A DNA stretch of 64,000 nt. It comes from Paramoeba atlantica (lineage: Eukaryota > Protista > Discosea). The notes beneath the pieces are model-generated. The model worked only from the letters and a program-made list of their open reading frames with translations, made no database searches and was not told the DNA's origin. This document shows positions 1 to 64,000 of this stretch, in pieces. A program made the position numbers and the translations under genes. The stretch is from assembly GCA_977017575.1 (NCBI GenBank), contig CDRNVI010000003.1, positions 62,001 through 126,000 of the forward strand, read 5' to 3'. Each line of letters opens with the position of its first letter. Position 1 is the first letter of the stretch.

Positions 1-43
1 GTTGCTTCGACTTTGTTGCGATAACCTTTTTTCCCCCCTGTAA

Positions 44-2446
44 TTAGCAAGCATTAACCACTTCCTGTACCAATGTTAAGACCGAATCAAAGGCAAGATG
101 GGAAAGCCTACACCAGTACGGAGCCAAACAGCCGATACCTCTATGTATTGAAGGAGTCGAAATGCCGTAAAGAACTTTACAATATTGAATTGGAGAAAGG
201 GTCAACTCCTTTGCACTTTTTACCAAAGAACGTACACACGATTCATTCTCATTGCTGATTGTTTGGGAGTTAAGCATGTACATATAATTATCGGAAATAT
301 CATCTTCGCCAGAACAACTTGGGCGAAGAGAACTCATGTAATGACTCAAAGACTCGTGAGATTTTTCAGAATCTTGATTCAAGAAAAGCGAAAGCAATAT
401 TCGGTAAAGTTTATCTAATCGTGTGAAATCCAAAGCTCTACGATCAGAAAGCGCACGAACGAGATTACGAGATAGAAAGCTTAGTGTATCAACTTGAACA
501 TCCTTTGAGAGAACTACACTAGGTAGTGGACGGTAAAATCGTACGTAAAGATTTCGTTCTTTTGCGTACTGCCGCAATCGCTCGGATAAATTGTCGTACT
601 GCAGTTGGGTAACACAGCAAGCATGATAGAGATCAATTTGTTGAGCGGCCCCAGTTTGAAGAGCGCCTTCGAGTTCTTGCATATAGGATAAGAAATAATC
701 GGGAATAGCTAGTTGATTAAGAATTGAACTAACCCCTATATCCTTTGTACACGCGGATGACAGAATAGATTTACGGAAGGATTGGCTGCGACGAGCGCAA
801 AGTGTCGCAAGTGAAGCACGACAGGGGCCAATTCGTAGAGCAGAGGGCAACATGCGATATAAGATATAACATATTCCCATGACGTGGGATTCATCCACGT
901 CCGCTACAACAGAGAGATCAGAAACATCAAGTGCGGCTTCAAAAGGATATTGAACTTTGCTCCTCTGATGGGAGGGTTTCATCAATCGTACGCAAAGTGC
1001 CTCGGCATGCGGACAATCCAAAGCAGGGGAAATAAAGCGCCTGAGATGATTGGCATAGGTTGCACGATCTATAATAACATGACAGTGTGAAATCTTACCG
1101 TCACGCCCAGCGCGTCCGATTTCTTGAATATATTCCTCTATGGAAGAGGGCATGTAAAAGTGAATTACGGCCCTAACGTCCGGTTTGTGAATACCCATAC
1201 CGAACGCTACGGTGGCCACGACGATTTGTGTATCATTCTTAAGAAACGATGATTGACATTCCATACGATTTTTGCGCGACATACCCGCATGATAACATCG
1301 AGCCAGAAAAGTGTGCTGCTTCGCCAAAAATGTCGCTACCTCTTCCGACAGTCGCTGTGTTGATACATATATAATTATGGATTCTGACGAATTAACGCTT
1401 TGAAGAATCGAAAGCAGCAAATCAAGCCTTTTTTGGAATAGAAACGAATTTTCCACGAAAACAGAGCCGTATGCGGAAGTATCCAATAGGTGAGAATGTA
1501 AAAGTAAATTGGTGCGTAGTGAGAGCTGAGAAACCACTGAGCACGGCTTCAACATACGTTGCAGGTCTTGCGTCACTCGGCAAGTAGCAGTGGCCGTCGT
1601 TGCCAATATAGGCTTTGTGGCCGTCAAAATTTCTTGGATACGTGAACACAAGCCCAAATAGCTAGGGCGAAACTCGTAACCCCACTGGCTAATACAATGA
1701 GCCTCATCAACACAAACAAAGGCGCATAACTCGCGAATCTGAAGCAGTCCCTGAAGAAATATTTGATCGGTCGAAAAGCGTTCCGGTGAAGTAAATACTA
1801 CGGCACACTTTCTCGAGCGTATGTTATTAAAAACATTTTCCGTTTTTCGCGAACCTGTCAGCACTACACCAGGAATAGAAGCAGGGAGATGACCAACTTG
1901 GTCATGCATCAACGAAACTAGAGGAGAAATCACTAAGCAGAAACACGAAGGATGGTGCTCTCGAAGGATGGCCACTGGAAGTTGATAACATAATGACTTT
2001 CCCGAACCCGTGGGCAACAATGCAATCACAGAGCGACCATGTAGAATAGATTGAACTACCTCCAGCTGTCCCGGTAGAAAATCATCAAATCGAAAATACG
2101 TTTTAAGTTTTTCCCGAAGGTGTTCTATTGTAAGCGAAGTTACAGTGAGTAATGGATGAGCAGTAGATAAAGTGTTTTTCTGATCGTTGCAACTGTCGTG
2201 CGGTAACTCTGCACACGAGGAATCGTGAGTTGCGTTTGTGAATTCTACGTTTTGTACGAATTTTGACTGCTCTTTTGAATTCGATCTCCTTTTTCTTCTT
2301 TTCGGAGAAGAAACAGACTCGAATATTTCATTTTCTTCTATGGAAGACGTCGGTACCACATGCGATACAGAATTATCAATACTAGGGGAATATACGTCTG
2401 AATGGTGCAAATGAGCTGCGCCTGGAAGGATAAGAGAATTTGTCAT
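44..2446 (-). CDS. RECQL4: RecQ-family DNA helicase, probably RecQ4-like
   Basis: 800-aa ORF with helicase motifs LPTGSGKSLCYQLP, VDEAHCISQWG, VATVAFGMGIHKPDVR and QEIGRAGRDG. The C-terminal YCKVLYGISTP...YWCRLSHLAF resembles the RecQ4 C-terminus; subfamily assignment is tentative. Confidence 0.88.
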   Translation of the reverse strand: MTNSLILPGAAHLHHSDVYSPSIDNSVSHVVPTSSIEENEIFESVSSPKRRKRRSNSKEQSKFVQNVEFTNATHDSSCAELPHDSCNDQKNTLSTAHPLLTVTSLTIEHLREKLKTYFRFDDFLPGQLEVVQSILHGRSVIALLPTGSGKSLCYQLPVAILREHHPSCFCLVISPLVSLMHDQVGHLPASIPGVVLTGSRKTENVFNNIRSRKCAVVFTSPERFSTDQIFLQGLLQIRELCAFVCVDEAHCISQWGYEFRPSYLGLCSRIQEILTATKPILATTATATCRVTQDLQRMLKPCSVVSQLSLRTNLLLHSHLLDTSAYGSVFVENSFLFQKRLDLLLSILQSVNSSESIIIYVSTQRLSEEVATFLAKQHTFLARCYHAGMSRKNRMECQSSFLKNDTQIVVATVAFGMGIHKPDVRAVIHFYMPSSIEEYIQEIGRAGRDGKISHCHVIIDRATYANHLRRFISPALDCPHAEALCVRLMKPSHQRSKVQYPFEAALDVSDLSVVADVDESHVMGICYILYRMLPSALRIGPCRASLATLCARRSQSFRKSILSSACTKDIGVSSILNQLAIPDYFLSYMQELEGALQTGAAQQIDLYHACCVTQLQYDNLSERLRQYAKERNLYVRFYRPLPSVVLSKDVQVDTLSFLSRNLVRALSDRRALDFTRLDKLYRILLSLFLNQDSEKSHESLSHYMSSLRPSCSGEDDISDNYMYMLNSQTISNENESCVRSLVKSAKELTLSPIQYCKVLYGISTPSIHRGIGCLAPYWCRLSHLAFDSVLTLVQEVVNAC

Positions 2447-2631
2447 TGTAGCTGGGGTGGTCTAATAAAAACAAAACCATAATCCGAGATCAGTATAATA
2501 TTCATACCTACCGGCTTAGCAAAAAATTAGACATTTTTTTTAATTTGGCCCTTCGAGCTCGAAAAAGAAGTCGGACCAATGTTTGCGGACCAAAATTACT
2601 GTGGATCAAAATTATTCGGGCCAAATGTTTC

Positions 2632-3821
2632 GGTGGAATTAACCCAATATTGCACAAAAAATAATTTTTTTTCCTCAATTTTTTAACACTTTTCCAATTT
2701 TTCTTTTCGTCTCGTAAAAACATTAGACATCCTTTTTTAGCATATTTCTGTTCATTTTTATCTTACAACAGACATTTCCGCATGACTTACGAAAATTTTA
2801 CTCCGGCTTGCGCAGGATGCCCGGATATTTCTTGTGCTCAGAGAATGGTCATGAGCAAAGTTGGCTCCTGGGATGCAGGTGACTGCATTTTATGGCACAA
2901 ACTAATAGGTCAAACCGTGAAATGTGAACGAGGACATTAACAAACCACGCGTGTTATCAAGGGGGGAGGGGAGCGATGGGTATGTCCCGTGCGTACTTGT
3001 CGCGCCCGGTACGCGCTGGAGTCTCCTCTTCTCTCCTCTAAATGTCGACTCACCCCCACACAAGTTATCCTAGGCCTCATTGGGTATTCACGATCAATGA
3101 AAGAAAAGGATGTAGCCGAAGAGTGCGGGCTCTCTGAACAAGCGACGTGCAGGTTTCGTCAGATGTTGGACCACATCATGACGTGGGCTCACCAATATCG
3201 AAGACAAGAGGCGGAGGGAACCATTGACTTTATGCAAGTTTTTTTCAAAGATTAAAGTAGGAGGGCCTAACCGTAATCGTAGAGTCCGTCAGGCAGGAAG
3301 CGACATTGCACAAACTCTATGCGAAACCTCCAGGGATGGTAAGCTAAAAGAAATTTTTACCACGCCTGTCTCGGATAAAAGAGGAGAAACTTTGATTCCG
3401 CTTGTGGCTGAGATGGCTCGCGGGCCACGAAACAGGATATGGATGGATGGGGCGGGACACAATGCTCCAGGCTTCGCCGAACATTATCGATTGGAACAAG
3501 TGATCCATCGGGATGAACGGGTGACAGAAGACGGGGTTCATACTAACACGGTGGAAGGGGCAAATTCTATGCTTAAAAAGCGATTGACATCCGAGGGGGG
3601 AGTCTGGGAAGAAATGAGGACTCTCGAGAGGCACGCCAGCGTGTTATAGCCGAAAAGTGCAACGGTTCGTTGAAAAAGTATCAAAAATACCCCCGAAAAA
3701 GAATATTTGAGGACATACAATACTTCTTTTCAGAGATAATTTTGTGTTAGGCATTTGCTTTCATCGAAAATTTCAAAATACATTTTTTTTCGAAAGTGTG
3801 CTATATTGGGTTAATCTGACC
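2632..3821 (+). mobile_element. Merlin (IS1595/ISXO2-like) DNA transposon, decayed
   Basis: 25-bp imperfect TIRs GGTGGAATTAACCCAATATTGCACA (2632-2656) and TGTGCTATATTGGGTTAATCTGACC (3797-3821); 8-bp TSD AATGTTTC/AATTTTTC (7/8); encloses a transposase remnant. Confidence 0.85.
2989..3649 (+). pseudogene. Merlin/ISXO2-like transposase, frameshifted
   Basis: Split over ORFs 2989-3255 and 3224-3649; motifs IWMDG...HYRLEQVIH...GVHTNTVEGANSMLK typical of DDE_Tnp_IS1595. Confidence 0.85.
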
Positions 3822-3858
3822 AATTTTTCGTGCAGTGAAACATAAAAAAAATATCTTC

Positions 3859-4674
3859 GGTGAAACTGAACCAATATTCGCACTTTTCTCATTTCTGGTA
3901 AAAAAAAGTTTATTTGAACTTTTTTCCGCCCCTTTTTAATGATGAATTGTGTTTGTGTACATTAATTTTATATAAACGGTGTGTTTTTTGAATTCGTTTG
4001 TACTTCTTTATCTTCTCACCTTTTAATGACGCGCACTTGATGCGTTAAGGTTCTCGTGTCGTTCAATAATTATCATTAGAAAAATGTCCTCCAGGGGTGA
4101 GAATCAATGTCTTAAAAGGATGCGAAAGCACTCTCCAGTGGCGCAGAAAGTGATATGTTACAAGAACCATTGAGATAATAGAAGAACCACAAATTATCTG
4201 CATGGACTCTGGTCCGAATAGAACGTTCAAGAATCCTCTTCTCCAAACATCGAGAATCTTGCTTCAGGAAGTCGCATAAAAATTCATTCTATCTGACACC
4301 CGTCACAATTTATCTCTACGCGAAAGTGTTAGCCACCAAAGACAGTGGATTACAACTGAAGGCGTGCACACGAGCACTATGGAGTGCGCTAACTCCATGG
4401 CCAAAAAGCGTCGGAAGCGGGACAGTATTGTTCCAGGTCGGAAGCTGAAAAAGAAGGGTACCGAATACAAGCATAAGCAGAGGTATGCACCGGAAGTTTT
4501 AAGTGTAATGGGGGTGATGCATTGTTTCAAGTTTTAGTAAATTTGAAGCAAGGCCGTGCATGAGTTCATTTGTAAGAAGTAAGCATGTACAAGTTGAGAA
4601 AAGTTTAAAGTACGGGAAAAAAAGGATTTTTTTTTGAAAATTTGTAAAATTGCGAATATTGGTTCAGTTTAACC
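3859..4674 (+). mobile_element. Non-autonomous Merlin element
   Basis: 24-bp TIRs GGTGAAACTGAACCAATATTCGCA and TGCGAATATTGGTTCAGTTTAACC (1 mismatch); perfect 8-bp TSD ATATCTTC at 3851-3858 and 4675-4682. Internal + strand remnant VSHQRQWITTEGVHTSTMECANSMAKKR (about 4325-4410). Confidence 0.88.
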
Positions 4675-4860
4675 ATATCTTCCAGGCCTCCCTCGAGGTT
4701 TGACGTTGTTATTCAATTTTTCGTTTTACAGAAAACGAAAGACCGCACTTTTAGATTTTTTGCTTTGTGCGCTGTTCCAGTAGCTCACAACACTTGCGAC
4801 CTTTTGTGTCATACACAATTCACAAATTGCTCTAACTTCAGCCACAGTATATTTGTTAAT

Positions 4861-4947
4861 TGCAGTGGTTATATAACTACCGCTCTATCCTCGATTATTG
4901 AAAAAAAAGTGAACAAAAACAGTGAAAATATAGAGAGGAATAAAGTA
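4861..4947 (+). repeat. 5' end of dispersed hairpin-ended repeat family X, interrupted by a TIR element
   Basis: Matches 12784 and 14649 starts (C[AG]GTGGTT[GA]TA[TA]AACTACC...CTCGATTATTGAAAAAAAGTGAACAAAAACAGTGAAAATATA); a short continuation (TAATATAATA) follows the insertion at 6087. Confidence 0.75.
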
Positions 4948-6086
4948 CAGTGGTCGTCACCAATCTGAGAGTCACAAAAATGAGAATGACCCTCTGAAAA
5001 ATGACAAATGATCGTGTCAACGTTCAACTCAAAAAGCCCCTTGAAAATGAGAATGTATCAAAAGTGAAGAAGAAGACACGGAGGGCTCTGCAGCGCCAAC
5101 CGTTAGGGTAGAGTCTCAGGTCACCGACCGTCATTGTCTTGCTACCCCTTCCCAGACCCCCTTCCCCATTCCCAGACGCCAATCCACGCCTTGTGGCCCG
5201 AGCGCGGCTACCCAACCGTAGCTACCAGGACGGGCGTCCAACATCGTGTAGGCGTTGCATCGTGTAGGATGTGTCTCATGCCTCTTTAAGCAGCTCGCAA
5301 TTTAGCGGCTGCGCTGGAGCCTGGTTCAGCTTGGCGGTTCCGGGTCGGTCTTCCAGGGGAGCGGGGTTGGGTATGGGCCTTGAAGGCACTCCTGATCGCT
5401 TTCCCTTTGTAGTGAGGCCGCCAGGTTGCGAGTTTTGTCGACAGCGGGAATAAAACCCCAACCTGCAGGTTGAAAGGCCCACCGTCTGCCAAATACTCCC
5501 GTACCGCCTTCAAAAGTGATGTTGGATCAAAAGTGTTGTTGTTGTGCCAGTCTAGACCTCGAAAAAGAGACATCCGCACAAAAATTCAGCTACGGAAGTG
5601 GTGGGGGTGATGATCTTTTTTTGGGGTCTCTGAATCGAAATCTCAGCGTCTAGGCATTATGGTTTAAAAAAAATTAGCATCAGAACTTTAATTAATTTGT
5701 AAGTGTAAAATGCCTTCTACTGCGGCTTCTCCCTCTGCAACTTCAGATTCTGAGTCACTCACTTAAATGAAGTCTTCAACGTCTATTGAATCCTGCAAGG
5801 AATTCGGTACTGTGGGAAATTTAGTTCCTTCGTCGGGCTGCGTGCGGAGCCATACTTCTTGTTGCCTACCCAGTTCCCCAATTTGTCGTAATAGCCACCG
5901 CTCTCCCAGCATGACTTTATATTGATTTTTTTTCTACTTCTGTTCTATTTCTTGTCAACGCTCAACGGCAAAATCAACACGAAAATGAGAATGGTCGCGA
6001 AAATGAGAATGGTCGCGAAAATGAGAGAGAATGAAGAATTCCTGTCAATGTTCAACTACGGATTCTGAGAATAGTGACGACCACTA
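4948..6086. mobile_element. Non-autonomous Tc1/mariner-type TIR element carrying a SINE insertion
   Basis: TA|CAGTGGTCGTCACCAATCTGAGA ... TCTGAGAATAGTGACGACCACTA|TA; a second left end of the family is at 28723. Confidence 0.72.
5068..5508 (-). mobile_element. tRNA-derived SINE, copy A
   Basis: Alignable end to end with 53247-53670. 10-bp TSD TCAAAAGTGA at 5058-5067 and 5510-5519; tRNA-like head at the 5508 end; CTT-repeat tail at the 5068 end. Confidence 0.82.
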
Positions 6087-6295
6087 TAATATAATAAACC
6101 CTGTTCCGGGTTATTGTGCCCCCCCTGCACAATAACTGGCTCTATACGTGACACAATACGTGGCTCTAGGAGAAATACGTGGCTCTATTCATGAAGCACA
6201 TGCATATAATCGTATATGTATTTGTAAGAAAGTATTTGTATCGATACCTGCGTGTATTCGTTTTGAATTAAAAAATATGGAATGCTTTCGTATTT

Positions 6296-7139
6296 CTATT
6301 CTGAAAACTTATCCTTCTTACCTTTGCCTGGTTTCTTTGGGTCGTACGGAACATCACAAATGTGTTGTTTTAGAAAATCACGACGCAACCTTATCGGCTC
6401 CACTACACCACACCCCCGACTACACCAACACATAGTGGATTCATCTATCTTTCGCAATGACTTAACAGCGGAGTTATCTACATCATATTGAGGGTCATCA
6501 TATTGAGGATCTATACCAGATTGAAGGTCCGAAGCAGTGGTTGCAACCGATATAACCAAGATCTCCGAGAAACATTTCATCCTTGTGATGATCGAAAAGT
6601 GGAGTTTTGTGTGTCGTAGTGCTACTATAAATCTTGGCATCATATATGCTACCATTCACGGGTCTTCGAAAAAAGGAAGGAACTCCCGCCAATGTCATCC
6701 AAAACTCAATTTTAAAACAATGCTCTTGATGTTTTCCAGAGTACGTTTCATCTCTTTGTACGTACTCCCCCCGCTTGCTATCCCAAACAGTGTTGGTCCT
6801 GCGGCAAGGAATCGTCGTGACATCCACGATACATATCACATCAGAAAGCTATGGAACACCGTGGCGAAACCGCAAATTCGGATTCATTAGTTTGGGGGAG
6901 GAAAGCAGTCTTGCAGTACGGGTGAAATCTTTACGTAGTGTACGAATAGAGACTGGCGGATGATCTGGGCTTATCCAGATCCCTTGCAAGTCATGCAGCT
7001 GTTCCCACGTGCAATTCAAGGCGCACATACAGAGGGAAGATTTCGAACGCCTCATGTCTGTTTCTCCTACATAGGCGCCGTGAACCTGCTGTAATTCAGA
7101 AAAGACTTGAGTAACCTGTTGATGTGTTATTCCGTACAT
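6296..7139 (-). pseudogene. DDE_Tnp_4 (IS5/ISL2EU/PIF-Harbinger-type) transposase remnant
   Basis: CIVDVTTIPCRR...YSGKHQEHCFKIEFW...GSIYDAKI...FLGDLGYIG. ORFs 6849-7139 and 6498-6839 are in one frame separated by an in-frame TAG; the C-terminus is disrupted. Confidence 0.78.
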
Positions 7140-7443
7140 TAAAAGGTAAAAGAAAGATGTATGAACAGAGAAGTGTCAAGAAAAGATATTTTATCGAGGT
7201 TTTCAATCTCATACAAGCTATTCCTCAGCATATAGGAGTACAAACCGGCTTTAGAACACCAAAAAACAACCCGCTGTTTCGCGGTGTTTCACAAATCTAA
7301 CACGCCTCCCCTCATATATTTCCGCCCCCCGGGTTAAAAAATTCTACTGTATCAAGGTCGAATCACACAATGAAAATATGCTTACAACGATACCGCAGAT
7401 TCTTTAGACAAAAAGGCGTGCAAGCTGGAAGTGAAATGAACTA

Positions 7444-7715
7444 CCGTATACCCCCCCCCCAGTAAGATACCACACCAGTAAGAGAGATTTGGCTCGGGAG
7501 CCCCACAGGGGGCGTATAGGGGATAGGGGGCGGGTGTCTGCATGTTGGGGGCCTCGGGGGTAAGCGTTTTAACACATTTTCACAAGAAAAAATGTAAAAA
7601 ATAGACAAAAAAGTTGGGAGAAAAGAGGTAACTGGCCAAAAAAGCATATCCCAACAGTAAGAGAGATTTGGCCATTTCGACCCAAAACCCATTCTCTTAC
7701 TGGGGGGGTATATGG
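7444..7715. mobile_element. MITE with CCGTA-starting TIRs
   Basis: TA|CCGTATACCCCCCCCCAGTAAGA ... TCTTACTGGGGGGGTATATGG|TA; a related right end lies near 32720-32790. Confidence 0.75.
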
Positions 7716-8041
7716 TAGCCATAAAGTACTACGGGGACATATTGCACGGCAATGGAAAGAGAAAATCAGAGCAAAATAATACCTCAAAATGTCTTAAAAC
7801 TCAGCGAACTAGAAAAGGCACAAGCCAAAGAGCAGTACCTGTATCTACGGGACATCCTTTGTTGGAAAAGTCAAACGATTCACGTTCAACGAAATAACCC
7901 AAACGGAGCATTCGAATACAGTGCGTGGTGTTATTACGGGACGGGATACCGGTGAAACTTTAATTAAGAATAACATTAATTAAACCGGGGGACGGAACAA
8001 TATTAAGTTGTTGAAACTTAATAATAACTTGACAACTTAAT

Positions 8042-8164
8042 AATTTTCTTTTTTAGGCTCTTCGTTAAACGCGGTGGTTGTTTTCAACTTAGAAGTCACT
8101 CATGCTGCGCGTTTCGCGTTGAAAACTACCACCGCGTTTAACGAAGAGCCTAAAAAAGAAAATT
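8042..8164. repeat. Long palindrome (47-bp arms, 29-nt spacer), copy 1
   Basis: AATTTTCTTTTTTAGGCTCTTCGTTAAACGCGGTGGTTGTTTTCAAC-spacer-GTTGAAAACTACCACCGCGTTTAACGAAGAGCCTAAAAAAGAAAATT, 1 mismatch; copies at 15416-15526 and 22442-22564. Confidence 0.9.
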
Positions 8165-8780
8165 CGGCCTGGAAAGCTAAAGAAAACACAAAGATTATGG
8201 CCAAAATTAGCCGAGTTTCGGGTAATGGGGTGATTTTTGCGTAGTTTTGCTCTCAGAGCACTAAATCCGATATTTGCGTGTGAGAAATCACTCGCAGGCG
8301 TGAATGAAAGCCGACTAAACGTATTGGGTAGAGAATGCGACTCCAACCACACCATTCCTTTGACATAAGAAGGGGTATCTGGCGAAAACGACGGTGCAGA
8401 ATAGGTCCCAAACTATAAAAATACAATAGGGAAAAGAATGTTGAAAAAATATTTTTTTTACCATTTTTTTCATCAATTTGAGTTTTTTTTCAATCTTTTT
8501 TTTTCCGAAAAACCCGTCCCGCGGATACGCAGGGGGGTCACCCCCGGGTAGGGGGGTGGAAAATGCGCGCCAAGACCCCGGCTACCCCTTCTGCGCTTTT
8601 TTTTCGAAAATTAATTTTTTCAAAAAAGTTTGCTCGATCATGACCCCCCCTGGACTCCCCAAGGGTTCGATTTTTTTTGAAAATTTTTGGACCACCGGAG
8701 CCCCTTTTATATTTTGTTCTTCTATTATAAATTTATTACTGTGTTCCTCTTTATATTTTCACTGTTTTTGTTCACTTTTT
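8165..8780 (-). repeat. Family X repeat body (reverse orientation, partly deleted)
   Basis: Reverse complement matches 14690-15415 (e.g. CGCGCATTTTCCACCCCCCTACCCGGGGGTGACCCCCC and AAATCACCCCATT blocks). Confidence 0.8.
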
Positions 8781-8789
8781 GGTCAAAAG

Positions 8790-9000
8790 GGACTTTTTTT
8801 CCCCCAAAAACTTTTAACTTCGTACTTCCCTTAATAAAATATGCCAAACAAGAAAATGTATGAGCTATATCTTGGTTCTGGTTCTGAGCCTGGACAATAA
8901 TTTCAAATTCATTAAACAGCGGATTACAAGAACTCCTTAATTCACATCGTACGGTGCAGGCTTCTATCATCACGTCATCCAAGGTTCCCAAAAATCCATT
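8790..9000 (+). repeat. Dispersed repeat containing the empty site of SINE copy B
   Basis: Homologous to about 53140-53246 plus 53684-53776; carries the single target TTCTGGTTCTGAG at 8876-8888. Confidence 0.85.
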
Positions 9001-9149
9001 ACAAAGAAAATCCATTTTTTCCAATTTTTCAGAGCTTTTTTTCTTTATAAATGGTTTCTCAATGAATTTGTGGGATACTCCCGTTAAATCTACACAAGGA
9101 CAGTATGCCAACTCTCCCAAAAACGAAACACCCCCAATCACTCATAAAA

Positions 9150-9300
9150 TAGTGCGATGTACCCTCCCAGAGGGTCTTGAAATTGTCCGCCAATGTAAAA
9201 AGGAGTTTAGTGTTCATGAGTTGGCCAAAAATTTTGGCAGAGACAGAGAAACTATACGTGATATCCATACCCTGGGCTTAGCTCTGAGTAATTGCTCGGC
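9150..9300 (+). pseudogene. Possible transposase N-terminal HTH fragment
   Basis: LEIVRQCKKEFSVHELAKNFGRDRETIRDI has HTH-like spacing; there is no downstream catalytic domain. Confidence 0.35.
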
Positions 9301-9382
9301 ATGAATCAATGATGCTTAATTTACTAAACCACATACCCATTTAACATACCCCCCCGGTATGTTATCAAGGTATAGGTATGTT

Positions 9383-9416
9383 ACGATAAAGATACAGTTT
9401 CTGTACCTTGTTGGTA
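9383..9416 (+). ncRNA. Spliced-leader (SL) RNA exon-like fragment followed by a GT donor-like site; probably a pseudogene or relic
   Basis: ACGATAAAGATACAGTTTCTGTACCTTGTTG|GTA resembles the conserved 3' half of the kinetoplastid 39-nt SL exon (...CAGTTTCTGTACTTTATTG|GTA). The 5' AAC[CT]AAC start is absent. Confidence 0.6.
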
Positions 9417-10371
9417 CATTTTGCTAGCCCTTCATTTCTTTTCCCGGAAACGGGCATACATTTTCCTTTTAAATGCCCGTTTCCGGCTGACGGCTAGCAG
9501 GGACTGTCCCTCTTTGTCGTGGAAGTAGGGGACGTACTTCCGACTTTTCACCCCTCCCCGGCTCACTCCTTGAGTGAGTTTTCTTCCCTCCCCGGCTTTC
9601 TTCTTCTCGCGCCTGTCTCTTCCCGGGAGCTATGCGCCATGGTGGCCTCCCTTGAGGACCACTGGGCGTGACTCTGCCTCGCATTATCGCGAGGCAGCGG
9701 TCGGTTGCAGTGCGCCCCTCCGGCTGCGTAAAGAGGTGGTGAGTTGCCTGGACCACCTCTACCGACTGGGACCGAGTCGGTTGCAGTACGCCCCTCCGGC
9801 CGCGTAAAGAGAGGGCGAGTTGCCTGGACCGACCGAGTCCGTGTCGAACCCCCTTTGGCGACATCCGTTGTGGGCGGATTATGTGCCGATGATATCGGCC
9901 GTCGCATTAAGGGGATTATCTCTGCGCCAAAGAGCGCATGATAAACAAACTCTAGTGAAGATATATAAAAAAGAAGAAAAATACTTTCACTGTTAGAACC
10001 TGTATCTAAAGATGTACCACGCGTAGTACCAAATGCTAAAACGTATCAAAATACATCTAAAAACGCATAAAACATACCCCTGCCGGGTCGATGGGTAATT
10101 ACCCATTAGCGGGTCTGTGCGGGTAAATTACCCGGGTCTGTGACCCAGTTACCCGCACCGACCCACACCGACCCGCATCGGCGCACTAGCCATTAAATAC
10201 AAAATAATTTCCTCTTCTTTTATTAAAAGAAACATTTTGTTAAAAAGTACGTGATATTACGGTTGGATTTTTGAACCGTTGCACAAAAAAGCCGTGGGAC
10301 GAGGGGGGGTATGTTAAGTGTCGCAGGCCAGAATAACATACCCCCCCGGTATGTTATCCAAGGTATAGGTA

Positions 10372-11515
10372 CTGTGCCCCCCCCCACTTATTTGTCACCA
10401 CTTTTTCAAAAAAAGGACAATTAAGTGGGGGGGGGTCAATTTATTTGGTTAGATGAAGCAAAAGTCCCAAACTTTTTTCATTATTTTAGGAATCTCCAAT
10501 GCGTGCGGATAAAGTTGGCTTTACAGAAACGGTATCTTTATCGTATGAGTAGTTTTTCTACCTTTCCCGTACTAGTAAAGTTTATAGTAGTAGTAGTTTC
10601 TTTTGTCAAACCGCTATAAGGTATGGGGTTTGATAGAGCCCCGACTCGTGGGGCAGGAGGCCATATTGTAACCCAAGCATCAAGGCGGCATGGGCCAGAC
10701 GACCGGGATGGTGGTGGGAAATGACTGTTCGCAGTGAGGGAAGAAGGGAGTGGTGGTGGTGGGGAATGGTTGTTCGCAGGGAGGATTCCAAAATTTTACA
10801 GGCGTACTGGAAAGAACCAAAACCATTCTGCGAAAGTCTGAAGGCCAATTTTTTGGGAGTTGAATACGAATGGAAGAAGGACATTCTTTTTTGGCGAGTT
10901 CGTAGTGAAACGGTCTCATCGAGGGCGACACCAAAGTCTACTTATGATGACTTTACTGTTCGTACGGCAGTACGCTGGATTGCACGGCTCCTTTGGGTAC
11001 TCAGAATCGCACGCAAACCGCTGTATGAAGTTGATTATGCTATGGAACTCCTCTTCGAATGTACAAGTCAGGCGCATGTCCACAATTGGGATTCAAGATT
11101 ATCTAGCGTACTTCTTTTGCAATGGAACACTGGAAAATCGAATATTTTCCGATTGGCCATAAACCGAACCTGGAACCAAGCCAGTAAACCGCGCACAACA
11201 GGAGTAACTCTTTATACTTCCACAGACGCGTCAAAACTCTGTGGAAGAGGTGGACTAAGTTTCAAAGAGAAAAAAACGTAGCTAGGTATAGCGTATTGTG
11301 ATATGAAAAACTTGAAGTAGAAAGTATATACAAACAATACTACTTACTGACGTCGGGTTCTGATACACTGTATGTATGAGGTTCGTAGGGAAATATTGCC
11401 CTCCCCCCCCAAAAAAAAAATTCCGGCGCCGCTTCGCGGCGCCTCCTGCCCAGTCTCGTCAAAAAGGACAATTAAGTGGGGGGGGGGAGTACGACAAATA
11501 AGTGGGGGGGCACAG
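10372..11515. mobile_element. TA-flanked TIR element with a captured retroelement fragment
   Basis: TA|CTGTGCCCCCCCCCCACTTATTTGTC ... GACAAATAAGTGGGGGGGCACAG|TA. It splits AAGGTATAGGTA/TGTTA of an older repeat also seen at 9327-9382 and about 38030-38160. Confidence 0.8.
10721..11281 (+). pseudogene. Fragment of YR-retrotransposon RT thumb / RNase H
   Basis: NFLGVEYEW (RT F/YLG motif), TVRTAVRWIARLLWVLRI (parallels SARKLYQFAGYLRHAYAI in the 54596 ORF), and LYTSTDASKLCGRG (DIRS-type RNase H TDAS motif). Confidence 0.55.
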
Positions 11516-12010
11516 TATGTTAAACGGGTATGTGGTGTACTTTTGAATTGATCATTAAGTCATAGGAACCCATGCAGACCGCCACTGTGAGCCAGTGACA
11601 AACGCTGCCAGCCACTGCGAGCCAAAAACGTCCTCTGAGAGCCTTTCTCACTGAAGCAAAACCATCTGGTTACTCGAACAATTAGTCCTTCATGTCTTGA
11701 AGGTACGCTTCAAGGTCGGCGGTTGAGTACGCGCTCCGAGAGCGGACGCTAAGAAGAAGATGGCCCCGGAGGTCAACCAAGTGAAACAGGACACGAGTCA
11801 CGATGCACGAGGTCAATTCAATGCCACACACAGAGAGCGCAAAATATAGGAAGTTGTCCATCGTGCATGAAACGCGCCCCGCGATTTCATCCACTTTACT
11901 ACTGAGCTCCGCATTGCTTATCTCCAATCGTTGCTCGGAGAAAACGTCGGGCCTCTTTGTAAAGACCCGGACTGTCGAAGCCATGATGACATCGAAGAGT
12001 TTGTCTTCGG

Positions 12011-12527
12011 CACTTGTCTCAGGCAAAAAAAAATCCAAATCATTCCGGATTGCTCCGGATGGTCACTGGCAAGCCAGACCCTTCACAGACAGATTTGGAT
12101 GTTCCGAGGCCGACGTCCTCCACCAGTTTCCGCTTTTCCAAGGCTGCAGCAACGTGCTGTTGCCAAAACGCTGTGTCGACGAACTGTACGTCAACACGGC
12201 TTACCCAAGAGGTGTGAGCCTGGTAAGGGAGCTGGTTCCCTGAGGGGAGGGTCCGAGACGGTCCTCCGAGTACTGGGCCTAGTCGGTTCTCAGCTCAGTA
12301 TCTTAGAGTGAGGCCGCCAGGAATAATGCGATGAGCGGGTTTGAACTCGCCATCTGAGAGCCATGTGCTTCAAACTTTGAATTCTTGCCACTCCGCCACT
12401 TGTCTCAGGCCCAAGAACCAAAAAATACAAATCATTCCGGATTGCTCCGGACGGTCACTGGCAAGTCGGACCCTGCACAGACAGATTTGGAAGTTCCGAG
12501 GCCGACGTCCTCTACCAGTTTCCGCTT
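12011..12527 (+). repeat. Imperfect direct repeat pair of about 125-130 bp (12011-12135 and 12397-12527)
   Basis: Shared CACTTGTCTCAGGC...CAAATCATTCCGGATTGCTCCGGA[TC]GGTCACTGGCAAG...GTTCCGAGGCCGACGTCCTC[CT]ACCAGTTTCCGCTT. Confidence 0.8.
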
Positions 12528-12783
12528 GTCCAAGGGGGCGGAGGTGGCGGAGTGACAAGAATTCAAAAACAGGAGAAACGTGCTGAACACGCATGCCGAT
12601 GCATGTAAGTGCATCTAAAAGGAAAAAGCAAAAAGCGGAAGGAACGGGATTAAGATTGGTAAGGAGTCAAGGGTTCGAAAGAAGCTTTTTTAATGGACAA
12701 ATTTTACTGTTTTTCTGAGTTTTTTTCCGTGCATGTTTCCTTATTTTTTAATCCACTTTTTCCCCATCATATTTTTTCTTATT

Positions 12784-13215
12784 GCGGTGGTTGTATAACT
12801 ACCACCCTACCCTCGATTATTGAAAAAAAGTGAACAAAAACAGTGAAAATATAAAGTGAAACACAGTAATAAATATTTTATAATAGAAGAAAAAATTGTA
12901 AAAGGGGGCTCCGGTGGTCTAAAATTGAAAATCAAAATTGAAAAAAATGGAGGGTCTAGGGGGGGGCATACCGCACGAAATTTTTTTGAAAAAATTATTT
13001 TTCGAAAATATTCCGCAGAAGGGGTAGCCAGGGTCTTGGCGCGCATTTTCCACCCCCATACCCGGGGGTGACCCCCCTGCGTATCCGCAGGACGGATCCG
13101 TCAACTTCGGATTTTTTCGGAAAAAAAAATTAAAAAAAAATTCAACTTGGCGAAAAAAATGGCAAAAAAATTATTTTTCCAAAATCTTTTCCGGTGTTGT
13201 ATTTTGAGAGTGCCT
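12784..13215 (+). repeat. Family X repeat, 5' half
   Basis: Colinear with 14649-15075. Confidence 0.82.
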
Positions 13216-13800
13216 ATGCTAAACATATGCTGGAGAAGGAAGGGCAACAATAAGTGTCGGAAGCGCCTTTCTCGTCTTTCACCGTATTTTTCTTCAAAGC
13301 ATAAACGAGCCAAAGAAAAAATCTTGTTCTGGATTAAGATCTGCCAAAAAGTCGATGCACAAGCATCTGCTTCGCAACTTTGCGTCAATAGGGTGGAAGC
13401 GTGAACTGTTGCGCTGGGTGTGGAAGTCTTCAAAGGTACAGAATGAGACTGTCTTGTTTTCTCGATGTGCAGCGGACGAAACATTTTTCTTTAAGCGGAA
13501 GTATAAGGAAGGACTCGAAGTCAATCCTTTTGGATGCTCACAAGGTGGTTGCACTTCGACAATATGGTACCGCGTGGCGAAAAGGGACGCTGTAAGACTG
13601 CAAAATTTAGTGAAAAAACACACTGTGCAGATTAAAGAACAGTAGTGTACACCGATGGATGGCGTGCTTATAGAGGCCTGGGCGATACAGTGCGACATCG
13701 AACTGTGAACCATTCCAGAAGCGGAAAATACCGGTTTGTCATAGAGGAGGGGGTGCACACGAATCATGCAGAATCAGCTCACTCGTCGGTGAAGCGCTGA
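13210..13800 (+). pseudogene. Merlin/ISXO2-like transposase remnant
   Basis: ICWRRKGNNKCRKRLS (Zn ribbon), ADETFFFKRKY, and VYTDGWRAYRGLGDTVRHRTVNHS...GVHTNHAESAHSSVKR*, across shifted frames. Confidence 0.85.
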
Positions 13801-14074
13801 GTCCGAAGGCAAGGAAGGTTGTCTATGAATCCGAGAGAAGCAGAGAAATGCATTGCCCTATATACACTTTGGTTCAAAAGAACCACGTGGCAGGAACGTC
13901 ATCATTATTTCTCTGTCTAAATTTTCGGTAATGCCTGCCGAATATAGAAGAAGAGGACAATGAAAGTGAAACAGAAGAGGAACAATGTGAGCAATTTATG
14001 GAAGAGGAGGAAGGATCACACAAGCTGAGCGCAACAGAGCTCATGCAGTATCGCAGGATGATGAGCTGGAACGT

Positions 14075-14698
14075 GTGAAGCAATGCTCCACGCTAACACT
14101 CACATCTTTTCAACTGATTGAGAATATTCTTATCAATTCACACATTGTTTGTGATGAAACCCTCCAAAGCGATGGAGATAAAAGATGCTCTATTCAGAGA
14201 CATCATGATGGACATAACGTCGTTTACGTTAAAGGCAATGGCGATTCTCTCGCCATGGTATGTCTGACTAAACGACGAGTGTTCACATATAATTGCGCAG
14301 CTTCTATGGAAACACAGATAGCGGCAATTCGAACCGTCTACAATATTGGAAACATGGCTACTACGCCAGTTCCTTTAGTAGGAAACGATGAAGGTGAGCT
14401 CTCCCTGGGAGCCATAGCCTACACTATCACGCAAGACCGTGATTGGCCGAAACTGACAGAACGTGATAAACTTTTATCACTCTGGAAGTGGCTCGAAGCT
14501 TCACTGGAAAAAGGCGAAGTGGGGGTTATACCCCTCACTTTGTATCCACAAGAAAAGCGTACCAAAGAAGCATTCACAAGGCTAGATCATCCACTAAAAT
14601 CAGTAGAGATTCTCTACTTTGTGGAAAATGTATTATGTAAAACCATTACGGTGGTTGTAAAACTACCGCTCTACACTCGATTATTGAAAAAAAAGTGA
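14075..14698 (+). CDS. Hypothetical ORF, interrupted at its 3' end by repeat X
   Basis: 207-codon open frame with globular-like composition; the last codons run into the family X end. No family recognised. Confidence 0.3.
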   Translation: MKQCSTLTLTSFQLIENILINSHIVCDETLQSDGDKRCSIQRHHDGHNVVYVKGNGDSLAMVCLTKRRVFTYNCAASMETQIAAIRTVYNIGNMATTPVPLVGNDEGELSLGAIAYTITQDRDWPKLTERDKLLSLWKWLEASLEKGEVGVIPLTLYPQEKRTKEAFTRLDHPLKSVEILYFVENVLCKTITVVVKLPLYTRLLKKK

Positions 14699-15526
14699 AC
14701 AAAAACAGTGAAAATATAAAGGGGAACACAGTAATATAATAGAAGAAAAAAATATAAAAGGGGGCTCCGGTGGACCAAAACTGAAAAAAAAAATCGAAAA
14801 AAATGGGGGGTCCATGGGGGGGTCCAGGGGGGGGGGTCATGGTCGAGCAAATTTTTTCGAAAAAATTCGTTTTCGAAAAAAAACCGCAGAAAGGGTAGCC
14901 GGGGTCTTGGCGCGCATTTTCCATCCCCCTACCCGGGGGTGACCCCCCCGCGTATCCGCAGGACGGGTCCGCCAAGTTTGGATTTTTTCGGAAAAAAAGA
15001 TTTGAAAAAAATTTCAACTTGGCGAAAAAAATGGCAAAAAAAATATTTTTCCAAAATCGTTTCCCCTATTGTATTTTGATAGTTTGGGACCTACACTAGC
15101 TTTCTACGCAGTTGCTTTCGCAAGGTATCACTTCTTCAAACCGTGGTGCGCCACTCAAAATGACCCATTTTTAACTAGAAAAGGTGAAAAAGTATTTTTC
15201 GGACCTAAAGGGGCATTTTTGTGTCGAAAGAATGGTATGGTTGGAGTCGTCTTCTCTACCCAATACGTTCGGTAGGCTTCCATTCATGCCTACGAGTGAT
15301 TTCCCATGCGCAAATGTCGGATTTAGTGCTCTGACAGCAAAAATACGCGAAAATCACCCCATTTGTACCCGAAATTCGGCTATTTTTGGCTATAATCTTT
15401 CCGTTTTCCAGGCTAAATTTTCTTTTTTAGGCTCTTCGTTGAACGCGGCGGTAGTTTTCAACGCGAAGCCCGCAGCATGAGTGACTTCTAAGTTGAAAAC
15501 AACCACCGCGTTTAACGAAGAGCCTA
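14649..15526 (+). mobile_element. Most complete copy of family X, with a small 5' hairpin and a large 3' palindrome
   Basis: Starts CGGTGGTTGTAAAACTACCGC and ends in palindrome copy 2 (15416-15526). Further partial copies lie at 4861, 8165, 12784, about 23195-23522 and about 31990-32290. Confidence 0.75.
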
Positions 15527-15542
15527 ATATTATTTGGAGCTC

Positions 15543-16010
15543 ATATTTCCGATGTCGATATCCTTCGAAACTTGAACAAAATTTAGTTGAAAGTACCTAC
15601 AACACCTTTGACCAGATAAGTTAGAATATTAGTCCATACAGAATATAGTCCATGCGTAGAATAATCATTCGGAATTAGAACATTAGATAACACACCTTTA
15701 AACTCGCGCACCTGTGTATTTAAGTAAGCAATGTTCAGCCTGGTTTAGCCCAAATACGTGTAAGTTGGTAGTAGCATTCACATTGCTCTGGTTAGCTCGC
15801 GTTTTAAACATGCCTACCTTGTACGATTTTTGAATGCACGCTGATAGATTCTAAGTTGAAAATAACGACGCCTTTCACGAAGCGACTAGAATAGAAATTA
15901 ATTATTACAGCAGATTTTCGGAAAAATGAGTGACACATAATTATTACCTTAATTTCTGGTACCTTAATTTCTGGTACCTTAATTTTAATTACCTTAATAA
16001 GTGTTTTGAC
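15543..16010 (+). repeat. About 470-bp dispersed repeat, second copy at 30767-31194
   Basis: Colinear from ATATTTCCGATGTC to ATAAGTGTTTTGAC; contains tandem copies of GGTACCTTAATTTCT. Confidence 0.85.
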
Positions 16011-16332
16011 GTTAGGATTTATGGTGAAGACGTGGTCAATTTTTATGATTTTCATAATTATTTGTGACAGAAGTGAAGTCCTAAGGAAGTTTGTACTCGA
16101 AAATATGGTATAAAACAAAGTTTTGTGTTAAAAAATGAAGTTACGTCTGAAAAATGTATGATCAGGTTTTTTTATGTTTTTTTTAGGAATGGGTGCAATG
16201 TAACCCGTCTGTAGCCAAAAAATGAGAATGCGTCTCTGAATGACCACGTCAACGTGCAACTCCATTTGAACACCAAAAATGAGAATGTCCAAAAAAGTTC
16301 CATACAGCTTCTGCACTTCCTCTTTATACCTA

Positions 16333-16912
16333 AAGGGGGGGATCGTTTATTGTTAACATTTTTTTCGAGCATTTTTTGCTAACAATAATCGAATGTTAAC
16401 AATAATCGAACTTTTACCCCCCAATGTTAACATTATACGAGTTGCAATGAAAGTTCGAATATTGTTAACAATGAGGAGTATTTGGGCACTCTCTGGAGGT
16501 CGCTGAAGGTCACTGGCAATCGCCAGAGCTACTAACGACTCTCCAATGACACCTCTTTAGGGAACAATGTAGTTTTCAATTGCCATACAGTTTCACCCAA
16601 AACTGAGTTATGCGAATCGAAGTGCGATGTCGGTGAGGTACCGTTTACTTGCCTTCTCAACGTTTTATCTCTGGAGGCTGCCATCGTCGGGCGACTGAAA
16701 GTTGTTTCAATAACATAGTTTAGAATATCGTTAAGCGCATCATTTTTCTTATCATGAACGCTATAAAACATGACCATAGGGAACAAAAAAATTCAAAAGC
16801 CACACGAAAAAACCGAAATTAATTCATTGTTAACAATAATCGAATGTTAACAATAAATGAATTTATTGATTGTTAACAATAATCGAATGGTAACAATAAA
16901 CGAGCCCCCCTT
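16333..16912. mobile_element. Non-autonomous TIR element (580 bp); related inverted copy at 35933-36404
   Basis: TA|AAGGGGGGG[AC]TCGTTTATTGTTAACA ... TAACAATAAACGAGCCCCCCTT|TA; repeated AACAATAATCGAATGTTAAC subterminal motif. Confidence 0.82.
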
Positions 16913-17030
16913 TAATATTACTCCCCCCTATCCTAGAGTTGCCTCGTTTGCCTTCAGTGAAAAGGGGTACCGTTGCTGAGACTGGAAAAGAATTAATTAT
17001 AGCTGACAAAAAGTTCTTATTGAATGATCG

Positions 17031-19214
17031 CTAATGCGTTGCGAATGTGATGTCTGTGGAAAGCAACATAAAGAAAAATGACGGAAAAGTGGACGTTTTC
17101 GAGTTATTCGACGAGTCCAGTCGCAAATCAGTGAAACCCTTGAACATAATTTTAGAGAAAGAAGCAACCACAGCTTCCACTATGGATCTGTCCGTGTCCT
17201 TATCATTACCCAACAAATACTTCAGATATGACACGACATGCAGAAAACTATGGTAATTTACCTTTGGGAGCAGGGAAAGGACACGAACGTATTCAGTTGG
17301 ATGACTTTCTGAAAAAAGATGCTGATAAAAAAGCGGTACAATTGGATCTTGTAGTGAACTTAAAAAATGGACAAAAATGGAAGCAATTGTTTTTGCGTCA
17401 CAAGTTGCTAGAGCGGCAAAGTTTCCACAATCCAGGTCGTAACAGAAAGGATTCAATGTGTCGATATGATCAATTGTTTCAAAATCAGCGAAACGAACAT
17501 TTGTAGTATAAAGGCAATTAATTAAGTGCCAGAGTTCCTTTACGGAGTAAAATTCATGTGAAAATTCGGTCTTTCTCAGATTCCTAAATCCCTCGATACA
17601 TGAAGTAAGTCCTAAGGAGTGAATGTTATCTAAAGTGTTGCCGAAACAAGAGGGATACAAATAAGCAGAAGCCAGAATATGTTTCGGAGGCCCATAAGAG
17701 GGTTGCAAGACGATGCATTTGCTTATTAAAAAGCGCTCAACGCCACAAAAGGGTGGATAGTGCTTTTGAAATTGCAGGCTTTCTGTATCTATTATGGCTT
17801 CAAAAGTAAACGAAACCTCTTCAGAAGGAAATATAATTCTTTCCAATGGAGTAACAGAAAGCCATTCGGATTGAATCAAAGGTGTATGGGCATTAAAGGG
17901 CGGTATTTCCGTGGAAGATGCCGGATACTCAAAGCGATAAGCGTTAACTTTGATAACTGAATGCCCCAAGTTCCTTGCAAGAACCACAATTTTCTTTTTT
18001 GCACCGTAGAACAACTTTTCGAACAGAACTGTATGTGTGTTTAGTTGCAGACCAGGAACGATTACGTTATCATAGCCCTGAGAATCAATTTGCTTTCTAA
18101 GAGACTGAATTACTATGCTCCGTTTGCGGGGCACCTCCTTTAGAACTGAAAGGGAAAAAACTGCTGACAAAGGCTTGTGATCACTGCATTTGATGTCACT
18201 GAAAGTATTTACTTGACGCAATTGAACCATGCACCCTAAAGACGAATTTCGAACAGCGGTGTTACGTACCCACCACAAAATACGATCTGTATAGGCCGGA
18301 ACTCTTTTCTTTTCGGATGAATCAAAAGTAGAAGAGCCTGGATCATAACGGTACGTAGGAGGAAAATTTGGTGTAGCTTCTGAAAAATTAGTCCAGCAAG
18401 AGCAACGAGAAGCTAGCTGCTCATGCAGTTGGTCTTTTTCCATCAAAAGATCCCAACGTTTTTGCTTAACAAGTAGAGAAGCTTGCTCCTGAGTATATCC
18501 TTGGACACGATAATTCAAATCTCCGAAAACAAGAAGAATGTCATGATCCTTCGGTAGAACAGGACATCCAGAACTCTCTACAACGAGGCTCTGCAAAATA
18601 GACTCGAAGTCGCGGTTCCTTTTGTTCACCTCGCTTACATGTGCGGCTAAGTGCGAGTTTACGAAAAGTATCGAAGTGCGATGAATAACGAGTCGAATGC
18701 CGATGGCACCTTTGTTTCCCAAAGTGCCCATCATTGAACCGGTAGCAAGCGTTGTGACTTGTACATCCTTCACGGAATTCTTTAAAGAGTTGTGTGCAAA
18801 TACAGCCAGATAAAGTCCAACCATTTGTTTGGATGTTAGCAACTCGTATTCAGCTTGCTTTTTAAAAGCAGCTGATCTGGTGTACGAGGTAAGCAAGTTG
18901 GTCCAATACAAGGATGCGTCCGTTTCATTGCGCACCAATGCTTGAGGACTCATATCAATTTCTTGCAAACCAACAACAAGGAGCGCAGGGTTCGATTCAA
19001 TTCGAAGCCACGAGCTAAGATCCTCAGTCGTCCGGCGCTCATTGACATTAAAAGTACACACCACAATAGGTATTTCAATTCGCTTGGTAAAATCTATGTA
19101 GTAGTAGTCCAATTGCTCCGTAATCCATTCCTGGGCGCTCTTAGGTAAACCCCGCTCATCACCAGAGAAAATTGGAGGTAAAATTTTAGACATACATGTA
19201 CATAGGAAAACCAT
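17031..19214 (-). CDS. Inositol polyphosphate 5-phosphatase, OCRL/INPP5B-like
   Basis: GNKGAIGIRL, FVNSHLAAH, FGDLNYR, PTYRYD, PAYTDRILW and SDHKPL motifs; the long C-terminus is consistent with ASH plus RhoGAP-like domains. Confidence 0.9.
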   Translation of the reverse strand: MVFLCTCMSKILPPIFSGDERGLPKSAQEWITEQLDYYYIDFTKRIEIPIVVCTFNVNERRTTEDLSSWLRIESNPALLVVGLQEIDMSPQALVRNETDASLYWTNLLTSYTRSAAFKKQAEYELLTSKQMVGLYLAVFAHNSLKNSVKDVQVTTLATGSMMGTLGNKGAIGIRLVIHRTSILFVNSHLAAHVSEVNKRNRDFESILQSLVVESSGCPVLPKDHDILLVFGDLNYRVQGYTQEQASLLVKQKRWDLLMEKDQLHEQLASRCSCWTNFSEATPNFPPTYRYDPGSSTFDSSEKKRVPAYTDRILWWVRNTAVRNSSLGCMVQLRQVNTFSDIKCSDHKPLSAVFSLSVLKEVPRKRSIVIQSLRKQIDSQGYDNVIVPGLQLNTHTVLFEKLFYGAKKKIVVLARNLGHSVIKVNAYRFEYPASSTEIPPFNAHTPLIQSEWLSVTPLERIIFPSEEVSFTFEAIIDTESLQFQKHYPPFCGVERFLISKCIVLQPSYGPPKHILASAYLYPSCFGNTLDNIHSLGLTSCIEGFRNLRKTEFSHEFYSVKELWHLINCLYTTNVRFADFETIDHIDTLNPFCYDLDCGNFAALATCDAKTIASIFVHFLSSLQDPIVPLFYQHLFSESHPTEYVRVLSLLPKVNYHSFLHVVSYLKYLLGNDKDTDRSIVEAVVASFSKIMFKGFTDLRLDSSNNSKTSTFPSFFFMLLSTDITFATH

Positions 19215-19519
19215 CACATGGCTTCATTGAAAATAAAGAGACACACAGTAGTGCCGTGACGAACATACAGTGGTAATTACGTTGAAGGTATTAGCATACC
19301 CCCTGCGCGCATTAGTTACATAGTATTTTGGCCTATTTTACTAATAGGTGATATGTATTTAATAAGTGATTTTTTAATTGCTCGTAACTAACAAGTGATT
19401 TTTCAAGACGTCGAATTTGAACTTTATGAGTTATGAGTAAAAGTGTTTCACAGAACTTTTGACGATACCTTGTCCCCCCGATCTTGCTTTAAATGTGCAG
19501 TAATCAGCTTACTGAATTA

Positions 19520-19840
19520 CTGGTCGAACAAAAAATTTGACATTTTTTTCGAGTGATGATTGTTAACGAGGTCAACAACGTGCGCAGGGTAAACATCTTG
19601 ATCAAGGGTTTGCTGCACCCATTCAACAGACTGAGACATTACAAGAGAACAAAAAAAGAAGTGTCGCTTGGAAAAAGCAAAATTTTCTAATGACTTGTTC
19701 TGAACTTTGAAAATGACCGACAATAAAGTCAAAAAGTATTTTGGTCCGCCGCGGAAGGAAAAATAAAGTCGGACCAATATTTATGTTGACCAAATTTATT
19801 GGGGCCCAATAAAAGTGGACCAAATTTTCTGCTCGGACGG
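19520..19840. mobile_element. Degenerate TA-flanked MITE; related to about 2510-2631
   Basis: TA|CTGGTCGAACAAAAAATTT ... AAATTTTCTGCTCGGACGG|TA; shares AAAGTCGGACCAAT and GACATTTTTTT blocks with 2510-2631. Confidence 0.55.
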
Positions 19841-19903
19841 TATTATGCTTCTTATAATCATATTATTTATTAGCAGAATAACAAGTTCGTTCGATTCTTC
19901 GTC

Positions 19904-20296
19904 TCACCTGAGAACAGAAAAGCGAGAAAATTCGGTCTCAAACAAGCTCAAAAATGTAGTCAATTCTGCTATAGCACAATCCGCAGCTTGAAGAAGTGCC
20001 TCCTTAGGCCCACCACTTTTTTCAGTATCCCTTACAATAGTTTGGACCTTTAGTAGAACCTTGTGCTCAATGGGATGCTGTACTTTGTAAGCTGAGAAGG
20101 CAACTGAGTTATCATCATTTAATCGCATTCGAAGTAAATTTGCTAACGTATGATCTTCTTTGTTAATCATAACATTGAGCGTACTGGGCATTTTGTCATC
20201 AACAGCAATACTTACCTTAGGACCATCCTCCGGCATATCTACATTTGTTCCGCGCGGGAGGAAATTAAATGGAATACGTTCTGCGTGTACACTCAT
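19904..20296 (-). CDS. RPB11: RNA polymerase II subunit RPB11
   Basis: INKEDHTLANLLRMRL...FSAYKVQHPIEHKVLLKVQT signature. Confidence 0.9.
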   Translation of the reverse strand: MSVHAERIPFNFLPRGTNVDMPEDGPKVSIAVDDKMPSTLNVMINKEDHTLANLLRMRLNDDNSVAFSAYKVQHPIEHKVLLKVQTIVRDTEKSGGPKEALLQAADCAIAELTTFLSLFETEFSRFSVLR

Positions 20297-20681
20297 GTGA
20301 AAATGGACTCAATAAGAATTTTGAATGAAAAGTTTGATGTGTATATCACTGTATTACTCTAAAATACAGGAAATGTAGCTCGAAAGCTCCTCTGAAGGGA
20401 AAAAAATAGAAAGAAACGAGGGTGAAGATGACACGTGGAGCATATTACAACAGCTCATCTTGTAAAACGAAAGGGAATAAACCGAAAAATCAGGTTATAG
20501 TTTAGAAAAAAGACGAAAAGAAAAATATTGTGAAAGTGGATACTATACGTTCGTTGTCTGCACCGGTAATCTTATTTTCCTAAATTGAACTAAAATTAAC
20601 AATTTTATAGTAACTCCCTGAGAGTCAGACCTGAACCCCTGTACGTATTGGGAACAGAGAAAAAGATTCGAAGTTGAAAGA

Positions 20682-21581
20682 TTAAGGTTTGTGATAGTTT
20701 TGAATAGATTTGGTGCTGCTTACCGTGAATGAAGAGCGCATATTTCCAGCGGTTTTCTCAAGGCAAGGAGAACCACTACGATCTTTGACAGAGGTCTGGT
20801 TTAGTGTATTAAAGGCGAATTTTGATTCCTGTTTTTCGATGATACGGTTCTTTACAAAAGAACGCTCTTTTGGTTTCGAAGGTTTCTCATCTGGTTTTTT
20901 TACGGATCGAAGACTCTTTTGTACTGAAGTTTCGCGTGGCGCTACAGACTCTCCATGTTGTTTTTCTCCATCGAGTGTTTTATTTGATAACTTTACAGAT
21001 TTTTTGGATTCAGGAACTTTTTTTGTTTTCTTTGTGTTCTCTTTTGCCTTTTTTCTTTCTCTGGAAAATTTGAATTTTACGCTTTGCTTCCTAAATACGC
21101 GCTCTAAAACGTCTTGAACCAGTACTGTCACTTGTTTTTCATTTTCTTCTGATATTTTTGTTTCTAGCCACTCCACAACATTTCGGGGGATTGGAGAAAG
21201 AGCAGGGTCAGCGCTTCGCACAAAAGTCTTGTAATGTGTCTCATTCGATATATTGCTAGTCACAGGACGAAAAGGAGTGATTGTAGCTTGTACGGGAGCG
21301 TATTCGATATAGAGGTTGTGCGGACTCCCCTTCTTGTCATACACTATGACCCCATTGAGACGAGTTGCCAGAGAGCGAATTGCAGTTTCAGAATTCATGT
21401 ACACCAAAGCGTATGAGTATCGAAGCGGTTTATGTTCATTTGACGGCGAATGTCCGGCAACAAAGTGATGCCAAGTTACTTGCGCTCGTTGGTCACCAAT
21501 AAGCTTGACAAATTCCTTCTCTTTCATGTCTGGCGGAAGGTGTCTTACGGTAATTTTTAAAGACAGACATTCCCGCGACAT
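20682..21581 (-). CDS. UPF3: UPF3/Smg4-like RRM-fold NMD factor
   Basis: LKITVRHLPPDMKEKEF...YSYALVYM...IEYAPVQ matches the Smg4_UPF3 pattern, followed by a basic low-complexity tail. First ATG is at 21581. Confidence 0.7.
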   Translation of the reverse strand: MSRECLSLKITVRHLPPDMKEKEFVKLIGDQRAQVTWHHFVAGHSPSNEHKPLRYSYALVYMNSETAIRSLATRLNGVIVYDKKGSPHNLYIEYAPVQATITPFRPVTSNISNETHYKTFVRSADPALSPIPRNVVEWLETKISEENEKQVTVLVQDVLERVFRKQSVKFKFSRERKKAKENTKKTKKVPESKKSVKLSNKTLDGEKQHGESVAPRETSVQKSLRSVKKPDEKPSKPKERSFVKNRIIEKQESKFAFNTLNQTSVKDRSGSPCLEKTAGNMRSSFTVSSTKSIQNYHKP

Positions 21582-22441
21582 TAAAGCGACAAAGTAAAGA
21601 ATCAGGGGATAACCTACGATTGGTGGGAACAAACATTTTAATGAAAAACTTCATAGGTGTATTAAACCACATTCCCGATTACGGAGGGGGAATTAAGAGG
21701 GGGGGGGGCACGTGTCTGTGGTGATCGGTAGAATATGGCAGAAATGGGCAATAATCTGCTGTTAACGAGGACTGCGGCGGAGAAAAAAATGTTTCATGTC
21801 GAAAAAAATCGAAATTTGCGATACCCATCTATCTTCTAAAGGTGTCGTAACTTGTCTTTTTTCATCATTTTCATTTGGCAGTAGACAGGGGTATGGGCGG
21901 ACTGCCCGAAGTATCACCTCGCATACAACATAGTCGTCGTAGGTACAAACATTGAAAAACAAAATTGAACAAAATGGGGGGTCTAGGGGGGGGGCAGGGA
22001 GGCAAGGGGGGGAACACGTACACTTATAACGCATAAAACTCGCACCCTTAGAGGGGTGAAACTTAAGAAAACGTCACCTGGACGAACCGAAGAGAACCGA
22101 CCCAATCCCATTGAAACCAATGGCGATTTCTACTTGGCGTTTTTTTCAAAGCTTGCTGCCAACTTTTCATGTTCAAAAATAATGTGCACTTCTATATCAT
22201 TTTCTTGTATACTCCCATATTATACGTTGCAGTCCTAGAGGCACAGTTCTGTCCCTGAGAAGTGTAGTCTTTACTGAAAGAGAGAGAAAACCTCTAGTAT
22301 CATGGAAGATTTCCTTGCAGTATGGAGGTGCCGGTGATGGTACGGACGCATGTACTCCCCCTCTCATTACCGGTGAAACTTTAATAAAGCGTAACATTAA
22401 TTAACGTAATGTCTGGTGAGAAAAAAATGTTTACGTTAATT

Positions 22442-22564
22442 AATTTCTTTTTTAGGCTCTTCGTTAAACGCGGTGGTTGTTTTCAACTTAGAAGTCACTC
22501 ATGCTGCGCGCTTCGCGTTGAAAACTACCACCGCGTTTAACGAAGAGCCTAAAAAAGAAAAATT
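22442..22564. repeat. Long palindrome, copy 3
   Basis: Near-identical to 8042-8164, with a similar upstream flank starting CCGGTGAAACTTTAAT. Confidence 0.9.
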
Positions 22565-22586
22565 GGTAAAAGATCATGAATAAACA

Positions 22587-22799
22587 CTTCTTATTACGCG
22601 GCTAGTTCTAATTTAACCCTGCTAAACCGGTCCAAAGCCCGGGGTTACCATCTGTTGTGTTTCACATCAGTGGTAAAAATGGGGATGGAAGGAGGATTAC
22701 GAATATTGCAGGGCAGAAAAAGAGAGGTGGGGGGTTGAGGCGTCCGACTATGGGCTTTGACCAGCAGGGTTAAAGGAGAACTAGCCGCGTAATAGGAAG
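22587..22799. mobile_element. MITE related to 59658-59847
   Basis: TIRs CTTC[TC]TATTACGCGGCTAGTTCT..TTTAACCCTGCT; internal CCGGTCCAAAGCCCGGGG is shared (inverted) with 59658-59847. Confidence 0.75.
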
Positions 22800-23522
22800 T
22801 TATGCTTCACTAGAACCTTCTCAGGGCAGTGATGCGCACTTCCAGCAACGGGCGGAGGTCGGACGCCTAGCCTGGTACTGCAGCGCAGAGGACTACTGTG
22901 AGTCCTAATGTATATTTTTAAAAAGTCGTTATCAGAATGACGACGGCATTTCATTTCTGAGACTTTTCTAGGTAGTAATATCCAGATAATATCGCACATT
23001 CTTACAATTTTTGTAAATTTATTTTCTATAACTAGGTTTTAGATAAAAACATTCTTCATAATACATTGAGCATACTGCATATGCATCAGAAGAAATATCC
23101 CATAGATACCACTCAGTGAGGAGTTATTTAGTTCGCCATAGGGCGTATTGAGTCCTCGACTCTCATAGATACCACTCAATTAGGAGTTATTTAGTTTTTC
23201 CAAAATCGTTTCCCCTATTGTATTTTGGTAGTTTAGGACCTATACTAGCTTTCTGCGCAGTTGTTTTCGCAGGCTATCGCTTCTTCAAGCCGTGGTATGC
23301 CCGCGAAATTGGTCCATTTTTGAATAGAAACGGTGAAAAAGTATTTTTCGGACCCCAAGGAGACTTTTTGTGTCGAAAGAATGGTGCGGTTGGAGTCGTA
23401 TTCTCCACCCAATACGTTCGATAGGTTTTCATTCATGCCTACGAGTGATTTCCCGCACGCAAATGTCGGATTTAGTGCTCTGAGAGCTAAAATACGCGAA
23501 AATCACCCCATTTTTACCCGAA

Positions 23523-23661
23523 AATAGCAATCTTTCGTAAATAACTCGGTGTACTGTGCATAAGTAATGTAGTAAATAGAGCAACTTGGTTTTATTCTCC
23601 TATTGTAGATTTTTGTTCTACTATGCACAGTACACCGAGTTATTTACGAAAGATTGCTATT
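23523..23661. repeat. Perfect 40-bp inverted duplication covering the transposase start codon
   Basis: 23523-23562 is the exact reverse complement of 23622-23661. Confidence 0.9.
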
Positions 23662-24623
23662 GAAAAACTTGAAAACGGATCTGCACTTCGTAGAGTGGTC
23701 GCCGATTTAAACTTAAGCGTAGGAAATGTCAGCCGCATTAAAAATAAATATCTTCCATCGCTATCTAGACAACCAACCGGTCGCCCACGTAAGCTGAGTG
23801 ATACTTGCCGTAGGCGCGTCCACCTTCTCATCACTAGCGGCGCCACAAAAGACGCAGTTGCCGCCAGCAAAAGGTTGAGAGACGAAGGCGGATGTTTGCC
23901 CGGAAACCATTCGGGTTTCCCTTCGTAAGCGTGGTATGAAGGGAAAGAAGAGGGTCAAGAAGCCCTACCTTACGAAACGTCACAAGGCTCTACGTCTTGC
24001 TTTTGCAAGAAAGTACGAGCATTGGACGCACGCCGACTGGGGCCGTGTACTTTTCACGGATGAAACGAAGATCTGCCGTTTCGAGTCGAATGGTAGCCGG
24101 TGGGTTTGGGGAGGAGCTGTCTGAGCGAAACACACAAGGTACGCTCAAGTATGGTGGCGGCTCCATCATGATATGGGGTTGCATGATGGAGCACGGTGTG
24201 GGAACCATTGAGCTGGTTCACGGGAATATGAACGCCGAGCAGTACGTTCAAATACTGCAACAAAAATTGCCCCCTTCCCTACAAAAGCTGAGTGTCACGA
24301 AGGATCGGATCGTCTTCCAACAGGATAACGATCCGAAGCACACGAGTAAGAAGGCTCGCGATTTTTTAAATTCGCAGGAGCTGTGTGTGCTTGACTGGCC
24401 CCCTCAGTCTCCCGACTTAAGCCCCATAGAAAACCTATGGGTTGAACTGAAAAAGGCAACGGCAGATTACCCCGACCCACCCGCAGGAATGATCGAGTTA
24501 TGGGAACGGGCCCAAAAAACATGGGCGAAAGTTCCTCCAAGTGCATGCCTCCCTCTTGTCCAAAGCATGCCCCGTCGTTTGAGGGCAGTCATCAGGGCGA
24601 AGGGGGGACTTACTAAGTATTAA
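23623..24623 (+). pseudogene. Tc1-type DD34E transposase with at least two frameshifts
   Basis: HTH N-terminus; GRPRKLS, VLFTDETK, KYGGGSIMIWGC, FQQDNDPKH and WPPQSPDLSPIEN. There are 34 residues between the second D and E. Confidence 0.9.
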
Positions 24624-25114
24624 GTCTAAACCATTTTGGTCCATTAAGGGTGAAGCAATAGAACGTTTTCCTATAAAAAAACGTGTCCGAAAAAAAGTCA
24701 AAAAAGTGTTCATATGTTGGACTGACATTATATCTTTCATAGTTTTTCGTAGTAAGATCGTTGATGAACTCAAAGTACGTGGGGATATAAGCACTACCCC
24801 AGCCTACACTACTACCATATACTACAGCATTATCCTCTGATTCTCATTGGTAAAAAATAAAAACATTAAAAAATTTCGAAACATTTGAACACTTTTTTGA
24901 GTTACTCAAGTACCGTCCAGGTATACTGGGTCCAGTTGTACTGGCCTTTAGTACTGGTCTTTAGTAGATTTGACTGGAGTATCCCTCAAATTCATAGAAT
25001 GAGAAACCATATTCGAATAAAAAACTCTCAAATTTTTGAAATATTGGGAGTTTTTTAGTAAAATCATGCTATTTTTTCGTGTTTTTTCCTAAATATTTTT
25101 GACCCAGGGGGGGG

Positions 25115-25610
25115 GTGATAGGCAAACAAACGGCGGTAAGCGCTCTAATTTTCGTGCTTCTCATGCACCGCTTGCGACACGAGGGTGCTGCTGTGTCTGC
25201 AGAGACACTCGAGCACCTCATGCTCGACGACGCCAGCGAAACCGACAATAAAGCGATTGTCGCCATCCTTGCTGGGCACGAACGTGCGCTAGCAATTGTT
25301 GACCGCTGTGCGGCCGCCGTCAGCAAAACATATTCTGTATCATCTCCTTTCGTCTCTCGTGCTCCAGTGGCACGAAATTCCTACAAGCGGGTGGCCTCCA
25401 ATAAAGGCACCTCATCGATCAAGCTGTGGAATTATCCCCACGCTCCGCGGTACTTGCCGTCATTGCGGGAAAAAAGGGCACGAAATCCGGGATTGCAGGG
25501 CGAAACACGTGCAAACTCATGATTCGCACGCGCCAGACAAAAACTATAAGCGTGGTAACGAAAGCGAAGCCCGGAACGACAAATTTCGCAAGCCGTAGCC
25601 TTGTGAGATG
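25115..25610 (+). pseudogene. gag-like ORF remnant with CCHC zinc knuckle
   Basis: MHRLRHEGAAVSAETLEHLM matches MSYRLRHEGVSVSRETLESLM of the other copy; GTCRHCGKKGHEIRDC lies in a shifted frame. Confidence 0.78.
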
Positions 25611-26028
25611 AGTTCAGATAAGTACATTATGTACCTATTGATTTACAGAAACTAATACTGATATGGGCGTCTGTTATCGTCGTCTGCATATAAAAAACTT
25701 CTACAATGTTTTTAAATTGGGGTAAACCCAGATAAAACCTAGATAACTTGGGCTTCAGGCAACAAAAATCCAACCCTTGAAAAAGAGCAATCCATTCACC
25801 ATCTCATTCAACAACACAATTCTTGGAATTATCATTTTTGGGCGTATCAATCTGTTTTTACGGTATCCGTGTCGTTCAAGAATGAGAACTAATGTACTTA
25901 CCCGAGTTAGTTTCATGAGACTCAGTTCGTATTCAATATCATAGAGTTACAAGTTGTTCTACAACTTGTAGTAGTAGAAGTTGTTCTACAACTTCTACAA
26001 CGTCTTTGTAACTGAACATCTATTAACC

Positions 26029-26896
26029 ATGCCCCAATTCAGACGCCAGAGTATAAGTGATGATACTATACGAGCTAACACGCGACGTTTGCTTCAATCA
26101 AACGTACACTCGCACCTCTCTCAACTTGCAGTTGCCCCGGAAACTGCTCGAAGGCGACCGCTTGATTTTTCTAGAATCGAGCATCTGTTGGGAGTACATG
26201 GCGTATGTAACATGACCGAAGAAGCCTTTTTAGCTCTTTGTGTCCGCCTCTCAAGGTTTTATCGAGCCTCAAAGTTGGAGGCGCTACGCTCCGCCCTCGT
26301 GTGGCGGCAGCTCGAAGACGTACCTATGGAGCAGTGCTGGACACAAACGATCCGTTTTCGAGGACGGTTCAAGGGTGCAACTCGTTTGTGTCTAGATCCC
26401 CAACCCAGAGGTTCAATCACCTTCGATCAACTGAAAGAGTTGACAGAGTACTGCTGCGGTATCGGGGAAACGGAATACGCGCGAGGCCTTGCTATCGCGT
26501 ATTATGGCTTGTTACGACATAGCGAATTAGAGTCGTTACGTAGAAACGACGCTGACACAGAAACTGCAATCCTTCGGATTCGTGGTGGAAAAGGTCGCCT
26601 CCACCACGAAGTCGACATCATCCATGTGCCAGAAGTTCAGGAGCTACTGACTTGCCTCAAGAGAGACGGTACCGCCATTTTTTTTCTTCCTTTCTGAAAA
26701 AAAAATCAAAGCCAACGCTCTGATTCGCACAGCAGCTGAGCATTTCGGCTGGAATCGACGGCAAAGTTGGTCCTTTCACTGCTTACGTCACGGCGGGGCG
26801 GGCCATCTGACCCGGCAAGGTGTTGACCTCTCCACTAGACTTCTACGAGGTTGTTGGATGTCTTCATTCAGTGCTCAAAATTACTCAAGGATATAG
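26029..26896 (+). pseudogene. Tyrosine recombinase, frameshifted
   Basis: GLLRHSEL and IRGGKGR; after a frameshift near 26690, FHCLRHG...WMSSFSAQNY. Confidence 0.85.
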
Positions 26897-27144
26897 CCTT
26901 ATCCTTCTTTTCGTACGAAGAAAAAGAAAAAGCAGTCGTTGTGCTCTACCCCTGAAAAAGGTGAAAATGTATTAATATCAAATACAAGAACAGCTACAAA
27001 CACTATAATCGCTGTAGCAAGTTAATAAGATACGCGCATACATCTTCAAACAAGTTGGATGGCATTAAGTATCCAGCGATTTGTCAGCACAATGTATAAT
27101 AGTTTTAAACGTCGTAACCTATTTATCACCTCATACACGACAAC

Positions 27145-28430
27145 ATGGATATTCAATACCTCAATTCTGAACGGTCCTTCCCGTTCGATACGTACTATGT
27201 ACCGGACGTGTTAACCTTCGCAGACGTGGAAATTTTGCTCATGACTCAGATATTCTTTACCCTCTGGAAAACGTCGGCGGCATCAGATATCAAGAGTATA
27301 GACCGTTTTCCTTTTGCCCGAGAGGCAATCTCTCTTATAAATACCGACCCCCTGCCAACAAACACGTGCTACATTAATGCGATTCAGTCAGACTCCTCTC
27401 ATTATAGAAGTCACATACATTACTTACACGAAGCAGGGGTATTGGTGCCAACAACGAAGGAAATGGCCCACGGATTCGGAAAATACATAGCGGTACTGAA
27501 GGATGAGACATATTCTCGAGCAATCTTCGACCTCCGCTGGACAAACGAACGTGTCGCAGTGGAAGGCGTCCCTGTTCAAGTTCCAAGCATACAGGTTCTC
27601 ATCCGCGCTCTAATTGGATTGGGAGATTGCGCATCGAAAGGTTTCTCTTTTTTGCACGGCGACATCCGAAATTGGTATTACCAGATACCTATATCCCCTT
27701 CACTTGGCCAGGCCTGCTGCATCAGGAGCGGGTCCTTGGTACTTCGGCCCGCGGTCTTACCGATGGGATACAGGCACGCATGTGGCATTGCGCAAAGTAT
27801 CATGTGGGGAATTATGCTACATGAAGAAAAAAGAGACATTGACCTTAACATAGGCATAAATTTATCCGAGGCCACTGAAGCTCCAGGGCTTGTGCACTTA
27901 TCTCAAGGTGGATTCATCGCCTTATTATACTATTCATTCCTAGTGGCGTCATGTACATAAACTGTAAAGCATTGGTATCACCGCCTTGAGCGCAATTTTA
28001 AACTTTTCAACGTGGTCACGAAGCATATGACTTTGGAAAAGAGAACCTCCTCATTTACATATTGTGGAATAAAAATTGTACAGGACGAAGGGAAGGCAAT
28101 GTGGATGGTAGATCCTGTCATCGCTGCTAATTGGGCACTTGCAGCCAGTCGTGTTGATATTGTCACCATAAGAAAACTGTATCAATTCGCCGGATTTTTG
28201 CGACACGCTTACGCCATATTAGTACACGATTTACGCTTACACCATATAGTAGGCACCATAAGGGAAGGCAATGTGGATGGTAGATCCTGTCATCGCTGCT
28301 AATTGGGCACTTGCAGCCAGTCGTGTTGATATTGTCACCATAAGAAAACTGTATCAATTCGCCGGATTTTTGCGACACGCTTACGCCATATTAGTATACG
28401 ATTTACGCTTACACCATATAGTACACGTTT
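27145..28430 (+). pseudogene. YR-retrotransposon reverse transcriptase remnant
   Basis: SRAIFDLRWTNE, LHGDIRNWYYQIP and VLPMGY; stop at 27958-27960; tandem duplication follows and there is no RNase H. Confidence 0.88.
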
Positions 28431-28722
28431 TACAACTAATTTATTTACAACTAATTGTCTTACATTTATATACTCTATTACAGATCTTCAAATGAAATCA
28501 TTAAAGTGATCCGAAACGCGGCGTTTGCGCTTGATCAGGAACCCTCCCAGTGGGAGTGACACATGGTAGGCTAACTACGGAGTGTTCATTGTCACTGGTG
28601 AAGCGACCTAGGAGATTTTTCGGCGAAAATTGCGAAATTTCAACCCGAATTTGGGCCGTTTTGGATGCCTTACCAGTAGGGGCAGAAGCCGAATCTGACG
28701 AAAAAAATGTCGTAGAATGGTA

Positions 28723-28850
28723 CAGTGATCGTCACCAATCTGAGAGTCACGAAAATGAGAATGACCCTCTCAAGAATGACAAATTATCGTGTCAACGTTC
28801 AACTCAAAAAGGGCCTTGAAAATGAGAATGAGAATGGATCAAAAGGGACC
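28723..28850 (+). repeat. Left end of a second copy of the 4948-6086 TIR family
   Basis: TA|CAGTGATCGTCACCAATCTGAGAGTCAC... colinear with 4948-5057; a further shared block lies near 29860-29900 vs 5920-5962. Confidence 0.75.
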
Positions 28851-29299
28851 CTGTTGTGCAATCTGGGCAAAAATTTGTAAACCACAGTCCGGTTTACTAT
28901 ACCTAGGGACACCTATTGTACCCGTCAGAAGACCAAAATGAACACGACCGACACTCTCCTGAAATTAATGAGGCCGATCGACTCATGATGGTGTTCCTTG
29001 AGGCGTTTAATCGTGTCATAGAGCGTGTTCCACGTGAGACAGCATTGTATGGAAATAATCCGAAACCTCGTACTCAACCCCTTGTTCAAAATAGAGTATG
29101 GCGAAATTTTGACTTTCGCCATACTCTATTGGCGAAAGTCAATAGAGACGACTTTGCTCGGGGTGTACCAGATTTGTTTGTGTTCGGGGGTGGCGAAGCA
29201 TTGGCTGTGTTCCGCAAGGGGAGGATCCCGTAACCTGGATGAGATCACATGGCCTGTTTGAAAATGCCGCGTGTTACTTCCATGGGGCGGACTATCTCC

Positions 29300-29770
29300 A
29301 AGATGTGCCAGGAAAGCCCGACATGATGGTTTGCCAACACCGTCTTCCGAATGAGAGAAACCTGTGTCGGGCCCGAGTTAGCAAATTCTCTCCGATCTTC
29401 TTCACACGAATTTCTTTAGACAGACGCCGCAAACCATTTGTGTATTGGGTAGATTTGCTAGAACCGTGGAGTGCAACGGAAGGTGGTGCAGAAAATTATT
29501 CGAGCGCTTGGCAACGCAGCCCTGCATCAGGAGGAGACTTCGAACTAAAAATTTTCCCGGATGCAGGTTGACGAAACGTTTATTGGAAAACGTAAGTACA
29601 GCCGTGGGAGGCGTCAGCGCGTAACAGGCTACTGGTTCGCAACAGTTACGGAGCAAGAAGGAAGAATGATGGATCTTACCCACTGGAAATTGGTAAAGAT
29701 TCGGGACCGTACGACATTGCAAGCTTGTATTCTACTTCATTTGGCCAGCGCACGCACAGTGGATAGTGCT
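29300..29770 (+). pseudogene. Merlin/ISXO2-like transposase fragment
   Basis: MQVDETFIGKRKYSRGRR...WFATV...VKIRDRTTLQACI, preceded by a Cys-containing N-terminal remnant. Confidence 0.8.
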
Positions 29771-29842
29771 CAGAACGACTTTAAATGGAAATTTGGTCGA
29801 AGGGAACATTTGTTTTGAAAAAAACGTACTTTTGGGTACAGT

Positions 29843-30406
29843 TTGAGTGCAGGTGACCCAAATATTTTTTTTCTACTTCTTTTCTATTTCTTGTCAACGC
29901 TATTTCTTTCAACACTGAAGCCCTTTGAGGATGATCCGTGCTTTATCTTTAAAAAGGCTTTCAGTCAAGCCTTTTACTCTGGGGGTCGGTGCAGTGAAAC
30001 AAAGGGCAAGTATCGAGGTGTTGCCTTGGAACTTGTACTTGCTCGTTTTGACCAAGGGATCATGAAAGCAGAGGAAACATTCCGTCAATCGTACCACGGA
30101 CTGGGTGAGGATGCCCCGATCTTTTGTAAAGAAAAGCTTGGATCCAACTTAATCAATTGTCTCGAAAAGTTGAAAGAAGTTGCGCCGCGTCAATCTGCAC
30201 CTTTGATAGAATTTTTAAATAGCAACGATTCGACATGGTATGAGAAGCACGTGTATCTCATTCAACAAGGCCCGAAATTGATCATGGCCTTACAAAGCGC
30301 ACGGGAAACAAATGGAGTGGAGACTCCGAAGCTGGGTGGGGTTGATGCCGAGTCATTTTTCTCATATGGATGCTTTGATATTAAATTATTTATATTTCTA
30401 CGCTAA
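29843..30406 (+). CDS. Hypothetical ORF (187 codons, TTG start), possibly transposon cargo
   Basis: Open frame with helical-protein-like composition; no recognised motif. Confidence 0.25.
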   Translation: MSAGDPNIFFLLLFYFLSTLFLSTLKPFEDDPCFIFKKAFSQAFYSGGRCSETKGKYRGVALELVLARFDQGIMKAEETFRQSYHGLGEDAPIFCKEKLGSNLINCLEKLKEVAPRQSAPLIEFLNSNDSTWYEKHVYLIQQGPKLIMALQSARETNGVETPKLGGVDAESFFSYGCFDIKLFIFLR

Positions 30407-30700
30407 TTTCTATTTCTACGCTTACTGTTACTAGATCCGCAGCTCCCTTTCTCAACTTGAGCGAGTTATGTCCTGCATCGAAGCTTTTCTGCGGTTCGGC
30501 TTTGATCTTATTAAGCAAAGCTCACCATACGTATCATACCAGTGGTAGTGTGATATGATCATACATTATTAAAATTTACGCGCGCTAAAATATTCATAGT
30601 AGCATTATTCGGGATCTTCTGCGATTGCCGAACTTTTCTTTTAAGTAGTAGTACTTTTAGTTCACTACTTTTAGCTCACTGTTAAGGTAACCTTTTTTTG

Positions 30701-31194
30701 GCACATAATTATTACCTTAATTTCTGGTACCTTAATTATTGGTACCTTAATTAATGTTTGTAGCCAATATTTCCGATGTCCATATCTTTCGAAACTTGAA
30801 CAAAATTCAGTTGAAAGGACCTACAACACCTTTGACCAGATGAGTTAGAATATTTGAAGTCCATGCGTAGAATCATAATTCGCAATTAGAACATTAGATA
30901 CCACACCTTTAATCTCGCGCACCTGTGCATTTAAGTAAGCAATTTTTAGCAAATAGGTAGCGATCTCATTCACATAATGAGAGCACATTTCCCTGTTTAG
31001 CTAGAGTTTTAAGCATGCCTACCTTATACGATTTTTGAATGCACGCTGATAGGTTCTAAGTTGAAAATAACCACTGCCTTTCACGAAGCGACTAAAAGAG
31101 AAATTAATTTTTCGACAGATTTTCGGAAAAATGAGTGACACATAATTATTACCTTAATTTCTGGTACCTTAATTACCTTAATAAGTGTTTTGAC
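30701..31194 (+). repeat. Second copy of the 470-bp repeat, bracketed by about 35-bp direct repeats
   Basis: CACATAATTATTACCTTAATTTCTGGTACCTTAATT occurs at about 30702 and about 31139. Confidence 0.8.
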
Positions 31195-31835
31195 TATACT
31201 AATTTACATTATTTTAACGCGTTATTATATGTGCTCTAAGCTATTATATGTGCTCTAAGGTTCCACATGACGTGAGCTGCTCACTGTAACACACTTCAAA
31301 GATCCAGTGTCGATTGACTCAAGCGACAAGAAGAGCAACAATTGAAGAATGGCGGGTAAATGCGGGTAAACGGGTAACTGAAACGGGTAACTTACCCACA
31401 CTTACGCGCATGTGGGTAATTACCCATTTACCCGGCAGGGGTATGTAATAAGTGAATTGTGTGATAACAAGTGAAATTTCGAGAAAGTGTGTTAATAAGT
31501 GGATAATTCACGTATTATCACATTTTGGTTGATATTTCGAGTTTTTGCCCTAAACTCTGAAATATTGCTATGCGTGCTCAGCAGGGTTTGGGGGTGCCTG
31601 GGCCATGGGTGGAAAAAATAATTATTAATTGCCTGAAAATGCCAAAAATCGACGAAAAATAATTATTCCCTTAAATAAATTAGTGTTTCCTTAATTGGCT
31701 TCAGGGTGAAGCAAGTAAAGGGGCTGAAGCCTCACCACCACCCCAAGAATACAATCTTCCCTTGTATTCGGGGGCTAGCCCCATCGCTAAGCGTTGGCCA
31801 TTTTAAGCGTGTAAAAATACACCATCACCCGCCTA

Positions 31836-32373
31836 AGAGGGTTGAAACCTATGAAAGGCAAAACCTGGCAAAACCCACATATTCCTCATTGACGTGGCGA
31901 AGAAAAATACTTTGTCAAAAATAGTGAAGAACATACTTGGTCTCCATCGTGCGCTGCAAAACATTTTTTGCGCCACAAAAAATGAAGATTTTGAAAATAA
32001 TATTTTTCGAAATACACCCCCAGAAAGGGTAGCCAAGGTCTTGGCGCACATTTTCCACCCCCGTACTCGGGGACGACTCCCCCTGGTATCAACAGGGCGG
32101 GGCCGCCAAGTTCAGTTTTTTCTGAAAAGAAAACTAAAAAAAGTCAACTTAGCGAAAAACATGGCTTAAAAAATAGTTTTTCAAAATCGTTTCACCTATA
32201 GTAGTTTGAGAGTTTGGGACCTATACTAGCTTTCTACGCCGTTGCTTTTACTAGATACCCCTTCCTGAAGCCGTGGCACGTCTCCCAAAATGGCGACCCA
32301 AAAAATAGGTGTCCTGGCAAAACCAGGTAAAACTTGGCAAATCCTGGCAAAACCTAACAGGTTTTAACCCTCT
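31836..32373. mobile_element. TA-flanked TIR element containing a family X fragment
   Basis: TA|AGAGGGTTGAAACCT ... AGGTTTTAACCCTCT|TA; repeated [CT]TGGCAAAACC subterminal motifs. Confidence 0.7.
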
Positions 32374-33409
32374 TAGTGTTCCCTTAATTGGCGTTCCCTT
32401 ATTTAATGTGTCTCTTAATTAATGTTTCCACGGTATAACAAAAAAGAAAATTTATAATTATATTCATTAAAATTAATGAGAGAGGGTAGGTGGAAGGACA
32501 TGATATACAACACTTTAGCTGATAGGATGATCAAATTTGTTTCGCTGTAAGGATAGAATTCGGGTAAACAAAGATGATAATTATGAGATGTTAACGATAA
32601 ATATTTGCTTAAGTGCCCCTAGAGTAATAAAGGGAGGGCTAAGATACAAAAGGCAGATCTGCACTTTCTGGAGAAAAATGCACCCATGAACCAAAAAGGT
32701 CTTTTCCCACCAAAAAAGCATACCCCCCCAGTAACAGAAATTTGACCATTTTGGCCCAAAATCGATTCTATTACTGGGGGGTATACGGTATACGCCGATT
32801 CATACCCCGGAGTTTACCCGTAGTGATTCACTACACGGGGTTAGCTCACTACATTTATGTAGTGAATCACTACTTTTGGTTCACCACATTAGTTCACAAT
32901 GAGTCCAATGCGGAATTTCCTTGTACTGAAATAATAGCTCTTCGTCGTGACAATCGGTCCTTGATTAACTCTACAGCCGTTTACAGACCCCGTATCTTTA
33001 CCATTTTGCGGACCATTGCACGCATTTTGTCTTTGATTTGACCCCCCAAACTCTTTTTTTATTTGTTTTTGGCCAGTCGAGTTTTCATCGAGTCCCAGCA
33101 AAATAAAAAACAAGTAATAGTACAAGAAAACAAAACGAGTCATAGTACGAAACTATGGGAAATCTGAACAGGGGAAGATAGAGACGGACTCCGTTGCTAA
33201 TATTTTCCACGTCCAGACTCCCAACTGGGGAAACCCGTTCATAAATTTCTTTTAATTCTTTTTGTGTTGCAGCACGGGCGACATGGTTGACCGGGCAACC
33301 ATTCCTCCTGCCCCACAGTCGGTGCTCTATAAAACCCCATACCTTATAGCGGTTTGATAAAAGAAAACCCAAGTACATTGCCGCCCGAGAAAAAAATTAT
33401 AACACACAA

Positions 33410-33550
33410 TCATTTAACTACTCAACAGAAGCTGGCTCTATGTCAATCTGATGAGTCGAATCCGATGAGAAGCTCGGCGAAAAATACTCGGTAAGTGTTC
33501 GCGCGGTTTCCAGGATCAAGAAGGGTGCAGCTTTTTTTCAAGCCATTGTG
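33410..33550 (+). pseudogene. pogo/CENP-B-like HTH fragment
   Basis: LTTQQKLALC followed, after a frameshift, by KLGEKYSVSVRAVSRIKKG. Confidence 0.4.
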
Positions 33551-34080
33551 AATAATGGCGGTAGACGAAAAAAAAGAGAAAGGGGCTTTAACTACGAGCG
33601 GCAACATACAGTGAAAAAAGTTGACAAAGATGTTACTGATCTAATTGAAAAACACAAGGTGATCTTAAAAGAAATAGTTTTTGACAACATAGAACGCCAC
33701 GGAGTGTTTAGAGGTAATTTGTCGGAGAGAAGGAAAGAACACATAAACCCCCCGCAGCTAAAAGTCACCCCACCTAACTTTTCAGCCAAGTATCCGTTTG
33801 AACTGATTTTTGTTGCATTTTGCAGATCTCAACACAAAGGCTTTGCGCGCTAAAAACCGGAATCAAAAAAATCATTCATGATAGTTTATATTTAACATTT
33901 ACAGTGCTCGAAAAAATTAGCAAAACATTTTTTGTAAAATAGTAAAAACGTTTTACTAATTAAAAATTCACTAATTTTTGTTTTACTAATTTTTGCACTG
34001 CCCCAAAAAATTTGCCAACTTGATAAAATCAATTTTTACAGAAACGGTATTTCTGTCGTTTGAGTAGGTTGCCTCCTCTA

Positions 34081-34182
34081 AGGTCGGCGTTAGTACCATC
34101 TGCAAAATGGTAATGCTAGGGAAGACCGCGAGGAGGTCCCGACCATGCTTCCCCATGCTGAGTGTGTCAGGCTTCAGTGAAG
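34081..34182 (+). repeat. About 100-bp diverged direct repeat, second copy at 36409-36509
   Basis: AGGTCGGCGT[TC]AGTACCATC...AGGGAAGACC[GA]CGAGGAGGT...CTTCCCCAT in both. Confidence 0.7.
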
Positions 34183-34640
34183 CGTATTACAAAGAAAATC
34201 CTTACAAAGAATATTCCCCCAAAAGGGATTGACTTTTACCCCCTCCCATACAATGTCCCTACATGAGTATTTTCTTAAATATGAAAAAAATCTCTTAAAT
34301 ACAAGAGAGCGATGTTTCGCGTTCGCGGAGCGGAGAAAGTCTTTTAAAAATAGGAGTATAACGAACAAGAAAGTCGGAGATTCAGAAAAAAATCAGGAGC
34401 GGGGAAAGTAATATGTGTCTGTAGCACAGAGTAAAAAACACCCCAAAAAAATAATATTAATAAAAATCTTGCTCACAGAAATCTTGCTCGCTTTCGTGCG
34501 ACATAGTAATCTGAAAACGTTTCGTAAAAAAGATAGAATTCCGAAAAAAACAAAAAAATGTAAGGTGTAAAACCTGAACTTTGCAAAATGTTTTACTAAT
34601 TAAAAATTTACTAATTTTTGTTTTACGAATTATTGTTACA

Positions 34641-35663
34641 CTAATAATTGTGTGCACTGTACCATTTTTTCACTTTTTCGCCTTTCAATCTTATACACGC
34701 TTTGAGGCGAGCATCGAAACTCAAAACAGTTTTATCAATCATTTTTTGTGGCAAACGAGACCACGCATTGCGTATGCATCGGATGAGTGAGGATTTGTCT
34801 GATGGGGTCTTCTCGTCCACTACCTCTTGGACCATAGACCAGACGTTTTCTAAGGGGGAAAGGTCTGGTGAATTGGGGGGCCAATTTTTCAATAGATCTT
34901 TCATTCTATTCGTAATATACTCCTTAGAGGCGCGTGCGGTGTGTGCCGTGGCCCCGTCTTGCTGAAAAATACACTTACGTGGGAAAGGTACCTTTTTTAA
35001 CGTCTTAATGTAGGACATGCTCGTGATAGACGAGTCAGAGTCCAGAACAACTAAGTATCTCCACGCTACTCCTATAGCACCCCAAACTTGACATCTAGGC
35101 GCCCAGCGTACTTTTTGACGTGGAGCGGCTTTTTCACCGGGTGCTACCCACATATTCTTTCGGCCATCATTAGTATCAAAGACTTTTTCGTCTGTAAAGA
35201 CGACGCGAGATGTATCCATATTGTATTTCTTTGAAAAGGCTACTCTTTTTCTTTTTTGTAACTTTGTGAGTCCTTGGCACACGGGCCTAGCATTATAGTT
35301 ATACCCCATGATTGAAAGATCATGAAGCACCGTGCTTTGAGACACTTTAGTACCTCCCCCACTTAGTTTATCCTTTATTCGCCTAGCCGAGTTAATTTTT
35401 GGCACACCGGCGGGATCGAGAGGGGCAATAATTTTCTTTATTCTATTTCTTCGAGATTCAATACATTTTTTTCGTTCAGGGCTCAAAGTGTATTCTTGGG
35501 TCAAGTTTTTTTCGCTAAGGTATTTTCTTACAATCTTTACTGAGAGGTTAAAATCACGAGACAATTGCTTTTTTGATACACCTTGACCGTATCTCATCCT
35601 CAATAGAACTTTTCCACTTTTTGTAAGTCCCCCTTTCGGCAACCGATATGCGGATTTAGGCAT
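34641..35663 (-). CDS. Intact Tc1/mariner-IS630-type transposase, DD35E
   Basis: ATG at 35663 gives 340 aa; VVFTDEK, QVWGAIG, FQQDGATAH and WPPNSPDLSPLEN; 35 residues between the second D and E; no stops or frameshifts. Confidence 0.9.
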   Translation of the reverse strand: MPKSAYRLPKGGLTKSGKVLLRMRYGQGVSKKQLSRDFNLSVKIVRKYLSEKNLTQEYTLSPERKKCIESRRNRIKKIIAPLDPAGVPKINSARRIKDKLSGGGTKVSQSTVLHDLSIMGYNYNARPVCQGLTKLQKRKRVAFSKKYNMDTSRVVFTDEKVFDTNDGRKNMWVAPGEKAAPRQKVRWAPRCQVWGAIGVAWRYLVVLDSDSSITSMSYIKTLKKVPFPRKCIFQQDGATAHTARASKEYITNRMKDLLKNWPPNSPDLSPLENVWSMVQEVVDEKTPSDKSSLIRCIRNAWSRLPQKMIDKTVLSFDARLKACIRLKGEKVKKWYSAHNY

Positions 35664-35932
35664 TTTTGGGAAAAAGTGAATTTTGTTTTTTGAAGCTTTT
35701 AAAATGAGCTGAAAACAGCGGGAACGTGGAGATCTAAAAATTTTGAACGACAAAGCGGTGCCGTAACCCCCTTTACCGTCACCCCCCCCCTCACTTGTCC
35801 CGGCGAAAAGGCCAAAAAAGCGGAAAAGGCGGATAAGTCGCGTGGTAGGACAAGTCACGTAGCATCAAGAAGAACTGTATGACACATTTTTGTATACATC
35901 CGTATACATGAAAAAACTCTTTTTCGAACTTA

Positions 35933-36404
35933 AAGGGGGGGCTCGTTTATTGTTAACATTCGATTATTGTTAACAATGAATTAATTTCGGTTTTTTCGTG
36001 TGACTTTTGAATTTTTTTGTTCCCTATGGTCATGTTGTATAGCGTTCTTGATAAGAAAAATGGTGCGCTTAACGATATGCGAAACAATGTTATTGAAACA
36101 ACAGACTTTCGGTCGCCCGACGATGGCAACCCCCAGAGACACAGTTTTGGGTGAAACTGGATTTGAAAACTACATTGTTCCCTAAAGAGGTATCATTGGA
36201 GAGTCGTTAGTAGCTCCGGCGATTGCAGTGACCTTCAGTGACCTCCAGAGAGTGCCCAAATACCCAAATTAACAATATTCGAACTTTCATTGCAACTCGT
36301 ATAATGTTAACATTGGGGGGTAAAAGTTCGATTATTGTTAATATTCGATTTTTGTTGGCAAAAAATGCTCGAAAAAAATGTTAACAATAAACGAGCCCCC
36401 CCTT
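35933..36404. mobile_element. Non-autonomous TIR element, same family as 16333-16912
   Basis: TA|AAGGGGGGGCTCGTTTATTGTTAACA ... TGTTAACAATAAACGAGCCCCCCCTT|TA. Confidence 0.82.
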
Positions 36405-38288
36405 TATTAGGTCGGCGTCAGTACCATCAGCGAGATGGCAGTGCCAGGGAAGACCACGAGGAGGTTCCAACCTTACTTCCCCATCTCGGTTTGTGCCTAG
36501 CTTTCAGAGGAAGTAGTTTTCTTTACAGAAACGGTAACTTTATCGCTTTCCGAATATAACGCGATATAACGTGATTCTTGACTTGAAATGAACGTACATT
36601 TTAATTACGCTAAAAAGTGTGTCACCGGTAACATGAGCCCACGAACTAATAGATTAAATACATTGTATATGAATACAAATGGTGTTTGCAAGGGAAAAAC
36701 AATTATCAACTGAATTAAAGCATGTAAACAAACCCAAGTAAACAAAAAGTGCGCGAATATAGATTTTATGAAAGATAGGAAGGAGTATAACGCTAAAACG
36801 GAAAATACAATTTAAGTTTATTCTGATTTATAATACAGCTATCATTTTTAATAAAAAAGTTTCTGATCTTTCTGATATTTCCAGACGTGTCTCCCACATG
36901 GGGCATTACCGCTGTGTTTTCAGTTTTCAAAGTGATGAGTACTAGTACTTGACTAGCGTTGAATGGTTCGTAGTTTCGCTTCTTTCTGGACATCATGATT
37001 CAAATAGTTTTTAAAGAGATAATATCTGTAGACTGAGTGTCGTACTTTGTAGAGATAGTCGTAACTAGTTTCTATTAAATATCTGCAACTTAAAAATACG
37101 AAAACTAAATTTTCAAAAATGATCAAGGGCAGAGGGGCTACCACATGACTTATCCGCCTTCAGATTCTCAAAAGCGGATATGTAACGTGGTAGGACAAGT
37201 GAGGGGGGGGGTGACGGTACCCCCCCTGTACAAAAAAAGAGGGGGGTGACTTATTCGCTGTGGGGGGTTTATATTAAAAATTTAAGTATCTTTTTGGGTG
37301 GTCTTGGCGAACGCTTGGAAGAACGAAATGTAGTGGTGATCAGCGTCTTTTACCCCCCCTACAGGTCTTGTATTTTGTTCGATTTTGGAAAAAAATTGTA
37401 TGGGACTGTTTTTCGACCCAATCGTTCCGAATCCGAGGCCCTTTTCACTCGTGGACACCTGTATCATTCCTAAACTGAAAAAAAGCTGCAAAAAACTCGA
37501 TATGTTTTTACAGAGTACATTTTTTTCAAGATCGATATTTTTTGGTGATTCATGACGAAGGAGCACCGCCCCCTGTGTTTACCTTACTCTCGCGTGCGCC
37601 CCAAGATGCGCACGGCACTCGTGATCGAATACGAGCGACTTAAGTCCTGTAAGGCACTCGTAAAACTTCATAAACTTGACCCCGGGTCCATCATTGAAAA
37701 ATATCAAAGGTAAAATACTAAAACAAATGGAATAATAAGTGTGTTTCCTGAATAAAAAAATGGAATAATAAGTGTGCGGGGGATTTATTAGTTAATTAAT
37801 TTATTAGTATTAATTAAAGCGGACAAGCGTTGTAGACAACCTTAGCAAAAGAGGTTAAAAGAGGAAATAAATGATGGCACCGTGGAAAACAAGGGGGTGG
37901 GGGGTACTATAAACGCTCTCTTTGTTTACCCCTTTGTTTTCCACGGTCCCCAGCCGAGGGGTATATTGGGTAGCGATTATACTCCCCGGTATATAAAAGG
38001 GTACCGGTTCATTAAGTCGTACCCCGGTTTACGTGATATAACAGTTGGATTTTAGTACCGTCGCGGAAAAAAAGGCATGGGACGAGGGGGATATGTTAGG
38101 GGCCGCGGGCTAGAATAACATACCCCCCGGTATGTTATCCAAATTATGGGTATGTTAACCGGGAATGTAGTTTCATTCTAGAATCCTGTACTTTAAAGAC
38201 GAAATTCAAAGCATTTCTAGCGGTATCTTGGACATGAAGCCTCGATTAATAATAAAAAGAAAAATCCTTTTTGGCCCCCCTCTCCAAA

Positions 38289-39626
38289 CTATATCTTCTC
38301 GATGACTCTTGCCTCACTGATATGGTCGGATTCCTGTAGATGTCCACCTTCCACCATTTCCATCCAAATACGAGCACGAAAGGCTTTGTAGAGCTCTCGC
38401 ACAAGATCGCGAAAATCTTGACGCTGTTCTGCATAATAAAAAAAAGTTAATTTTTTCCGGTCAAACTGATATTCCGCATCAATGATACGCATCGGAATTT
38501 TTTGTTCCTTAACTTTAGCTTGTGCAACTTCCACTGCACGCTTTTCCAACTCTGTCTGCACGCCATGAAGTTGAGTAACTTCCAACGAGGTTGCCTTGCG
38601 TATCACAACCCCCACACCCATACTAACCGGTAGCGAGGCGTTACAGGAGGTCAAGACCTCCGATGGGGATCCCCCACCCCCTACTCGGTGCCAGGTGTAA
38701 ATCACCAAACCGACATCCTCCCCGCGGTCTCCGCCCACCACAACGTAGTCCCCGGCGACGTACCGATGCACGGACTGAAACTGTAGAATTCGATTTCGTT
38801 TGAACTCAACAAGCATCTCTACAGGAGAAGATGAAACAGGAGAAGACGAAGAGGATATCAATAGACCCGGGGAAGGTCGAGCAGGGCTAGGCGAGGAGAT
38901 CGCAACCCCAGGAGAAGGCTCCGGTAGCCGTCGAGACCCGGTACCCCCCCTTACCATCGGTACAACACAGCGGGGAGGAAACTGCAAGTTCGGGTCGGCA
39001 CTACCCCTTTGTCCTGTACTCTCGTGTAGAGCAGGAGAAGGAGGACGAGGATGACCGGATGGCGTTACGGGACGGCTAGACGCGGTTCGATGCTGTTCTT
39101 TTTCTTCGGCTTCCTCTTCTTCCGATTCTGGGACTCGAGGAAACAAGGGGGAGGTGAGTGCGGGGCTGGGAGAGGACTCCCGGGGACCGAGGGGACATCG
39201 CTCCTGGCTGAACTCATGAAGGAGCAACCCGTAGTTGATCTCGGAGGGTGGGGTTGGGGCGGGGGGGTGGGGGAGTACAGCGTGACGCTGCGGGACGTGG
39301 GTGGTGGCAAGAGAGGAGGGAGGGGAGAGAACGGAAGGAGGGGGGTTGAACGGTGGTAGGGTAGGGGGTGGTAGAGAACGATCGGAGGAGGTGGAGGCGG
39401 GTGGTTTTCGAGGAGGGGTTTGTTGGGTTGCGACATCGACAGAGGGGGATACGGGAGGGGGAGGGGAGGAGAGGAGGGTGGTAAGTTGGTCGAGGCGTTG
39501 AGTGAGTTTGAGTTGGAGGGAGAGGATTTCGGTGTCCATGGCTTTGTACCACGTGTCCAGAAGAGACTGTGCTAGGGTAACATCGACAGCAGAGTGCTTT
39601 GGTTCAGGAAGGCAATGGGAATGCAT
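38289..39626 (-). CDS. PSP1 C-terminal domain protein (kinetoplastid cycling-sequence-binding-like family)
   Basis: VEFKRNR...YVVVGGDRGEDVG...MRIIDAEYQFDRKKLTFFY...DFRDLVRELYKAFRARIWME; Pro/Ser-rich N-terminus. Confidence 0.88.
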   Translation of the reverse strand: MHSHCLPEPKHSAVDVTLAQSLLDTWYKAMDTEILSLQLKLTQRLDQLTTLLSSPPPPVSPSVDVATQQTPPRKPPASTSSDRSLPPPTLPPFNPPPSVLSPPSSLATTHVPQRHAVLPHPPAPTPPSEINYGLLLHEFSQERCPLGPRESSPSPALTSPLFPRVPESEEEEAEEKEQHRTASSRPVTPSGHPRPPSPALHESTGQRGSADPNLQFPPRCVVPMVRGGTGSRRLPEPSPGVAISSPSPARPSPGLLISSSSSPVSSSPVEMLVEFKRNRILQFQSVHRYVAGDYVVVGGDRGEDVGLVIYTWHRVGGGGSPSEVLTSCNASLPVSMGVGVVIRKATSLEVTQLHGVQTELEKRAVEVAQAKVKEQKIPMRIIDAEYQFDRKKLTFFYYAEQRQDFRDLVRELYKAFRARIWMEMVEGGHLQESDHISEARVIEKI

Positions 39627-39889
39627 TTTTTGCTTTTATGTACACGAAGAGTAGTGCAAATTTATGATTGTAAATATTGCCAACAAAAACAGAACATTTT
39701 TTTTTATGTAATTTGTTTTAGAAAAATGAGAATTAACCAATCAGTTCCAAATCAAAATACAGAAAAAGCAAATAGGAGAATGTGAAATGTGGCTCATACA
39801 GTACGTATGCGGCTCATGCGTATGTGGCTCATATGTATGCTCGAGGGTGACTGTTTCACTACTCGCATGTTTTAAAAAGAGATGAAAAT

Positions 39890-42688
39890 TCAATCGTCCG
39901 TTGTCAATCGTCCATTCTTTGTCGTTGTACAAAGCAAGTCTTTCAACATGTGATATGTACTTCTGTGAAGAACTTGTGTGCCAAGTGCGAATTGAGATGC
40001 CAGACATTCAGCGTGCTTCTTCGCGTTTTGTACCACTACACGAGGGAGTCCCGCGCGAGCGGCAACATCCAAACCGTACGAATTGGAGCAAATCCCTGTT
40101 GCAAGCTTGTGAAGTAGAATCACCTGCTGAGAAACTGGATCAATTTGATGCCGCATGTGCATCGCGCGTATGTCGTACTGAGAAAAACTCAGCACAGCCT
40201 GTATGGCAAGAAAATAGTAATGAGTAGAGAAAAAACCCAAGGGCTGTGAATGCCGCACAAGGTACGAAAGCGCTCCCCAGGCTACAGCATATCCATCGAA
40301 AGTCGAGGTACCGCGCCCGAGTTCGTCGACAAGCACCAGACTACGGGGTGTTGCGTGACGAAGAATATGTCCCATCTCGGTGAGCTCCACGAGAAATGTG
40401 GACTTGTGCTCAAAAAGACTATCTCGTGCCCCCATACGGGTATAGATACGATCCACGGGAGCAAGACGAAAAGAACTAGCGTGCACAAAACATCCGATTT
40501 GCGCCAGTACCGTAGCCACCCCCACCGCCCGCATCAATGTCGATTTCCCTCCCATATTCGGTCCCGTAAGCACAATTACCCGTCCTGATGCTGCGTCCAT
40601 ACGCACGTCATTTTTTGTGACCTCTTCCTGTCCCTCATTCAGCTTAGTTCCCGAATGAAACAACGCAGTAGCAGAAATTTGCGCTGCGCTCTCACCGGAA
40701 ATAACATTTGGGGAACACATTCCTGGTTGGGAGGAAGCCATTGCAAGACTCGTAAGCGCATCCACAATCGCAATAGCTTGAGAAAGCTTCGTCACCGATA
40801 CATAAAAAGAGGAGCTGTACATTCGTAACAACTCTTTTAAATGACGTTGCAGGACCAGTGCGCGTTGTTCAGAAATCTCTTTGAGTGCCCGAACGATCGG
40901 TTCCAGTCGTTTGTGTTTATATCGTGTGACTTTAGCAGTGGTAGAGAACATGAGGAAATCTGGGGGGAGGGTGTCGACCACCGAACGGGTTGGGACCTCG
41001 ATGAGAAACCACTCCTTGCCGGCATCAACAAAGGAAAGTGAGGGGTCGTGGAAATAACCACGGGCAGCCTCGAGATAGGGATCTAGAGAGGCTACAAGTT
41101 GAGTACGTCGCGACTCCAGTGCATCATAGGGTTCACAAGTACCGGGAGTAGGAATTGCAAATCCCGTTTGTAGCGCCGCGTTCTCATCGAACCCGTTACG
41201 AAAACAGAGAATGTCCTCGGAGAGGGTGGGTGTGAGGTTACCCTGTAGTGTGGACTTCATAGCGCAGTCCGGGGTATGAGAAAGAAGATCACGTAACGCT
41301 TTGTCTTGTGATAGAACGCAGCTCATCGTCTGGGACAAGAGCTGTAGGGTACGTTTTCCTTGCGCGGAGCTGTCGACCCAGGAAACCTCTTTTTCTTCAA
41401 CCATGTTGCGAAGACGAACGCTGTTGCGTTCTAAGTCCGTTGTTGTGCTAAGGAGTTGACGTACAGATTGTGCTCCGTAGTGCATCAGAAATTGAACAAA
41501 GACTTGCCTACTCTGAATTAACGTTGCATCGCGCAAAGGTTCTAAAACCCATTTCCGTAGCTGGCGTTTTCCAGGAGGGGTTGAGGTAAAATCAATTCTA
41601 GAAAGCAAGGAATCGGAACAACACTGTCCTGATTGCAAAATTTCGAGATGTTCCAAAGTGCTAGCATCTAACACCATGTGAGGCGCTTGTGTACTGACGG
41701 CCTCGTCTAAAAAGAAGTACGAAAGGGTAAATTGCGGAGTAATGACCTCCGAAATAATCATTAGCTTTTCAAGGTAGTGAACGATGCCTCCGAATGCGTA
41801 TAGAATAGGCGTAGGTTGAGAAAGGAGTACCCCAAGAACATCAGAAGTTCTGCGGTTGAGCTCTTGTATTTGATTAACGCAATAATTGGTGTGAAACACA
41901 ACGTCAGAAATTTCGTTCGACATTTCATACAGTCGAGAAGAAGCTGACACAGATATTAGGAGTTGTGTAAGTGTGGAGGATCGCTTTCGACCGACAACGA
42001 TTTCACGTGGCGCAAAATGACGCAAGACAGTTGCAAAGTGCTCATAAGACTCGGGACCGGAGAAAACGGCAAACGAACCAACTCCGCAAGAAATTTCAAA
42101 TGCACAAAAACCAATCTCCACTTCATTATGCCCTGTACATCGCTCGTAAACGGAAACAAGATGAGACGCTTCTGCCGTTTGAATCATCTCCGTATCCGTT
42201 AAAGTCGAGCATGTATAGATTTTAACCAATTCACGAGGAACACAAACATCAGTGTCCTTTTTTGTTAACTGCTCAACCCTTCCCACGCGGTAACCACGCA
42301 TGACAAATTGCTGGGCCCAGGTACAAAAAGATTGCTCGGGAACGCCGGCCATTTTCAACCGACCACCTCGAGTGTCAGAAATCATTTTTAATCCAAACTC
42401 TCTTTGACCCAATTCCGCATCAACATCGTAAAGTTCATAAAATTTACCTTTCTTAAAGAATATTACGGTGTCCAAGTGCTCTTTTTTTATTTCCCAAAAC
42501 TGACGTTCCATGGCGTTCATATTGTGCAGAGAACGATCTGGTACATACAATGTGCTGGCATCATAGTTTGGGTCTTCACGGCTTCGTTTCTTCCCGTCTC
42601 GACGCTCCTCCATAAAATCGTAGACAAATCCATTTCGTCGCTCCTGCGCTAGCCTGGCATTTGTAGACCAAAAGTTCGAAACGTCCAT
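39890..42688 (-). CDS. MSH6: DNA mismatch repair protein MSH6
   Basis: DPNYDASTLYVP...QFWEIK...FFKKGKFYELY (MSH6-type mismatch-binding domain), LTGPNMGGKSTLMR, LVDELGRGTST and FSTHY. First ATG is at 42688. Confidence 0.92.
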   Translation of the reverse strand: MDVSNFWSTNARLAQERRNGFVYDFMEERRDGKKRSREDPNYDASTLYVPDRSLHNMNAMERQFWEIKKEHLDTVIFFKKGKFYELYDVDAELGQREFGLKMISDTRGGRLKMAGVPEQSFCTWAQQFVMRGYRVGRVEQLTKKDTDVCVPRELVKIYTCSTLTDTEMIQTAEASHLVSVYERCTGHNEVEIGFCAFEISCGVGSFAVFSGPESYEHFATVLRHFAPREIVVGRKRSSTLTQLLISVSASSRLYEMSNEISDVVFHTNYCVNQIQELNRRTSDVLGVLLSQPTPILYAFGGIVHYLEKLMIISEVITPQFTLSYFFLDEAVSTQAPHMVLDASTLEHLEILQSGQCCSDSLLSRIDFTSTPPGKRQLRKWVLEPLRDATLIQSRQVFVQFLMHYGAQSVRQLLSTTTDLERNSVRLRNMVEEKEVSWVDSSAQGKRTLQLLSQTMSCVLSQDKALRDLLSHTPDCAMKSTLQGNLTPTLSEDILCFRNGFDENAALQTGFAIPTPGTCEPYDALESRRTQLVASLDPYLEAARGYFHDPSLSFVDAGKEWFLIEVPTRSVVDTLPPDFLMFSTTAKVTRYKHKRLEPIVRALKEISEQRALVLQRHLKELLRMYSSSFYVSVTKLSQAIAIVDALTSLAMASSQPGMCSPNVISGESAAQISATALFHSGTKLNEGQEEVTKNDVRMDAASGRVIVLTGPNMGGKSTLMRAVGVATVLAQIGCFVHASSFRLAPVDRIYTRMGARDSLFEHKSTFLVELTEMGHILRHATPRSLVLVDELGRGTSTFDGYAVAWGALSYLVRHSQPLGFFSTHYYFLAIQAVLSFSQYDIRAMHMRHQIDPVSQQVILLHKLATGICSNSYGLDVAARAGLPRVVVQNAKKHAECLASQFALGTQVLHRSTYHMLKDLLCTTTKNGRLTTDD

Positions 42689-42942
42689 AAGTAAGGTCAA
42701 TGTTAAGCTCAGCTGGCGATTATTGTTTTTGTGGGAAACATTATGGGAGAAAAACAGTGAATATAATAACTAATGGTACTTCTTTCAGTAAGACAAAACT
42801 TATCACTTAATAGATATTCAAATTCCGAAGACTTGAAGATTTGTTCATGATAATTACGCAGTGTTGCATTCTATTCACACCGGTTTACTGTATTGTTTTA
42901 CTCTACAAAATCACACAAGAACGTTTTTAAAAATTTCGACAC

Positions 42943-44742
42943 TTAAGGCAACGAAATTTCATCTTCATTTGATAGATCTGGAAAAGGACTAGTCTGCACC
43001 GAATAACTAAAATCTGGGTCAATCCGAACTGGAGTTTTATCGTTTGCGGACTCAAAAACAGCTTCTTTTTCCACATCCAGCGCGGCACCTTCCGGTGAAT
43101 CTTTATTCGGATATTTTACCATCGTAGCGCGCGCTGCGGCATAATAAAATGACGTTTTACCATCAGGGTATGTCGTTTTAAGATCTCCATTCGGGAGTCG
43201 CAACACCACTCGGCCGTCCGGGAAAAAAGACTTTGCGGCGCCCTCCCCCCGCATGGATCGACGTCCGGGGGTAGAAGGCTGAGAGAAACTCTCGCGTCGA
43301 GGGGATTCAAGAAAATGCGGATTTTGTGATTCCTCGATCCCATGATTCGAATAAGAGGAAAGTGGAGCGTTGGAGGACAACTGCGGGTCGTTGTGAATGT
43401 CATCGTTCTTGTAAATGCCACGCGATGGAGACCTCATTGCCGTATCATAGGGTAATCGACCCGCTAAGCTCGGGACACAATCGGGTGTTTTTAGATGAGA
43501 TTGATGTTCATCAGATTTAGGTCTCTCTATGGATTGGGTCGCAGAAAAGGGTAACGCGGTGCTTAGCGTAGATTGGATGGGACTGAGCGTTTGGGAAAGT
43601 GCGTCTTCAGAATATAATGAAGAGTCAATGGCGTGCTGAGTTTCTTCATATTCCGTTTGCGATCCAATGGACATTGTCGGTTTAGATACCGAGTTCAAAT
43701 CTTGTTCTTCATAACAAAATGAGGGAGAAAAGTCGAAAAGTACAAAGAAGATAAAGTTCAAGGTGGAAGAACAGGTGGATTTGTTCCATGAAATAGGAAA
43801 ATCAGTCTGTGAGTCGCGAGATATCATGCGACAGGGTTGCGGTGCAGAAGTATGGATAGAATCTTGAACGCTTTGCAAAGACGCAGGGTAGCGATGAAAT
43901 CTGGGATTTGTCTGCCGTGAAGAAAGACTAGCATGTAGAGTTCCATCGGACAAAAATGCTTCGTTTCTTAAATCAGGAGCGTACCATTCATGTGGTTGCC
44001 GAGATCTTCTTCTGTCTGATTTTCGTAAGATACGCACTAGATGTTTTACAGAAGTTTCCAGATATCGCGAATCCACAAGAGACAAACTCATAATCGCTGC
44101 CTCTTGATCTGTCTTCGTATCATCAGTTTTGGCAATGTTGACGCTGTACAACAACAGACTTTCTAAGCTATTTTGTAGCATTGTTACAAAGGCTTCTCTC
44201 TGAGTCGTATACTCAGCATAAAGGATCTTCTTTTGATGCAAAACTAATTCAAAAAGAAGAACGAAGGACGACGTGATATTATCTAGTTGTTCTGGTTCTT
44301 CTTCCGCACCTGAGGGCTTCGCTGAAGAAAAGCGACCTAAATTATCATTTTTAACAAGCAGAGAACTGACCTCCTCACATTCAGGAAAAACAGAAATCGT
44401 TCCAAGAAATGTAACTTCTTGAAAGGAATTCGTTTTGGGTGAAGCATGCGTTGTTTCGATCAGTTTTTTCGGAGAGGGTTTATGCGGAGATACGAGCACC
44501 TCGAAGTTTGATAACTTGTCGAACCGAGGCCCATACCTTTTCGAATATGCAACAGCGTCGCGAACTTCTCTCGTAGGTGATTCGTTAAATGGAGGATTAA
44601 GACTTCGATCTGGCTCCCAATTGGCCGGAAGTTGCACGCACTGAGATCCACAACGACTCCGAAGAAAAGGATGGGACGGTTCCTCAATCTCATACCTTTT
44701 CTTCCGCAGCGCCAAAATACGATATCGCTCTTGCCGACTCAT
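42943..44742 (-). CDS. T-complex 10 C-terminal domain protein (SAS-4/CPAP-like)
   Basis: C-terminal FPDGRVVLRLPNGDLKTTYPDGKTSFYYAAARATMVKYP glycine-repeat beta-sheet motif; coiled-coil-like middle region. Confidence 0.7.
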   Translation of the reverse strand: MSRQERYRILALRKKRYEIEEPSHPFLRSRCGSQCVQLPANWEPDRSLNPPFNESPTREVRDAVAYSKRYGPRFDKLSNFEVLVSPHKPSPKKLIETTHASPKTNSFQEVTFLGTISVFPECEEVSSLLVKNDNLGRFSSAKPSGAEEEPEQLDNITSSFVLLFELVLHQKKILYAEYTTQREAFVTMLQNSLESLLLYSVNIAKTDDTKTDQEAAIMSLSLVDSRYLETSVKHLVRILRKSDRRRSRQPHEWYAPDLRNEAFLSDGTLHASLSSRQTNPRFHRYPASLQSVQDSIHTSAPQPCRMISRDSQTDFPISWNKSTCSSTLNFIFFVLFDFSPSFCYEEQDLNSVSKPTMSIGSQTEYEETQHAIDSSLYSEDALSQTLSPIQSTLSTALPFSATQSIERPKSDEHQSHLKTPDCVPSLAGRLPYDTAMRSPSRGIYKNDDIHNDPQLSSNAPLSSYSNHGIEESQNPHFLESPRRESFSQPSTPGRRSMRGEGAAKSFFPDGRVVLRLPNGDLKTTYPDGKTSFYYAAARATMVKYPNKDSPEGAALDVEKEAVFESANDKTPVRIDPDFSYSVQTSPFPDLSNEDEISLP

Positions 44743-45007
44743 AGAAGAAAAATTAAAACTTGCATTCAAAAGTCAGGTAAAGCATGATAAAGTAGATACT
44801 GAACCAATAAATTGTGTTTGTACTGAAAAGTAACTGTACTGAAAAAAAAGGATGCAAGCAAGAAGTTGTACTTAAGCCTTAAAATCGTGGATATTACTTT
44901 TAAAACGTATGTGAATTCATTACACCGTTATCATATACTGAAGTTCAGGAAACTATGCAATGTAAGAACTAAGTCACAAAAACTTGGGCTTGTGCTTCAC
45001 CCGAAAC

Positions 45008-48000
45008 TTAGCGATGGATTCGTGACAAATATTCCTGGAGGACTGGTTTCTCAGAAGACGGAGCCTGGTGCAAATAGTCTCGAATATAATTTTCACACGT
45101 TTGCCGTGCTGTCAAGTAGGACGATTTAGTACTCACCCCACTTCCGGAGCTTCGATAGGAAGCTTGTGATAATTGCGTGCTCCACACACATAACAGTTCG
45201 GCCATTGCAACAAGCACTCGAGCGGCAGAAAAGGGAGTGTTAAAACGTGATTCAGGGTGTAAAGATTTTGAATAGACTTCCTCAAAAAACAATCTAAAAT
45301 ATTCAAAAATTTCTGCCAGACTCATTCTTTCGCAGCCCAGCAAGAGATCTACGATCGCTCTTTCGTTCGCGCTTGTTAATCTTTCAAACACCACTTTCAA
45401 AAGAGAATTCATAGGAAAATATTGTGGACGAGAGGAATCGTAAAATCGCTCGAACAGTTTTTGTGTCGTAGACTCTACGCTGCTGGCGGAACACAAGGCC
45501 GCTTCAAACAGGTCGGCACATAAGAACTTGGAAGTTTCGGTAGTACCATCCGAGTTGTAAAGCACAGAGAGCTGTACAAATTCACCTCCAGATCCCCTGT
45601 AGACCTCTGCCATGCGATAGAGAATATTTAGATCACTAATCAGTTCATTTCTTAAGAAGTCACATTGCTCTGCAAGATGGGAACGCAGCGGCTTAATCCC
45701 GTCTTCAAGTTCCACAACTTGATTCAAAAGGGAGTCCGATTCATTCGCGAGCGTTTGTTCACAGAGTTCCAGAAGCTCCGTTTGAACTAGAGCAATGCGG
45801 TATGTAGTAGAGAGACGTCGAGCCAGAGGGCTGTGCTCCACTTTCTTCGACTTAGCCCACGTCGTGGCTTCCTGAAGCAAACCAACACGATACTGAAGTG
45901 GCACCGGACTGTTGACAAATCGAGATGTAGCGGCACTTAAGAAAGCTCGCAAGGCGTCCTCCGACCGGTCTTGCTTTATGTAAAACAACGCACGTTCTCG
46001 TCCAAACATCGACTGATGCAGTTCCAAAAACTTTTCAAGGTCACCTGGAGGCATGCGCAGCACGATTTGCAGAAAGTACTCCCGCATAGGATCACTACTC
46101 TCACGCTGCAACATCCACTCCAACAAAAAATATTTCGCCAATAAATCACATCCGGGTAAATTCCACAGACTTCCTATTCTCCCACTCTCTACTTCAAACA
46201 GCTCACGCAAGGACGAATTCAACGTTGTCGAGTTCTCCCCCGCAAAACCTTGCTCCAAAAACGACACCAGCAATCCATAACACTGCCAACGATCCTCCAA
46301 AGCCTCCTGCGCTCGTCCCGAGGGCTGTACATAATTTTCCGGGTCGATACCATACAAATACGCCCCCATGGCCTCCCTCTTTCCATCCCCCTGGGCGGCT
46401 GCACTCCAACAAAGCGACGCCACTGCGGCGTACCCTTTCATCTCCCACAACACCTCCGCGATGGCACGGAGCCCACAGGACTGCCACAGATGTCGAGACA
46501 ACGGAAGCAACGCCTTGACTAAATCATTTATTTTATCGTTCGCGCCCGCTGGATCGTTACCCCACGACCTGTGGCACTCACGGAGCAAAAGCTGCGCGTG
46601 GTACTCGGCGAAATCCTCAGCGGGGAGCAGAGAAGGGCATTTCGTGGCCATCGTTGAATTCAGTGTCGAGAGCTCAGCGGGGGTGAGATCAGGGACCCGT
46701 AGAAAACTACGAAGAAGCGCACGGACCACGGGAAGGCGAACCGAGGGGGCGGAAGGGGAGAGAAGCAGATCGCCAAAAACGAGATCGTGGAAATACGGGA
46801 GGGGAGGGGTGGAGTGTTGGGAGGACAGCCGGGTGTACTCCGTCGCTGCCGTGTCGATCAAGACGGGTTCGTATTTTGTGGTTTGTACCATTTGGAGGAG
46901 GGAGAGAAATTGGAAAACGATATGTGTGGTGTGCTCGAGAGAGGAGAGTTGCAACGCTACGAGTTGTTTTAGATGAGAGGAGGAGAGCCCGGTGTGGTTG
47001 GACGGGACGCTGAGGATGGTGTCAAACTGGTCGTTGTTTTCCCAGAAGAGAGGGAGAGAGGGGTTGGGTTCCATCCAGCCTTGTTTGCGAAGCGTGGAGA
47101 GGACGTGGGCGAGAGGAGTCAGAATCTCGAGAACCCCACGGAGGTCTTCCTCGGTGAGATGTAATCCTGGACGGGGGCGTGAGGGGGAGGAGGGAGAAAA
47201 GAGACGTAAAGGAACCAAGGAAAGAAGAATGCGGGAAAAAAGTAAACGAAGTCCGCGTATTGCGGGAGAGGTGGTAATGCAAAAAAGCGTGTTGCGTGAT
47301 TGTGAGAATGTGGACATGGTAAGGTCTCTTCCAGAAATGTAATTCGCGTCCAGAGCTACTAGAGAAGCACTGTCCGGTAGCAGTCGCGACTCCAATATTT
47401 CCCAAATGAAGGTAGAAATCTCTTTTTCACTTAGAATTCGCGAAGAGCATGAAACACATTCCGATTGAGCTTTTCGCAAGGACAGAGTGAGCTCGGAGAA
47501 TTCGTGTGCAGATGCTAGTTTACCATAGAGCAAGCAAAGCATAGAACAAAACTCCTCCAGTCCAAACGTACTTTGGAAGCGGGCCAAAATAGATCGCGCT
47601 GAGGTGGTTCTTCCGGAGGATATCACAAGAAACAAAATATCAAGAGGTCGTAGTTTGCGTACGAAATGTACTCCCGTGTTGGTTACGACAGCGAAACGAC
47701 GAGACGGTAGAATGTACTGCGAATCTGTCTCTTGAATCGGTGTTGCAGAGGCAATTTCCTTGCATAAAGAGGCAAAAACTGTATGATCAATTTCACCCAC
47801 GTAAAGCATTCTCATATCTTGTAGCTCGCTTCCCCTTTGAGGGAAAATAGTTACTGTTGGGCGCTCGAGTGAAGTATTTTCGTTCGCGTTTAGCGAGACT
47901 TCGCGTGATGAGGAAGTAAAACAAATTTCATCCATAAGCATGGCCGAGGAAACATTTGGGGGTGAGGTGTTCTCGGATTGGTTCGACTCGCTTGAACAGG

Positions 48001-49270
48001 TTCGAATAAAAGCTCCTATGCCATTGGACACGTACGAGAAAGCGATTTGCTTTTCGGTTTCGAACCAAGATTTTCGGAATTCGCGGGAATCATTATCTAA
48101 CGAGCAGAACACCTTTTTCACCTCGAGCTGTTTGCCTCCCGTAAAACCGCTTTCTTGCAAGGAATAAAAGTAACAATATCCGTTTGAAGCAACAGATACT
48201 AAAGCGAAATCCTCTCGAGGACCACCGATATGTACAGAAGACAGTGGAGAAAGCTTGGGATCGCGATACGTATTCAAATGTTGTAGCATTCCAGGTTCAT
48301 GCTTCTTTGTACAAATCAACGAGATTTGTCCTTTCCCCCCTTCACTGATGGAATACATAGTAATAGAGCTATCCAAGTGGAGAACAAAAATTTGGTGACG
48401 AAACGAATCCACGCATATATCAAGGGCTTGCTCCTTTTTAATAACCGAAAGATAAGCCTTCGTCAGGAGAGAACCGATGCATTGAGAAACGTAATTCTGC
48501 TGAGAAAAGAACGCATCCAGGTTGGTGAATGTCATTCGAAGGGAGTCGGTACGCAAATCTTTTACCAAATGAATTTCGTAGAAATCTCCCTCTTGTGCAG
48601 CAAAAAAGATGCGATCTGTAAAGTCGTGTTGCACAATTTTTTGAATTGTAAATTCTGATATCTGGGAAATCCCAAGATCAGTGATGGTACACGGTGTAAC
48701 GTGACATCTAGATCCTTTTCGCCCTTGAAATTCGTACTCACCAGGAATAGCCCTGTCTGCAAAGCTAAGCCCATAAACCGAAACTTTCCCGCAGAAAATC
48801 AAAAGGAGTAAATGTGTTGAGTTGGAGTTTAACAATCCCAGTGGAGTCCGCACTGTGAAAATGTTTTGTACGGGTTCTGGCTCCTCAATCACTTTCATAT
48901 CCGACCCTGTAAGAAAATTCCACAAAATGAGCTTGTGCTGAATTCGTATGGCTACACGAGAAATGTTCTCAAGGAGGAAAACGGTATTATCCTGCACACT
49001 GGACTCACATGCGTGACGTATCGTTGCAGGCCATACAACAGATTTTGTGGCAATAAACTCAGGAAGTGCACAAAGCATATCCGATTCGGCCGAAAGTTGT
49101 TTGCCAAGGAGGAGGCTTATCGCCTCAGCTCCAGTGGTAAGAGGCCTCTCGTCGGAGATAGTGAGTGGATTCGCTTGAAAAAGATTTTGAACGTAACGTT
49201 GTAGCACATCCAGTGTGAGAGCTATGGAAGGGTCGGTCTCTTTGATGGGGTTTAATGGGAATGAAGACAT
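45008..49270 (-). CDS. NUP155: Nucleoporin Nup155/Nup170 family
   Basis: 1420 aa. N-terminal beta-propeller-like region (RVAIRIQHKLILWNF, RIFFAAQEGDFYEI, VDSFRHQIFVLH) and helical solenoid C-terminus (RVGLLQEA, LYRMAEVY). Confidence 0.8.
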   Translation of the reverse strand: MSSFPLNPIKETDPSIALTLDVLQRYVQNLFQANPLTISDERPLTTGAEAISLLLGKQLSAESDMLCALPEFIATKSVVWPATIRHACESSVQDNTVFLLENISRVAIRIQHKLILWNFLTGSDMKVIEEPEPVQNIFTVRTPLGLLNSNSTHLLLLIFCGKVSVYGLSFADRAIPGEYEFQGRKGSRCHVTPCTITDLGISQISEFTIQKIVQHDFTDRIFFAAQEGDFYEIHLVKDLRTDSLRMTFTNLDAFFSQQNYVSQCIGSLLTKAYLSVIKKEQALDICVDSFRHQIFVLHLDSSITMYSISEGGKGQISLICTKKHEPGMLQHLNTYRDPKLSPLSSVHIGGPREDFALVSVASNGYCYFYSLQESGFTGGKQLEVKKVFCSLDNDSREFRKSWFETEKQIAFSYVSNGIGAFIRTCSSESNQSENTSPPNVSSAMLMDEICFTSSSREVSLNANENTSLERPTVTIFPQRGSELQDMRMLYVGEIDHTVFASLCKEIASATPIQETDSQYILPSRRFAVVTNTGVHFVRKLRPLDILFLVISSGRTTSARSILARFQSTFGLEEFCSMLCLLYGKLASAHEFSELTLSLRKAQSECVSCSSRILSEKEISTFIWEILESRLLPDSASLVALDANYISGRDLTMSTFSQSRNTLFCITTSPAIRGLRLLFSRILLSLVPLRLFSPSSPSRPRPGLHLTEEDLRGVLEILTPLAHVLSTLRKQGWMEPNPSLPLFWENNDQFDTILSVPSNHTGLSSSHLKQLVALQLSSLEHTTHIVFQFLSLLQMVQTTKYEPVLIDTAATEYTRLSSQHSTPPLPYFHDLVFGDLLLSPSAPSVRLPVVRALLRSFLRVPDLTPAELSTLNSTMATKCPSLLPAEDFAEYHAQLLLRECHRSWGNDPAGANDKINDLVKALLPLSRHLWQSCGLRAIAEVLWEMKGYAAVASLCWSAAAQGDGKREAMGAYLYGIDPENYVQPSGRAQEALEDRWQCYGLLVSFLEQGFAGENSTTLNSSLRELFEVESGRIGSLWNLPGCDLLAKYFLLEWMLQRESSDPMREYFLQIVLRMPPGDLEKFLELHQSMFGRERALFYIKQDRSEDALRAFLSAATSRFVNSPVPLQYRVGLLQEATTWAKSKKVEHSPLARRLSTTYRIALVQTELLELCEQTLANESDSLLNQVVELEDGIKPLRSHLAEQCDFLRNELISDLNILYRMAEVYRGSGGEFVQLSVLYNSDGTTETSKFLCADLFEAALCSASSVESTTQKLFERFYDSSRPQYFPMNSLLKVVFERLTSANERAIVDLLLGCERMSLAEIFEYFRLFFEEVYSKSLHPESRFNTPFSAARVLVAMAELLCVWSTQLSQASYRSSGSGVSTKSSYLTARQTCENYIRDYLHQAPSSEKPVLQEYLSRIHR

Positions 49271-49788
49271 TGGGGTTGGGGTGACGTGAAAAAAAGAAAA
49301 TTGTTTATTAAGGAAACTCGAAAAAATCAGAGAAAACCATATGCCTTTGAAGACGAATATGCTGATTTCGTTTCGATTAACTTGTTTTTGAAATAGACGA
49401 ATTATATTATTTTACATTTAATACCGAAGAGCAGTTGTTATAGAGGAAGCAAGATTTCTACCCCGGATAACAGAAAGTCAACAAAGGGTCAACATGTTTT
49501 TTAAAATCTCCCACAAGATCTTTGGGCTTTATGCAAGAATAAGAAATAACCAGACTTTTATCAAGGTGATTAATAAACAACAATAAGGTGAAAACTTAAA
49601 AAGTTGCACAAGAAAACAAACCAATAAAATCAAAAATCGACTAGGTTGAAGAACTCAGGCATCGCTTCAAAAATACAGTCCGATATCCATAAACATAAAA
49701 CAAAATTAGTAAAAGCAAGCGAAATCTCTAGAAGTGCAAAAACATTGTCAAAAAATTCAAATAAACTTCACTATATATAAAGCAAGTC

Positions 49789-51324
49789 TCACAAACTCAC
49801 AGAAAACGACTCGGTCGCCACACTTCCTACCTGTATCCCCTGCCTCACCCTTCCCTCCTCCACAATCGCATCCCCCGGTTTTGGATCCTTGATCGCGGTT
49901 CGCGCCATGGAAATCTCCACCCGACGGCCCTCCACCCAGAACGACCCCACCCGAAGCAGCTCCTGGCAACTCCCCACCCTGGCAAACTCCACAAAGACGT
50001 GCGCGAACCCGTGGGCCCCGTGGTGCTGCCCCATGGGGGGCCCCCACGGCACGGGCGCGCGTCGTAGTTTGAGGATCACCCCGTAGGAGCGGGCGCGGGC
50101 GTAGATCTGCTCGGTCGGGGAGGCAAGACCCACGCCTTTGAGGTTTACGGTGCGGTGGAGCGCCGGGACGTGGATCTCCACGAGCGCGTGGAGGTCGTGG
50201 AAGGGCTCGAGAGGGGGGGAGAGCGCGTGGGGGAGGGGGGGGAGAGGGAGGAAGGGGGAAGAGGGGGGGTGCGCTGTGGAGGAAGAAAGGGGAGGGGATG
50301 GGATTTGGGAGGATGGGATTTGGGATGAGATTTGGGAGGGTAAAATTTGGGATGGAATTTGGGAGGATGAAATTTGGAAGGATGAAAGTTGAGGCGAAGA
50401 GATTTCATGTTCGGAAGATAAGGGAGATAGAGTAAGAGGTGAGTGCATGGAGGGGGAGGAGGGATCGTCTTCTTGGGAGGATACGGTGGGAAAAGGAGGA
50501 TAGAGCGTAGCGTTGTTGGGTTGTCGTTCATGGGGTTGGATGTTGGGGTTTGGGGGAAGGGATGTCGAGGGGATGGGTTCTGTAGGCATTGGATTGGGAT
50601 GGGAGAATTGCGGGGTGGAGGGTGGAAAAAATTGTGTTTGTTGTTGTTGTGAGGGTAAAACAGGCACAGGAATGGGAGGAAGATGTGCTGGGGTGTTTGG
50701 AGAGTAGTGTTGCATTTGGTTGATGAGTCGTAGACGATAGGCCTCCATTTGGGCGCACACGTCATAGTACTGTAGAAGCATATTTTCCTGCATTAAATTC
50801 CCAACTGTAGCTCTTGGAGTGGATGAAGAGTGACTTTCCGTTGAAGTTTGTGAATTGTTCGGTGGATGTTCGGATGTAGTGACAATTTCATAGAGAATCG
50901 TCACGCGGGGATTTACCTGAAGTTGATGTAAACTTTGTGATTTACTTTCGTCAAGATTATAGCGCTCGAATGGGGTGACAAAACGAACATGGCTTCGTGG
51001 AGCTTCCTCAAGTCGAGCAATTCCTGCAACGATCTCCGCAAGCGTGGTTGTTTTGTAAGGTGTTTTAAGGAACGTACATACTTGTGTGCTGTGATTCACT
51101 ATCGGAACTTCATCCGGAAGAACTTCTGGACATGTGGCTAGTTCGTGATCAATGGCAAGACACCGAAGACAGTGAGGGGATGCGCTTTGCTTCGACTGAG
51201 TTTCCATTGCGGTGAGATTTGTGAAAGAAACAAAAGCAAGGTATAGATGTAAAAAAGTAGTGCTTAATTTATGCAAAAGTATTTGCGAAGCAATGGAGTC
51301 GAATGTTAGTGAAAGCAACAGCAT
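49789..51324 (-). CDS. Zinc-knuckle plus RRM protein
   Basis: CLRCLAIDHELATC (CX2CX4HX4C); C-terminal RRM-like TVNLKGV...GFAHVFVEFA...VEGRRVEISMAR; Pro/Ser-rich linker. The true start may be at METQSK. Confidence 0.72.
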   Translation of the reverse strand: MLLLSLTFDSIASQILLHKLSTTFLHLYLAFVSFTNLTAMETQSKQSASPHCLRCLAIDHELATCPEVLPDEVPIVNHSTQVCTFLKTPYKTTTLAEIVAGIARLEEAPRSHVRFVTPFERYNLDESKSQSLHQLQVNPRVTILYEIVTTSEHPPNNSQTSTESHSSSTPRATVGNLMQENMLLQYYDVCAQMEAYRLRLINQMQHYSPNTPAHLPPIPVPVLPSQQQQTQFFPPSTPQFSHPNPMPTEPIPSTSLPPNPNIQPHERQPNNATLYPPFPTVSSQEDDPSSPSMHSPLTLSPLSSEHEISSPQLSSFQISSSQIPSQILPSQISSQIPSSQIPSPPLSSSTAHPPSSPFLPLPPLPHALSPPLEPFHDLHALVEIHVPALHRTVNLKGVGLASPTEQIYARARSYGVILKLRRAPVPWGPPMGQHHGAHGFAHVFVEFARVGSCQELLRVGSFWVEGRRVEISMARTAIKDPKPGDAIVEEGRVRQGIQVGSVATESFSVSL

Positions 51325-51468
51325 GATAATTCAAAAAAGTTGAGTCGAAAGAAGTCACCTAAAAATTATCCTTGCCTACATAAAAGGTAAAAAAATAAAA
51401 ATGCATTCCCATCCTGCTCTCAAAAAACTAAAGGAAACGCACAAGTGGTACCACAACCTCAGATGCCC

Positions 51469-52596
51469 CTATCTTTCGGGAAGAGAAAAGTCATTCAAAT
51501 TCCGATGTGAGTACGATGCTCCCCCACCTTCTCCCGGTTGCCCCGGCACAGGCATTCCTGACGTAAAAGAAGACTCCGGTGGATACACCGGTGGCAGACC
51601 CGAAGCATATACATAACTCGCGGAAGATGAATTCACAGATCCCGAAGCCGGATGCGAAAAAGACATTGAATTCATCTCCACAAGAGATGCATGCTGTCCA
51701 TAGGCATAGCTCCCTGACACGTGAGGCTGTGTCAACGGCCTCCTGTAATTAGAATCCACAAAATGAGATCTTTCACCCTCTATTCTTGTTATCGGTGGAA
51801 TCCCACCATGAGGTTGTCCATATCCCCATGTTGCAGAAGAGATTGCAGACCCTGAATAACAGCCCATCGGCTGTATCGGTCCTACTGGACCTCCGTGAAG
51901 AGCTCCATGGGGGATTACAAACGATTCAGCATCATGGGGAAGGGCCAACGGTTCCATCCCAGGCTGTACATAACCATATGAAGAAGGATAAGGAGGATGA
52001 GAGGCCTGTGAAAATGAGTTTGCCCTCATTCCGGGAGCATAGGGATAATGAAGAGGATTTCGTAGATGTGCATGTCGCGGAAGCATCGTGCCTACGGCGT
52101 AGGGAACACGCTGGGGGTCGTCGTGACAGGAGAGGTTGTGGTGGTTAGGAAGAAACACGTGACCGGACCACGGGAAGGAGTCTCGGCGGTATTCCTCACG
52201 CTCAAACGGATCGGGGAGAGTTTCTAGTATGGGGGAGGGGGAGGGGGGGAAAGTGCCAGTAGCAGGTGTTGGTTCGGAGGAAGTTGTGGAACCGAAAATA
52301 CGTTGCCGTGCGTTTTCGTAGGTTTCCGGGGTGACTTGATGAGGGGGTTGAAGAGGGGGAGAGGGAGGGGGAGCTGTTGAGCTAGTTCCGCGAGAGATGG
52401 GGGATGAGTGTTTTCGGGTAGGAAAAGCTGTTTTTCGTTTGGCAATGCCTCGAACGGTGGGGTAATTGTGCTTTTGGGTAAAGGATTCCTCTTCGGAGGG
52501 AGTTTGAGCGGTCACCAGTGAGACGTCTGTTGTGGGAATGATACCGTCGTCATTCTTCTCGGATTTTGACTCCGATACAGGTAAATCATTGTTCAT
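51469..52596 (-). CDS. SUZ-domain-like low-complexity RNA-binding protein
   Basis: VRGIAKRK...TPETYENARQRIFG resembles the SUZ motif EEYERARARIF; Pro/Ser/Tyr-rich tail. Confidence 0.55.
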   Translation of the reverse strand: MNNDLPVSESKSEKNDDGIIPTTDVSLVTAQTPSEEESFTQKHNYPTVRGIAKRKTAFPTRKHSSPISRGTSSTAPPPSPPLQPPHQVTPETYENARQRIFGSTTSSEPTPATGTFPPSPSPILETLPDPFEREEYRRDSFPWSGHVFLPNHHNLSCHDDPQRVPYAVGTMLPRHAHLRNPLHYPYAPGMRANSFSQASHPPYPSSYGYVQPGMEPLALPHDAESFVIPHGALHGGPVGPIQPMGCYSGSAISSATWGYGQPHGGIPPITRIEGERSHFVDSNYRRPLTQPHVSGSYAYGQHASLVEMNSMSFSHPASGSVNSSSASYVYASGLPPVYPPESSFTSGMPVPGQPGEGGGASYSHRNLNDFSLPER

Positions 52597-52691
52597 TGCA
52601 ACAATTTAGGTAAGCGCGTAAAAATATAATGCATAGTAGAGAAAGACAATGTGACAACACAAGATTTCTACCATGAGAGTTATGCAATTGC

Positions 52692-53162
52692 TAAAGTTTA
52701 AAGGACAGCGTTTAAAACAAGATGTTGAATCGACAACATGTTCTTGCGTGTAGAACCAGCATTTAAGACGTTCAATAATAAAAAAATCAACTTATTTTCA
52801 ACACAACAGATGGTCAAAAGGGACGTTTTTCCCCCAATGGATGGGGTCATGGTCGAGCGCTTCATGGCGTAGGCCCCAGAGAACATAATGTTTTTTCGTT
52901 TTGGCGCCTGATATACCTGTATATGCTTTTGTTTCATTCGATCCTTGCCCAAATCGATCCTTAAGCCCAAAATCTGCCTTTGCGCTTAATTAAATTTGGG
53001 CGTAATTAAGTTTAGACCGGTAAAGTTTAAAGGACAGCGTTTAAAACAAGATGTTGAATCGACAATATGTTCTTGCGCATAGAGCCAGTATTTAAGACGT
53101 TCAATATTAAAAAAACCAACTTATTTTCAACACAACAGATGGTCGAAAGGGACGTTTTTCCC
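52692..53162 (+). repeat. About 140-bp direct duplication (52692-52833 and 53021-53162)
   Basis: TAAAGTTTAAAGGACAGCGTTTAAAACAAGATG...GATGGTC[AG]AAAGGGACGTTTTTCCC occurs twice. Confidence 0.85.
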
Positions 53163-53246
53163 GCAAAAAATTTTAACTTCGTACTTCCCTTAATAAAATG
53201 TAACAAACAAGAAAATTTATGAGCTCTACCTTAGTTCCGGTTCTGA

Positions 53247-53670
53247 GGCGGTGCGGGCGTAGTTGGTAGACGGTGGGCCTTACAACCTGCAGGTTGTTGG
53301 TTCGATTCCCGTTATCGACAAAACTTGCAACCTGGCGGCCTCACTACAAAGGGAAAGCGATCAGGAGTGCCTTCAAGGCCCACACTCAACCCCGTTCCCT
53401 TGGAGGACCGACCCGGAACCGCCGAGCTGAACCAGGCTCCAGCGCAGCCGCTAAATTGCGAGCTGCTTACGCAAAGGAGGCTTGAGACACAGCCTACACG
53501 ATGCAACGGGGTGGACGACCGTCCTGGTAGCTACGGTTGGGTAGCCGTGCTCGGGCCGCAAGGCGTCGAGTGCCGTCTGGGAAGGGGGTAGCAAGACAAT
53601 GAAGGTCGGTGACCTGAGACTCTACCCTAACGGTTGGCGCTGCAGAGCCCTCCGTGTCTTCTTTTTCTTC
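53247..53670 (+). mobile_element. tRNA-derived SINE, copy B
   Basis: Head GGCGGTG..AGTTGGTAGA (A box)..CTTACAA..AGGTT..GGTTCGATTCCC (B box); tail GTGTCTTCTTTTTCTTC; 12-13-bp TSD TTCCGGTTCTGA(G) at 53235 and 53671. Confidence 0.88.
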
Positions 53671-53978
53671 TTCCGGTTCTGAGCCTGGAAAATAATTTCA
53701 AATTCCTTAAACAGCGGATTACAAGAACTCCCTATTTCACATCGTACGGTACAGGCTTCTATCATCACGTCATCCAAGGTTCCCAGCTACAAAAAGTGAT
53801 GCGGTCATACATTTTACAGCCTGTGCAAAGAAAAATGATAGAGCGGAGTAGTGTAAGTAGCAAAAATATGATGCTTAATCACTCGCATGGATAATACTGA
53901 AATTTTGTCTGAGAAACCACCGTGAAAAAATTTAAGTTTTTTTTGGGGGAAAGAAAGTCCCCTTCCACCCAACATACG

Positions 53979-54098
53979 TAATGCATGACTACCTACAAGG
54001 AATGTTATGCACACTTCCTGTGGGAGGCTGAGGTCGGATGATACTATATACTAAGTAAGGGATGGGAAGCATGAAAGGGGGGAAAGACTTCTGAAAGT
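53979..54098. repeat. Left inverted terminal repeat (120 bp)
   Basis: Pairs with 59538-59657 at 118/120. Confidence 0.9.
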
Positions 54099-54212
54099 TG
54101 TTATAACTTGTTGTTGTTGTTGTTGGTAACAAGAGCGCCTGCAATCCCCACATGCAAGCGCCGCAAGTACCACTCCGGCTCCCGGGCTTATCCCGGTACG
54201 GGGACGCAAGGC

Positions 54213-54299
54213 TCTCCTAGGTCGCTTCACCGGTGACAATGAACACTGCGTAGTTAGCCTACCATGTGTCACTCCCACTGGGAGGGTTCCTGATCAAGC
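54213..54299 (-). promoter_or_regulatory. Conserved 87-nt cis element downstream of RT/RNase H
   Basis: 85/87 identical to 28529-28615 (opposite strand), while the flanks do not align. Confidence 0.6.
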
Positions 54300-54595
54300 A
54301 CGAGTGCCGCTTTTACGCTTTAGAGTAGTGTAGCTTTTATGTTTCGGAGGTTCTTCAATTAATTATGCATGTGTAAGCAAGGAATTTACGTAGTGAGACG
54401 TCTATGTCAATGTGTGAATGTAGATATTGTGTGGTATATAGAGCATGTATTTGTGCACCCGCTCAGGAGAAAACAAAATTATTAAAGGATATTTTGTACA
54501 GTATAATGACATGCAGGACCGTAAGTGAAAGTATGAAAATAGCTGATGTCGTATTCTATTTTACGTTTGTATGCTCAGCGGATACCTAAATGTCT

Positions 54596-56329
54596 TCAGT
54601 CTCTTGATATGAATGTGAGGCCCTGTTCTGTGAAAAGTCTCCATGCTTTCTGCAAGCGTTTCCATGAATTGTACAATCTGAAGTTCAATTCATCACTTGA
54701 GAACATCCTTTTCGGACGAGTGCCTATGTCAGCTACATTTTCTTCTGTAGGTATATCACAAATGATGAGATTACCCGCAAAGCACTCATGCTGGCTGATG
54801 ACCTCGTCCAAGGGATGCACACGAGAGTACCCCTTGTCAAAAGCACGAGAAGCCGCAAGATTGTCGCTTGCGATCACCATATTAGCGTATCCATGCTCGG
54901 TAGCCATGGTGATCGCTTGTGATATGGCTGTCGCTTCTGCAAGCGCAATCGGCAGGTCGCACGACTGCTCGAGTAGGCGGTCCTTACAGATATTTCCGTT
55001 TTCCATAGGCCACACCGCCCAGCGAGAGGTGGTTGCATCAACCGCAGTGTAGAAAACACGTTTCTTGTATGTCAATCTGGAAAACATGGCCCAGTCCCGG
55101 GGCTTATTATTCATAGAAAGAACGCGACACATTCCTGCCTGTATCAGAGACCGACATGGCTTATCAACCGGTACGCTCCAGTCGGAGATTTCGCCCAAGA
55201 TACTTTGTTGCTTGGAAATTCGACCTAGATTTCTTGTCGCCACGCCCAGTATAGCGTAAGCATGGCGCAAGTAACCTGCGAATTGATACAGTTTCCTTGC
55301 AGATACAATATCCATACGGCCCGCTGCAAGTGCCCAACTCTTTACAATAACTGGGTCTGGTATCCATTTTGCCCTTCCTTCGCTGTGTATGATTTTTATG
55401 CCGCAATATGTAAACGAGCAAGTTCTATTTTCCAAAGTCATGTATTTCGTGACAACGTTGAAAAGCTTGAAATTTCGCTCAAGGCGATAATACCAATCTC
55501 TTACTGTTTGTTTACAAGATACGACTAGAAATGAGTCGTATAATAGGGCAATGAATCCTCCCTGGGATAAACTTATTAGACCTGGAGCTTCAGTGCATTC
55601 ATATAAGGTTTTATCTACGTTCAAGTCGAGATCTCCCTCTTCTTCGTATAGCATTATTGCCCACATAATGCTTTGTGCAATGCCGCATGCATGCTTGTAA
55701 CCCATCGGTAATACCGCGGGTCGACATATCATAGGTCCATGCTTTATACAACAGGCATGTCCAAGACCAGATGAGATCGGTATCTGGTAGTAGCAGTTGC
55801 GGATGTCCCCATGCAGAAAACAGAAACCATTCATTGCGCAATCCCCCAACCGAACTAGAGCGCGGACGAGTACTTGTGTGCTCGGCACGTGAAAGGGAAC
55901 ACCCTCCCCGACAACACGTTCATTGGTCCAGCGCAAGTCAAAAATTGCTCGCGAATACGTCCCATCCTTAAGTACTGCTATGTACTTTCCAAACCCTCGG
56001 GCCATCTCCTTTGTAGTCAATATTAATACCCCAGATTCTTGTAGGTAACGAATGTGCCTCCTATACTGGGAGGAGTCTGGCTCAGTCTTTTCAATGTATT
56101 GGGTGTCTGGCGGCAAGGGATCAGTGCCTATAAGGGAGATTGCCTGTCGCGAAAAGGGGAAACGGTCTAGGCCTGCGCTATCTAACCGGATACCACCTAC
56201 ATTTTGTAGAGGGTAGAGAGTATCCGAGTCGTGTGCAAAGCTTCCGCGTCTGCGAAAATCGCTATCCTCCGGTGCGTAGTACGCATCAAAAGGGGAGGAC
56301 AGTTCAGAGCTTAGAAGTTCGGTATCCAT
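54596..56329 (-). CDS. Reverse transcriptase - RNase H of YR retrotransposon
   Basis: 577-aa intact ORF. RT motifs SRAIFDLRWTNE, LHGDIRNCYYQIP, VLPMGY, LLYDSFLV and FTYCG; RNase H acidic residues in AVDAT, ALAEAT, ASDN and ENVAD. Confidence 0.92.
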   Translation of the reverse strand: MDTELLSSELSSPFDAYYAPEDSDFRRRGSFAHDSDTLYPLQNVGGIRLDSAGLDRFPFSRQAISLIGTDPLPPDTQYIEKTEPDSSQYRRHIRYLQESGVLILTTKEMARGFGKYIAVLKDGTYSRAIFDLRWTNERVVGEGVPFHVPSTQVLVRALVRLGDCAMNGFCFLHGDIRNCYYQIPISSGLGHACCIKHGPMICRPAVLPMGYKHACGIAQSIMWAIMLYEEEGDLDLNVDKTLYECTEAPGLISLSQGGFIALLYDSFLVVSCKQTVRDWYYRLERNFKLFNVVTKYMTLENRTCSFTYCGIKIIHSEGRAKWIPDPVIVKSWALAAGRMDIVSARKLYQFAGYLRHAYAILGVATRNLGRISKQQSILGEISDWSVPVDKPCRSLIQAGMCRVLSMNNKPRDWAMFSRLTYKKRVFYTAVDATTSRWAVWPMENGNICKDRLLEQSCDLPIALAEATAISQAITMATEHGYANMVIASDNLAASRAFDKGYSRVHPLDEVISQHECFAGNLIICDIPTEENVADIGTRPKRMFSSDELNFRLYNSWKRLQKAWRLFTEQGLTFISRD

Positions 56330-56618
56330 TGTTTTGTGTGCGAAGTGCGTTTGAGATATAATTTATATCATATAATTTATTCTACTATGGGTGATCTATT
56401 TCCTACACAGCCACTATCTCCACATTTCTTAACTTTTATAGTTGGTCCACTTGTCACAGTTTATTGTGACTTTTACCTCAATGACAGTGTGTAACTGTGT
56501 TCCCATATCTCTCGCCCTTCTCGATACGATTCTACTTATCACCTGTTTATCTAAAGTGTTCTAGTGATGCATACATTGTGTGCTTTACAATAAGGGGACT
56601 GATTGTAAATTATTTATT

Positions 56619-57487
56619 TTATTCCATAGAATAACGTGTTGCAGTGAGTTCTGACATCCAGCGCCCTCTTCGAAGACGCGTGCTCAGATCAACTCCTTGC
56701 CGTGTCAAGTGTCCAGCGCAGCCGTGGCGCAGACAGTGGAACGACCAGGTTTGCTGGCTGTTCCATCCAAATCGCGCGGCCGCGGCCGCTATCAAGCGAT
56801 TGGCTTGCACCTTGTTCCAAGTCGGAAAGAGGCTTGATGTTGTTGAGATTGTTTTGAAGTACCCGAGTAAATGGCGTACTTCAGGTGCTTGTACCGTATC
56901 AACGGCAAAGTGGTGACGACCTTTCCCTCCACGAATTTTTATTAGTACATCGCTTTCGCTGATTTCCACGTCTGATGTCTGAAGACCTACGAGTTCGGAG
57001 TGTCGCAAAAGGCCAAAGTAACCAATTGCAAATCCTTGACCATACGTAATCTCTCCCTGGTCAATACAATATGTGGATAGTACGCGAAGCTGGTCACGTG
57101 TGATGGAGCCCCGCGGCTTGGGGTCTAAACAAATTTTGAGCACCCCTTTAAATCGCCTTCGAAATCGAAGGGTTTGCGACCAACACTCGCTCTCTGGAAG
57201 GTCCTCAATTTGTCGCCAAACCAGGGCAGCGCGAAATGCTTCCAAGGTGGAGGGTCTGTAAAATCTCGACATGCTAGCACATAAGGCAAGGAAATTCTCT
57301 TCTGCCATGTTGCATGCACCATGGACACCCATAAGGTGTTCCAGGCGATAAAATATTGTGCTCGTTTTTGAGCCGTTCCCGCCGAAACGCCCACCTGAGC
57401 GAGCTGTCTATGAATTCCCACTTGAAGAAGAGAACGATACCCTCTCTGAATTTCTGCATCCCGCGAGGTTCGAGACTCTAGTGTCAT
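56619..57487 (-). CDS. Tyrosine recombinase (one 1-nt frameshift near 57350)
   Basis: R (LLRHSE), K (GGKGR), HxxR (HCLRH), W (GRW) and Y (TRYS). The N-terminal MTLESRTSRDAEIQRGYRSLLQ (ATG 57487) aligns with the other copy but is in another frame. Confidence 0.88.
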
Positions 57488-57839
57488 GTTGAGTGCTAGA
57501 AATGGCGGAACAATAATTACATTATACAGTATGTAGTATACGTATGATCTGGAGTTTTCATAAAGTAGACACGTACAACTGGCTACCGTGTGCAACGATT
57601 CTTAAATAGCTGAAGTATATAGCTACTTCGTAATAGACCACACTTGTTTATAAATATTGTGTCGGCACACTTATCAGCACCCATAATATATTTATCGGCA
57701 TCCATTTTTAGTATCTTACTACTTTTTCGGGAGTTTTTATCAAATGTACGTGAAAAATACTTTTCTAGTGTTTGATACGAACGCTTACTTTGCTTTCCAC
57801 TCTTTCTTTCATACTTATTTTCATTTTGCGGTTCAATGT

Positions 57840-58310
57840 TTATTCATCGCGCCCGCGTTTGCCATGTCTAGGGAGAAATGGTTTTTCACGGTCGCGATGT
57901 TGATTAGCTTTGCAGTTCCGGGCCTGGTGCCCCCTTTTTCCGCAGTTCCAGCACGTTCCACCAGATGTACTGGAAACCGTTTGTCTAAAGCCATAACGGG
58001 GCTTTAAGTCCGGAGGAGCGCCGCGAGCGGATGCGCGTCCTTCAAGATTCAGACTCGGACGAGAGTGATGTACCTGCGACACCGCACGTGAATGCGCGGC
58101 GAGATGCGCAACAATGGACTTGTTGCTCGTATCGACTGAATTGTCCCGCATGAGGGATTCCAGCGTTTCACGGGACACTGAGACTCCCTCGTGCCGCAGT
58201 CGATACGACATTACGATCGCACCGAGCTTGCACAACAGCGTCCACACGCTCAGACGAACCCCGTCGTCTTTCGCGTTCGCGAAGGGGACACCTGGTGGAA
58301 TAAAAACATG
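57840..58310 (-). CDS. gag-like protein with CCHC zinc knuckle
   Basis: GTCWNCGKRGHQARNC. The frame is open upstream of the GTG at 58247 to about 58340; start uncertain (an ATG near 58312 is out of frame at a T-run). Confidence 0.72.
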   Translation of the reverse strand, partial: HVFIPPGVPFANAKDDGVRLSVWTLLCKLGAIVMSYRLRHEGVSVSRETLESLMRDNSVDTSNKSIVAHLAAHSRAVSQVHHSRPSLNLEGRASARGAPPDLKPRYGFRQTVSSTSGGTCWNCGKRGHQARNCKANQHRDREKPFLPRHGKRGRDE

Positions 58311-58583
58311 CGTTTTTACACTGCTTACGGAGTGAGAAACTCACAGCCGATTACACATTACCTAAAGATTAATCCAACCGTAACAATATCTACATCAAGA
58401 CGGGGCTATCCTTCAAATCAAGCAGCCGTGTAAGCCTAAATTAAACGATAACTTGCATCCCGTGCCGATTCTTGCAAACTAGATATTTTTGAGTCACATC
58501 ACGACTCATATTACCAAAGGTTGGAGTTATGAACTCGTCACAAGGTAACCTGACGCGCCGCTTCGTACGGCATTTTCAAACGT

Positions 58584-59392
58584 ATCACAAGCTTAAAAAC
58601 TGCGCTTGTAACATACAGAGCGCTTGGCGCACGATCACGGCGCTATATTCCTTACGTTCAACGTAATTACCGAGCCAATGGGCTCATGTAGTGCTCGGCA
58701 TGGCAACTACATCACAAACTTAAAAGCTACGCTCGTAACACACAGAGCGCTTGGCGCACGAGCACGGCGCTATATTCCTTACGTTCAACGTAATTACCGA
58801 GCCAATGGGCTCATGTAGTGCTCGGCATGGCAACTACATCACAAACTTAAAAGCTACGCTCGTAACACACAGAGCGCTTGGCGCACGATCACGGCGCTAT
58901 ATTCCTTACGTTCAACGTAATTACCGAGCCAATGGGCTCATGTAGTGCTCGGCATGGCAACTACATCACAAACTTGAAAGCTACGCTCGTAACACACAGA
59001 GCGCTTGGCGCACGATCACGGCGCTATATTCCTTACGTTCAACGTAATTACCGAGCCAATGGACTCATGTAGTGCTCGGCATGGCAACTACATCACAAAC
59101 TTAAAAGCTACGCTCGTAACACACAGAGCGCTTGGCGCACGATCACGGCGCTATATTCCTTACGTTCAACGTAATTACCGAGCCAATGGGCTCATGTAGT
59201 GCTCGGCATGGCAACTACATCACAAACTTAAAAGCTACGCTCGTAACACACAGAGCGCTTGGCGCACGAGCACGGCGCTATATTCCTTACGTTCAACGTA
59301 ATTACCGAGCCAATGGGCTCATGTAGTGCTCGGCATGGCAACTACATCACAAACTTAAAAGCTACGCTCGTAACACACAGAGCGCTTGGCGC
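58584..59392. repeat. Tandem array of a 127-bp unit (6 full copies 58618-59379 plus partial ends)
   Basis: Exact 127-nt periodicity (58624, 58751, 58878, 59005, 59132, 59259); only isolated substitutions between units. Confidence 0.95.
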
Positions 59393-59537
59393 TCGCTCGC
59401 ATTACGTGTCATGGATTTTGAGAGATAAAGGAAAACATGCAATGGCAGTACGTGAAACCAGTGCTATGATATTTATCGATCTAATTATCTGCATTGTCTA
59501 TAAATTTATAGATTTTTTTTTTTTTTTTTTTTTTAAT

Positions 59538-59657
59538 ACTTTCAGAAGTCTTTCCCCCCTTTCATGCTTCCCATCCCTTACTTAGTATGTAGAATCATCC
59601 GACCTCAGCCTCCCACAGGAAGTGTGCATAACATTCCTTGTAGGTAGTCATGCATTA
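59538..59657. repeat. Right inverted terminal repeat (120 bp)
   Basis: Pairs with 53979-54098; preceded by a long T run. Confidence 0.9.
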
Positions 59658-59847
59658 CTTCCTTTCGTGGGCATCGGTCTCCTTTAACCCTGCCGGTGCA
59701 AAGCAGAGGTCGGATGTAATCCCCCCCCTCATTCGGTCGTATTTCCCCCTAGCCTTCCATCACCTTTCCACATTTCCTGAGAAATGTGGCCCCGGGCTTT
59801 GGACCGGAATTGCAGGGTTAAAGGAGACCGATGCCCACGAAAGGAAG
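59658..59847. mobile_element. 190-bp MITE with 36-bp TIRs and TA TSD, inserted at the outer edge of the ITR
   Basis: TA|CTTCCTTTCGTGGGCATCGGTCTCCTTTAACCCTGC ... GCAGGGTTAAAGGAGACCGATGCCCACGAAAGGAAG|TA, perfect. Confidence 0.88.
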
Positions 59848-59854
59848 TATGTAT

Positions 59855-60808
59855 TTAACATTCTGTAATCTTTGTATTGTAATATGTGAAGGAAAAAGCT
59901 CCCAGTGTTTCAGGAAAAAGGGTCACATTAAATTCGCCATGAAGGTCTTCGTTGTAATATAATTCAAGCACGGACAAAGCTTTGGGAAGAGAGTCAAAGT
60001 ACACGCGCCCTGAAAACTCGTTTTCATGTAAGGAAAGAATCTCCAAACTGGAAGGTAAATCGCGCAATTCAAGTGTTCCTGTAAAAGCGTTACCTCCAAG
60101 ACCAAGGAATTCTAGTTTATCAGGTAAATGACAGAGATCCACTGCACCAAAGAAATTGTTGCCATTTAAGTTTAAAGATGTCAAACTGGAAGGAAGGAGA
60201 CTTAAATCAACATTGCCTTCAAAAACATTATTGTTCAAAGCCAAGTCTTGCAAACCATGAGGGAGTAGTTTTAGGTCTATATTTCCTGAGAGTTCATTGT
60301 GGTCCACCATCAATACTCTAAGGCCTTTCGGCAGTGATGTCAAATCAATGGGTCCCTGGAAACAGTTTTCTTCCACTCGAAACGCATCCAGGTACTGAGG
60401 TAGCAGTCTCAAGTCCAAGGGCCCCGAGAAAAGATTACGGTCAAGATCTAACATTTCCAAGTACGGAGGAAATGTGTCAAAATTCAATTCTCCTTCTAAC
60501 TCGCACTCACAAGCATCAAGATATGTCAATGATTCTGGCAAATATTCCCAATGCACGGTCCCTCCTAATGGAGTGTTCCTCCAATAAATTTCATCGATCC
60601 GTCCATCCTTAGTGCAAGACACACCATCCCACGCACATGCCGGTGTAGTAATGTTCCAAGATGAATGTGGGGACTTGATGTCACAAATAAGTTTTGCAAG
60701 TTGATACTCTTGTGGCAGTGTTGCAAAATGTACTTTTCCAGGGACGTGTTCCTTTTTTCGCCGCTTGGTTGCAGGCGCCTCAAAATCCGATGCGCTAAAA
60801 TATTCCAT
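59855..60808 (-). CDS. Leucine-rich repeat protein
   Basis: Cap SWNITTPACAWDGVSC, then roughly nine repeats of about 24 aa (LPxxLxxLxLxxNxFxGxVDL). Confidence 0.9.
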   Translation of the reverse strand: MEYFSASDFEAPATKRRKKEHVPGKVHFATLPQEYQLAKLICDIKSPHSSWNITTPACAWDGVSCTKDGRIDEIYWRNTPLGGTVHWEYLPESLTYLDACECELEGELNFDTFPPYLEMLDLDRNLFSGPLDLRLLPQYLDAFRVEENCFQGPIDLTSLPKGLRVLMVDHNELSGNIDLKLLPHGLQDLALNNNVFEGNVDLSLLPSSLTSLNLNGNNFFGAVDLCHLPDKLEFLGLGGNAFTGTLELRDLPSSLEILSLHENEFSGRVYFDSLPKALSVLELYYNEDLHGEFNVTLFPETLGAFSFTYYNTKITEC

Positions 60809-60943
60809 CGTGGGACTACAACCAAAAAAGAAAATATGAATACAAGAATCATAAAAAACAGTGGTTACTCACAAGCATAATCCACATTAGGACGATGAGT
60901 GACAACCCATTTAGTCTGAAAGAATTATAAAATTTGCACCCAC

Positions 60944-62422
60944 TTACCCATTGAGCAACCTCTCTGCATTTTGAAATCCGTAGCCCAGTGCTTTTCCCAA
61001 AACCTCCTCAAGTTCCTGTGGCGTTTTTACATTACCCACCTTGGAATCCACCCCCTCGTTTTCCTGTTGACGCCAAGTCCCTCCGTACCCCCCATGTGCC
61101 GCACGCCAACCATCCCTTGACTCCGGACATTCCCATCCCAGAGGCAAATACGACCGAGTCAAGGGTCGAAGCAAAGGAGGTGGAGAAGACGAAGTCAAGG
61201 AAGATAAAAAAGAGCGCCGACTTTTTTTCTTCTCCTTCTCCCTCCCATTGCCCCGTAATCCATTTCTTTCCCCTTCTTCTTTCCCCCCTCCTCCCCCCTC
61301 CCTCCCGCTAATCGTGCGTAACGCTACGACATGCAAATACGGCCTCTCCACGTGCTGTACCCCCGCCAACACATTTAGCCTCACATCCCCACACTCTTGC
61401 GGGACACAGAGCGCTACCCCCCCATCGGGTCGCTCCCCCTCATGTGTCATCATCTCATATAAATAAGGAACTAAGACGGTCTCAACCCCGTGAGTGATTT
61501 CTAGACCACAGCGTAGGGCTGAGCTAATGGACCATTTCCACTCGTGTAGTGGAATTTGTGAATTATGGCTGTTACTAAATTCGTTTACATGTTTATTGTC
61601 TGCATTCTTATTACCTAATAGACTGAAATATTTATTATTATCCTTCGTACTAAATTCGTTTAAGCGTTTCTTTTCATTCTTCATGAATTGGATTACCCCT
61701 TCATGACCTGTACCCTTATTACTCTCTAATACATTAAAACGTTTATTTTCCTTTTTATGGACTTGTAACTTCTTACATTCTACTTCTTTATTATGATTTT
61801 TCATTAATTCCTTTAAATAGTCCCCTAAAAAGTGTTGACACTCAAATCGCCATCGAGGGGATTCGAAGGCGTCTGGGGAGAGGAAGGGGAGATTGGGAGG
61901 GAATTTCAGATGTTGGGTTTGTCGGCAGTACACAGCGTAGGGGTCGGAGTGCAGGAAGGCATGGTAGAGGGAGAGCGCGAGGTGGTCGCAGAGATTGTGG
62001 GTCGGGGGGCACTGGGAGAGGTTGGAGGTCCAGAGCGAGGAGAAGGGGAGGCTGAGGAGAACAGAGCCGGGGAGGATGGGGGGAGAAAAGGAGGAGGAGC
62101 ATAAAGAGGATGAGGATGGAGAAGAAAAGGAGGAGCTCGAAGTGGAGGAAAAAGAAGAAGGGTGCGTTCCACTTTTTTGTATTTTCGGATACAACAGGAA
62201 GGTATGGGGGTCGATGGTGAGTCCAGGGTGAAGGGTGAGATGGTAGTGTTCAGAGAGTACGGCGGGGAGGGTGGTTTGACTGTGGTGTTGGACTTTACGT
62301 TGCCAGCGGGTGTGGAGATGAGGGGGAAGGGAGAGAGAGGAGGAGGGGGGCGGGGAAGAAGGGGGAGCAGTGTAGGGTTGGGGCTTTGATATTCTTCGTG
62401 TGGGGGAGTGAGGGATTCGCAT
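60944..62422 (-). CDS. Probable SET-domain (LSMT/SETD3-like) protein
   Basis: VLLSLPFSSLWT, LALSLYH, EWKWSISSALR and VLVPYLYEMMTH (compare LVPxxDMxNH); low-complexity insertions. Confidence 0.5.
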   Translation of the reverse strand: MRIPHSPTRRISKPQPYTAPPSSPPPSSSLSLPPHLHTRWQRKVQHHSQTTLPAVLSEHYHLTLHPGLTIDPHTFLLYPKIQKSGTHPSSFSSTSSSSFSSPSSSSLCSSSFSPPILPGSVLLSLPFSSLWTSNLSQCPPTHNLCDHLALSLYHAFLHSDPYAVYCRQTQHLKFPPNLPFLSPDAFESPRWRFECQHFLGDYLKELMKNHNKEVECKKLQVHKKENKRFNVLESNKGTGHEGVIQFMKNEKKRLNEFSTKDNNKYFSLLGNKNADNKHVNEFSNSHNSQIPLHEWKWSISSALRCGLEITHGVETVLVPYLYEMMTHEGERPDGGVALCVPQECGDVRLNVLAGVQHVERPYLHVVALRTISGREGGGGGKEEGERNGLRGNGREKEKKKSRRSFLSSLTSSSPPPLLRPLTRSYLPLGWECPESRDGWRAAHGGYGGTWRQQENEGVDSKVGNVKTPQELEEVLGKALGYGFQNAERLLNG

Positions 62423-62650
62423 CCATGCAGGAGATCGGGTGAGAAGGGAAGAGGGAAAGAGAGAGAAAGAGATAGTTCGAACGAGTCGTAGGGAAGAAAA
62501 GGGATAACAAAGTAAAGCTGTGGAGTTAAAAATTTGTCTAGATCTTGGAATAAGTATTTGATATAAAAATCGTGTTTCCTAAAAATTTCATTACGAAAAA
62601 GAAATAGAAAGTACGAAAAAAGAGCCGAGCATTTCAATTTTCTTAAAAGA

Positions 62651-63526
62651 TTATGAAAGTGCGCGGCTTCGCAAAATATGCGATCGAATATTCCGAACTC
62701 CATCAAATCGGTCTGCACTTTGTGGCCGAAAGGATTTTGAAACGCTTCGTACTTTACGAAGACCACGGCGATATTTTCTACGCTGGTTCACACGAGGGTT
62801 CTTCCTATCTTTGGGTCGAGCACGAGTAAGACCCCTATTTTTTACAATTTCCTGCGGCGCACTTGTACGCGGTGCGACCTCCGAACTTCCTTTATTCGTC
62901 GCTGCAAGTTCAGGACCTGAATCCAAAGATGATTTCTCTTCCTTAAGCTTTCGTTTTTTTCGCAGAAGAGCCTTGTTCTCCTTTTCTATTATGGATGAAG
63001 GCACAGAAATATCTCTCACTCGTTGAAGCAGTTCGTGTACGTTGTGTAAAACAGGATGCGATTCGTAGTCCTCATCTTCGACGCATAAATTTAGCAAAAA
63101 TAATGCATACATACAAAACTTTAGACGAATCACTGTGTCTTCAATTTCTTTTTTGGTTGTGGGAACAACTAAGAATTCTAATTGCTTGTGTATTTCACGG
63201 CTCAAAGCAAGCATCTCATCAGGAAGTTGCTTTGCATCAAGCTTTGAAGTCTCACTGCTAAGTATTTTAGCCGCATTTAGCGGACTAGCCAGTGCTGCTT
63301 CTATTTCACTACTTGGGTTCCTATTTTGTACGTTATTCGGCAGAGGAACTTCATCGGAGTTTGTCAAATATTGAAAATCTTCTTCACGCAAATTCCGTTG
63401 CAAAACCCGTAAGGTTTCCTTTGCAAGTTCTTCTTCTTGGGCCTCGTAACCTTGTAACCCGTCATCCACATCTTGACCTTCCTCTTTGTAGGCATACTGC
63501 AATGGAACGGATGTGTCTTCCGGCAT
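62651..63526 (-). CDS. SAS10: SAS10/Utp3 SSU processome component
   Basis: C-terminal KNRGLTRARPKDRKNPRVNQRRKY...DGVRNIRSHILRS; central C1D/Utp3-like helical region. Confidence 0.85.
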   Translation of the reverse strand: MPEDTSVPLQYAYKEEGQDVDDGLQGYEAQEEELAKETLRVLQRNLREEDFQYLTNSDEVPLPNNVQNRNPSSEIEAALASPLNAAKILSSETSKLDAKQLPDEMLALSREIHKQLEFLVVPTTKKEIEDTVIRLKFCMYALFLLNLCVEDEDYESHPVLHNVHELLQRVRDISVPSSIIEKENKALLRKKRKLKEEKSSLDSGPELAATNKGSSEVAPRTSAPQEIVKNRGLTRARPKDRKNPRVNQRRKYRRGLRKVRSVSKSFRPQSADRFDGVRNIRSHILRSRALS

Positions 63527-63688
63527 TTTAATAGTTTATTTCAAAATAAAGAAGATTTTTCCGGTACTCTTTTACTATATTTAGCATACTCTTTACTATA
63601 CTACTTTATTTCGTTTACTATACCATTTCTTACACACACCAAATCCTAGGGGAAATGAAGTAATTAATTGAAAAGTTTACAATGAGAT

Positions 63689-64000
63689 TCAAGTTTCCCA
63701 GTAGGGTTTCACATGAAATAAAGCATCAAAAGAGGATAGAACTCTGTCTTTTTCATTTTCTAATTCGAGGATATTGTTGGAAAAAGGATTCAAAACTTCT
63801 TGAGCAAATTTTCTGTAGCCAGAAAGATCTTGACGCAAGGCCCTGCGGCCCGCCTCAGAGGTGCGAACGTTCAAAACGTGAAGAGTTAGCCCCTTGTAAA
63901 GCCCTTCCAACAGGAATAGACAATAGCAGAGGGACATGGATTGAAAATGATTGGGAAACTGAGATACTTCCTTACGTAGCCAAGAACAAACGTAATTGCA
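63689..64000 (-). CDS. 3' end of a probable gene truncated by the window edge
   Basis: The frame of ORF 63689-63937 stays open to position 64000; same strand as the host genes. Confidence 0.5.
   Translation of the reverse strand, partial: CNYVCSWLRKEVSQFPNHFQSMSLCYCLFLLEGLYKGLTLHVLNVRTSEAGRRALRQDLSGYRKFAQEVLNPFSNNILELENEKDRVLSSFDALFHVKPYWET

Follow-up and report, generated by a model that had tools for sequence, protein, structure and literature searches.

In the tRNA-derived SINEs of animals, plants and oomycetes, a head of some 74 nt that contains A and B boxes is joined to an unrelated body and to a 3′ hairpin followed by a short repeat; these SINEs are further marked by variable target-site duplications (TSDs), the existence of subfamilies and a high share of full-length copies. 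In the CORE-SINE, V-SINE and Deu-SINE groups, families with different heads share a central core. The short non-coding retroposons RIME, NARTc and SIDER of trypanosomatids, which are likewise dependent on LINEs and flanked by TSDs, are of another kind, being deletion derivatives of the LINEs ingi/L1Tc that retain the 5′ signature of the LINE and end in poly(A). Four retrotransposon clades were recognised in a 2025 survey of 57 trypanosomatids, in which all non-autonomous forms listed were short derivatives of ingi, and the same four were given for Bodo saltans; the Diplonema genome paper mentions SINEs by analogy only. For kinetoplastids, published surveys give only short elements derived from LINEs or tyrosine-recombinase elements, in agreement with the statement, made in a preliminary description of the present DNA, that the known short retroposons of kinetoplastids do not derive from tRNAs.

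The window analysed here, a stretch of 64 000 nt, contains two copies of an element of about 424 nt which, judged from its sequence, is very likely a non-autonomous retroposon (SINE) with a tRNA-like head, spread by target-primed reverse transcription. It resembles the tRNA-derived SINEs in each of the features listed above, but differs from them in that pattern searches of the assembly found no LINE with a matching 3′ end, and in that its head is too decayed for standard finders. With RIME, NARTc and SIDER it has in common a short, non-coding and putatively LINE-dependent structure, the presence of TSDs and the same broad lineage, whereas it is set apart by its tRNA-like head and its (CTT)n rather than poly(A) tail, and searches with its terminal 14-16-mer found no LINE-derived end. 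As in the CORE-SINE, V-SINE and Deu-SINE groups, blocks of sequence are shared by two SINEs of this genome, although there is no sequence relation to the animal cores, and the shared part is short and drawn from the two families compared. Elements of this kind are well known; what is new, as far as the literature and Rfam searches show, is a tRNA-headed SINE in a lineage without a described one. A full-text literature search retrieved no paper on a tRNA-derived SINE in kinetoplastids or this group, and Rfam gave no match, in keeping with the original suggestion that the family is undescribed.

Both copies lie within 1-2 nt of the positions first reported for them, and their features are collected in Table 1 together with other loci referred to below. 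The two align from end to end with 86 % (BLAST) to 89 % (column) identity, copy A differing from copy B by three indels of -5, +10 and +19 nt, the latter two of which are internal duplications. Each has its own TSD, as had been described (10 bp and 12-13 bp), that of copy A measuring 9 nt, or 10 nt with the preceding T counted, and that of copy B 12 nt, or 13 nt with the following G counted. Similarly, both copies end in CTT-type repeats, again as noted at the outset. Within the window, a paralogue of the host repeat around copy B contains a single TTCTGGTTCTGA without an insert, and for this reason is taken as the empty site; comparison with copy B is a direct before-and-after view of an insertion with target-site duplication. 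Copy B also has a twin on another contig, which is 99 % identical and has identical flanks, and an independent assembly of the same organism (ENA contig ERZ24900291 ctg3018l) holds the same genes with copy B at the same site. In the DNA contigs of two runs, a joint that skips copy B (53234 to 53671, with 13 shared letters) was considered as an empty allele, i.e. an insertion polymorphism, but is most simply explained by the 87 % identical paralogous empty site.

Table 1. Positions of the element copies, their parts and other loci mentioned in the text (window coordinates unless a locus or contig is named)
Feature	Position	Strand	Basis or remark
SINE copy A	5067-5508	-	sequence read directly, alignment to copy B
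SINE copy B, full length	53247-53670	+	sequence read directly
5′ TSD of copy A, CACTTTTGA	5510-5518	-	one filler base (5509) before element
3′ TSD of copy A, CACTTTTGA	5058-5066	-	adjoins (CTT)3 tail
5′ TSD of copy B, TTCCGGTTCTGA	53235-53246	+	
3′ TSD of copy B, TTCCGGTTCTGA	53671-53682	+	
Empty paralogous target site of copy B, single TTCTGGTTCTGA	8876-8887	+	host-repeat paralogue 8780-8990, 87 % identical
tRNA-like head of copy B, 74 nt	53247-53320	+	sub-threshold ARAGORN cloverleaf
A-box-like motif GGGCGTAGTTGG	53255-53266	+	element bases 9-20
B box GGTTCGATTCC, perfect	53299-53309	+	element bases 53-63
3′ module, begins GAGACTCTACCC	53617-53655	+	predicted hairpin ACGG..GGC..GCC..CCGT at its end
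CTT-type repeat tail, copy B	53656-53670	+	
SINE array	C40:961000-999000		
SINE array	C87:19800-53300		
SINE array	C71:30500-50000		
SINE array	C61:500-16000		
SINE array	C12:136500-162500		
SINE array	C10:3500-27500		
5′-truncated LINE	L076:4161-6290 = C40:959160-961289	-	reverse-transcriptase frame of 501 codons
LINE C-terminal region	L027:2217-3420		zf-RVT domain, then RNase H-type-looking segment
LINE C-terminal region	L020:1-1210	-	zf-RVT domain, then RNase H-type-looking segment
Second SINE	L017:1443-1500 + 1938-2262		
Second SINE	12287-12401	-	
Second-SINE retrocopy with prefix	L017:1381-2263		also in L024
Leader-headed retroposon, ~0.6 kb	9383-9499		
Leader-headed retroposon, ~0.6 kb	L021:650-1300	-	
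Leader-headed retroposon, ~0.6 kb	L062:1490-1740		
DDE_3 transposase frame	23997-24623	+	
DDE_3 transposase frame	34641-35858	-	
Tyrosine-recombinase (phage-integrase) frame	25981-26697	+	
Tyrosine-recombinase (phage-integrase) frame	56619-57332	-	

The duplications are not peculiar to the window. For 18 copies, the last 24 nt 5′ of the element were compared with the DNA after the tail, with 306 permuted pairs of flanks serving as the control; an exact flank repeat of at least 8 nt was present in 13 of the 18, as against 1 % of the permuted pairs, which extends to other copies the TSDs originally described for two. The repeats range from 7 to 14 nt (median 9.5) and differ in sequence and length from copy to copy, several beginning with TTC, TCT or T. 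The (CTT)n tail varies from about 2 to more than 15 units, with GTCT units in two copies. Mid-bodies are more numerous than heads (159 and 125, both patterns with ≤2 mismatches) and one copy (L030) begins at element base 11, which together indicate that 5′-truncated copies exist. Some 5′ junctions carry a few extra bases, with 9-12 nt of filler in L011 and L020, and the head is partly duplicated in L018. No terminal inverted repeats were found in the element copies. Variable TSDs, a polar tail of variable length and 5′ truncation, without terminal inverted repeats, are the marks of target-primed reverse transcription; with the dispersed copies and the empty site, they support the proposal first made for this element, namely a SINE spread by that route. 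It is, moreover, non-coding, as the consensus has no ATG-started frame and indels between copies break frames. The consensus is also devoid of any run of four or more T, and hence nothing internal would stop Pol III.

With regard to the size of the family, the use of copy B as a query against the 45.7-Mb assembly returned 213 first-look candidates, the 40 of these that were scored being 95-100 % identical. Pattern counts allowing ≤2 mismatches, for which the reversed control gave zero matches, yielded 125 matches genome-wide for a 21-mer of the head, 159 for a 21-mer of the mid-body and 131 for a 20-mer of the tail; these 125-159 matches are spread over more than 50 contigs, far exceeding the two copies from which the family was first recognised. 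Its size is thus put at roughly 130-210 copies, and the family is young. In DNA contigs of three runs, the depth of the element is 10-20 times that of its flanks and many different flanks adjoin base 1, in line with a dispersed repeat. Amongst JGI metagenome contigs there was one chance match, and amongst viral contigs none.

A consensus of 424 nt was built from 19 copies with distinct flanks, which represent at most 17-18 separate insertions, as some flanks come from duplicated loci. At 61 % G+C, in a window of approximately 38-51 % G+C, it accords with the initial portrayal of the element as GC-rich. Seventeen of the 19 copies are 1.9-3.5 % distant from the consensus (copy B, 2.4 %), most of them by about 2 %, the other two being L025 (4.0 %) and copy A (6.0 %), the B box of which is mutated to GGGTTTTATTCC; copy A is an older or divergent member of the GGCAGAC head subfamily. 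Sites 8T/51C/175A/194T are common to an array on contig C40 and an unrelated locus on C30, sites 20T/52G/217A/349C are common to loci with different flanks, and GTTGTTAGAC and GGCAGAC, two variants of the head, are each found on at least seven contigs. Since unrelated loci have these substitutions in common, new copies have arisen from several source copies that differed slightly from one another, and the subfamily pattern is that expected of copy-and-paste spread from few source copies. The SINE is a recently active one. Many of the matches lie in arrays of fixed period (C40, about 14; C87, 8; C10, 7; C71, 6; C61, 5; C12, 5), the members of which all have one common flank, and about a third of the copy number can therefore be ascribed to later duplication of host DNA. 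The periods of these arrays are 1.0-6.5 kb, and copy number within them is raised without new insertions.

The first 73 nt of the element were said to contain A- and B-box-like motifs of the Pol III type, and both are indeed present. Of the 11 positions of the standard A-box consensus, TRGCNNAGTGG, GGGCGTAGTTGG matches 10, and its spacing from the 5′ end is canonical; equating the conserved G of GCGGTG (element base 2) with tRNA +1 places it at tRNA positions 8-19. The B box, GGTTCGATTCC, recurs unchanged in several tRNA genes of this genome. The consensus head begins (N)GCGGTGCGGGCGTAGTTGGTAGACGG and reaches GGTTCGATTCCCGCTATCGACA at base 74. Compared with 24 distinct tRNAs of the same genome, it attains a best global alignment score of 64, whilst its shuffles reach 36 ± 3.7 (z 7.6) and 73-nt windows from the rest of the element 30-44. 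The highest scores are those with Gly-CCC and Thr-CGU, to which the two boxes contribute most; the one Leu tRNA compared lies below both, and no clear parent was found amongst the 24 tRNAs. ARAGORN makes no tRNA call on the head at its default threshold; at 85 % of the threshold it places a cloverleaf over exactly consensus bases 1-74, with a 7-bp acceptor stem containing one mismatch, D and T arms, and a decayed anticodon arm with a loop of 6 nt. False positives are common at this setting, with 12 calls in 64 kb of real sequence, some 5 in its shuffled counterpart and a cloverleaf in 5 of 1000 shuffled heads. Noise apart, Rfam matched neither tRNA nor any other RNA family or ribozyme even at E-values up to 10. 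The acceptor stem, which had been presented as paired in both copies, does form 6 of 7 pairs, but its first base varies amongst the 19 copies (A in 7, G in 6, C in 4 and T in 2) and the pairing thus counts for little. Nevertheless, the boxes and the score, with the sub-threshold cloverleaf as supporting evidence, make a tRNA origin of the head probable. A functional tRNA gene was rejected as an identity for the element, due to the lack of a canonical cloverleaf and a 7-nt anticodon loop and to the silence of standard finders.

A scan for reverse transcriptases gave 1851 candidates, many of them in open frames of 1000-2800 codons. The search for a LINE sharing the 3′ end of the element, which the preliminary description had recommended, came back empty, both for the one LINE that was read and in tail and terminal-mer pattern searches of the assembly. 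The terminal 14-16-mer with a different upstream base gave 12 matches as against 23 for the control, then 1 and then 0, and (CTT)6 not preceded by T was no commoner than in the control. Every tail checked belongs to a SINE body, those that seem headless having SINE mid-bodies. The LINE that was read (L076, on C40) was discarded as a partner, as its end is (TAAC)n and it has nothing in common with the element; its other copies are 5′-truncated to varying extents, and all end at the same base. This LINE directly follows SINE bases 1-310 at the end of the C40 array, the remainder of that SINE not being found in the locus. A tail located 2.6 kb downstream of an intact reverse-transcriptase frame on C30 was also dismissed as a LINE end, since there is a SINE mid-body 116 nt upstream of it. 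A reverse-transcriptase protein search found one relative only from the same organism, a member of the (TAAC)n family, and neither a SINE nor a CTT tail is present in the 21 kb around it. Regions encoding the C-terminal part of a LINE were seen at two further loci (Table 1), and one SINE copy, with a 10-bp duplication and 12 nt of filler, lies just upstream of such a zf-RVT region.

From these features, a course of events can be proposed for the element. Its first 74 nt would be what remains of a tRNA gene after long decay, with both internal boxes (A and B) kept, and Pol III would initiate from these boxes at or next to element base 1, giving an RNA that ends in a small hairpin and (CUU)n. 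The reverse transcriptase of a resident LINE may then use this RNA end and prime cDNA on a nicked target, in which case the T-rich or TTC-like starts of many of the duplications would agree with base-pairing between the nicked strand and the CUU tail. A nick in the second strand 7-14 bp away would give rise to the duplication. About a third of the copies were subsequently multiplied by tandem or segmental duplication of host DNA, rather than by retroposition. The element was not found in the one possible RNA run, no run being on record as RNA.

Amongst the alternatives to such a SINE, tandem or segmental duplication alone, or a DNA transposon of the MITE or Helitron type, is scarcely tenable. 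Whilst about a third of the copies do lie in fixed-period arrays, and the 99 % identical twin of copy B has the same flanks, at least 17 copies have unrelated flanks and their own duplications of varying length; the absence of terminal inverted repeats, the polar 3′ repeat of variable length and the 5′ truncation of some copies are equally at odds with it, and for the dispersed copies it is already contradicted. Descent by deletion from an autonomous LINE, in the way that RIME derives from ingi, would be in line with all known short kinetoplastid retroposons, which are of that type, and the genome has 1851 reverse-transcriptase candidates; such a descent is nonetheless highly improbable, for head and tail matches are confined to SINE-sized units, pattern searches with the terminal 14-16-mer found it in no other element, and the one LINE that was read has a (TAAC)n end and no sequence in common with the SINE.

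Two further explanations concern the head rather than the mode of spread. It might not derive from a tRNA at all, but mimic A and B boxes or stem from another small RNA, which would agree with the lack of a call at standard thresholds, the failure to find a parent amongst 24 tRNAs and a similarity that falls mostly within the two boxes. Since the boxes have the right positions and spacing within a unit of 73-74 nt starting at the element's first base, the sub-threshold cloverleaf covers exactly bases 1-74, and the score with the genome's tRNAs has a z of 7.6 relative to shuffles, we consider this unlikely. Somewhat less likely still is a retroposon that is the same in all else, but has its RNA supplied by Pol II polycistronic read-through, with the tRNA-like head acting as an RNase P processing signal cut at base 1. 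RNase P cutting needs only the acceptor and T arms, and it is these that are best kept in the head, the anticodon arm having decayed; furthermore, the tRNA-like +1 is either the first or the second base of the element. Other short retroposons in this genome start with a piece of the spliced leader and so come from processed Pol II RNA, and one retrocopy of a second SINE bears a spliced-leader prefix. The A and B boxes, however, are intact in the consensus, which is predicted if Pol III reads the element and is not required here. In a genome read as long Pol II units, all copies in the sense orientation would be transcribed in any case. Were RNase P involved, the head would be a processing handle by which RNA competent for retroposition, with a defined 5′ end, is freed from sense-oriented copies, in parallel with the spliced-leader-tagged retroposons of the same genome, the 5′ ends of which are set by trans-splicing. 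Along with the shared core and a 3′ module for which no LINE counterpart was found, this would amount to a lineage-specific way to make and move SINE RNA.

As a tRNA-headed SINE, the family would add a class of mobile element to the lineage and show that the resident LINE machinery was active very recently. In trypanosomatids, tRNA-type A and B boxes drive neighbouring small-RNA genes, and each copy may likewise constitute a mobile candidate Pol III promoter. Polypyrimidine tracts are a class of signal for trans-splicing and the polyadenylation coupled to it; each copy also brings a tract of this kind in its (CTT)n, and RNA processing could therefore be rewired where copies insert. In addition, the young copies, with their target duplications, offer ready presence/absence markers for strains of this protist.

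The body of the element had been credited with several predicted hairpins, but these do not go beyond chance, as the whole-element fold of -168 kcal/mol compares with -162 ± 6 for dinucleotide shuffles (z -0.96). The last 85 nt comprise two small predicted hairpins followed by GTCTT(CTT)n. A second SINE, which is the more abundant of the two (566 first-look candidates), likewise begins with a tRNA-like unit, in which the A box (TGGCGGAGTGG) is perfect; its copies end in a GATTTGG-type repeat or a T-run. Just behind the head, the blocks CCNGGCGGCCTCACT, GGAGGAYCGNCCCGGA and GAACCAGCTCC are common to both SINEs; alignment of their cores gives a z of 3.75 relative to shuffles, with the heads, at a z of 1.96, not being significantly alike. 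In one subfamily of the second SINE (on C65, C24 and C11), the T-run is followed by a homologue, of about 50 nt, of the 3′ module of the 424-nt element, together with a CTT tail, and three diverged versions of this homologue exist. The shared core blocks and the shared 3′ module suggest that both the ends and the middle of these elements are modular.

At locus L017, the 424-nt element lies inside a second-SINE copy and is flanked by an 11-bp duplication. The second-SINE retrocopy of this locus bears a prefix made up of the last ~28 nt of the spliced leader and GTATGAGAAGCT, which equals the opening 12 nt of the SL-RNA intron in Trypanosoma brucei, and a 13-bp duplication, TATGAGATTTAAC, lies on either side of the prefixed unit. 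This unit has the look of a chimaera, formed when the template was switched to unspliced SL RNA, or else of a longer RNA that was retrocopied. An SL-RNA-derived head for the second SINE as a whole was rejected, given that the prefix exists at one duplicated locus only and that most copies start 43 nt further in, with unrelated flanks.

The genes of the window form long intronless frames running in one direction, including those for a DEAD helicase, an MSH6/8-like MutS, a Nup133-like protein and a PSP1-domain protein. Both inside and outside the window there are retroposons that begin with GATACAGTTTCTGTACYTTGTTG. It matches the 3′ part of published spliced leaders of the kinetoplastid and diplonemid type but for one A-to-G change, which falls in their final TATTG (GTTG here). 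The best named relatives of the MutS homologue, Trypanosoma MSH8 and fungal or amoebozoan MSH6, share 32 % identity with it, and ENA proteins 41-42 %. The leader and the unidirectional intronless gene runs are in favour of the kinetoplastid-like character attributed to the genome at first sight. As far as the evidence goes, the host genome appears to be kinetoplastid-like, of euglenozoan type.

The leader-headed retroposons, of about 0.6 kb, resemble the 424-nt family in having the same host and in being young, non-coding and flanked by target duplications. They start, however, with the last 27-30 nt of the leader, followed by GTAC, whereas the 424-nt family starts with a tRNA-like unit and in no case carries the leader. 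One of these 0.6-kb families has a CTT-like end, and the leader piece with GTA occurs 214 times, dispersed genome-wide. The window also contains two DDE_3 transposase frames, one of them with a Tc3-type helix-turn-helix, as remains of Tc1/mariner-like elements, and two tyrosine-recombinase frames such as are found in elements of the DIRS, VIPER and TATE type. Elsewhere in the assembly, contigs C137-C185 (e.g. loci L031-L060) hold very numerous and repeated tRNA genes (3406 first-look candidates), with the same Lys-CUU, Lys-UUU, Thr-UGU, Ser, Ile and Asp genes recurring at many loci. These contigs differ in CTT-repeat content, and at least C166 and C185 match the 424-nt SINE.
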